From Eledone cirrhosa (taxonomy: Eukaryota): 64,000 bases of DNA. Numbering within the stretch: position 1 is the stretch's first letter; each line of letters starts with the position of its first letter. The position numbers were made by a program, and so were the translations under genes. The notes beneath the pieces were generated by a model, which had not been told where the DNA came from, did not search any database, and saw only the letters and a program-made list of their open reading frames with translations. Location of the stretch: NCBI GenBank assembly GCA_964016885.1, contig OZ024741.1, forward strand, positions 221,402,001 through 221,466,000, given 5' to 3'. Positions 1 to 64,000 of this stretch are shown here, piece by piece.

Positions 1-1290
1 GTTTGTATGAGTATGTATGTGTTTGTGTGGGTATGTATGTGTTTGTGTGGATATGTATGTGTTTGTATGAGTATGTATGAGTATGTATGTGTTTGTGTGG
101 GTATGTATGTGTTTGTGTGGGTATGTATGTGTTTGTATGAGTATGTATGTGTTTGTGTGGGTATGTATGTGTTTGTGTGGGTGTGTATGTGTTTGTGTGG
201 GTGTGTATGTGTTTGTATGAGTATGTATGTGTTTGTATGAGTATGTATGTGTTTGTATGAGTATGTATGTGTTTGTATGAGTTTGTATGTGTTTGTGTGG
301 GTATGTATGTGTTTGTATGAGTATGTATGTGTTTGTGTGGGTATGTATGTGTTTGTATGAGTATGTATGTGTTTGTATGAGTATGTATGTTTGTATAAGT
401 ATGTATGTGTTTGTATGAGTATGTATGTGTTTGTGTGGGTATGTATGTGTTTGTATGAGTATGTATGTGTTTGTATGAGTATGTATGTGTGTGTGTGGGT
501 ATGTATGTGTTATTGTGGGTATGTATGTGTTTGTATGAGTATGTATGTGTTTGTATGAGTATGTATGTGTTTGTGTGGGTATGTATGTGTTTGTATAAGT
601 ATGTATGTGTTTGTATGAGTATGTATGTGTTTGTGTGGGTATGTATGTGTTTGTGTGGGTGTGTATGTGTTTGTATGAGTATGTATGTGTTTGTATGAGT
701 ATGTATGTGTTTGTGTGGGTATGTATGTGTTTGTATGAGTATGTATGTGTTTGTATGAGTATGTATGTGTTTGTATGAGTATGTATGCGTTTGTATGAGT
801 ATGTATGTGTTTGTGTGGGTATGTATGTGTTTGTGTGGATATGTATGTGTTTGTATGAGTATGTATGTGTTTGTATGAGTATGTATGTGTTTGTGTGGGT
901 ATGTATGTGTTTGTGTGGGTATGTATGTGTTTGTATGAGTATGTATGTGTTTGTGTGGGTATGTATGTGTTTGTGTGGGTGTGTATGTGTTTGTGTGGGT
1001 GTGTATGTGTTTGTATGAGTATGTATGTGTTTGTATGAGTATGTATGTGTTTGTATGAGTATGTATGTGTTTGTATGAGTTTGTATGTGTTTGTGTGGGT
1101 ATGTATGTGTTTGTATGAGTATGTATGTGTTTGTGTGGGTATGTATGTGTTTGTATGAGTATGTATGTGTTTGTATGAGTATGTATGTTTGTATAAGTAT
1201 GTATGTGTTTGTATGAATATGTATGTGTTTGTGTGGGTATGTATGTGTTTGTATGAGTATGTATGTGTTTGTATGAGTATGTATGTGTGA
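1..1290. repeat. 20-bp minisatellite with two main variants (gtatgtatgtgtttgtatga / gtatgtatgtgtttgtgtgg); runs off the left edge
   Basis: 20-bp periodicity read directly; accounts for the VCMCLY/HTHTNTY ORFs. Confidence 0.95.
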
Positions 1291-1299
1291 GCTTGTGTG

Positions 1300-2031
1300 A
1301 GTGTGTTGTGTGTGTGTGTGTATGTGCGTGTTATTTTATCAATATTTCTAAATATATGGTATACAAATATGTTCATGTATACACACATGCACATACATAC
1401 ACATATGTATACATACATATATATATATATATACACACACAAACATAATAAAGTGAGAGGGTGAAAGTAAGGCAGTGAAAGAGAGGGAGTGGTAGAAGAA
1501 GGGTTAGAGAGGAAGAGAAAATGAAAGATAGTGATAGTGTAAAAGAGAGAAAGAGAGAGAGGGAGAGAGGGGGAGAGAAAGGGAAAGAGGGAGAGAGTAG
1601 GAGAGAGATGTAGAGGGAGAGAGAGGACAAAAAAGATGAGAAAGTAGTTAAGATGAAGAGATAGATAAACATACATACCTCTAGCAACATGTTAGTAATT
1701 CCATATTTGGTTAAAAGCCAAATATGTGTGTATGTATGTGTGCCTGTGTGTTGATGTATGTGTGTATGTGCATGTGTGTCTATGCATATGTGTTTGTATG
1801 TGTATATATGTGTATGTATATATGTGTATGTATATGGGTGTGTGCATGTGTATGTGTATAAATATATATATATATATATACATATATGTGTGTGTGTGCA
1901 TATGTGTGTATATGTATGCATGCATGTGTGTGGATGTGTATGTGTGTATATGTATATGTGTGCATACATGTGTGTGGATGTGTGGATGTGTGCATATGTG
2001 TAGATGTGTGTATACCTGTATATATATATAT
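1300..2031. repeat. Compound low-complexity tract: (TG)n/(CA)n/(TA)n plus a GA-rich purine tract at ~1450-1670
   Basis: Direct reading. Confidence 0.9.
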
Positions 2032-2139
2032 AATTTAGTTTGACTTCAAATTTACCTCCAAGTATCTTGTAAAGATAAAATGTGATATTTATGTTACACA
2101 TCATGTATAATTTACTATCACACATCTATTGCCAGGAAA

Positions 2140-4818
2140 CTGTGGTGATATCAATCTGTGTTATATACTGTGGTGATATCAGCCTGTGTTATGTACTGTA
2201 AAGATATCAGCCTGTGTTATATAGTGTAAAGATATCAACCTGTGTTATACTGTGAAGATATCAGCCTATGTTATACTGTAAAGATATCAGCCTGTGTTAT
2301 ACTGTGGAGATATCAGCCTGTGTTATATACTGTAAAGATATCAGCCTGTGTTATATACTGTAAAGATATCAGCCTGTGTTATACAGTGGAGATATCAGCC
2401 TGTGTAATACTGTGGAGATATCAGCCTGTGTTATATACTGTAAAGATATCAACCTGTGTTATACTGTGAAGATATCAGTCTCTGTTATACTGTGGAGATA
2501 TCAGTTTTAGATATACATATTGTGGTGATATCAACCTGTGTTATACTGTATAGATATACGCTTGTGTTATATACTGTAATGATATCACTCTATCATATAC
2601 TGGGGTGATATCATCCTGTGTTATACTGTGGTGATATCAGTCTATGATATACTGGGGTGATACCATCCTGTGTTATACTGTGGAGATATTAGCCTGTGTT
2701 ACACTGTGGAGATGTCAGTCTATGTTATACTGTGGCGATATCAATCTGTGTTATACTGTGGTGATACCAGTGTGTGTTACACTGTGGTGATATCAGCATG
2801 TGTTACACTGTGGTGATACCAGCCGGTGTTATACTGTGGTGATATCATTCTTAGATATACTTACTGTGAAGATATCAGTCTGTGTTATATATATATATAC
2901 ACACTATGGTGATATCAGTGTGTGTCATACTGTAAAGATATCAACCAGTGTTATATGGAGATATCAGTTTTAGATAAACACACTGTGGAGATATCAGTCT
3001 ATGTTATACTGAGGAGATATCAGTCCATGTTATACTGAGGAGATATCAGTCTATGTTATACTGAGGAAATATCAGCCTGTGTTATACTGTGGTGATATCA
3101 ATCTGTGTTATATTGTGGTAATATCAGTCTTAGATATATATACTGAGGAGATATCAGTTTGTGTTATATATACTGTGGAGATATCAGTTTGTGTTATATA
3201 TACTGTGGAGATATCAGTTGTGCTATATATACTGTGGAGATATCAGTTTGTGTTATATATACTGTGGAGATATCAGTTTGTGTTATATATACTGAGGAGA
3301 TATCAGTTGGTGTTATATATACTGAGGAGATATCAGTTTGTATTATATATACATGACTTTCGCAGACATTTTTTCACGCTCAGAGTTGCTGAAGCATGGA
3401 ACAAACTACCTGCGTCAATTGTTAGCTGCCGAGACACTGCATCCTTTAAGACACTCATGCTTCCCGAAATACGCCAAAACTACACCTGATGTACCCCTTC
3501 CATACACATGCACACATGTGTGTATCATGACTCGTGCACTGTTCATTTTACTGATGTTTGTGCATTGCCCTATGTACTGTACATGCACTTTTTTGATGAG
3601 TTGTGGTGCACCTGGGCACTGTACACAATATTTCATTATTGTTATTGTTATTATATCATGACTCATACACTGTTCATTTTCCTGACATTTGTACATTACA
3701 TTATTCTATGTACTATACATGCACCTTTGATGTGTTGTAGTGCACCTGAGCACTGTACACAATAATTTCATTATTATTATTATTATTATACTCTGGAGAT
3801 ATCAGTTTGTGTTATATATACTGAGGAGATATCAGTTGGTGTTATATATACTGTGGAGATATCAGTTTGTGTTATATATACTGTGGAGATATCAGTTTGT
3901 GTTATATATACTGAGGTGATATCAGTTTGTGTTATATATACTGTGGAGATATCAGTTGGTGTTATATATACTGTGGTGATATCAGTTTGTGTTATATATA
4001 CTGTGGAGATATCAGTTTGTGTTATATATACTGAGGTGATATCAGTTTGTGTTATATATACTGTGGAGATATCAGTTTGTGTTATATATACTGAGGTGAT
4101 ATCAGTTTGTGTTATATATACTGTGGAGATATCAGTTGGTGTTATATATACTGAGGAGATATCAGTTTGTGTTATATATACTGTGGAGATATCAGTTTGT
4201 GTTATATATACTGTGGAGATATCAGTTGGTGTTATATATACTGAGGAGATATCAGTTTGTGTTATATATATACTCTGGAGATATCAGTTTGTGTTATATA
4301 TACTGAGGAGATATCAGTTTGTGTTATATATACTGAGGAGATATCAGTTTGTGTTATATATACTGAGGAGATATCAGTTTGTGTTATATATACTGAGGAG
4401 ATATCAGTTTGTGTTATATATACTGAGGAGATATCAGTTTGTGTTATATATACTGAGGAGATATCAGTTGGTGTTATATATACTGAGGAGATATCAGTTG
4501 GTGTTATATATACTGTGGAGATATCAGTTTGTGTTATATATACTGAGGAGATATCAGTTTGTGTTATATATACTGAGGAGATATCAGTTGGTGTTATATA
4601 TACTGAGGAGATATCAGTTGGTGTTATATATACTGAGGAGATATCAGTTTGAGTTATATATACTGAGGAGATATCAGTTTGTGTTATATATACTGTGGAG
4701 ATATCAGTTTGTGTTATATATACTGAGGAGATATCAGTTTGTGTTATATATACTGAGGAGATATCAGTTTGTGTTATATATACTCTGGAGATATTAGTTT
4801 GTAACATATATATATACT
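2140..4818. repeat. 28-30-bp minisatellite (actgWggagatatcagtttgtgttatatat), degenerate on the left, homogeneous 30-mer on the right, interrupted by a CR1 insertion
   Basis: Exact 30-bp period in 3790-4800 (successive 60-nt lines repeat in register). Confidence 0.95.
3352..3790 (+). mobile_element. 5'-truncated CR1-clade LINE 3' end, with a second shorter 3' end (3654-3790) in its (ATT)n tail
   Basis: Encodes HDFRRHFFTLRVAEAWNKLPASIVSCRDTASFK, typical of the CR1 ORF2 C-terminus; same 3' UTR and ATT tail as copies at 5576, 22236 and 30085. Confidence 0.85.
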
Positions 4819-5277
4819 GTGAAATTGGTAGAAGGAAATTGTGCAGAAATACATCACATACACACTTGTGTTCTAAAGCAACTTATGCGCCCATTTCATG
4901 AGAACAAGTTCATTTACATATACATGCAGATATATGCAAATGTTAAGTCATATTTACATATTTACAAATCCCCGCAACTATCTTTATTCAAGCAAACAAA
5001 TCTTGTCACTTTATTAATCACTGTGTTGATATCTGTGAATAGAAATTGAAATAAAATAAAGAATACCATATATGATATATCTGAATAAGATATAAAGGAG
5101 ATATCTTTACAAAACACTGCCATAACACCCAATAATGTAATGTGTGTATTCTGTACCCAATAATGTAATGTGTGTATGCAGCTCTGCTTATTATCTTATT
5201 GAATGGGCCATGGCTGGGAGTCACTGAAAAAAATTGAGTGACTTTCCTATACTATGTACTCTTGGGTCTCAAATACA

Positions 5278-5431
5278 CCCAGTACATTACTGGTACTTTA
5301 TTTTATCAACCCCGTTAGGATGAAAGGCAAAGTTAACCTCGGTGGGATTTGAACTCAGACTGTAAAGGGACGTAACTATGCTGGAATGCATGGCGTCTGA
5401 TCATCTACTAATACTGCCAGTCCACCGCCCT
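5278..5431 (-). mobile_element. tRNA-derived SINE, family A (core ctttgcctttcatcc..cggggtcgataaaataaagtaccagt)
   Basis: B-box-like gagttcaaatc and a conserved central domain shared by about nine copies in the window. Confidence 0.85.
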
Positions 5432-5575
5432 GATCTTAAATAATAGATATTGTGAATAAAAGGTGAAATATATCTTAAAGTGGAATATATTTTACTTCTT
5501 ATTCACAATATATCATATCTATAAGTAATATTTAAGATATATCATAAGGAATACCTATATGATATGTTGTGAATA

Positions 5576-6090
5576 AATAATAATAATGAAATTATTGTGT
5601 ACAGTGCTCAGGTGCACTACAACTTATCAAAGGTGCATGTATAGTACATAGAATAATATACAAATGTCAGGGAAGTGAATAGTGTATGAGTCATGATATA
5701 CATGTGTGCGTATGTATGGAGGGGGAATATTAGGTGTAGTGTTGGCGAATCTCAGGAAGCATGGAGGTTTTAAAGGATGCAGTGTCTCGACAGCTAACAG
5801 CTGATGCAGGTAGTTTGTTCCAAGTTTCAGCAACTCTGAGCGTGAAAAAATCTTTCCGAGAGTCATGAGAGCTGTACTGTTTTCTGACTTTGTAGGCATG
5901 CCCACGTGTGTTAGACACATGGAAATCAAAAAGATACTCAGGGTAGTTGTTGGCAAGATGGTTAATAATTTTGTGGGTGTTTACCAAGTTAGTTGCCAGA
6001 CGTCGGAGCTTCAATGTATCCATGCCCACGGAAGCAAGGCGTTCAGAGTATGGTAGATGCCTCTGATGGCGGGTATTCGCTTGGTTGAAC
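5576..6090 (-). mobile_element. CR1-clade LINE 3' fragment
   Basis: ORF 5730-6029: LKLRRLATNLVNTHKII...TRGHAYK...FFTLRVAETWNKLP; (ATT)n tail. Confidence 0.88.
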
Positions 6091-6412
6091 TAGAAATCCC
6101 ATATGTTATAAATAGGGTTGGTTGGGTTTTCAATATGAAAACTAAACAACTAATTCTGGGTTTTTTTTAAATCAATGGAGACAACCAAGAAAAATTACCA
6201 ATTTTCCAACCTCAACACCACCTGCTCATTCCAACCACCCCTATTAATTGGAGCCCGTAAGTAAGAACTTGAATCTTTAAAAATATGATATGTCTGAATA
6301 AGAACTGAAGTATGTCTTAAAGAGTACTGACATATGATATGTTATAAATAAGAAGTGGCATCTTAAGGAATATATATATTTGATATGTTGTGAGTAGGAA
6401 GTGAAATCTTAG

Positions 6413-6498
<86 letters not shown>

Positions 6499-6655
6499 TA
6501 TATATATAAGTATGTAAACCCATACATATATATATATGTGCGCATGTATGTATATGCATACTACTGTACGTCTGTATACATATATGTATGTATGTATGTA
6601 TACATACTTAGTATCAGCCGTATTAAGAGTGAGAAATGAAATTTCATTTTTACCA

Positions 6656-6687
<32 letters not shown>

Positions 6688-6721
6688 TTTCTAAGATTCC
6701 ACTTCCTACTCACAACATATT

Positions 6722-6900
6722 ATCATCATCATCATCATCATCATCATTTTTCGTCCGCTTTTCCCTGCTTGCAAGGGTGGGATGGGAACTGATTCTGGCT
6801 TGATTTCTACAGCTGGATGCCCTTCCTAACACCAACCTCATTTACAGTGAGTGCTGGGTGCTTTTTTACAGTGGCACCTCCACGACCACTTTACAGTGGT
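6722..6900 (-). mobile_element. RTE-type 3' tail fragment with (GAT)n tail
   Basis: cccttgcaagcagggaaaagcggacg + (gat)n on minus strand matches the RTE end at 21720-21773; ggatgcccttcctaacaccaac segment shared with other RTE tails. Confidence 0.75.
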
Positions 6901-6919
6901 CGTGGAGGTGCCATCTCAT

Positions 6920-7056
6920 TACTACAGCTGAGTAAACTGGAGCAATGTGAAATAAAGTGTCTTGCTCAAGGAAACAACACATCACCCGGTCTGAGAATTG
7001 AACTCACAACCTTTGGATTGCAAGGCCAATGCTCTAACCACTAATCCATGTGCCTC
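6920..7056 (-). mobile_element. tRNA-derived SINE, family B
   Basis: Minus strand: A-box-like tggattagtgg, B-box-like gagttcaattc, then ccttgagcaagacacttt core; second copy at 31965. Confidence 0.8.
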
Positions 7057-7354
7057 CATTAAAAATACAATGGCCTGCCGTGACCATATATATATATTCC
7101 TTAAGATTACACTTCTTATTTATAACATATCATATGTCAGTACTCTTTAAGACATATATATCATATATATATATTTAAACTGTATGTTATTACTCTGAGG
7201 TTTATTCCTTGTCGAGTGCTTGGCTCCACTGCTGAAGGCATTTGTTGGCTTGGCTGCTGATCGAACTTCGAATATGCTGTACTATCGTATATATACATAC
7301 ATATATATAGTGATGAAACATAAGTCAATTGCATGAACTCATAATCCTTTATTT

Positions 7355-7410
7355 ACTGCTATATATATTTCGATGATAGCCATTGAATGGCTATGACCTC
7401 ATCAGGCAGT
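7355..7410 (-). ncRNA. Type-I hammerhead ribozyme motif (minimal stem III), probable Penelope-like terminal repeat remnant
   Basis: Minus: actgc-CTGATGA-ggtcatagccattcaatggctatcatc-GAAA-tatat-ATA-gcagt, followed by aataaa; stems I and II pair. Confidence 0.85.
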
Positions 7411-7957
7411 TAGTCAGTTCTTAGATATGCCAGCTCTGTGTTGATAGTGTTGATGGTATCAGAGCCTTGGGACATATGAGCTTGTTAGGAATAATTTAAT
7501 GTTGTCAGCAGTAATAGTCTTAATTCTCATTGGTCAGTTTGTAGATGCTAGTAGGGTTGGTATTTGACCTCAAAGAGGCAGGTGGTGTTGTAAAGTTCAA
7601 ACCGCCAGGCAAGATGACAATAGTTCCATATGACTGATTTCACCAAAAAGATATATATTCAATTCAGATATATATTCAATTAAGGTTAATAGTATGAAAT
7701 AGATACTACAGGTCATTCTTAAATTGAGGAATTTATGTGGAGTGGTGCTACTGAAAATTATGGTTGGAGTAGAAAATGTACAAATAAAAAAACTTATGTA
7801 GGTTGGCTTGCACGTACACTCACACCCACCTCAACAGACACACACACACATCCACACATACAAATTGAGGAATTAATGTGGGGTGGTAAAACTTAAAATA
7901 ATGGTTAGAGTCAAATACTTAGATAGTTTATACTTAGATAGTTTTTAGATACTTCAG

Positions 7958-7993
7958 CTATATACATATATATATATATATATATACATATAT

Positions 7994-8028
<35 letters not shown>

Positions 8029-8035
8029 CATATAT

Positions 8036-8068
<33 letters not shown>

Positions 8069-8073
8069 TATAT

Positions 8074-8170
<97 letters not shown>
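7958..8170. repeat. (TA)n/(TACA) microsatellite
   Basis: Direct reading; other long (TA)n runs at 6416-6510, 8732-8882, 11250-11336, 12131-12174. Confidence 0.95.
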
Positions 8171-8172
<2 letters not shown>

Positions 8173-8728
8173 AGGAAAAAAGATGAAATCGAAAATGCAA
8201 CTGGAGTCTTTTTTTTTTTAAATATATTTCCTTTACCGGTTGTGCAGTTCTTCTGCTTTTCAAAAGTAGGATTGAGATGGAGGGTTTGTGGTTTTTCTCA
8301 CATATATATATATATGTATATTATTGTGAGTAAGAAGAAATCTATCTTAAACAACATTGATATATATGGTATCCTGTAAATAAGAAGTGAAATGTATCTT
8401 AAAGCAGAGCAACATATATGTTACATCTGAATAAGAAGTTTAATAAATCTTAAAGAATACATACTGATATATGATATATTGTGAATAAGAACTTAAATTC
8501 TAAAGAATATTTATACATATCATCATCACAGTTTTACATCCATTTTTCCATATATATATAATTAACAAAGAAAGAGGTGACCAAGTTCAACAGTTAATAT
8601 ATTATTTATTTGCTCTACACATGTTTACCTCAGAAATATCTCTCACTATTCTGGATATAAAACAAACCACATTTGAGCTTTAGATATATATCTGTTTGCC
8701 TTACTGTTGTTTTATCAACTTATAGAAT

Positions 8729-8787
<59 letters not shown>

Positions 8788-8828
8788 TATATATATGTGT
8801 GTGTATAAATATATATGTGTGTATATAT

Positions 8829-8889
<61 letters not shown>

Positions 8890-9149
8890 GGATAATATTT
8901 ATGGTTATGTATATACTAAAACCTTTTATAGTTATATATATATTATACCCTAAATAGTGAAAGACAGCAATTTATTACTATCTTATTACCAGTAAGATAA
9001 ATAGCTCAATGTAACAACATCAGTTGTTTTACAGAGCAGTTGTATAGAGATTACATGAAACAAAGTTCTGTTTAAATCATTTATCTGCTTACAATTGTTT
9101 CTTCCAAACCGAGGTTACCATGCCGAGGTTCCAAACCGAAGTTACCATG

Positions 9150-9335
9150 CTGGATTGGCAGTATCAGTAGAAGGTCGGATGCCATGCTTTCCAGCATAGT
9201 TACGTCCCTTTACGATCTGAGTTCAAATCTCGCCGAGGTTGACTTTGCCTTTCATCCTTACGGGGTCGATAAAATAAAGTACCAGTAATGCACTGGGTAA
9301 TTGCTGACCTTGTGCCTAAAGTAGAAACAATTATT
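9150..9335 (+). mobile_element. tRNA-derived SINE, family A
   Basis: ggattggcagtatcagtag...gagttcaaatc...gactttgcctttcatccttacggggtcgataaaataaagtaccagt. Confidence 0.85.
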
Positions 9336-9435
9336 ATAATGGATGTCAACCCACTGTGGGTCAATATATACATATGTTTCTATATGTCTCTTGTGTTGAA
9401 AAGGAGGTCAAGTATGTTAAAAATCACTGAATAAT

Positions 9436-9482
9436 TGCTCCGAAGACTCCAAACCTCGGTTTGGAAGAAACAATTGTAAGCA
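9436..9482 (+). ncRNA. Type-I hammerhead motif with variant core CCGAAGA
   Basis: tgct-CCGAAGA-ctccaaacctcggtttggaa-GAAA-caatt-GTA-agca; palindromic ACAATTGT stem III; U4C substitution. Confidence 0.7.
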
Positions 9483-9528
9483 GATAAATGATTTAAACAG
9501 AACTTTGTTTCATGTAATCTCTCTCTCT

Positions 9529-10918
9529 ATCATCATCATCATCATCATCAACGTTTAACGTCCGTGTTCCACGCTTGCATGGGTTTGGACGGGGGTTTTC
9601 CCACTTGAGGCAAGAGTGATTGTCTTGCTCGCATAGGACTGTCTGGCAGGTTTTCTACAGTTGTATGCCCTTCCTAACACCAACCACATTTACAGTGTGG
9701 GTCTGGGAGGTTTTTACCGTGTTGCCTACACGGCCACATTACAGCGTGGACTGTGTGTGTTTTTTTGTCGTGACACCTACACGATCTCATTTGTTTCGGC
9801 CTGGATGTTGTGGCACCAACATAACTTTACATAGAAGGGGGCGGTGTGGATGGGGCGGGGGTGGTGGGACGGGGGTGTATTTTGTTAGAGATGCCTACTG
9901 ACTGTAGTAGGTTTTACTTTGTATTTAGGTAAGGCGGGTCTTCTCTATTACTGAGTACCGCCAAAGGTCTCGGTCCAGTGACATTGTCTTGGTGAGGTGT
10001 AAGTGTGTGAGGTCGGAGTTTATCAGCTCGTCCCAGGTTTTTCTGGGTCTGCCTATTCCGTGGCTACCGTCTATCTTTATTGCCCTGCACTTTGTTATAC
10101 AGCTATCGTCCTTCATGCGCATCACGTGACCATACCAACATAGCCTTCTCTCTCGTAAACAACATCTGATCCCTCTTATTTCTAATTTTTTCCTTAGTTC
10201 GTTTATGCTTTGTCGTTCACGTATATTACTATTACACATCCAGCGGAGCATGCAAGCTTCGTTTCTCTCTAGTCTGCGTATATCCTCTGCACACAATGCC
10301 CAGGTCTCACTGCCATGCAACATTGCTGTTCGTATGCAGGCATCGTACAACCTGCCTTTCATTTTTAGGGAGAACCCTTTAGCGGCTAATAGTGGTATAA
10401 GCTCTCTGAACTTTTTCCACCCAGTTCTGACTCTAGCTACTGTACTTTCTGAGCACCCTCCCACACTGCTGATTTTGTCACCCAGGTAACGGAAGCTGTC
10501 CACTATTTCTATAGAACCCTCTGCGCAGTTGAAAGAGCTAGTATTTTGTAGGCACTTGCTGCTACTTATTGCCCCAGAACACCGGCCACATGTAAAATCT
10601 ATGTTCTTAGTTAGCTTACCTGTGATCCCACTACATCTTTTATGCACCCAAACTTTGCATTTGGGACACAAAATGGAATTTCTACCTACGCCTTTCCTAC
10701 ACTCTGCGCATGGCCACTTCCCGGAGGGGACCGCCGCCTTATTTTCTTTCTTAAAAACTAGAACTTTAGTCTTAGCCAGGTTAATTTTAAGGCCTTTTGA
10801 TTCTAGGCCGTGCTTCCATGTTTGGAATTTCTTCTCTAGCTCGGCCATTGATTCAGCTATGAGCGTTAGATCATCTGCGTATAGGAGTTCCCATCGGCAG
10901 CCGGTCTTGAACTCCACT
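9529..10918 (-). mobile_element. 5'-truncated RTE-clade LINE (RT C-terminal half, C4HC3 finger, C-terminal domain, 3' UTR, (GAT)n tail)
   Basis: ORF 9925-10917: ELLYADD, LKINLAKTK, FRYLG, MLHGSETW, RRLCWYGHV, GRPRKTW. Confidence 0.92.
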
Positions 10919-11035
10919 GTATATATATATATATTGGAAAATGTGTGAGATCCTTGGTACAGTTAGGTATATTTGGAAAAAGGGAAAAGAATGACTTCAC
11001 TTGTAGATCTAAAAGATTTTATGATTTAATGTTAT

Positions 11036-11225
11036 AATTGTTTCTACTTTTGGCACAAGGCCAGCAATTTCCCCAGTGCATTACTGGTACTTTATTTTAT
11101 CGACCCCGTAAGGATGAAAGGCAAAGTTAACCTCAGCGGGATTTGAACTCAGATCATAAAGGGCCATAACTCTTTGCTGCAAAGCATGGCGTCCGACCCT
11201 ATACCGATACTGCCAATCCACCAAT
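11036..11225 (-). mobile_element. tRNA-derived SINE, family A
   Basis: Reverse complement of the 9150 copy. Confidence 0.85.
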
Positions 11226-11247
11226 CCACTATTATATGAGTTGGTAG

Positions 11248-11340
<93 letters not shown>

Positions 11341-11379
11341 AATGAATAATAACAGGTAGACATCATAAAAAGGTAGTTT

Positions 11380-11503
11380 ATTCCGTGTGCTTACAAGTGT
11401 TTCCACGGTGGTACTGCAGCCTAGTTCCGCTACGTGCAAATTCACAAGTATTTGCAGAACTCGAATATCCAATGCTGTGACCACTGTTTCCTCAGAGCAG
11501 AAT
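11380..11503 (-). ncRNA. Type-I hammerhead motif with a long structured insertion in stem II
   Basis: Minus: attctgct-CTGAGGA-aacagtggt[~70 nt]accaccgtg-GAAA-cactt-GTA-agcacacggaat, overlapping aataaa. Confidence 0.7.
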
Positions 11504-12127
11504 GGTAAATATACAATGTAAAAACCCTTAAGTGGGGTTGTTGGGGAAGATAGAGTGGAACAGGAAGAGAGAAAAGTAGGGAAGATGGAGAGAGAAGGAA
11601 AGATATGCAGGGGTTGGAGAAAGTGGCTTGTAGATATCTTAATCAAAATGTTATGGTAGGGGTTTTATTAGTTACTTTTGGAGAGATGCGTAGATAGTTG
11701 AGGTCGGAATTATTTATTGCCCCAGAGGTCAAGTTCATAGATGTTGAGAGGGAGGTAGGTCAAAGGTGAGAGAGAGAAAGTGTAATGGATGTAGAGAGAG
11801 ATATATAGGTAGAGAGGGGACAGATAAAGTATATGTGGTGAGTGAACTTTTGGTTTTGTAGTAGTAATCTAGGAATTGTACTGAGTTACCATGTATAGTG
11901 ATAAGCAGTGTATTGTCTTGTAGTGTGGGGGAGAAGAGAAGGTTGTTAGCTAGAAAGTGGTGTTGTAGTTACGGGTTCGAATGTTAAGTTATTTTATAGT
12001 GAGAGAATTTAGCTTTTAGTTTGTGGTTGCAGTATAATGATCGTTCAATTCTATCGTTAAGTAATTTGTTTTTGGATTATATCCAGTGTAGTAATTAACC
12101 ATCACTGTATCTTGGATAATCCTATAC

Positions 12128-12177
<50 letters not shown>

Positions 12178-12216
12178 ATGAAAATAAACCAAAGAAGCCT
12201 TCAATACATCAAAAGT

Positions 12217-12271
12217 CTTTACTAGCCAACAATGTTTCGTCCTATTAAGGACTCATCAGGGCAAGTAAAGC
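12217..12271 (-). ncRNA. Hammerhead ribozyme in the 3' terminal repeat of the Penelope-like element (sense to its ORF)
   Basis: Minus: ctttacttgcc-CTGATGA-gtcc ttaata ggac-GAAA-catt-GTT-ggctagtaaag. Confidence 0.88.
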
Positions 12272-13983
12272 TATAAGAAGCACTATCGGCCAATACAAGC
12301 CAAAAACTCAGAAGAATATGGAGTATACATACATTAAAGCATAGGAAAATTATCAAGTAAAAATTATCAAGTAAAAATTGCTAAGGAAGTGAATAACATT
12401 TTGAACCATATTACAAATATAGTACAATGCAAAAACTAAAACTAAACATAAGTGGTGATATAAAGCGAGAATTACAGTACTATATATAATATAATATAAT
12501 ATAATATAATATAATTGATAATGATAATAATAATAATATTAAAAGGCCCAATATACATATATATATATATACATATGTACACACATATATATATATATCA
12601 ATGCACATATCCATCAATACAAACACAAACTAACACTTATTAAGAGTTTAAATATAAATAAAAATAAAAATATAATACATATATTATTTACAGTATAAAA
12701 TGATAAAGAAATGAGTAAAAGTAAACATATAATATATAATATACTATATAATTATATAATTTATAATCCCCGGTCAATTTGCACAAACAATATAAATATT
12801 ACAATAACACTATAATAACAATATTATAATATATTGGCATATAACTTAACAAATCATATAAAGTTACACACAGGGTGAGAAAAAATATCATACATAACTA
12901 AATTGTGTTTAAAAAATTGTGCTAGAAAAATATCTATACCGTTGTAAGAAAACAGACGGAGGTCAAGTTTTTATACAATTGGTATAAATAAATATTATCT
13001 AAACATTACAAAAATTATAAAAATATAAACATATTACGGAATTTACAAAATTTAACATAAGGGTATATCGAATAATCGGTAAATATTTAAGATCTATAGT
13101 ACGATTACATAGAGTGATATGATATAACAACTTCAATATCAAATAATAAACATAGAATAATATACATAATTACATGGCTGGTAGACAGACATATGTGAAT
13201 AAGTGAATAAGAACCAGACAGAAACTACGCACGGTAGTAAAAAAAAATATAAATAAAATCAACCGGAAATCGAAAAACAAAAACAAATATATTTACTTAG
13301 GTGTCACAAGCAGTTAAGTAAAAAAAAAAAATAAAAAAAATTTGGAATCAAACCCGGATAAATGACTAGAAAACCCTATTAAATTAATTAATATTGAAAG
13401 TATTTAAAATACATAATAAGTCAATACAAAATTAGCTATGGTTTAAGTAATCAAAATCTCCAAAGTTTAAGATATCTCAATAAAAATATCCAGAATAGAA
13501 TGAAATATTCTACTATCAGTTGAATAACGTTATCTAATAAACGGACATTAAATAGAACTATGGTAGGCCAATGGGGACAGAAAAAAGAAAGGTATGAAGG
13601 ATACAAAGGAGCATAAAATCATAATCAATATACTGTATTATACAATAGAAAGGAGCATAAAAGGGAATTGAATATAATTATAGTATAATTGAAGGGGCGA
13701 ATGACAAGTGTGTGGGGGAAGGGGAGGGGGTTAATTATCTAAATGAGAATCCAAATAAAATAAAATAAAATAATATAAAATAAAATAAAATAAAATATAC
13801 AATAAGATATAAACTCATAAGGTGTTAATAGGGAAAATATAATATTTAAGAAGATAGATATGGTATGGTAGCCAAAAGACTATGAAAGCTAGATCGAAAA
13901 GCTGTTAAAAATCAATAATAATAATGATAATGATGGTGGTAAACAAAATGAACCTAAACAAAAAAGATAAGGGAATATAGCAG

Positions 13984-16671
13984 CTAAAGGATACAATTTA
14001 CACTACCAGAACTTTTAGGTTTATAATAAAAGTAAGAATTAGAAATGGCGTGGGGGCAGGAAGAGAATATCTCAAACTTTCTATTAAGTAAGAGTTCCCT
14101 AGAGAAAATTATAGAGTGGGTCTCAAGAATACAGAGATTACAGAATTTAGTGTGTGTTGGTAGGTTATTAGAGCGTGCTACTATTCGCCAATTAAGGCTA
14201 TATGGTATATTATCTCCCTTAAGATCCCAGATATGGTGTGCTAAAGAAGTAGAATTCTTAAACTTAACATGTTTAAAATTAGAGATATGAGAATTAAACC
14301 TAGTCTTAAAAGTGTTAGATGTTGAGCCTATATATGTGCTATTAGAGGAATTAGTTTTAACTACACAAGCATAAACGATGTTCCTAGAGAGGCAGTTAAC
14401 GTTTAAAGGGCAGTTAACACTTACTCTACAGTTACACTTCCGGGTGCTATTGATCGGCTGAAGTAGTGATGCATCACTCGTAGGGTTACTATGAGATAAG
14501 GTCTGCTCAGGTGGTAAGGCATTTATGGATCTATCCAGACTAGTAGTACGCAGAGAGGAGTAGCCGTCCCTAATTTTCCTATTGTTAGTGCTAGCTAAAT
14601 GAGAACTAATATTAGGGGTGGTAGAGAATGATAATTTAATTACATTTTTATTAAAAATACCATGGTATTTATTAGTAGGAGGGAAATTTTTCTCTAAGAT
14701 AGAAAAGAAAGACCTGGGGATGTTAGTTAATACTTCCTGATCATATGGCGGGTTAAAATAAGTATTTAGTCTCCTTCTATTTCTATCCTTACCAACTCTA
14801 CCGTTATCTAATATCCCATTATTAAGATCTGGGTTACTACGAGGACTAGTTAAAACCACATTATTAGAATCAGCCGAAACCCCATTGAGTCTCTTTCTGT
14901 TTCTACTTCTAGTATATCTACTGCTATCTGGAATTATATCAAAAGGATTGGGGCTAATAATAGGATCAGTAGAAACAACACTATCAGAATTAGATTTAGC
15001 AAAAGCATTACCACTGAGTGAGCGCTCAGAGCGCCCAACTTGATCCCTAGAACTAATAGATTCCCTATTACGAATCCGGTGGCTTAACTAATGGATGGGT
15101 TCGGATACACCTATGTGATTTCTACGATTCTTATGCTTTCTACTCCCATTCATGGCCATATTATGGGATATTATGTTATTATTATTATATGTAAGCGGAG
15201 ACTTTCTAAGGTTACTATTATTATAATGTATTTTACCAGAGTAACCGGAGTTAGCTAGGGCATTATTATAGTACTCTGTATGTGCATTAAATATTCCTAT
15301 GTCCTTAGAGAGTGTGGAAATTTTATTAGATACACCATTAATTATAGAGCTTATCATAGATTTGGGGTGGTTAGAATTGGGACTAACATAAGAGAGTATT
15401 TCATTAGGCTTATGGAAGGGTTTAAAACTATTAGTGACCAAGTCCAAAGTCACATCTAAAAAGTTGACCGCTCTATCATTTCTATCTATCGTGATCGAAA
15501 GGTTAAAGCTTTTAAAAAACTTATAAAGTTTCTTCTTATTATGCTCGATGTTATTGGTGCTAGAGTTAATCACAAACAATGCATCGTCACGATAGAGTCC
15601 GCCTTTAAGGTGCGGAAAGGTAACATACAGTTTATTTAGGAGGAACAGCCCAACAAGATCAGTTACCTGGGCCGAATCACTCGAAACCATTGTAACGTCG
15701 AAATTGTTGGGCGTGTTTTTACGGGTCCAAAATGTATCCTCGAAATTGATGATAGTTCTACGGGCTGCTAGTATAATATCAATCTGTGATCGTGTAAGGC
15801 TGGACACTCTCATGGCCATCATTAAGGCTTTATTAAGGAGGATAGGTGAAATCGATGTGTAATAGGCATCAATATCAAACTGGATAAACCTACTAGATTC
15901 AAGTTTATTAATACCAGAGAACCAATCTATAACCTCCTTAGTGTTCCCCCATAGATTAAATTTAACCTTCTCCCTAACGGCTGGTATAATAAGGTCAAGG
16001 ATTTTCTTACTAATTATGGCTATATCAGACTTAGAAGGACAGATGAGTCTAACAGAGGGATTACTAATGAAGTCTACCTTATGATCCTTAAGAGTGAATC
16101 TCGGTTCCCTAGGGTAATATGGCTGGGTATACTTATCAAGGCCAAGGTCCGAGACTATCTTAAGACCCTCATTATTGATATGATCCAAATTATCTTGCGT
16201 AGTCTTTTTATAATTTCTATGCAGCTCCTTATAAATAAAATTACGGTAAGCACTGTAATCCGTAGAGTATAGATTCTTAGTCTTATCAGCCGGGACAAGA
16301 ATAGACTTATTCGCTCTAAAATCCTTAACAATATTTTTAAGTCTAGACTGGAACCTGTCAAACTTATTATAATTTCCATGTCTATTATATGGCCTATACT
16401 TAATATTTTTGACAAGGGAAAGTAAATCATTTTCAAAATTATCTAATAGAACATTATGTGGTGGGCTCTTATAAGTTTTGAAGCCAAAGTTATTGAAAGG
16501 AGTTCTATGCCAGGGGTCAGTCCTATTCCTATTAATATCAAAGTGGAAAGCACGCCATCTAATCCTTTTTACGAAGGAGTTAACACTAGCAATTAAGAGT
16601 TTTTCATAAGTATTTCTAGAGGGGATGGGAATATTCTTCAGAGATAAAGGCAGGTAGTGCTTCTTATAGCT
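13984..16671 (-). pseudogene. Penelope-like polyprotein (~890 codons): N-terminal domain, reverse transcriptase, Cys-rich linker, C-terminal GIY-YIG endonuclease; one in-frame TAG at 15088-15090 and no start ATG
   Basis: Manual translation is open from 16671: SLKNIPIP, FVKRIRWRA, FGFKT, FENDL, PADKTKNLY, FDIDAYYTSI, FDVTM, GLYRDD, NFLDVTLDL, SNHP, YFNPPY, CNCRVSVNCPLNVNC, IVY..YIG, FKTRFNSH, CNLCILE; ORFs 15088-16188 and 13984-14859 share a frame. Confidence 0.92.
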
Positions 16672-16723
16672 TTACTTGCCCTGATGAGTCCTTGATAGGA
16701 CGAAATATTGTTGGCTAATAAAG
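16670..16723 (+). ncRNA. Hammerhead ribozyme in the inverted 5' terminal repeat
   Basis: ctttacttgcc-CTGATGA-gtcc ttgata ggac-GAAA-tatt-GTT-ggctaataaag. Confidence 0.85.
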
Positions 16724-17187
16724 ACTTTTGATGTATTGAAGGCTTCTTTGGTTTATTTTCATAATTCTTCGGCTCTGTTTAATTACATTGAGCTATACCT
16801 TTACTGTCATTTCTATAATATGAAGAGGGTGTTTAATTCCAACACACTCTAGTATTTTAATTCTTATATATATATATATATATATATAATCTACCATAAT
16901 ATATAAACATATATATAATCTACCATAATATATATATATATATATATATGAATGAGTAAGGGTCCGACTCATGTTATGGTCCATCTGGTTCCTTACCACA
17001 TTTTCTTCATTATATATATATATATATCTATATATATATGAGATCTGTCAGCTTATCTCCCTTTGTTTGCTGAAAAAAGAAGAAAGTGACATAGTCACTA
17101 CTTTAAAACAATAGCGTAAGGCCTTCAAAATGCTTTTAATTAAGCATACAGTGTATTGCAAAATACACTATATATACACATTCATAT

Positions 17188-17817
17188 ATCATCATCATCA
17201 TCATCGTTTAACGTCTATCTTCCACGCTAGCATAGGTTTAGACAGGAATTGTCCCATTGAGGCAAGATTGGTTGTCTTGCTCGTATAGGACTGTCTGGCA
17301 GGTTTTCTACAGCTGGATGCCCTTCCTAACACCAACCACGTTTACAGTGTGAACTGGGAGGTTTTTACCGTGTTACCTACACGGCCACATTACAGCGTGG
17401 ACTGTGTGTGTGTGTTGTTTTTTTTGTCGTGACACCTACACGACCTCATTTATTTAGGACTGGATGTTGTGGTACCAACATAACTTTACAGTGAAAGGGG
17501 TGGTGTAGATGGGGGTGGGGGTAGGGGTAGTGGGACGGGGGTGTATTTTGGTTAAGAGGTGCCTACTGACTGTAGGTTTAGCTTTGTACTTAGGCAAGGC
17601 GGGTCTTCTGTATTACTGCGTAGCGCCAAAGATCTCGGTCCAGTGACATTGTCTTGGAGAGGTGTAAGTGTGTCAGGTCGGAATTTATGAAATCGTCCCA
17701 GGTTTTTCTGGGTCTGCCTACTCCGTAGCTACCGTCTATTTTGATCGCCCTGCACTTTTTTATACAGCTGTCATCTTTCATGTGCATCACGTGACCATAC
17801 CAACGTAGTCTTCTCTC
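17188..17817 (-). mobile_element. RTE-clade LINE 3' fragment, same subfamily as 9529-10918
   Basis: ERRLRWYGHV..GRPRKTWDD..DRDLWRYAV; 3' UTR closely matches 9530-9925. Confidence 0.9.
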
Positions 17818-18252
17818 GATATATATATACAGATACTCATCTCTCGGAGTTACGAACAACTTCACCAATTACATATATTAGTTTAACAACAATCTCTCGA
17901 AATTACGATTCGTTGACTCGTCCATAATATATTCGCTCAACGACAATATCTCGCAGTTACGATCCGCAGAGAACAGTGACAACACAGTTGTGAGTGAACG
18001 CAAGCAGGAAAAAGCGGACGCTTGCAAGCAGGAAAAAGCGGACGCAAAATGATGATGATGATGATATAAAAGAAATAAGATTTCGCTTCAAGCATAGCTT
18101 TATACAATATGTATAGAAATTTCGTATTTCTAAAGAAATACGGTTTTAGGAAGCTTCATATGCAAATGAGATTAATCACCTCATTTACACAGACGGGAAA
18201 ACTATATATTCTCGGCTGTTTTCAAGTCCAGCAGTTGCAAGCGGTAGGAAGG

Positions 18253-18296
18253 ACCGTCCTGACGAAGGCCAGTTAAGCCTGAAATGCATAGACGGT
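18253..18296 (+). ncRNA. Type-I hammerhead ribozyme motif within an extended hairpin (18226-18319)
   Basis: accgtc-CTGACGA-aggc cagttaa gcct-GAAA-tgc-ATA-gacggt; perfect 6-bp stem I and 4-bp stem II; palindromic ATGCAT. Confidence 0.88.
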
Positions 18297-18344
18297 TGTC
18301 CCCCCTGCTTCTACTGGACACCAGCAGAGGGCGTTAGCGCCCCC

Positions 18345-18540
18345 CTGTAAGGTGGTTGTTTCGGTGCAACAATAAAAAGCACCCAGGTCATACTGTAACC
18401 TGATTGGCGTTAGGAAGGGCATTCAGCCATAGAAACTACCCCAAAATATAAATCCATATGAGCAAGACATGATCTATGGACCTGACTTGTCTTAATGTAA
18501 CAATCCATTAAACCCATGCAAATGTGGAAAATGGACTTTT
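18345..18540 (+). mobile_element. RTE-type 3' tail segment
   Basis: aaaaagcacccag...ttggcgttaggaagggcattcagccatagaaac...aacccatgcaaatgtggaaaatggac resembles the other RTE tails here. Confidence 0.7.
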
Positions 18541-18607
18541 AGTAAGAACTTAAATCTTAAAACATGTATGATATATTGTGAATAAAAAGTGAAATTTTAA
18601 AGAATAC

Positions 18608-18985
18608 TCACAGTACTAAACTGGTTCGGTTTATTGGGGGTTTTTTCGACCTCGAATGGATGAAAGGCAAAGTTAACCTAGGTGAGAAGAAAACTGGAAT
18701 GAATACCACAAAGTATTCTATCTGATGTTCTAACGACTCTGTCAATTCGCAGCCATATCATATATTTTTATCATCATCATCATCACCTTTTAACATCTAT
18801 TTTAAACGATGATGATGATGATATATATGATATGGCTGTGAATTGGCAGAGTCGTTAGAACATCGGATAGAATACTTTGTGGTATTTATCCAGTTCTCTT
18901 CTCTCTGAGTTCAAATCCCACCACGGTTGACTTTGCCTTTCATCCATTTGAGGTCGAAAAAAACCCACTTTAGTACTGGGGTTGA
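18608..18985. repeat. Head-to-head inverted pair of family-A SINEs with shared flanks; ~180-bp arms and a ~15-bp spacer
   Basis: 18700-18785 and 18807-18888 are near reverse complements, including catatcatat and (cat)n. Confidence 0.85.
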
Positions 18986-19165
18986 ATCTTCCTCTGTATT
19001 TCTTTCTTCCTTCCTTTCTCTTACTCTCTATCCTTCTTTGGAAGAAATCTGGTGTGTTCAGACCTGGAGAGGGATGGTCTCAGCTAGGATTAAAATGTGC
19101 TAGAAACACCAGTACACCACCCTTACAACTCCATCAGGAGTTACAGGACCATGCATGCATATATA

Positions 19166-19556
19166 TCATCATCATCATCATCATCGTTTAATGTCCATCT
19201 TCCACGCTAGCATAGGTTAGACGGGAATTGTCCCAATTTGAGGCAAGATTGGTCGGGTGACCGTGTCTCGCTCGTATAGGACTGTCTGGCAGGTTTTCTA
19301 CGGCTGGATGCCCTTCCTAACACCAACCACATTTACAGTGTGGAATGGGAGATTTTTACCGTGTTACCAACATGGTCACATTACAGCGTGTGTTTTTTTG
19401 TCATGACACCTACACGACCTCATTAGTTTGGACTGGATGTTGTGGTACCAACTTTATAGAGAAAGGTTGGTGGGAGTGGGAGGATGGAGTAGGGGTAGTG
19501 GGTTGGGGTGTATGTTTGGTTTGGAGGGGCCTACTGACTGTAGGTTAACTTTGCAC
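19166..19556 (-). mobile_element. RTE-type 3' UTR-only copy
   Basis: Aligns with 17188-17588. Confidence 0.8.
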
Positions 19557-19599
<43 letters not shown>

Positions 19600-19892
19600 C
19601 ATTCTTACATGACTATATGTTAGGCTTCTACATAAACTGGAAACATTCTCCCAACTTGTAGAAAACTTATAATGAAACAATTGTTTGGAAAGAGAGATAT
19701 ATTTTAACTTTAATTATATCTCATAAAATAATACAACTGGCTTTCCACAAAATACATATAGTTAGCACCCAAACACTTAAATTGGGTTATACTAACATAT
19801 AACCTAATGTTTGTTGAGTGAGATGGTTACCAGTCGGAGTTTAGCGTTAAGCTATCTCTGTTATTGTATTAATAAATATATATATATATATT

Positions 19893-21773
19893 CCACATTG
19901 CAAGGCAGTGTGTCAATGCAAATCAGGATGTTGTTGGAGATAAATGTGTCCAGGATGATGCCGGTGTACTTAGTGTCACGAATGATCAGAAAAAGGAGGC
20001 CTGGAAATGTCATTATGAGAGACTGATGAATGTGGAGAACGAATGGGAGAGAGAAAAATTACCCTCAGTAGATCCGACAGAGGGACCAGCTATTGAGATT
20101 GACGAATATATGGTCCAAGAGGCGATTAAGGAAATGAAATATGGTAAGGCTGCTGGACTGTCGGAGATAGTTGGTGAGATGCTGAAGGCATCAGGGGACA
20201 TAAACTGGTTGCACGCATCATCACTCAGGCTATATATGGTGGTGTCATACCCAAAGACTGGTGCAGCAGTATTCTCATAAATTGCTACAAAGGTAAAGGT
20301 GATGCTCTGGAGAGGAGCAATTATAGGGGTATAAAACTGATGGATCAGGTTATGAAAATGGCAGAAAGGATATTAGCACAACTAATTAGAGAAAGGGTCA
20401 AACTAGATGAGATGCAGTTTGGTTTTGTGCCTGGGAAAAGTACAACAGAATCCCTCTTCTTGGTGAGACAATTACAAGAGAGGTTCTTAGAGAAGAATAA
20501 GCCACTATACTTAGCCTTTGCTGACCTAGAGAAGGCTTTGATAGGGTACCCCAATCTGTCATCTGGTGGTCCCTAAGGAAACTAGGTGTTGAGGAATGGC
20601 TTGTGAGGACAGTGCAAACTTTGTACAGAGGTACTGTCAATAAAGTCAGAGTAGGAATGGAGTTTAGTGAGGAATTCCAGATACAAGTAGGAGTACATCA
20701 AGATTCGGTCCTCAGCCCGCTCTTGTTCATTATAGTCCTCCAAGCCATAACAGAGGAGTTTAAAACTGGCTGTCCATGGGAACTTCTCTATGCTGACGAT
20801 TTGGTTCTTATAGCAGAATCAGTAGAGGAGCTAGAGAATAAATTCTGGCTATGGAAACAGCAGTTGGAAGCAAGAGGACTGAGAGTGAACCTAGTTAAGA
20901 CAAAAGTGTTGATAAGTAGAAAAGAGGACAATACTCTGATTCCGTCAGGGAAATGGCCATGTTCGATATGCAGAAAAGGAACTGGCATAAATTCTATAAA
21001 ATGCACACAATGCAGATTCTGGGTACACAAGAGATGTAGTGGGATAGCAGGCAAACTAACAGGTAGGGAGAAATACGTATGCAGTAGATGTACAGGGAAA
21101 TTAGACAGTAGAAGTCGCATTGATAGACACATTTTTCAAATGCAGGCGGATGCTATAGAAGTGGTTGATAGCTTCCGGTACCTAGGAGATCAGATTAGCA
21201 TGGGAGGGGGGGGGGGGGTCCGAGGCCATAGTAGCTAGAATAAGGACGGGTTGGAAGAAGTTTAGGGAGCTGCTTCCTCTGCTGATGAAGAAGGGTTTCT
21301 CCCAGCGTACGAAAGGCTGGTTATATGATGCCTGTGTGAGGAGTATGATGCTGCATGGTAGTGAGAAATGGGCAGCAACTGCAGAGGATATGCGACAGCT
21401 GGAGAGAAATGAGGCAAGCATGCTCCGTTGGAGGTACAATGTCAATGTGCATGAACGACCCAGCATGGATGTGTTGAGAGAGAAATTCTGTGTGCGAGAG
21501 AGAAGACAGGTGTTATGGACATGTGATGTGCATGGAGGATGACCAATGGGTGAAGAAGTGCCAGGAAATGCCAGTTGAAGGAAGACCTGGTAGAGGTAGA
21601 CCACGAAAAACATGGGCGGAGGTGGTGAGAACAGACCTCAGATCACTGAAGCTCACGGTGGAGATGACGAAGGACCGTGACAAGTGGAGAGATGCTGTAC
21701 TTAATAAGACCCGTCCAACCCTTGCAAGCAGGGAAAAGCGGACGTAAAATGATGATGATGATGATGATGATGA
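19893..21773 (+). mobile_element. 5'-truncated, frameshifted RTE-clade LINE with whole RT region
   Basis: KYGKAAG, NYRGIKL, QFGFVPGKST, LAFADLEKA, GVHQDSVLSPLLF, LYADD, C4HC3 finger, FRYLG, GRPRKTW; (GAT)n tail. Confidence 0.93.
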
Positions 21774-21914
21774 TATATGTGTGATATGTTGTGAACATAA
21801 ATCTTAAATAATACACACACACACTTACACACACACACATGCACACACATGCACACACATATATATATATATTTAAGATATGTTGTGAATAAGAACTTAA
21901 ATAGATCTTAAATA

Positions 21915-22095
21915 ATTGTTTCTAATTTTGGCACATACAGGATTTAACCAGTACATTACTGGTACTTTATTTTATCAACCCCGTTAGGATGAAAGGCAAA
22001 GTTAACCTTGGTGGGATTTGAACTCAGACTGTAAAGGGACGTAACTATGGTGGAATGCATCTGATCCCCTACTAATACTGCCAGTCCACCGCCCT
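21915..22095 (-). mobile_element. tRNA-derived SINE, family A
   Basis: Near-identical to the 5278 copy. Confidence 0.85.
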
Positions 22096-22235
22096 GATCT
22101 TAAATAATAGATATTGTGAATAAAAGGTGAAATATATCTTAAAGTGGAATATATTTTACTTCTTATTCACAATATATCATATCTATAAGTAATATTTAAG
22201 ATATATCATAAGGAATACCTATATGATATGTTGGG

Positions 22236-22643
22236 AATAAATAATAATAATGAAATTATTGTGTACAGTGCTCAGGTGCACTACACCTCATAAAGGTGCA
22301 TGTATAGTACATAAAATAATGTATAAATGTCAAGAAAATGAACAGTGTATGAGTCGTGATATAGATGTGTGCGTGTGTATGGAGGGGCGACATCAGGTGT
22401 AGTGTTGCCGAGCCTCAGGAAGCATGGAGGTTTTAAAGGATGCAGTGTCTCGACAGCTAACAACTGATGCAGCTAGTTTGTTCCATGCTTCAGTAACTCT
22501 GAGTGTGAAAAAATGTTTCAGAAAGTCATGGGAGCTGTACTGTTTTCTGACTTTGTAGGCATGTCCACGTGTGTTAGACACATGGAAGTCAAAAAGGTGC
22601 TCAGAGTTGTTGAAGGCAAGATGGTTAATGATTTTGTGCGTGG
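22236..22643 (-). mobile_element. CR1-clade LINE 3' fragment
   Basis: TRGHAYKVRKQYSSHDFLKHFFTLRVTEAWNKL; ATT tail. Confidence 0.88.
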
Positions 22644-22666
22644 ATAAATTTTAAAGATTGCATGAA

Positions 22667-23548
22667 CGTGGTGGTATCAACAAGTTTCCAGACTAGTTCT
22701 GTAGCACAGCAACAAATGGCAACACACAGTAGCACATGTAGTGAGAGCTAGCAGTGACCTTCATGTGCCAGTGTGCCTTAATGGCAACACATGGTAGCAC
22801 ATGTAGTGAGAGCTAGCAGTGACCTGCATGTGTCAGTGTGCCAAGTGACAACACACAGTAGCACATGTAGTGAGAGGTAGCAGTGAACTTCATGTGCTAG
22901 TGTGCCAAGTGACATCACATGGTAGCACATGTAGTGAGAGCTAGCAGTGACCTTCATGTGCCAGTGTGCCAAGTGACAACACACAGTAGCACATGTAGTG
23001 AGAGGTAGCAGTGAACTTCATGTGCTAGTGTGCCAAGTGACATCACATGGTAGCACATGTAGTGAGAGCTAGCAGTGACCTTCATGTGCCAGTGCCTTAA
23101 TGACAACACATGGTAGTAACATCTAGTGAGAGCTAGCAGTGACCTTCATGTGCCAGTGTGCCAAGTGACAACACTGTGTTCACTTCCTAAGTTGTGAAAT
23201 TTGTGTTTTTGTGATCATGTGTATGGTGTAGCCTGCGATTTAGTCATGAACAGGAAGTCAGAACCAAAAGCCAACATGAAATTTTGCGTCCAACTTCAGC
23301 AGCAGAAAAACGTCCCTGAAAGATGACGAGTGAGATGGAAGATCGGACACGAATATCATCCCCATAAGGTCCTCAACTCGCTAATGGAAAACAACTTCCA
23401 GGGTGGATTCCAAAAGTGACAGAAACACTGGGACCATTGTATTGCTGAGCAAGGTGACTATTTCAAAGGAGATGATGTTAAAACTTTGGTAAATATATTA
23501 GTTTGTTTTTAAACATGACTAGTCCGAGAACTTTTTCATACCACCTCG
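22667..23548 (+). mobile_element. Internally deleted mariner-type DNA transposon
   Basis: Imperfect TIRs cgtggtggtatcaacaagtttccagactag / ctagtccgagaactttttcataccacctcg followed by TA; transposase remnants MNRKSEPKANMKFCVQL (~23246) and FQGGFQK*QKHWDHCIAEQGDYFKGD (~23396). Confidence 0.8.
22718..23175. repeat. ~64-bp tandem repeat, about 7 copies, inside the mariner
   Basis: agcacatgtagtgagag recurs at 22731, 22796, 22860, 22924, 22988, 23052, with a variant at 23115. Confidence 0.92.
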
Positions 23549-24003
23549 TATAAATGATATGTTATGAATAAGAAGTTAAATATATCTCAAATAATACATA
23601 TGTATATATATATGTGATATACTGTGAATAAGAACTTAAATCTTAAAGAGTACATATATATATGTGTGTGTCTGTGTTTTGTGAATAAGAACTAAAATGT
23701 ATTGTAAAGAACACATACATATATGATATGTATTTGTATGAAGCACTGCAAATTGTTTTGTTACCTCAAATTGAATGTAACCAATTAAGATATAATAATT
23801 AAGGAACTATTTAGATGGTATAAGTATATGGCAATGTAAATTAGAAGAAATAGAGTTTAAATTGAATCTAATAATTAGGAAAATTCTAAATTGAAATATA
23901 CAATAGACTTAATATAATATAATGTGAGGTTTTAATTCTGATGAAATTTATTAGCAGAAAAATAAATGAAAAAAATCCAGACAATTGGAGCATCATATCA
24001 TAC

Positions 24004-24399
24004 TTTGTAAGTTACTCAACACTGCTGAAGTATATATATACATATATACACACATATATACTTACATATTTACACATATATATTATAGTTTGTAAGTTAC
24101 TCACCACTGTTGAAGTATATATATACATATATATATACACACACACATATATACTTACATATTTACACATATATATTATAGATTGTAAGTTACTCACCAC
24201 TGTTGAAGTATATATATACATATATATATACACACACATATATATACTTACATATATACACATATATATCATAGTTTGTAAGTTACTCAACACTGTTAAA
24301 GTATATATACACATATATATACATATACATATACTGACATATATATATACATATATACACACACACACATATACTTACATATATACACATATATTGAAG

Positions 24400-24434
<35 letters not shown>

Positions 24435-24438
24435 TTAC
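24004..24438. repeat. ~85-94-bp compound tandem repeat (ttgtaagttactcaMcactgttgaag + TA/CA tract), 4 copies
   Basis: Anchor motif at about 24006, 24089, 24183 and 24276. Confidence 0.85.
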
Positions 24439-24610
24439 ATCATCATCATCATCATCATCATATAACATCTATTTTCCACACTAGCATGGGTTAGACGGTT
24501 GTGTCCCATTAGAGGCAAGATGGGTCGGGTGACCATGTCTCGCTCATATAAGACTGTTTCTGGCTTGATTTCTAAGGATGGATGCCCTTCCTAATGCCAA
24601 CCACATTGAG
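24439..24610 (-). mobile_element. RTE-type 3' end running directly into the 48-bp array
   Basis: (cat)n, ttccacactagcatgggttagac, ggatgcccttcctaatgccaaccac. Confidence 0.8.
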
Positions 24611-26270
24611 AGTGTGGACTGGGTGCTTTTTGTTGTGACACCCACATGACCACTTCACCATGTTGGCTGGATGCTTTATGTTGTGACACCAACATGATCA
24701 CTTTACAGTGTTGGCTGGATGCTTTTTGTTGTGACACCAACATGACCACTTTATAGTGTGGACTGAGTGATTTTTGTAATGACCCCTACACGACCACTTT
24801 ACAGTGTGGACTGGGTGCTTTTTGTCATGACTCCTACACGACCACTTTACAGTGTGGACTGGGTGCTTTTTGTCATGACTCCTACATGACCACTTTACCG
24901 TGAGGACTGGATGCTTTTTGTCATGACTCCTACACGACCACTTTACAGTGTGAACTGGGTGCTTTTTGTCATGACTCCTACACGACCACTTTACCGTGAG
25001 GACTGGATGCTTTTTGTCATGACTCCTACACGACCACTTTACAGTGTGAACTGGGTGCTTTTTGTCATGACTCCTACACGACCACTTTACCGTGAGGACT
25101 GGATGCTTTTTGTCATGACTCCTACACGACCACTTTACAGTGTGGACTGGGTGTTTTTTGTCATGACTCACTCCTACACGACCACTTTACCGTGAGGACT
25201 GGATGCTTTTTGTCATGACTCCTACATGACCACTTTACAGTGTGGACTGGGTGCTTTTTGTCATGACTCCTACACGACCACTTTACAGTGTGAACTGGGT
25301 GCTTTTTGTCATGACTCCTACACGACCACTTTACCGTGAGGACTGGATGCTTTTTGTCATGACTCCTACATGACCACTTTACAGTGTGGACTGGGTGCTT
25401 TTTGTCATGACTCCTACATGACCACTTTACAGTGTGGACTGGGTGCTTTTTGTCATGACTCCTACATGACCACTTTACAGTGTGGACTGGGTGCTTTTTG
25501 TCATGACTCCTACATGACCACTTTACAGTGTGGACTGGGTGCTTTTTGTCATGACTCCTACATGACCACTTTATAGTGTGGACTGGGTGCTTTTTGTCAT
25601 GACTCCTACATGACCACTTTATAGTGTGGACTGGGTGCTTTTTGTCATGACTCCTACATGACCACTTTATAGTGTGGACTGGGTGCTTTTTGTCATGACT
25701 CCTACATGACCACTTTACGTGAGGACTGGATGCTTTTTGTCATGACTCCTACACGACCACTTTACAGTGTGGACTGGGTGCTTTTTGTCATGACTCCTAC
25801 ATGACCACTTTATAGTGTGGACTGGGTGCTTTTTGTCATGATTCCTACATGACCACTTTACAGTGTGGACTGGGTGCTTTTTGTCATGACTCCTACATGA
25901 TCACTTTACAGTGTGGACTGGGTGCTTTTTGTCATGACTCCTACATGACCACTTTATAGTGTGGACTGGGTGCTTTTTGTCATGATTCCTACATGACCAC
26001 TTTACAGTGTGGACTGGGTGCTTTTTGTCATGACTCCTACATGACCACTTTATAGTGTGGACTGGGTGCTTTTTGTCATGACTCCTACATGACCACTTTA
26101 CAGTGTGGACTGGGTGCTTTTTGTCATGACTCCTATACGACCACTTTACCGTGAGGACTGGATGCTTTTTGTCATGACTCCTACACGACCACTTTACAGT
26201 GAGGACTGGGTGCTTTTTGTCATGACTCCTACATGACCACTTTACAGTGTGGGCTGGATGCTTTTTTGTT
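24605..26270. repeat. 48-bp minisatellite (gactcctacaYgaccactttacagtgtggactgggtgctttttgtcat), roughly 34 copies
   Basis: 48-bp period (24781 to 24829); accounts for the SHDKKHPVHTVKWSCR ORFs. Confidence 0.95.
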
Positions 26271-26320
26271 ATGATATATATATATTTGTGACTGAGAGTA
26301 CTCAATACTGAAGTAGAGTT

Positions 26321-26484
26321 TAAATATTCATTTTATCTTATCAAGGCTAAGTAGTGATTCTTGTTACTCTGGAGTTTCACCTGTTTATCACAGAGTTCTT
26401 GTCTGATGAACCTGTGATAAACAGGTGAAACTCCAGAGTAATAAGACTCACTATTTAACCTTAATAAAATAAAATGAATATTTA
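26321..26484 (+). mobile_element. Miniature Penelope-like fold-back insertion (~73-bp inverted arms 26321-26393 / 26412-26484)
   Basis: Arms are reverse complements with about 6 mismatches; overlaps a hammerhead and aataaa. Confidence 0.75.
26397..26446 (+). ncRNA. Type-I hammerhead ribozyme motif
   Basis: tcttgt-CTGATGA-acctgt gataa acaggt-GAAA-ctccaga-GTA-ataaga; all three stems pair. Confidence 0.9.
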
Positions 26485-26755
26485 TACATACATAGATACA
26501 TATATACATAATCATCACTCTGCTTTTGGTCCTCAACTAAATATGCCATGTTGACACTTCTAGCTACAGCTTTAAAATCTTCTGAAAGAAAGCAATCTGT
26601 AACTAGAGATCCTTTGGTTTAATGGTTAACATACATACCCTCCCAGTGTCTGAGAGATATGTGGTTTGATTCCTTGTATGCATCTCTGTCCATTTTTACT
26701 GTATCTCCATAAATACTTTACCCAAATTTCTCAACTATTTGTTATAGTGATCAAC

Positions 26756-26945
26756 TCGGTGGATTGGCAGTATCAGTAGAGGGGCGGATGCCATGCTTTG
26801 ATGCACAGAGTTACGGCCCTTGCCATTCTGAGTTCAAATCCTGCCGAGCTTAACTTTGCCTTTCATCCTTATGGGGTAGATAAAATAAAGTACCAGTAAT
26901 GCACTGGGTAATTGCTGGCCTTGTGCCAAAAGTAGAAACAATTAT
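26756..26945 (+). mobile_element. tRNA-derived SINE, family A
   Basis: Matches the 9150 copy. Confidence 0.85.
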
Positions 26946-27074
26946 AGTTATTTACATTGGGAGGACAACATTTCGAATGTTAATCTAATTATTATATTGC
27001 AATATTTAGTTATGGACCTTTAGATTCTGAGTTCAAATCTTGCCACAGTAATCTTCAGCTTTTATTTTACCAGT

Positions 27075-27575
27075 GTCCTGTAAAGTTGTTGTGTTGGTGA
27101 CAAAAAATGCACCCAGTTCAACCTGTAAGGGTGTTGTGTTGGTAAGATGAGAAAATGCACCCAGTCCACCCTGTAAGGGGATCATGTTAGTGACACAGCA
27201 AAAAGCACTTAGTCTACCCTGTAAGGGGGTCATGATAGTGACATGATAAAAAAGCACCCAGTCCATCATATAATATGGTGGTGCTGGTGACATGACAAAC
27301 AGCACCCAGTACACCCGGTAAAGTGGTCATGTTTGTTGACAACTAAAAGGTTCACATACCACCCTGTTAGATGGTCATGTTGCTGCCCTGATAAAAAGCA
27401 CCTCATCCACACTGTAAGGTGGTTGGTATTAAGAAGGTCATTCAGTTGTAGAAACCTAACCAAATTACAGATCCATATGAGCAAGGTATGGTCACCTGAC
27501 CTGGCCTATCTCACAACAAGACAGCTGATCTAACCCAGGAAAATGTGGAAAAATAGACATTAAATGGTGATGATC
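27075..27575 (+). mobile_element. RTE-type 3' tail with about 7 degenerate ~48-50-bp repeats
   Basis: aaaagcacccagtccac..ctgtaag units are the reverse complement of the 48-mer; ends gtggaaaaatagacattaaatggtgatgat. Confidence 0.7.
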
Positions 27576-27920
27576 ATCATCATCGCCATCATCATTATTT
27601 TATGTCTGTTGTTCCATGTTTACATTGGTTGGACAGGTCCTTCTCAGTACAGCATTTCTCCGCTTTTGATGTTCTCCACTTTGTCCTCTTCTCCCTGACC
27701 TTTAGCAATCTGAGATTCACTCTCACCACTTCCACCAGGTCTTCCTTAGTCTTCCTCTATTGCAGCTTCCTTACACTGGGATTATTTGGCACTTCTTCAC
27801 CCAGCAATCATCAGATCATCATCCATGCACATCACAAGTCCATACCAACACAGTCTCCCCTCTCCTGTACACTACATCTGATTCCTCTTATACCCAGTTT
27901 CTCTCTCAGTTCAGCCATGA
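27572..27920 (-). mobile_element. Decayed RTE-clade LINE 3' fragment
   Basis: Minus strand resembles KLGIRGIRCSVQERRLCWYG..WVKKC..GRLRKTWWKVV. Confidence 0.75.
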
Positions 27921-28129
27921 TGTCTATAAAATACAACACCAATCAAGTATCAAGGTTGATTTAATTAACTTACCACTCCCCTCCCTCCACAAAATTGCTG
28001 GCCTAGTGCCTATATGAGAAATATTTATGATGAGGATAATTGTAATGTTACTTGATAAAGTGCATAGCTCGGAGATCAGAGTCACTCCAGGTAGAGCTGC
28101 CACTTCTCTGAATTGAGAGATCACAGCTC

Positions 28130-28412
28130 CGATATTATGGAGATGTTTTAGAATGTCTCAGGAAAGAACCAATGGACAGATTTTACAGGCAAAACCAACG
28201 GCAGGAGACCCAGGGGTAGACCCTGAACAAGATGGTTGGATAACATCCATAAGCTTGGCTGGTCTCATTTGGAAATTCAGCTGGATCAGTTGGAGATGGT
28301 TGCTTCTGACAGGACCAGCTGGACGGAGTGTTTGAGGACTCTGCCCCCACAACCCTCCCAGGAATAAGTGGGCAAAGAAGAAGGAGGAATCCTGCTGAAG
28401 TCATCTTCATCA
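28130..28412 (+). mobile_element. 3' end of a different RTE-clade family
   Basis: RMSQER..QILQAKP, then frameshifted RRPRGRP*TRWLDNI..W..L.PQP. Confidence 0.6.
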
Positions 28413-28456
28413 TTCATTACAAACCAAAATGTGAGAACTTTTATTTGGTTACTTCG

Positions 28457-28635
28457 TCTGCTAGAAATAGCAGCCAAATGATAGAACCGTTATTGCGTTA
28501 CTTGGTCTGCTAGAAATAGCAGCCAAATGATAGAACCGTTATTGCGTTACTTGGTCTGCTAGAAATAGCAGCCAAAATCAGTGAACCATTATTAGGTTGG
28601 TTGATCTGTTAGAAATAGCAGCCAAAATCTCCCCC
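28457..28635. repeat. ~49-bp tandem repeat (tctgctagaaatagcagccaaa...), 4 copies of the anchor
   Basis: tagaaatagcagccaaa at about 28462, 28511, 28560 and 28610. Confidence 0.85.
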
Positions 28636-28827
28636 AATCCCATTGAATCATCTTTAAATTAAACGGTGGGGGAAGGAAACATTGTATAATCTGGTTCTGG
28701 GTACATAGGAAACACACAAGATGGTTGCTAGACACAGCTGCTAAACCTCTGATCAAAAGTCTGCTTCATCAAGGCTGACCTGGGGGTAAATAAAACAATG
28801 AATACCAACAACGAATACCAGTAATAT

Positions 28828-29120
28828 AATTGTTTCTACTTTAGGCACAATGCCAGCAATTAGCCAGTGCATTACTGGTACTTTATTTTATCGACCCCGT
28901 AAGGATGAAAGGCAAAGTCAACCTCGGCGGGATTTGAACTCAGATCGTAAAGGGACGTAACCATGCTAATGATTTCTGATGTAGGCACAAGGCCAACAAT
29001 TTTAGGTGAAGGGAAAGTCGATGGAATTGACCCCAGTTCATTACCGGTACTTTATTTAATTTAAGCTAACCTCGGCGGGATTTAAACTCAGAACGTAAAG
29101 GGGCGTAACTCTATGCCGCC
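28828..29120 (-). mobile_element. Two adjacent family-A SINE fragments
   Basis: Two aacctcggcgggattt.aactcaga segments; gaataccagtaatataat appears on both sides (28814 and 29124), a candidate target-site duplication. Confidence 0.8.
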
Positions 29121-29299
29121 CTTGAATACCAGTAATATAATGAGGTTAAATTCAATTTAATTAATTGAACCTGTTCCACCATGAACAATTGATCTTATGC
29201 TCCTATGAGAAATGAATTTTACATAAAAAAGAATTTATCATTACAACACTACACCAAGCATTTAGGAAGAGTTATTGATGTGAGGTCCCCATAACAAAC

Positions 29300-29850
29300 T
29301 TCTCCATATTGTCCAATCATCTACATCTCCCCCATCACCTGGCTTCTATTTCCTCCTCCATCATCTTTAGTCACGTCTTTCTTAGTCTTCCCTTTCCTTT
29401 CCTTCCTTCCACATTCATTCCCATCACTCTCTCACCTAGTCACTTTCATCATTCCTCAACACATGACCTAGCCATCAATTACTCTTCACAACATTCATCA
29501 CTGACTCTATTCCTCTTACCCAGTCACTTTCTTCATTCCTCAACACATGACCCAACCATCTCATTCTATTTCTCTTCACAACATTCATCACTGACTATTC
29601 CTCTCACCCAGTCACTTTCATCATTCCTCAACACATGACCCAACCATCTCATTCTATTTTTCTTCACAACATTCATCACTGACTCTATTCCTCTCACCCA
29701 GTCACTTTCTTCATTCCTCAACACATGACCCAACCATCTCATTCTATTTCTCTTCACAACATTCATCACTGACTCTATTCCTCTCACCCAGTCACTTTCT
29801 TCATTCCTCAACACATGACCCAACCATCTCAATCCCTTTCTCTTCATCAC
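29300..29850 (-). repeat. RTE 3' fragment containing a 90-bp tandem amplification (about 5 copies) of its RWLGHV coding segment
   Basis: cagtcac at 29609, 29699, 29789; ORF repeats MRWLGHVLRNEESDWVRGIESVMNVVKRNR. Confidence 0.85.
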
Positions 29851-30084
29851 ATTTATTGCCGGCTCTCTATTCTCCCAACCTGAACCTGTTGGACTACTAC
29901 ATATGAGACATAGTTGAGAGGGAAGTCATTCAATGACCCCATAACACCATAACATCGCTGAAGACCTCCATAACTAGCACAATGCCCCAAAATAGATCAA
30001 GATCAACTAATTTTGGCCTATTAACGTTTCAGACCTCGTATTGAAGCAGTCATCTATGTTAAATTCATGGCAGATTCATTTGGT

Positions 30085-30780
30085 AGATTGTCAAGAAGGC
30101 CAAGGGTGTCTTAGCATCACTCAGCAAGACCTTTGTCAGCCGCTCTCCAGCTATCTATTTAAAGCTGTATATAGTTATGGTGCAGCCACACTTAGAATTT
30201 GCATCACCAGTCTGGAACCCCTACCTTGCTCAGAACATTGATCACCTGGAAACTGTTCAGAGACATGCAACGAAACGAATACCCTCCATCAGGCATCTAC
30301 CATACTCTGAACGCTTTGCTTCCCTGGGCATGGATACATTGAAGCTCCGACGTCTGGCAACTGACTTGGTAAACGCCCACAAAATTATTAACCATCTTGC
30401 CAACAACAACCCTGAGTACCTTTGATTCCCATGTGTCTAACATACGTGGGCATGCCCACAAAGTCAGAAAACAGTACAGCTCCCATGACTTTCAGAAACA
30501 TTTTTTCATGCTCAGAGTTGCTGAAGCATGGAACAAACTACCTGCATCAGTTATTAACTGTCGAGACACTGCATCCTTTAAAACCTCCATGCTTCCTGAG
30601 ATTCGCCAACACTACACCTGATGTCCCCCCCCTCCATACACACGCACACATGTATATCATGACTCATACATTATTCACTTCCCCGACATTTGTATATTAT
30701 TCTATGTACTATACATGCACCTTTGATGAATTGTAGTGCACCTGAGCACTGTACACAATAATTTCATTATTATTATTATA
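30085..30780 (+). mobile_element. CR1-clade LINE 3' fragment (longest copy)
   Basis: MVQPHLEFASPVWNPY..IDHLETVQRHATKRIP..YSERF..LKLRR; ATT tail. Confidence 0.9.
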
Positions 30781-30880
30781 TAGATGCATCAGGAACAGTC
30801 TCAAAATTATTCATGCCAATTTTTTCTAAAATAAATTTCTTCTTTCATGACATATGCTTCTTTTACTAAATTCATACAAA

Positions 30881-31240
30881 TCATCATCATCATCATTTTA
30901 CGTCCGCTTTTCCCTGCTTGCAAGGGTGGGATGGGCCCTGGGCTCTATTCAGCACAGCATCTCTCCACTTGTCATTGTCCTTTGTCATCTTCTCCGTGAG
31001 CTTCAGCGATCTGAGGTCTGCTCTCACCACCTCCGCCCATGTTTTCCGTAGTCTTCCTCTACTGCGTCTTCCTTCAACTGACATTTCTTGGCACTTCTTT
31101 ACCCAGCGGTCATCCTCCATGCACATCATATGTCCATACCATTTCAGTCTTCTCTCCTGCACACTACAACTTATCCCTCTTAAACACAGTTTCTCTCTCA
31201 ACACATCCATGCTCGGTTGTTCACGCACATTGACAAATGT
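30881..31240 (-). mobile_element. RTE-clade LINE 3' fragment (subfamily of 19893-21773)
   Basis: LREKLCLRGISCSVQERRLKWYGH..GRLRKTWAEVV. Confidence 0.88.
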
Positions 31241-31614
31241 TCTAAAAATACTGAGCAACCCTGTATATATCTGTATTTATATATTTTTACCTGAGTACAT
31301 TGAAGTTACGAAAATATTCAACAACAGAACCTTCTAGCTATTTTACAGCTTCCCTTGCTTTCCAGTTTTTCTTTATCTTTTTTATGCATATTTTGCCTCC
31401 TGTTGGCCTTTCCTATTTTATTTTTTTTTCATTTGATTTTGATTTGATTTTAATTTATTTTATTTTTATATTCACTTATCTCTGTCTATCCTGCTTTTTT
31501 GTTTCTCAACTGTAAGAAGTACTAAATACTTCTCCTAGTCTGCCATGGCTTACTTACTCTGTACAGATGTTTAAATTGATCAAATAAATAAATATGTTTG
31601 TCTTCTCTTTTCAG

Positions 31615-31775
31615 GAGTTCTGAAAGATTATCTACGAGAACTTCCAGAGCCGCTATTTACTAATGTGTTGTACCAAATGTTATTGGACGCCCTTACTGTG
31701 CGTTTACCAGGAGACCCTGATGGAAGTGCCAAACTCATGCTTAGTATTTTAGAATGTTTACCCAAGGCTAATCAG
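31615..31775 (+). CDS. syd-1: Internal exon of a Rho GTPase-activating protein, SYD-1/RhoGAP100F/SYDE family (RhoGAP domain)
   Basis: Acceptor tcttctcttttcAG, donor cagGTaacc; translates (G)VLKDYLRELPEPLFTNVLYQMLLDALTVRLPGDPDGSAKLMLSILECLPKANQ. LKxYLRELPEPL is the RhoGAP signature; the LP.DP.G.AKLMLSIL.CLP.AN stretch matches my recollection of Drosophila RhoGAP100F. Not in the ORF track. Confidence 0.9.
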
Positions 31776-31964
31776 GTAACCCTTGCTTTTGTTTTCATTT
31801 TTAGAGAGGTGACACAATCTTTGGATTGACAAACAAAATGTTGCACAAATTTGTTGCAGTTTTCATATTTTAGAGAAAGGACACAATCTTTGGATTAATA
31901 GACAAAATGTCGTACAAAAATGATGATGACATTACTTTTTCTGTTGGTTCTAGTAGTGTGAATG

Positions 31965-32090
31965 TACATGGCTTAGTGGTTAAAGTATTTGGTTCATGAT
32001 CATCAGTTCATGAGTTTGATTTCTGATGACATATTGTATCTTTGAGCAAGACATTTTATTTCATACTGCTCCAGTTCACTCAGCTGTGTG
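31965..32090 (+). mobile_element. tRNA-derived SINE, family B (decayed)
   Basis: acatggcttagtggttaaag...tttgagcaagacattttatttcatactgctccagttcactcagctg. Confidence 0.75.
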
Positions 32091-33054
32091 GACAATGAAA
32101 CACGGTACCAGTAACACACTGGGTCAATTTAATCAAGTTTCTCCACCCCCAATATTGTTATAATTGTGCCTAAATCAGAAACCATTGTTATTAACCCTTT
32201 TCTTATTGTTAAACAGTGATGATAGCATATTTCTAATGAAAAACACTGATTAGGATTTTGAAGTAATTGTTGTAAATGGGGGGGGGGTAGCTCACCTACC
32301 TCCCGACACGTTTCATCGGTTGATTTTGTTCAGATGGGGTATATCCGTGAGTGCCCTACCCATATAACCACAGGCCAGAATCTATGAACATCTACCCCAA
32401 GATCATACGACAAAAACACATACTCTGTGTATGACAATCCAATCCAAAACCAATGAGTGACCCCTGGACCAACTTCTGTTTACATGACATCACATGAACT
32501 TCTACTTCCTGCAAGGCCCTACATTCCCGTAACAAAATTGACCCTCATATTTCCAGCAATGTGAGAAGGAAAATAATCAGGTATTTAGTGTGATTTAGTA
32601 ATTAAACTAGAAATCTCATTATTAAGCCAGGGTTTAGAACATAACAAAGGTTGTTACATAAAATTACGATAAAAGGATTTTGAATAGATATAAACTTATA
32701 TAGCAAGAATGTACAGTATTTTCACAGATGTTCCCATTACTCATCAGTGAGACAGCAATGCAGCCTGTTATTACAGAAAGAGGGCATTTTGAAGCGCTTA
32801 CGTATCAACGGGGTTAAAAGAATGCCGGTAGTAGTAGGTCAAACAAAATCCTATATGGAATGTGTTGCCTCCCTTTACATTTTCAGGGTAAAATCTTGCT
32901 GCAGTCACCTTTAGATTTTATCTTTCAAGGGTTAATAGTAGTAAATAGTAATTCATTATTCTTTGGGTATAAATATCCATTCTTTTAATAGTGTGTTAGA
33001 AATGTAGAAATCGTTAAAATAGCTAAAAAAACATAAAGTGACAGTGATAAATTA

Positions 33055-36000
33055 AATATATTACGATGACAGATACAATATATTACAGTGACAGATACAA
33101 TATATTACTGTGACAGATACAATATATTACAGTGACAGATACAATATATTACAGTGACAGATACAATATATTACTGTGACAGATACAATATATTACAGTG
33201 ACAGATACAATATATTACAGTGACAGATACAATATATTACTGTGACAGATACAATATATTACAGTGACAGATACAATATATTACAGTGACAGATACAATA
33301 TATTACAGTGACAGATACAATATATTACAGTGACAGATACAATATATTACAGTGACAGATACAATATATTACAGTGACAGATACAATATATTACAGTGAC
33401 AGATACAATATATTACAGTGACAGATACAATATATTACAGTGACAGATACAATATATTACAGTGACAGATACAATATATTACAGTGACAGATACAATATA
33501 TTACAGTATCAGGTACAATATATTACAGTGACAGATACAATATATTACAGTGACAGATACAATATATTACAGTGTCAGATACAATATATTACAGTGACAG
33601 ATACAATATATTACAGTGTCAGATACAATATATTACAGTGACAGATACAATATATTACAGTGACAGATACAATATATTACAATGAAATTGGAAGATACAA
33701 TATATTACAGTGACAGACACAATATATTACAGTGACAGATACAATATATTACAGTGACAGATACAATATATTACAGTGACAGATACAATATATTACATTG
33801 ACAGACAATATATTACAGTGACAGATACAATATATTACAGTGACAGATACAATATATTACAGTGACAGGTACAATATATTAGAGTGACAGACACAATATA
33901 TTACAGTGACAGTGAGAGATACAATATATTACAGTGACAGATACAATATATTACATGGACAGATACAATATATTACAGTGACAGATACAATATATTACAG
34001 TGACAGATACAATATATTACAGTGACAAATACAATATATTACAGTAACAGATACAATATATTACAGTGACAGATACAATATATTACAGTGACAGATACAA
34101 TATATTACAGTGACAGATACAATATATTACAGTGACAGACACAATATATTACAGTGACAGTGAGAGATACAATATATTACAGTGACAGATACAATATATT
34201 ACATGGACAGATACAATATATTACAGTGACAGATACAATATATTACAGTGACAGATACAATATATTACAGTGACAAATACAATATATTACAGTAACAGAT
34301 ACAATATATTACATGGACAGATACAATATATTACAGTGACAGATACAATATATTACAGTGACAGATACAATATATTACAGTGACAGACACAATATATTAC
34401 AGTGACAGTGAGAGATACAATATATTACAGTGACAGATACAATATATTACATGGACAGATACAATATATTACAGTGACAGATACAATATATTACAGTGAC
34501 AGATACAATATATTACAGTGACAAATACAATATATTACAGTAACAGATACAATATATTACAGTGACAGATACAATATATTACAGTGACAGATACAATATA
34601 TTACAGTGACAGATACAATATATTACAGTGACAGATACATTATATTACAGTGACAGTGACAGATACAATATATTACAGTGACAGATACAATATATTACAG
34701 TGATAGATACAATATATTACAGTAACAGATACAATATATTACAATGACAGAGACAGATACAATATATTACAGTGACAGATACAATATATTACAGTGACAG
34801 ATACAATATATTACAGTGACAGATACAATATATTACAGTAACAGATACAATATATTACAGTGACAGATACGATATATTACAGTGACAGATACAATATATT
34901 ACAGTGACAGATACAATATATTACAGTGACAGTGACAGAAACAATATATTACAGTGACAGATACAATATATTACAGTGAGAGATACAATATATTACAGTG
35001 ACAGATACAATATATTACAGTGACAGATACAATATATTACAGTGACAGTGACAGATACAATATATTACAGTGACAGATACAATATATTACAGTAACAGAT
35101 ACAATATATTACAGTGACAGTGACAGATACAATATATTACAGTGTCAGATACAATATATCAATTTGACAGATACAATATATTAGAGTGACAGATACAATA
35201 TATTACAGTGACAGATACAATATATTACAGTGACAGATACAATATATTACAATAACAGTGACAGATACAATATATTACAGTGACAGATACAATATATTAC
35301 AGTGACAGATACAATATATTACAGTGACAGATACAATATATTACAGTGACAGATACAATATATTACGATAACAGATACAATATATTACAGTGACAGATAC
35401 AATATATTACAGTGTCAGATACAATATATTACAGTGACAGATACAATATATTACAGTGACAGATACAATATATTACAGTGACAGATACAATATATTACAG
35501 TGTCAGATACAATATATTACAGTGACAGATACATTATATTACAGTGACAGATACGATATATTACGGTGACAGATACAATATATTACAGTGACAGATACAA
35601 TATATTACAGTGACAGTGAGAGATACAATATATTACAGTGACAGATAAAATATATTACTGTAACAGATACAATATATTACAGTGACAGATACAATATATT
35701 ACAGTGATAGATACAATATATTACAGTGACAGATACAATATATTACAGTGTCAGAGACAATATATTACAGTGACAGATACAATATATTTCAGTGACAGAT
35801 ACAATATATTACAGTGACAGTGACAGATACAATATATTACAGTGAGAGATACAATATATTACAGTGACAGATACAATATATTACAGTGACAGATACAATG
35901 TATTACTGTGACAGATACAATATATTACAGTGACAGATACAATATATTACAGTAACAGATACAATATATTACAGGGACAGATACAATATATTACAGTGAC

Positions 36001-39000
36001 AGATACAATATATTACAGTAACATATACAATATATTACAGTGACAGGTAAAATGTGTTACAGTGACAGATACAATATATTACAGTGACAGATACAATATA
36101 TTACAGTTACAGACACAATATATTACAGTGACAGATACAATATATTACAGGGACAGATACAATATATTACAGTGACAGATACAATATATTACAGTGACAG
36201 ATACAATATATTACAGTGACAGTGACAGATACAATATATTACAGTGACAGGTAAAATGTGTTACAGTGACAGATACAATATATTACAGTGACAGATACAA
36301 TATATTACAGTGACAGACACAATATATTACAGTGACAGATACAATATATTACAGGGACAGATACAATATATTACAGGGACAGATACAATATATTACAGTG
36401 ACAGATACAATATATTACAGTGACAGATACAATATATTACAGTGACAGTGACAGATACAATATATTACAGTGACAGATACAATATATTACAGTGACAGAT
36501 ACAATATATTACAGTGACAGATACAATATATTACAGTGACAGTGACAGATACAATACATTACAGTGACAGATACAATATATTACAGTGACAGATACAATA
36601 TATTACAGTGACATTGACAGATACAATATATTACAGTGACAGATACAATATATCACAGTGACAGATACAATATATTACAGTAACAGATACAATATATTAC
36701 AATGACAGAGACAGATACAATATATTACAGTGACAGATACAATATATTACAGTGACAGATACAATATATTACAGTAACAGATACAATATATTACAGTGAC
36801 ATATACAATATTTTACAGTGTCAGATACAATATATCACAGTGATAGTGACAGATACAATATATTACAGTGACAGATACAATATGTTACAGTGACAGATAC
36901 AATATATTACAGTGACAGATACAATATATTACAGTGACAGTGACAGATACAATATATTACAGTGACAGATACAATATATTACAGTGACAGATACAATATA
37001 TTACAGTAACAGATACAATATATTACAGTGACAGTGACAGATACAATATATTACAGTGTCAGATACAATATATCAATTTGACAGATACAATATATTAGAG
37101 TGACAGATACAATATATTAGAGTGACAGATACAATATATTACAGTGACAGATACAATATATTACAATAACAGTGACAGATACAATATATTACAGTGACAG
37201 ATACAATATATTACAGTGACAGATACAATATATTACAGTGACAGATACAATATATTACGATAACAGATACAATATATTACAGTGACAGATACAATATATT
37301 ACAGTGTCAAATACAATATATTACAGTGACAGATACAATATATTACAGTGACAGATACAATATATTACAGTGACAGATACAATATATTACAGTGTCAGAT
37401 ACAATATATTACAGTGACAGATACAATATATTACAGTGACAGATACAATATATTACAGTGACAGATACAATATATTACAGTGTCAGATACAATATATTAC
37501 AGTGACAGATACAGTATATTACAGTGACAGATACAATATATTACGGTGACAGATACAATATATTACAGTGACAGATACAATATATTACAGTGACAGTGAG
37601 AGATACAATATATTACAGTGACAGATAAAATATATTACTGTAACAGATACAATATATTACAGTGACAGATACAATATATTACAGTGATAGATACAATATA
37701 TTACAGTGACAGATACAATATATTACAGTGTCAGAGACAATATATTACAGTGACAGATACAATATATTACAGTGACAGATACAATATATTACAGTGACAG
37801 TGACAGATACAATATATTACAGTGAGAGATACAATATATTACAGTGACAGATACAATATATTACAGTGACAGATACAATATATTACTGTGACAGATACAA
37901 TATATTACAGTGACAGATACAATATATTACAGTAACAGATACAATATATTACAGGGACAGATACAATATATTACAGTGACAGATACAATATATTACAGTA
38001 ACATATACAATATATTACAGTGACAGGTAAAATGTGTTACAGTGACAGATACAATATATTACAGTGACAGATACAATATATTACAGTGACAGACACAATA
38101 TATTACAGTGACAGATACAATATATTACAGGGAGAGATACAATATATTACAGTGACAGATACAATATATTACAGTGACAGATACAATATATTACAGTGAC
38201 AGTGACAGATACAATATATTACAGTGACAGATACAATATATTACAGTGACAGATACAATATATTACAGTGACAGTGACAGATACAATATATTACAGTGAC
38301 AGATACAATATATTACAGTGACAGATACAATATATTACAGTGAAAGATACAATATATTACAGTGACAGATACAATATATTACAGTGACAGTGACAGATAC
38401 AATACATTACAGTGACAGATACAATATATTACAGTGACAGATACAATATATTACAGTGACAGTGACAGATACAATATATTACAGTGACAGATACAATATA
38501 TCACAGTGACAGATACAATATATTACAGTAACAGATACAATATATTACAATGACAGAGACAGATACAATATATTACAGTGACAGATACAATATATTACAG
38601 TGACAGATACAATATATTACAGTAACAGATACAATATATTACAGTGACATATACAATATATCACAGTGATAGTGACAGATACAATATATTACAGTGACAG
38701 ATACAATATGTTACAGTGACAGATACAATATATTACAGTGACAGATACAATATATTACAGTGACAGTGACAGATACAATATATTACAGTGACAGATACAA
38801 TATATTACAGTGACAGATACAATATATTACAGTAACAGATACAATATATTACAGTGACAGTGACAGATAAAATATATTACAGTGTCAGATACAATATATT
38901 ACACTGACAGATTCAATATATTACAGTGACAGATACAATATATTACAGTGACAGATACAATATATTACAGTGACAGATACAATATATTACAGTAACAGAT

Positions 39001-42000
39001 ACAATATATTACAGTGACAGATACAATATATTACAGTAACAGATACAATATATTACAGGGACAGATACAATATATTACAGTGACAGATACAATATATTAC
39101 AGTGACAGTGACAGATACAATATATTACAGTGACAGATACAATATATTACAGTGACAGATACAATATATTACAGTAACAGATACAATATATTACAGTGAC
39201 GGATACAATATATTACAGTGACAGATACAATATATTACAGTGACAGATACAATATATTACAGTGACAGATACAATATATTACAGTAACAGATACAAAATA
39301 ATACAGTGACAGTGACAGATACAATGTATTACAGTGACAGATACAATATATCACAGTGACAGATACAATATATTACAGTAACAGATACAAAATAATACAG
39401 TGACATATACAATATATTACAGTGTCAGATACAATATATCAATTTGACAGATACAATATATTAGAGTGACAGATACAATATATTACAGTGACAGATACAA
39501 TATATTACAATAACAGTGACAGATACAATATATTACAGTGACAGATACAATATATTACAGTGACAGATACAATATATTACAGTGACAGATACAATATATT
39601 ACAGTAACAGTGACAGATACAATATATTACAGTGACAGGTACAATATATTACGATAACAGATACAATATATTACAGTGACAGATACAATATATTACAGTG
39701 TCAGATACAATATATTACAGTGACAGATACAATATAATACAGTGACAGATACATTATATTACAGTGACAGATACAATATATTACGGTGACAGATACAATA
39801 TATTACAGTGACAGATACAATATATTACAGTGACAGTGAGAGATACAATATATTACAGTGACAGATAAAATATATTACTGTGACAGATACAATATATTAC
39901 AGTGACAGATACAATATATTACAGTGATAGATACAATATATTACAGTGACAGATACAATATATTACAGTGTCAGAGACAATATATTACAGTGAGAGATAC
40001 AATATATTACAATGACAGATACAATATATTATAGTGACAGATACAATATATTACAGTGACAGATACAATATATTACAGTGACAGATACAATATATTACAG
40101 TGACAGATACAATATATTACTGTGACAGATACTATATATTACAGTGACAGATACAATATATTACAGTAACAGATACAATATATTACAGGGACAGATACAA
40201 TATATTACAGTGACAGATACAATATATTACAGTAACATATACAATATATTACAGTGACAGGTAAAATGTGTTACAGTGACAGATACAATATATTACAGTG
40301 ACAGATACAATATATTACAGTGACAGACACAATATATTACTGTGACAGATACAATATATTACAGGGACAGATACAATATATTACAGTGACAGATACAATA
40401 TATTACAGTGACAGATACAATATATTACAGTGACAGTGACAGATACAATATATTACAGTGACAGATACAATATATTACAGTGACAGTGACAGATACAATA
40501 TATTACAGTGACAGATACAATATATTACAGTGACAGATACAATATATTACAGTGACAGATACAATATATTACTGTGACAGATACAATATATTACAGTGAC
40601 AGTGACAGATACAACATATTACAGTGACAGTGACTGATACAATATATTACAGTGACAGTGAGAGATACAATATATTACAGTGACAGATACAATATATTAC
40701 AGTGACATATACAATATATTACAGTGACAGATACAATATATTACAGTGGCAGATACAATATATTACAGTAACATATACAATATATTACAGTGACAGGTAA
40801 AATATGTTACAGTGACAGATACAATATATTACAGTGTCAGATACAATATATTACAGTGTCAGATACAATATATTACAGTGTCAGATACAATATATTACAG
40901 TGACAGATACAATATATTACAGTGACAGATACAATATATTACAGTGACAGATACAATATATTACAGTGATAGATACAATATATTACAGTGTCAGATACAA
41001 TATATTACAGTGACAGATACAATATATTACAGTGACAGATACAATATATTACAGTGACAGTGACAGATACAATATATTACAGTGACAGATACAATATATT
41101 ACTGTGACAGATACAATATATTACAGTGACAGATACAATGTATTACAGTGACAGATACAATATATTACAGTGACAGATACAATATATTACAGTGACAGAT
41201 ACAATATATTACAGTGTCAAATACAATATATTACAGTGACAGATACAATATATTACAGTGACAGATACAATATATTACAGTGACAGATACAATATATTAC
41301 AGTGTCAGATACAATATATTACAGTGACAGATACAATATATTACAGTGACAGATACAATATATTACAGTGACAGATACAATATATTACAGTGTCAGATAC
41401 AATATATTACAGTGACAGATACATTATATTACAGTGAAAGATACAATATATTACGGTGACAGATACAATATATTACAGTGACAGATACAATATATTACAG
41501 TGACAGTGAGAGATACAATATATTACAGTGACAGATAAAATATATTACTGTAACAGATACAATATATTACAGTGACAGATACAATATATTACAGTGATAG
41601 ATACAATATATTACAGTGACAGATACAATATATTACAGTGTCAGAGACAATATATTACATTGACAGATACAATATATTACAGTGACAGATACAATATATT
41701 ACAGTGACAGTGACGGATACAATATATTACAGTGAGAGATACAATATATTACAGTGACAGATACAATATATTACAGTGACAGATACAATATATTACTGTG
41801 ACAGATACAATATATTACAGTGACAGATACAATATATTACAGTAACAGATACAATATATTACAGGGACAGATACAATATATTACAGTGACAGATACAATA
41901 TATTACAGTAACATATACAATATATTACAGTGACAGGTAAAATGTGTTACAGTGACAGATACAATATATTACAGTGACAGATACAATATATTACAGTGAC

Positions 42001-45000
42001 AGACACAATATATTACAGTGACAGATACAATATATTACAGGGACAGATACAATATATTACAGTGACAGATACAATATATTACAGTGACAGATACAATATA
42101 TTACAGTGTCAGAGACAATATATTACAGTGACAGATACAATATATTACAGTGACAGATACAATATATTACTGTGACAGTGACAGATACAATATATTACAG
42201 TGACAGATACAATATATTACAGTGACAGTGACAGATACAATATATTACAGTGACAGATACAATATATTACAGTGACAGTGACAGATACAATATATTACAG
42301 TGACAGATACAATATATTACAGTGACAGATACAATATATTACAGTGACAGTGACAGATACAATATATTACAGTGACAGATACAATATATCACAGTGACAG
42401 ATACAATATATTACAGTGACAGTGACAGATACAATATATTAGAGTGACAGATACAATATATTACAGTGACAGATACAATATATTACAGTGACAGTGACAG
42501 ATACAATATATTACAGTGACAGATACAATATATTACAGTGACATATACAATATATTACAGTGACAGATACAATATATTACAGTGGCAGATACAATATATT
42601 ACAGTAACATATACAATATATTACAGTGACAGGTAAAATACGTTACAGTGACAGATACAATATATTACAGTGTCAGATACAATATATTACAGTGACAGAT
42701 ACAATATATTACAGTGTCAGATACAATATATTACAGTGTCAGATACAATATATTACAGTGACAGATACAATATATTACAGTGACAGTGAGAGATACAATA
42801 TATTACACTGACAGATACAATATATTACAGTGACAGATACAATATATTACAGTGACAGATACAATATATTACTATGACAGATACAATATATTACAGTGTC
42901 AGATACAATATATTACAGTGTCAGATACAATATATTACAGTGACAGATACGATATATTACAGTGACAGATACAATATATTACAGTGACAGATACAATATA
43001 TTACAGTGATAGATACAATATATTACAGTGTCAGATACAATATATTACAGTGACAGATACAATATATTACAGTGACAGATACAATATATTACAGTGACAG
43101 TGACAGATACAATATATTACAGTGACAGTGACAGATACAATATATTACAGTGACAGATACAATATATTACAGTGACAGTGAGAGATACAATATATTACAG
43201 TGACATATACAATATATTACACTGACAGATACAATATATTACAGTGACAGATACAATATATTACAGTGACAGATACAATATATTACTGTGACAGATACAA
43301 TATATTACAGTGTCAGATACAATATATTACAGTGTCATATACAATATATTACAGTGACAGATACAATATATTACAGTGACAGATACAATATATTACAGTG
43401 ACAGATACAATATATTACAGTGATAGATACAATATATTACAGTGTCAGATACAATATATTACAGTGACAGATACAATATATTACAGTGACAGTGACAGAT
43501 ACAATATATTACAGTGACAGATACAATATATTACTGTGACAGATACAATATATTACAGTGACAGATACAATGTATTACAGTGACAGATACAATATATTAC
43601 AGTGACAGATACAATATATTACAGTGACAGATACAATGTATTAGAGTGACAGATATAATATATTACAGTGACAGATACAATATATTACAGTGACAGATAC
43701 AATATATTACAGTGACAGTGACAGATACAATATATTACAGTGACAGTGACAGATACAATATATTACAGTGAGAGATACAATATATTACATTGACAGATAC
43801 AATATATTACGGTGACAGATACAATATATTACTGTGACAGATACAATATATTTCAGTGACAGATACAATATATTACAGTAACAGATACAATATATTACAG
43901 GGACAGATACAATATATTACAGTGTCAGATACAATATATTACAGTAACATATACAATATATTACAGTGACAGGTAAAATGTGTTACAGTGACAGATACAA
44001 TATATTACAGTGACAGATACAATATATTACAGTGACAGACACAATATATTACAGTGACAGATACAATATATTACAGTGACAGATACAATATACTACAGTG
44101 ACAGATACAATATATTACAGTGACAGATACAATATATTACAGTGACAGTGACAGATACAATATATTACAGTGACAGTTACAATATATTACAGTGACAGAT
44201 ACAATATATTACAGTGACAGTGACAGATACAATATATTACAGTGACAGATACAATATATTACAGTGACAGATACAATATATTACAGTGACAGATACAATA
44301 TATTACTGTGACAGATACAATATATTACAGTGAGAGTGACAGATACAACATATTACAGTGACAGTGACAGATACAATATATTACAGTGACAGTGACAGAT
44401 ACAATATATTACAGTGACAGATACAATATATTACAGTGACATATACAATATATTACAGTGAAAGATACAATATATTACAGTGACAGTGACAGATACAATA
44501 TATTACAGTGACAGACACGATATATTACAGTGACAGATAGAATATATTACAGTGACAGATACAATATATTACAGTGACAGATACAATATATTACAGTGAC
44601 AGATACAATATATTACAGTGACAGTGACAGTTACAATATATTACAGTGACAGATACAATATATTACAGTGACAGATACAATATATTACAGAGACAGTGAC
44701 AGATACAATATATTACAGTGACAGATACAATATATTACAGTGACAGATCCAATATATTACAGTGACAGATACAATATATTACAGTATCAGATACAATATA
44801 TTACAGTGACAAATACAATATATTACAGTGACAGATACAATATATTAATTACAGTAACAGATACAATATATTACAGTAACAGATACAATATATTACAGTG
44901 ACAGTGACAGATACAACATATTACAGTGACAGTGACAGATACAATATATTACAGTAACAGATACAATATATTACAGTGACAGTGACAGAAACAATATATT

Positions 45001-48000
45001 ACAGTGACAGATACAATATATTACAGTGACAGATACAATATATTACAGTGACAGATACAATATATTACAGTGACAGATACAATATATTACAGTGACAGAT
45101 ACAATATATTACAGTGACAGTGACAGATACAATATATTACAGTGACAGATACAATATATTACAGTAACAGATACAATATATTACAGTGACATATACAATA
45201 TTTTACAGTGTCAGATACAATATATCACAGTGACAGTGACAGATACAATATATTACAGTGACAGATACAATATGTTACAGTGACAGATACAATATATTAC
45301 AGTGACAGATACAATATATTACAGTGACAGTGACAGATACAATATATTACAGTGACAGATACAATATATTACAGTAACAGATACAATATATTACAGTGAC
45401 AGATACAATATATTACAGTGACAGATACAATATATTACAGTGACAGTGACAGATACAATATATTACAGTGACAGATACAATATATTACAGTGACAGATAC
45501 AATATATTACAGTGAGAGATACAATATATTACAGTGACAGATACAATATATTACAGTGACGGATACAATATATTACAGTGACAGATACAATATATTACAG
45601 TGACAGATACAATATATTACAGTGACAGTGACAGATACAATATATTACAGTGACAGATACAATATATTACAGTAACAGATACAATATATTACAGTGACAT
45701 ATACAATATTTTACAGTGTCAGATACAATATATTACAGTGACAGATACAATATATTACAGTGACAGATACAATATATTACAGTAACAGATACAATATATT
45801 ACAGTGACGGATACAATATATTACAGTAACAGATACAATATATTACAGTGACAGATACAATATATTACAGTGACAGATACAATATATTACAGTGACAGAT
45901 ACAATATATTACAGTGACAGATACAATATATTACAGTGACAGATACAATATATTACAGTGACAGATACAATATATTACAGTGACGGATACAATATATTAC
46001 AGTAACAGATACAATATATTACAGTAACAGATACAATATATTACAGTGACGGATACAATATATTACAGTAACAGATACAATATATTACAGTGACAGATAC
46101 AATATATTACAGTGACAGATACAATATATTACAGTGACAGATACAATATATTACAGTGACAGATACAATATATTACAGTGACAGATACAATATATTACAG
46201 TGACAGATACAATATATTACAGTGACAGATACAATATATTACAGTGACAGATACAATATATTACAGTGACAGATACAATATATTACAGTGACGGATACAA
46301 TATATTACAGTAACAGATACAATATATTACAGTGACAGATACAATATATTACAGTGACAGATACAATATATTACAGTGACAGAAACAATATATTACAGTG
46401 ACAGATACAATATATTACAGTAACAGATACAATATATTACAGTGACAGATACAATATATTACAGTGACAGTGACAGAAACAATATGTTACAGTGACAGAT
46501 ACAATATATTACAGTGTCAGATACAATATATTACAGTGACGGATACAATATATTACAGTAACAGATACAATATATTACAGTGTCAGATACAATATATCAC
46601 AGTGACGGATACAATATATCACAGTGACGGATACAATATATTACAGTAACAGATACAATATATTACAGTAACAGATACAATATATTACAGTGACAGATGC
46701 AATGTATTACAGTGACAGATACAATATATCACAGTGACAGATACAATATATTACAGTAACAGATACAAAATAATACAGTGACATATACAATATATTACAG
46801 TGTCAGATACAATATATTACAGTGACAGATACAATATATTACAGTGACAGATACAATATATTACAGTGACAGATACAATATATTACAGTGACAGATACAA
46901 TATATTACAGTAACAGATACAATATATTACAGTGACAGATAAAATATATTACTGTGACAGGTACAATATATTACAGTGACAGATACAATATATTACAGTG
47001 ATAGATACAATATATTACAGTAACAGATACAATATATTACAGTGACAGATACAATATATTACAGTGACAGATACAATATATTACAATAACAGTGACAGAT
47101 ACAATATATTACATTGACAGATACAATATATTACAGTGACAGATACAATATATTACAGTGACAGATACAATATATTACAGTAACAGTGACAGATACAATA
47201 TATTACAGTGACAGGTACAATATATTACGATAACAGATACAATTTATTACAGTGTCAGATACAATATATTACAGTGACAGATACAATATATTACAGTGAC
47301 GGATACAATATATTACAGTGACAGATACAATATATTACGGTGACAGATACAATATATTACAGTGACAGATACAATATATTACAGTGACAGTGAGAGATAC
47401 AATATATTACAGTGACAGATAAAATATATTACTGTGACAGATACAATATATTACAGTGACAGATACAATATATTACAGTGATAGATACAATATATTACAG
47501 TAACAGATACAATATATTACTGTGACAGATACAATATATTACAGTGACAGATACAATATATTACAGTAACAGATACAATATATTACAGTGATAGATACAA
47601 TATATTACAGTGACAGATACAATATATTACGGTGACAGATACAATATATTACAGTGACAGATACAATATATTACAGTGACAGTGAGAGATACAATATATT
47701 ACAGTGACAGATAAAATATATTACTGTGACAGATACAATATATTACAGTGACAGATACAATATATTACAGTGATAGATACAATATATTACAGTGACAGAT
47801 ACAATATATTACAGTGTCAGAGACAATATATTACAGTGACAGATACAATATATTACAGTGACAGATACAATATATTACAGTGACACTGACAGATACAATA
47901 TATTACAGTGAGAGATACAATATATTACAGTGACAGATACAATATATTACAGCGACAGATACAATATATTACTGTGACAGATACAATATATTACAGTGAC

Positions 48001-51000
48001 AGATACAATATATTACAGTAACAGATACAATATATTACAGTGATAGATACAATATATTACAGGGACAGATACAATATATTACAGTGACAGATACAATATA
48101 TTACAGTAACATATACAATATATTACAGTGACAGGTAAAATGTGTTAGAGTGACAGATACAATATATTACAGTGACAGATACAATATATTACAGTGACAG
48201 ACACAATATATTACAGTGACAGATACAATATATTACAGGGACAGATACAATATATTACAGTGACAGATACAATATATTACAGTGACAGATACAATATATT
48301 ACAGTGACAGTGACAGATACAATATATTACAGTGACAGATACAATATATTACAGTGACAGATACAATATATTACAGTGACAGATACAATATATTACACTG
48401 ACAGATACAATATATTACAGTGACAGATACAATATATTACAGTGACAGATACAATATATTTCACTGACAGATACAATATATTACAGTGACAGATACAATA
48501 TATTACTGTGACAGATACAGTATATTACAGTGACAGTGACAGATACAACATATTACAGTGACAGTGACAGATACAATATATTACAGTGACAGTGACAGAT
48601 ACAATATATTACAGTGACAGATACAATATATTACAGTGACAGATACAATATATTACAGTGGCAGATACAATATATTACAGTAACATATACAATATATTAC
48701 AGTGACAGGTAAAATATGTTACAGTGACAGATACAATATATTACAGTGTCAGATACAATATATTACAGTGACAGATACAATATATTACAGTGACAGTGAC
48801 AGATACAATATATTACAGTGACAGATACAATATATCACAGTGACAGATACAATATATTACAGTAACAGATACAATATATTACAGTGACATATACAATATT
48901 TTACAGTGTCAGATACAATATATTACAGTGACAGATACAATATATTACAGTGACAGTGACAGATACAATATATTACAGTGACAGATACAATATGTTACAG
49001 TGACAGATACAATATATTACAGTGACAGATACAATATGTTACAGTGACAGATACAATATATTACAGTGACAGATACAATATATTACAGTGACAGATACAA
49101 TATATTACAGTGACAGTGACAGATACAATATATTACAGTGACAGATACAATATATTACAGTGACAGATACAATATATTAAAGTAACAGATACAATATATT
49201 ACAGTGACGGATAAAATATATTACAGTGACAGATACAATATATTACAGTGACAGATACAATATATTACAGTGACAGATACAATATATTACAGTGACAGAT
49301 ACAATATATTACAGTGACAGTGACAGATACAATATATTACAGTGACAGATACAATATATTACTGTGACAGTGACAGATACAATATATTACAGTGACAGAT
49401 ACAATATGTTACAGTGACAGCTACAATATATTACAGTGACAGATACAAAATTTTATAGTGACAGATACAATATATTACAGTGACAGATACAATATATTAC
49501 AGTGACAGATACAATATATTACAGTGTCAGTTACAGATACAATATATTACAGTGACCGTGACAGATAAAATATATTACAGTGACAGATACAATATATTAC
49601 AGTGACATATACAATATATTACAGTGACAGATACAATAAATTACAGTGAGAGATACAATATATTACAGTGACAGATACAATATATTACAGTGACAGATAC
49701 AATATATTACAGTGACAGTGACAGATACAATATATTTCAGTGACAGATACAATATATTACAGTGCCAGATACAATATATTACAGTGACAGTGACAGATAC
49801 AATATATTACAGTGACAGATACAATATATTACAGTGACAGATACAATATATTACAGTGACAGATACAATATATTACAGTGACAGATACAATATATTACAG
49901 TGACAGATACAATATATTACAGTGACAGTGACAGATACAATATATTACAGTGACAGATACAATATATTACAGTAACAGATACAATATATTACAGTGACAG
50001 ATACAATATATTACAGTGACAGATACAATATATTACAGTGACAGATACAATATATTACAGTGACAGTGACAGATACAATATATTACAGTGACAGATACAA
50101 TATATTACAGTGACAGATACAATATATTACAGTAACAGATACAATATATTACAGTGACAGATACAATATATTACAGTGACAGATACAATATATTACAGTG
50201 ACAGATACAATATATTACAGTGACAGATACAATATATTACAGTGACAGATACAATATATTACAGTAACAGATACAATATATTACAGTGACAGATACAATA
50301 TATTACAGTGACAGATACAATATATTACAGTGACAGATACGATATATTACAGTGACAGATACAATATATTACAGTGACAGATACAATATGTTACAGTGAC
50401 AGCTACAATATATTACAGTGACAGATACAAAATTTTATAGTGACAGATACAATATATTACAGTGACAGATACAATATATTACAGTGACAGATACAATATA
50501 TTACAGTGTCAGTGACAGATACAATATATTACAGTGACCGTGACAGATAAAATATATTACAGTGACAGATACAATATATTACAGTGACATATACAATATA
50601 TTACAGTGACAGATACAATAAATTACAGTGAGAGATACAATATATTACAGTGACAGATACAATATATTACAGTGACAGATACAATATATTACAGTGACAG
50701 TGACAGATACAATATATTACAGTGACAGATACAATATATTACAGTGCCAGATACAATATATTACAGTGACAGTGACAGATACAATATATTACAGTGACAG
50801 ATACAATATATTACAGTGACAGATACAATATATTACAGTGACAGATACAATATATTACAGTGACAGATACAATATATTACAGTGACAGATACAATATATT
50901 ACAGTGACAGTGACAGATACAATATATTACAGTGACAGATACAATATATTACAGTGACAGATACAATATATTACAGTAACAGATACAATATATTACAGTG

Positions 51001-54000
51001 ACAGATACAATATATTACAGTGACAGATACAATATATTACAGTGACAGATACAATATATTACAGTGACAGTGACAGATACAATATATTACAGTGACAGAT
51101 ACAATATATTACAGTGACAGATACAATATATTACAGTAACAGATACAATATATTACAGTGACAGATACAATATATTACAGTGACAGATACAATATATTAC
51201 AGTGACAGATACAATATATTACAGTGACAGATACAATATATTACAGTGACAGATACAATATATTACAGTAACAGATACAATATATTACAGTGACAGATAC
51301 AATATATTACAGTGACAGATACAATATATTACAGTGACAGATACGATATATTACAGTGACAGATACAATATATTACAGTGACAGATACAATATATTTCAG
51401 TAACAGATACAATATATTACAGTGACAGATACGATATATTACAGTGACAGATACAATATATTACAGTGACAGATACAATATATTACAGTGACAGTGACAG
51501 ATACAATATATTACAGTGACAGATACAATATATTACTGTGACAGTGACAGATACAATATATTACAGTGACAGATACAATATGTTACAGTGACAGCTACAA
51601 TATATTACAGTGACAGATACAAAATTTTATAGTGACAGATACAATATATTACAGTGACAGATACAATATATTACAGTGACAGATACAATATATTACAGTG
51701 TCAGTTACAGATACAATATATTACAGTGACCGTGACAGATAAAATATATTACAGTGACAGATACAATATATTACAGTGACATATACAATATATTACAGTG
51801 ACAGATACAATAAATTACAGTGAGAGATACAATATATTACAGTGACAGATACAATATATTACAGTGACAGATACAATATATTACAGTGACAGTGACAGAT
51901 ACAATATATTACAGTGACAGATACAATATATTACAGTGCCAGATACAATATATTACAGTGACAGTGACAGATACAATATATTACAGTGACAGATACAATA
52001 TATTACAGTGACAGATACAATATATTACAGTGACAGATACAATATATTACAGTGACAGATACAATATATTACAGTGACAGATACAATATATTACAGTGAC
52101 AGATACAATATATTACAGTGACAGTGACAGATACAATATATTACAGTGACAGATACAATATATTACAGTGACAGATACAATATATTACAGTAACAGATAC
52201 AATATATTACAGTGACAGATACAATATATTACAGTGACAGATACAATATATTACAGTGACAGATACAATATATTACAGTGACAGTGACAGATACAATATA
52301 TTACAGTGACAGATACAATATATTACAGTGACAGATACAATATATTACAGTAACAGATACAATATATTACAGTGACAGATACAATATATTACAGTGACAG
52401 ATACAATATATTACAGTGACAGATACAATATATTACAGTGACAGATACAATATATTACAGTGACAGATACAATATATTACAGTAACAGATACAATATATT
52501 ACAGTGACAGATACAATATATTACAGTGACAGATACAATATATTACAGTGACAGATACGATATATTACAGTGACAGATACAATATATTACAGTGACAGAT
52601 ACAATATATTACAGTAACAGATACAATATATTACAGTGACAGATACGATATATTACAGTGACAGATACAATATATTACAGTGACAGATACAATATATTAC
52701 AGTGACAGTGACAGATACAATATATTACAGTAACAGATACAATGTATTACAGTGACAGATACGATATATTACAGTGACAGATACAATATATTACAGTGAC
52801 AAATACAATATATTACAGTAACAGATACAATATATTACAGGGACAGATCAATATATTATAGTGACAGATACAATATATTACAGTGACAGTGACGGATACA
52901 ATATATTACAGTGACAGATACAATATATTACAGTGACAGATACAATAAATTACAGTGACAGATACAATATATTACAGTGAGAGATACAATATATTACAGT
53001 GTCAGATACAATATGTTACAGTGACAGATACAATATATTACAGTGACAGATACAATATATTACAGTGACAGTGACAGATACAATATATTACAGTGACAGA
53101 TACAATATATTACAGTGACAGATACAATATATTACAGTGACAGATACAATATATTACAGTGACAGATACAATATATTACAATAACAGTGACAGATACAAT
53201 ATATTACAGTGACAGATACAATATATTACAGTGACAGATACAATATATTACAGTAACAGATACAATATGTTACAGTGACAGATACAATATATTACAGTGA
53301 CAGGTAAAATGTGTTACAGTGACAGATACAATATATTACAGTGACAGATACAATATATTACAGTGACAGATACAATATATTACAGTAACAGATACAATAT
53401 ATTACAATGACAGATACAATATATTAGAGTGACAGATACAATATATTACAGTGACAGATACAATATATTACAGTGACAGATACAATATGTTACAGTGACA
53501 GATACAATATATTACAGTGACAGATACAATATATTACAGTAACAGATACAATATATTACAGTGACAGATACAATATATTACAGTGACAGATACAATATAT
53601 TACAATGACAGATACAATATATTACAGTGACAGATACAATATATTACAGTGACAGATACAATATATTACAGTGACAGTGACAGATACAATATATTACAGT
53701 GACAGATACAATATATTACAGTAACAGATACAATATATTACTGTGACATATACAATATATTACAGTGACAGATACAATAAATTACAGTGACAGATACAAT
53801 ATATTACAGTGACAGATACAATATATTACAGTGACAGATACAATATATTACAGTGACAGATACAATATATTACAGTGACAGATACAATATATTACAGTGA
53901 CAGATACAATATATTACAGTGACAGTGACAGATACAATATATTACAGTGACAGATACAATATATTACAGTGACAGTTACAATATATTACAGTAACAGATA

Positions 54001-57000
54001 CAATATATTACAGTAACAGATACAATATATTACAGTGACAGATACAATATATTACAGTGACAGTGACAGATACAATATATTACAGTGACAGATACAATAT
54101 ATTACAGTGACAGATACAATATATTACAGTAACAGATACAATATATTACAGTGACAGATACAATATATTACAGTGACAGATACAATATATTACAGTGACA
54201 GATACAATATATTACAGTGACAGTGACAGATACAATATATTACAGTGACAGATACAATATATTACAGTGACAGATACAATATATTACAGTAACAGATACA
54301 ATATATTACAGTGACAGATACAATATATTACAGTGACAGATACAATATATTACAGTGCCAGATACAATATATTACAGTGACAGTGACAGATACAATATAT
54401 TACAGTGACAAATACAATATATTACAGTGACAGATACAATATATTACAGTGACAGATACAATATATTACAGTGACAGATACAATATATTACAGTGACAGA
54501 TACAATATATTACAGTGACAGATACAATATATTACAGTGACAGTGACAGATACAATATATTACAGTGACAGATACAATATATTACAGTGACAGATACAAT
54601 ATATTACAGTAACAGATACAATATATTACAGTGACAGATACAATATATTACAGTGACAGATACAATGTATTACAGTGACAGATACAATATATTACAGTGA
54701 CAGTGACAGATACAATATATTACAGTGACAGATACAATGTATTACAGTGACAGATACAATATATTACAGTAACAGATACAATATATTACAGTGACAGATA
54801 CAATATATTACAGTGACAGATACAATATATTACAGTGACAGATACAATATATTACAGTGACAGATACAATATATTACAGTGACAGATACAATATATTACA
54901 GTAACAGATACAATATATTACAGTGACAGATACAATATATTACAGTGACAGATACAATATATTACAGTGACAGATACGATATATTACAGTGACAGATACA
55001 ATATATTACAGTGACAGATACAATATATTACAGTAACAGATACAATATATTACAGTGACAGATACGATATATTACAGTGACAGATACAATATATTACAGT
55101 AACAGATACAATATATTACAGTGACAGTGACAGATACAATATATTACAGTAACAGATACAATATATTACAGTGACAGATACGATATATTACAGTGACAGA
55201 TACAATATATTACAGTGACAGATACAATATATTACAGTAACAGATACAATATATTACAGGGACAGATCAATATATTATAGTGACAGATACAATATATTAC
55301 AGTGACAGTGACGGATACAATATATTACAGTGACAGTGACGGATAAAATATATTACTGTGACAGATGCAATATATTACAGTGACAGATACAATATATTAC
55401 AGTGACAGATACAATATATTACAGTGACAGATACAGTATATTACAGTGACAGATACAATATATTACAGTGACAGATACAATATATTACAGTGACAGATAC
55501 AATAAATTACAGTGACAGATACAATATATTACAGTGAGAGATACAATATATTACAGTGTCAGATACAATATGTTACAGTGACAGATACAATATATTACAG
55601 TGACAGATACAATATATTACAGTGACAGTGACAGATACAATATATTACAGTGACAGATACAATATATTACAGTGACAGATACAATATATTACAGTAACAG
55701 ATACAATATATTAAAATGACAGATACAATATATTAGAGTGACAGATACAATATATTACAGTAACAGATACAATATATTACAGTGACAGATACAGTATATT
55801 ACAGTGACAGATACAATATATTACAGTGACAGATACAATATATTCCAGTGACAGATACAATATATTACAGTGACAGATACAATATATTACAGAGACAGAT
55901 ACAATATGTTACAGTGACAGATACAATATATTACAGTGACAGATACAATATATTACAGTAACAGATACAATATATTACAGTGACAGATACAATATATTAC
56001 AGTGACAGATACAATATATTACAATGACAGATACAATATATTACAGTGACAGATACAATATATTACAGTGACAGATACAATATATTACAGTGACAGTGAC
56101 AGATACAATATATTACAGTGACAGATACAATATATTACAGTAACAGATACAATATATTACAGTGACATATACAATATATTACAGTGACAGATACAATAAA
56201 TTACAGTGACAGATACAATATATTACAGTGACAGATACAATATATTACAGTGACAGATACAATATATTACAGTGACAGATACAATATATTACAGTGACAG
56301 ATACAATATATTACAGTGACAGATACAATATATTACAGTGACAGTGACAGATACAATATATTACAGTGACAGATACAATATATTACAGTGACAGATACAA
56401 TATATTACAGTAACAGATACAATATATTACAGTAACAGATACAATATATTACAGTGACAGATACAATATATTACAGTGACAGATACAATATATTACAGTG
56501 ACAGTGACAGATAAAATATATTACAGTGACAGTGACAGATACAATATATTACAGTGACAGATACAATATATTACAGTGTCAGATACAATATATTACAGTG
56601 TCAGATACAATATATTACAGTGACAGATACAATATATTACAGTGACAGATACAATATATTACAGTGACAGATACAATATATTACAGTAACAGATACAATA
56701 TATTACAGTGACAGATACAGTATATTACAGTGACAGATACAACATATTACAGTGAAAGATACAATAAATTACAGTGACAGATACAATATATTACAGTGAC
56801 AGATACAATATATTACAGAGACAGATACAATATATTACAGTGACAGATACAATATATTACAGTGACAGATACAATATATTACAGTGACAGTGACAGATAC
56901 AATATATTACAGTGACAGATACAATATATTACAGTGACAGATACAATATATTACAGTGACAGATACAATATATTACAGTAACAGATACAATATATTACAG

Positions 57001-60000
57001 TGACAGATACAATATATTACAGTGACAGATACAATATATTACAGTGACAGATACGATATATTACAGTGACAGATACAATATATTACAGTGACAGATACAA
57101 TATATTACAGTAACAGATACAATATATTACAGTGACAGATACGATATATTACAGTGACAGATACAATATATTACAGTAACAGATACAATATATTACAGTG
57201 ACAGTGACAGATACAATATATTACAGTAACAGATACAATATATTACAGTGACAGATACGATATATTACAGTGACAGATACAATATATTACAGTGACAGAT
57301 ACAATATATTACAGTAACAGATACAATATATTACAGGGACAGATCAATATATTATAGTGACAGATACAATATATTACAGTGACAGTGACGGATACAATAT
57401 ATTACAGTGACAGTGACGGATAAAATATATTACTGTGACAGATGCAATATATTACAGTGACAGATACAATATATTACAGTGACAGATACAATATATTACA
57501 GTGACAGATACAGTATATTACAGTGACAGATACAATATATTACAGTGACAGATACAATATATTACAGTGACAGATACAATAAATTACAGTGACAGATACA
57601 ATATATTACAGTGAGAGATACAATATATTACAGTGTCAGATACAATATGTTACAGTGACAGATACAATATATTACAGTGACAGATACAATATATTACAGT
57701 GACAGTGACAGATACAATATATTACAGTGACAGATACAATATATTACAGTGACAGATACAATATATTACAGTAACAGATACAATATATTAAAATGACAGA
57801 TACAATATATTAGAGTGACAGATACAATATATTACAGTAACAGATACAATATATTACAGTGACAGATACAGTATATTACAGTGACAGATACAATATATTA
57901 CAGTGACAGATACAATATATTCCAGTGACAGATACAATATATTACAGTGACAGATACAATATATTACAGAGACAGATACAATATGTTACAGTGACAGATA
58001 CAATATATTACAGTGACAGATACAATATATTACAGTAACAGATACAATATATTACAGTGACAGATACAATATATTACAGTGACAGATACAATATATTACA
58101 ATGACAGATACAATATATTACAGTGACAGATACAATATATTACAGTGACAGATACAATATATTACAGTGACAGTGACAGATACAATATATTACAGTGACA
58201 GATACAATATATTACAGTAACAGATACAATATATTACAGTGACATATACAATATATTACAGTGACAGATACAATAAATTACAGTGACAGATACAATATAT
58301 TACAGTGACAGATACAATATATTACAGTGACAGATACAATATATTACAGTGACAGATACAATATATTACAGTGACAGATACAATATATTACAGTGACAGA
58401 TACAATATATTACAGTGACAGTGACAGATACAATATATTACAGTGACAGATACAATATATTACAGTGACAGATACAATATATTACAGTAACAGATACAAT
58501 ATATTACAGTAACAGATACAATATATTACAGTGACAGATACAATATATTACAGTGACAGATACAATATATTACAGTGACAGTGACAGATAAAATATATTA
58601 CAGTGACAGTGACAGATACAATATATTACAGTGACAGATACAATATATTACAGTGTCAGATACAATATATTACAGTGTCAGATACAATATATTACAGTGA
58701 CAGATACAATATATTACAGTGACAGATACAATATATTACAGTGACAGATACAATATATTACAGTAACAGATACAATATATTACAGTGACAGATACAGTAT
58801 ATTACAGTGACAGATACAACATATTACAGTGAAAGATACAATAAATTACAGTGACAGATACAATATATTACAGTGACAGATACAATATATTACAGAGACA
58901 GATACAATATATTACAGTGACAGATACAATATATTACAGTGACAGATACAATATATTACAGTGACAGTGACAGATACAATATATTACAGTGACAGATACA
59001 ATATATTACAGTAACAGATACAATATATTACAGTGACATATACAATATATTACAGTGACAGATACAATAAATTACAGTGACAGATACAATATATTACAGT
59101 AACAGATACAATATATTACAGTGACAGATACAATATATTACAGTGACAGATACAATATATTACAGTGCCAGATACAATATATTACAGTGACAGTGACAGA
59201 TACAATATATTACAGTGACAAATACAATATATTACAGTGACAGATACAATATATTACAGTGACAGATACAATATAATACAGTGACAGATACAATATATTA
59301 CAGTGACAGATACAATATATTACAGTGACAGATACAATATATTACAGTGACAGTGCCAGATACAATATATTACAGTGACAGATACAATATATTACAGTGA
59401 CAGATACAATATATTACAGTAACAGATACAATATATTACAGTGACAGATACAATATATTACAGTGACAGATACAATGTATTACAGTGACAGATACAATAT
59501 ATTACAGTGACAGTGACAGATACAATATATTACAGTGACAGATACAATATATTACAGTGACAGATACAATATATTACAGTAACAGATACAATATATTACA
59601 GTGACAGATACAATATATTACAGTGACAGATACAATATATTACAGTGACAGATACAATATATTACAGTGACAGATACAATATATTACAGTGACAGATACA
59701 ATATATTACAGTAACAGATACAATATATTACAGTGACAGATACAATATATTACAGTGACAGATACAATATATTACAGTGACAGATACGATATATTACAGT
59801 GACAGATACAATATATTACAGTGACAGATACAATATATTACAGTAACAGATACAATATATTACAGTGACAGATACGATATATTACAGTGACAGATACAAT
59901 ATATTACAGTAACAGATACAATATATTACAGTGACAGTGACAGATACAATATATTACAGTAACAGATACAATATATTACAGTGACAGATACGATATATTA

Positions 60001-63000
60001 CAGTGACAGATACAATATATTACAGTGACAGATACAATATATTACAGTAACAGATACAATATATTACAGGGACAGATCAATATATTATAGTGACAGATAC
60101 AATATATTACAGTGACAGTGACGGATACAATATATTACAGTGACAGTGACGGATAAAATATATTACTGTGACAGATGCAATATATTACAGTGACAGATAC
60201 AATATATTACAGTGACAGATACAATATATTACAGTGACAGATACTGTATATTACAGTGACAGATACAATATATTACAGTGACAGATACAATATATTACAG
60301 TGACAGATACAATAAATTACAGTGACAGATACAATATATTACAGTGAGAGATACAATATATTACAGTGTCAGAAACAATATGTTACAGTGACAGATACAA
60401 TATATTACAGTGACAGATACAATATATTACAGTGACAGTGACAGATACAATATATTACAGTGACAGATACAATATATTACAGTGACAGATACAATATATT
60501 ACAGTAACAGATACAATATATTAAAATGACAGATACAATATATTAGAGTGACAGATACAATATATTACAGTAACAGATACAATATATTACAGTGACAGAT
60601 ACAGTATATTACAGTGACAGATACAATATATTACAGTGACAGATACAATATATTCCAGTGACAGATACAATATATTACAGTGACAGATACAATATATTAC
60701 AGAGACAGATACAATATGTTACAATGACAGATACAATATATTACAGTGACAGATACAATATATTACAGTAACAGATACAATATATTACAGTGACAGATAC
60801 AATATATTACAGTGACAGATACAATATATTACAATGACAGATACAATATATTACAGTGACAGATACAATATATTACAGTGACAGATACAATATATTACAG
60901 TGACAGTGACAGATACAATATATTACAGTGACAGATACAATATATTACAGTAACAGATACAATATATTACAGTGACATATACAATATATTACAGTGACAG
61001 ATACAATAAATTACAGTGACAGATACAATATATTACAGTGACAGATACAATATATTACAGTGACAGATACAATATATTACAGTGACAGATACAATATATT
61101 ACAGTGACAGATACAATATATTACAGTGACAGATACAATATATTACAGTGACAGTGACAGATACAATATATTACAGTGACAGATACAATATATTACAGTG
61201 ACAGATACAATATATTACAGTAACAGATACAATATATTACAGTAACAGATACAATATATTACAGTGACAGATACAATATATTACAGTGACAGATACAATA
61301 TATTACAGTGACAGTGACAGATAAAATATATTACAGTGACAGTGACAGATACAATATATTACAGTGACAGATACAATATATTACAGTGTCAGATACAATA
61401 TATTACAGTGTCAGATACAATATATTACAGTGACAGATACAATATATTACAGTGACAGATACAATATATTACAGTGACAGATACAATATATTACAGTAAG
61501 AGATACAATATATTACAGTGACAGATACAGTATATTACAGTGACAGATACAACATATTACAGTGAAAGATACAATAAATTACAGTGACAGATACAATATA
61601 TTACAGTGACAGATACAATATATTACAGAGACAGATACAATATATTACAGTGACAGATACAATATATTACAGTGACAGATACAATATATTACAGTGACAG
61701 TGACAGATACAATATATTACAGTGACAGATACAATATATTACAGTAACAGATACAATATATTACAGTGACATATACAATATATTACAGTGACAGATACAA
61801 TAAATTACAGTGACAGATACAATATATTACAGTGACAGATACAATATATTACAGTGACAGATACAATATATTACAGTGACAGATACAATATATTACAGTG
61901 ACAGTGACAGATACAATATATTACAGTGACAGATACAATATATTACAGTGACAGATACAATATATTACAGTAACAGATACAATATATTACAGTAACAGAT
62001 ACAATATATTACAGTGACAGATACAATATATTACAGTGACAGTGACAGTTACAATATATTACAGTGACAGATACAATATATTACAGTGACAGATACAATA
62101 TATTACAGTAACAGATACAATATATTACAGTGACAGATACAATATATTACAGTGACAGATACAATACATTACAGTGACAGATACAATATATTACAGTGAC
62201 AGTGACAGATACAATATATTACAGTGACAGATACAATATATTACAGTGACAGATACAATATATTACAGTAACAGATACAATATATTACAGTGACAGATAC
62301 AATATATTACAGTGACAGATACAATGTATTACAGTGCCAGATACAATATATTACAGTGACATTGACAGATACAATATATTACAGTGACAAATACAATATA
62401 TTACAGTGACAGATACAATATATTACAGTGACAGATACAATATATTACAGTGACAGATACAATATATTCCAGTGACAGATACAATATATTACAGTGACAG
62501 ATACAATATATTACAGTGACAGTGACAGATACAATATATTACAGTGACAGATACAATATATTACAGTGACAGATACAATATATTACACTAACAGATACAA
62601 TATATTACAGTGACAGATACAATATATTACAGTGACAGATACAATATATTACAGTGACAGATACAATATATTACAGTGACAGTGACAGATACAATATATT
62701 ACAGTGACAGATACAATATATTACAGTGACAGATACAATATATTACAGTAACAGATACAATATATTACAGTGACAGATACAATATATTACAGTGACAGAT
62801 ACAATATATTACAGTGACAGATACAATATATTACAGTGACAGATACAATATATTACAGTGACAGATACAATATATTACAGTAACAGATACAATATATTAC
62901 AGTGACAAATACAATATATTACAGTGACAGAAACAATATATTACAGTGACAGATACGATATATTACAGTGACAGATACAATATATTACAGTGACAGATAC

Positions 63001-64000
63001 AATATATTACAGTAACAGATACAATATATTACAGTGACAGATACGATATATTACAGTGACAGATACAATATATTACAGTGACAGATACAATATATTACAG
63101 TGACAGTGACAGATACAATATATTACAGTAACAGATACAATATATTACAGTGACAGATACGATATATTACAGTGACAGATACAATATATTACAGTGACAG
63201 ATACAATATATTACAGTAACAGATACAATATATTACAGGGACAGATCAATATATTATAGTGACAGATACAATATATTACAGTGACAGTGACGGATACAAT
63301 ATATTACAGTGACAGTGACGGATACAATATATTACTGTGACAGATGCAATATATTACAGTGACAGATACAATATATTACAGTGACAGATACAATATATTA
63401 CAGTGACAGATACAGTATATTACAGTGACAGATACAATATATTACAGTGACAGATACAATATATTACAGTGACAGATACAATAAATTACAGTGACAGATA
63501 CAATATATTACAGTGAGAGATACAATATATTACAGTGTCAGATACAATATGTTACAGTGACAGATACAATATATTACAGTGACAGATACAATATATTACA
63601 GTGACAGTGACAGATACAATATATTACAGTGACAGATACAATATATTACAGTGACAGATACAATATATTACAGTGACAGATACAATATATTACAGTGACA
63701 GATACAATATATTACAATAACAGTGACAGATACAATATATTACAGTGACAGGTAAAATGTGTTACAGTGACAGATACAATATATTACAGTGACAGATACA
63801 ATATATTACAGTGACAGATACAATATATTACAGTAACAGATACAATATATTACAATGACAGATACAATATATTAGAGTGACAGATACAATATATTACAGT
63901 AACAGATACAATATATTACAGTGACAGATACAGTATATTACAGTGACAGATACAATATATTACAGTGACAGATACAATATATTCCAGTGACAGATACAAT
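33055..64000. repeat. 22-bp satellite array (acagtgacagatacaatatatt)n, at least 30.9 kb, roughly 1,400 units, with 28-bp variants carrying an extra acagtg; runs off the right edge
   Basis: 22-bp period read directly (acagtg at 33305, 33327); no interruptions seen. Confidence 0.98.

What the first reader, a model, noticed from the sequence alone, without database searches (positions are those of the whole stretch)
18155..18540. GC-rich hammerhead module with snRNA-promoter-like upstream motifs, joined to an RTE-type tail: candidate new ribozyme-bearing non-autonomous retroelement
Seen: octamer ATGCAAAT (18160-18167), TCACCTCATTTACACAG (18176), tatata (18203), then a ~94-nt hairpin (gtccag 18226 pairing with ctggac 18319) capped by a clean hammerhead. 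Next comes ccagcagagggcg (18321, matching the CTCF consensus), a gggcg-ttag-cgccc hairpin, and an RTE-type 3' tail. It lacks the adjacent AATAAA and AT-rich context of the Penelope-type motifs here. Known: newt satellite 2 combines an octamer/PSE promoter with a hammerhead, and SINEs borrow LINE tails. Inference: a self-cleaving SINE- or retrozyme-like unit mobilised by RTE machinery. The promoter and CTCF matches are short and may be chance.
Basis: partly seen in the sequence, partly recalled or inferred. Interest (0 to 1): 0.72.

Follow-up and report, generated by a model that had tools for sequence, protein, structure and literature searches.

The report
Self-cutting RNA repeat with snRNA promoter
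This is one truncated copy of an abundant ~320-base jumping repeat that carries a hammerhead (self-cutting RNA) motif just behind DNA signals laid out like the host's own small-nuclear-RNA promoters, so the repeat likely switches itself on and is likely pasted by Penelope-type enzymes, while the neighbouring RTE-type tail is a separate, older repeat joined to this one copy.

Summary
The motifs are real. The hammerhead (18253-18296) covaries across sister families. The stretch is one arm of a ~320-bp non-coding repeat with over a thousand copies. The RTE-type tail is not part of it: 0 of 67 other copies continue into it, and 0 of 40 tail relatives carry the module. Copies form partial head-to-tail tandems and inverted arms, have fixed 3' ends at TA-like sites and scattered 5' ends. 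That is Penelope-type insertion anatomy and implies a circular or multimeric template: a non-LTR retrozyme. The promoter match holds against the host's own genes. The octamer word sits upstream of U6, U6atac and MRP; the TCAG-like core to TATA spacing equals that of U1/U2/U5. Five diverged families keep the layout (1369 pattern hits, 0 in the control). The core match is weak in this family, and the CTCF word is exact in only 17 of 87 copies. No RNA data; transcription, cleavage and circles are untested. Precedent: newt satellite 2. The scan noted this promoter-bearing retrozyme system before on other DNA of this genome.

The parts
18063..18154 (-). Inverted, 5'-truncated arm: the 3' part of the same repeat unit, its 3' end facing out at a TA site next to an (ATG)n RTE-type tail
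   Evidence: 91-93% match to the 3' part of other copies on the opposite strand
18152..18345 (+). Forward arm of the ~320-bp retrozyme unit (family A), cut off at the C-run; lacks the ~110 bases that follow in other copies
   Evidence: 92-96% identity to the 39 other best-scoring genomic copies; 66 of 67 copies continue into the family's 3' part
18160..18170 (+). Octamer-type box ATGCAAATGAG, the same word found at -76 to -78 of host U6, U6atac and RNase MRP genes
   Evidence: shared by five families, but imposed there by the search pattern
18176..18180 (+). TCACC, at the place (-57) of the TCAGT core of host U1/U2/U5 promoters; TCAGC/T in sister families
   Evidence: weak in this copy (-2.6 bits, rank 2 of 104, spacer shuffle p 0.10)
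18203..18210 (+). TATA box, 43 bases after the octamer start and 27 after the core
18233..18233 (+). Predicted transcription start (A, 30 bases after the TATA start)
   Evidence: inferred from host gene geometry; A invariant in 13 of 13 aligned copies of five families; no RNA evidence
18226..18319 (+). Long hairpin extending hammerhead stem I
   Evidence: z -3.06
18253..18296 (+). Type I hammerhead with short palindromic stem III (dimer type); predicted cut between 18290 and 18291
   Evidence: cleavage not tested
18321..18333 (+). CTCF-like word; exact in this copy, one mismatch in most copies, absent from sister families B, C, D
   Evidence: (17 of 87 exact)
18342..18539 (+). Separate, older fragment of an RTE-type 3' UTR, joined through a short C-run overlap; not part of the element
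   Evidence: best relatives 78-84% identical, none with the module; homologous to the UTR behind the ORF end on the minus strand at 17180-17810

Best explanation
The stretch is a truncated copy of an abundant ~320-bp protein-free hammerhead repeat (a non-LTR retrozyme) whose unit contains a likely snRNA-gene-type promoter and which is likely copied by Penelope-type enzymes; the RTE-type tail is a separate older repeat joined to this copy only, likely by a deletion. Proposed cycle. (1, inferred) In tandem copies RNA polymerase II starts 30 bases after the TATA box, at the A equivalent to 18233, and reads through the T-run into the next unit, promoter included. (2, predicted) Two hammerheads pair through their palindromic stem III and cut after AUA, releasing a ~320-nt unit. 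(3, inferred from known retrozymes) A host ligase closes it into a structured circle. (4, anatomy shown, enzyme inferred) A Penelope-type RT/endonuclease nicks a (TA)n tract, primes at one of three TA-like stretches inside the RNA and copies 0.1 to 2.7 turns, often adding an inverted arm. Because the promoter lies inside the unit, each full turn rebuilds it in front of the hammerhead, which an ordinary upstream snRNA promoter could not do. The window copy has one hammerhead and has lost its 3' part, so it is likely dead as a source. Odds by step: tail incidental 0.95, non-autonomous retrozyme 0.9, Penelope-type mobilisation 0.85, working promoter 0.7, Pol II rather than Pol III 0.6 given a promoter.
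For: Copy number: 40 scored of 2959 candidates, 92-96% identity; 1369 exact octamer-TATA-core pattern hits against 0 in the reversed control; 838 exact hits of a 26-base 3' anchor. Tail separate; a contig across the join has 0 differences at the depth of the unique flank. Anatomy in 66 loci sampled by the 3' anchor on contig C1: 98 of 113 arms end in three TA-like clusters, 5' ends are scattered, 40 of 66 loci have head-to-head inverted arms, 30 of 66 exceed one unit, 88 of 113 arms cross the cut site (6 of them two or three times). This fits the PLE anatomy described in PMC8557442. A natural 333-nt cut-to-cut unit folds as a circle at z -5.0. Promoter: host Pol III genes carry the octamer word at -76 to -78; 23 of 25 distinct U1/U2/U5 upstream regions carry TCAGY at -55 to -58. 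In the elements octamer-to-TATA spacing is 40-44 in 23 of 23 non-A copies although 39-51 was allowed, and the U1/U2/U5 matrix scores best at -55 to -59 in 16 of 26 copies, top three in 23 of 26, against 0 of 6 Pol III genes.
Against: No RNA evidence of any step. The core match is weaker than in real snRNA genes (elements -16.5 to 11 bits, host leave-one-out 8.3 to 21.2) and is significant by spacer shuffle only in 2 of 6 representatives; p is 0.10 for the window copy. The layout equals no single host class: the octamer is 4-5 bases closer to the TATA than in U6/U6atac/MRP, and the AATTA at -88 to -91 of U1/U2/U5 is not matched. The five families share ancestry, and the non-A copies were found with a pattern that demands octamer, TATA and core. 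No pile-up of 5' ends marks the predicted start (2 of 113 against 3.8 expected). Only 3 of 66 loci hold two intact hammerheads in tandem. The mobilising family is not identified; the unit has no similarity to the tested Hydra-type terminal repeat (best E 0.24).
Confidence: 0.68

Rival explanations
1. Same retrozyme, but the promoter is a U6-type Pol III promoter (octamer box plus TATA) that makes a ~215-nt RNA ending at the T-run, with occasional read-through supplying the template.
For: The octamer word is specific to host U6, U6atac and MRP and absent from all 25 U1/U2/U5 upstream rows; a T4-T6 run lies at the unit's end.
Against: Spacing is 40-44 against 46-48 in all five Pol III upstream regions that have the box. 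A transcript stopping at the T-run would not contain the promoter, yet 53 of 113 arms cross that junction. The -57 core resembles the Pol II genes.
Confidence: 0.17
2. Ordinary retrozyme without a working promoter: the octamer, core and TATA words are inherited or serve RNA structure, and RNA comes from read-through of host transcription.
For: In family A the octamer and the 'PSE' form an RNA hairpin (fold); the core score is weak; a review states that metazoan retrozymes seem to lack promoters (PMC7761336).
Against: Spacing, the -57 core letters and the +1 A are kept across families at 51% mean column identity and line up with host snRNA geometry; none of these three was fixed by the search pattern.
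Confidence: 0.1
3. The unit is the pseudo-LTR of an ordinary coding Penelope-like family, seen mostly as solo ends.
For: In L031 the unit lies directly before a Hydra-type ORF; the hammerhead has the palindromic dimer form common in PLEs (PMC4209133).
Against: That ORF family has its own, different terminal repeat. Only 1 of 95 loci has the ORF adjacent. 5' ends show no common boundary and the unit's start is preceded by its own end. Only one PLE clade was used as query.
Confidence: 0.04
4. One reading: hammerhead module plus RTE tail form one SINE-like unit mobilised by RTE.
For: The two are adjacent here and the tail is RTE-type.
Against: 0 of 67 and 0 of 40; module about 95% like its family, tail at most 84% like its relatives; the tail lacks its (ATG)n end; the join has a C-run overlap.
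Confidence: 0.01

Closest known systems
Metazoan non-LTR retrozymes (Cervera and de la Pena 2020, PMC7229834, passages read; review PMC7761336, passages read; Li, Clavereau and Pollet 2026, bioRxiv 10.64898/2026.07.22.740005, first fifth and passages read)
   Same: ~300-bp non-coding unit, one type I hammerhead per unit, tandem organisation, GC about 45%, structured predicted circle, Penelope-like elements as proposed mobilisers.
   Different: Mostly dispersed 1-1.5-unit insertions with inverted arms rather than long arrays. Carries an snRNA-type promoter layout, whereas the 2020 review says metazoan retrozymes seem to harbour no promoter; the 2026 preprint has 0 occurrences of the word promoter. 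Expression and circles not shown here.
Newt satellite 2 (Coats, Zhang and Epstein 1994; not held; known here only from its citation in PMC2220036, and recall)
   Same: ~330-bp hammerhead repeat with weak stem III and an internal snRNA-type promoter used by Pol II.
   Different: Here an invertebrate lineage, a promoter that mixes the host's Pol III octamer box with Pol II core-TATA spacing and has a TATA box, at least five diverged families, and clear Penelope-type insertion anatomy. No sequence comparison with satellite 2 was made.
Penelope-like element pseudo-LTRs, Hydra clade (Craig et al. 2021, PMC8557442, section 11 and passages read; Cervera and de la Pena 2014, PMC4209133, passages read)
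   Same: Palindromic dimer-type hammerhead, partial tandems, inverted 5'-truncated arm, (TA)n targets.
   Different: No ORF; no sequence similarity to the terminal repeat of the abundant Hydra-type family in this genome.
SINEs with LINE-derived tails (recalled)
   Same: Short, non-coding, high copy.
   Different: The family has no LINE tail, no tRNA head was seen, and 3' ends lie at internal TA-like sites.

Membership tests
Non-LTR retrozyme | Type I hammerhead in each unit | tested here: met
Non-LTR retrozyme | Short (~300 bp) non-coding unit in head-to-tail repeats, at least dimers with two hammerheads | tested here: met
   unit 317-334 bp; 30 of 66 loci exceed one unit; 3 of 66 have two intact hammerheads; longest 2.7 units
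Non-LTR retrozyme | No LTR/PBS/PPT and no ORF | tested here: met
   no common flanking sequence or ORF linked to the unit; PBS/PPT not searched explicitly
Non-LTR retrozyme | Expressed, self-cleaved and circularised RNA | not testable with these tools
   no RNA run listed; circular fold z -5.0 and arms crossing the cut site are indirect
snRNA-type promoter (host Pol II class: U1/U2/U5) | TCAGY core at -55 to -58 with TATA-like box near -30 | tested here: inconclusive
   position matches in 23 of 26 copies (top three) but scores are low; significant in families B and C, not in A
snRNA-type promoter (host Pol II class: U1/U2/U5) | AATTA at -88 to -91 | tested here: not met
   25 of 25 host rows have it; the elements have the octamer box at -70 to -74 instead
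snRNA-type promoter (host Pol III class: U6/U6atac/MRP) | Octamer-type box upstream of a TATA box | tested here: met
snRNA-type promoter (host Pol III class: U6/U6atac/MRP) | Box-to-TATA spacing of 46-48 | tested here: not met
   43 in family A, 40-44 in 23 of 23 other copies
snRNA-type promoter (either class) | Drives transcription from a defined start | not testable with these tools
   no RNA reads
RTE-dependent SINE | RTE-derived 3' tail shared by family copies | tested here: not met
   0 of 67, 0 of 40
Autonomous Penelope-like element | RT plus GIY-YIG ORF between pseudo-LTRs | tested here: not met
   1 of 95 loci adjacent to a Hydra-type ORF, which has its own terminal repeat; other PLE clades not queried
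PLE-mobilised element | Partial tandems, inverted 5'-truncated arm, (TA)n targets | tested here: met
   40 of 66 inverted; 82 of 99 3' ends TA-like against 15% background, the test window including 4 terminal bases of the element
CTCF site-bearing repeat | Consensus site conserved in the family and bound in vivo | tested here: inconclusive
   exact in 17 of 87 copies, one mismatch in the commonest form (41 of 87), not in families B, C, D; consensus recalled; binding untested

The most novel reading that the evidence does not exclude
A superfamily of self-expressing retrozymes has captured a hybrid snRNA promoter (the octamer box of the host's Pol III genes set onto the core-TATA geometry of its Pol II snRNA genes) inside a circular RNA unit, so that Penelope-type rolling reverse transcription rebuilds a complete upstream promoter with each turn; one family also scatters CTCF-like sites through the genome.
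Probability: 0.4. Interest if true: 0.72.

Novelty: new variant of a known kind. Interest (0 to 1): 0.55.

Why it matters
How animal retrozymes get transcribed is open: a 2020 review says they seem to lack promoters, and the one precedent with an snRNA promoter is newt satellite 2. This system gives a precise, testable start site, three mutable promoter motifs and five natural families. It shows how an upstream-type promoter can travel with a retroelement when the RNA unit is circular or tandem. The insertion-end data link retrozymes to Penelope-type integration directly from anatomy. As a by-product the host's U6-type and U1/U2-type promoter elements are defined, with a 4-5 base spacing difference that may set polymerase choice.

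Tried and rejected
Rfam scan of the window: 0 matches at gathering score. My first reading, that the unit is the pseudo-LTR of the ORF beside it in L031, was dropped when intact copies of that ORF family showed a different terminal repeat. I first recalled that ORF as Naiad; the paper's motifs (DKT, CxCX5C, C-terminal endonuclease) place it with Hydra; Pfam gave no real hit. RNA runs: no RNA holder listed, which says nothing about expression; the three runs laid are contigs of one sample and show only presence. 5' ends of copies do not pile up at the predicted start or cut site (2 and 1 of 113 against 3.8 expected), so they give no start-site support. One search used a structure string off by one column and is void; one search is the corrected count. 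U6atac: 7 of 8 loci lack the box at -77 and were read as pseudogenes without a test; U6: 7 of 15 loci have it in place, 6 have it displaced by an insertion, 2 lack it there; RNase P lacks it. Literature searches found no paper describing this element or a cephalopod retrozyme promoter; a 2026 octopus repeat annotation has 0 occurrences of hammerhead, ribozyme or snRNA in its main text (PMC13282606). Supplements were not read and Repbase/Dfam are not searched, so the family may be catalogued there under another label.

Full report
Observation. The 94-nt hairpin 18226-18319 folds better than all 200 shuffles (z -3.06). The hammerhead is type I with a 6-bp stem I, a 4-bp stem II and a 2-bp palindromic stem III, predicted to cut after A18290. 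Rfam does not call it. In an alignment of 12 copies from four related families, 89.4% of cells pair and 6 of 12 pairs change on both sides; 0 of 500 shuffles reach the covariation score and slid registers pair at most 41%. The copies are related, so this is support and not a probability. One stem II pair is unpaired in 8 of 12 rows.

The module is a high-copy repeat. A search of the own genome (3.0 Gb; probably an octopus, from recalled repeat types, not tested) with 18150-18345 scored 40 of 2959 candidates; the best match at each of the 39 other places is 92-96% identical over nearly the whole query. Their flanks define a unit of about 320 bp that continues past the C-run for about 110 bases and ends in a T-run. 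Window 18063-18154 is this 3' part on the minus strand, so the window holds a head-to-head pair of arms.

The tail is not part of it. Of 67 distinct core matches in fetched loci, 66 continue into the family's own 3' part and 0 into the tail. A genome search with 18300-18540 gave the window itself and 40 other matches; all 40 begin at the tail (query 41 or later) and are 78-84% identical; none of the 14 fetched holds the module. The tail is 69% like the 3' UTR behind an ORF end on the minus strand at 17180-17810, whose peptide I recognise as RTE-type from recall. It lacks the (ATG)n end of its relatives, and its relatives read CCCTGTAAG or close at the join, overlapping the module's C-run. In two of three runs of one sample a listed contig spans the join with 0 differences at a depth like the unique flank. 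The simplest history is a deletion that removed the module's 3' part and the front of an older RTE fragment (inferred).

Insertion anatomy. I sampled 66 loci on contig C1 through a 26-base 3' anchor (838 exact hits genome-wide; 26 of the 30 loci returned, four dropped as overlaps, plus 40 fetched from the first 100 listed). Of 113 arms longer than 40 bases, 98 end in three TA-like clusters, while 5' ends are spread around the whole unit. 40 of 66 loci have inverted head-to-head arms, 30 exceed one unit, the longest is 876 bases, and 82 of 99 3' ends have TA-like flanks against 15% background (the test window included 4 terminal bases of the element). 88 arms cross the cut site, 6 of them more than once. 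Partial tandems, inverted 5'-truncated arms and (TA)n targets are the anatomy described for Penelope-like elements (PMC8557442). Crossing the cut site needs either a ligated circle or an uncut multimer; these data cannot tell which. A natural cut-to-cut unit folds as a circle at -100.4 against -74.9 +/- 5.1 kcal/mol in 60 shuffles.

No coding parent was found. L031 has the unit just before a degenerate ORF. That ORF belongs to a large family (150 listed matches at 91% or more, many with open frames of 713 codons) with DKT, CxCX5C, CxxC, CxH and a C-terminal YIG motif, the features given for the Hydra clade. But that family has its own terminal repeat with no similarity to the unit (best E 0.24), and only 1 of 95 loci has the ORF adjacent. 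Its end occurs in 12 of 95 loci, which shared (TA)n targeting would explain. It is a plausible mobiliser, not a shown one.

The promoter was tested against host genes. U6 at three independent places, the best U6atac locus and the single RNase MRP gene carry ATG(C/G)(A/T)AAT(G/T)AG at -76 to -78 and a TATA box at -30. Misses: 2 of 15 U6 loci lack the box there, 6 have it pushed away by an insertion, 7 of 8 U6atac loci and RNase P lack it. U1, U2 and U5 have a different set: AATTA at -88 to -91 in 25 of 25 distinct upstream regions, TCAGY at -55 to -58 in 23 of 25, and a TATA word near -30 in 18 of 25. A pattern of octamer, TATA and hammerhead core hits 1369 places against 0 for the reversed control. 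Among the first 100 listed I picked 23 non-family-A copies by eye; they fall into four further families with different stems but palindromic stem III. Their octamer-to-TATA distance is 40-44 in all 23, though 39-51 was allowed. With the TATA set at -30, a matrix from 13 U1/U2/U5 sites scores best at -55 to -59 in 16 of 26 element copies and in the top three in 23 of 26, against 0 of 6 Pol III genes. The predicted +1 is an A in 13 of 13 aligned copies at 51% mean column identity. Against this: element scores run from -16.5 to 11 bits where host sites score 8.3 to 21.2 left out one at a time, and a spacer shuffle gives p 0.001 and 0.0005 for two representatives but 0.056-0.10 for four, the window copy among them. 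The layout is a hybrid and equals neither host class.

Mechanism. Pol II geometry fits what the element needs: a Pol III transcript would stop at the T-run before the next promoter, yet 53 of 113 arms cross that junction. I therefore favour Pol II read-through of tandem copies, dimer cleavage, ligation to a circle as shown for other retrozymes (PMC7229834), and Penelope-type reverse transcription primed at TA-like sites inside the RNA. Shown: sequence, structure covariation, copy anatomy, promoter-like layout. Inferred: transcription, polymerase, cleavage, circle, enzyme.

CTCF and small hairpin. The word at 18321 is an exact match to a recalled consensus, but only 17 of 87 family copies are exact, the commonest form has one mismatch, and families B, C and D lack it. 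The gggcg-ttag-cgccc hairpin needs a G found in 0 of 29 other copies. Neither is given weight.

Comparison and novelty. It works like, and by testable features is, a non-LTR retrozyme. A review states that metazoan retrozymes seem to harbour no promoters (PMC7761336); newt satellite 2 is the cited exception, with a Pol II snRNA promoter (PMC2220036; original not held). Nine searches found no description of this element; supplements and repeat databases were not seen. Earlier notes of this scan reached the same reading for other copies and families in this genome; I met them after my own tests and they are not independent support. Verdict: new variant of a known kind, interest 0.55.

Noticed in passing
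window 33041-64000: 22-bp satellite, about 1364 copies, filling the second half of the window.
   Followed up: no
window 14017-16665, minus strand: Degenerate Penelope-like ORF, 37-45% identical in protein to the Hydra-type ORF of L097.
   Followed up: partly
window 7405 (-) and 26403 (+): Two further type I hammerhead cores in AT-rich context, each followed by AATAAA; unrelated in sequence to this family.
   Followed up: partly
L039, L040, L042-L045 (G000:C19:31.79-31.83 Mb): In 6 of 11 fetched U6 array repeats a ~190-bp repeat is inserted at the TATA box, pushing the octamer box from -78 to -270; these copies may be silenced.
   Followed up: no
L171 (RNase P RNA gene): Has the U1/U2-type TCAGT core but 32 bases before a TATA word rather than about 27, and no octamer box; the 5-base shift parallels the U6 versus element difference.
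   Followed up: no
L097, L075, L031: Very abundant Hydra-clade Penelope-like family with many open frames of 713 codons; its terminal repeat has a hammerhead-like core reading CAGAAGA instead of CTGANGA.
   Followed up: partly
window 24611-26274 and 27077-27423: 48-bp tandem arrays derived from the repeat inside the RTE-type 3' UTR, the same repeat that begins the tail at 18342.
   Followed up: partly
L148 and neighbours (G000:C1:143.34-143.79 Mb): Six near-identical family B copies at mostly ~59-kb spacing, probably a large segmental tandem duplication.
   Followed up: no
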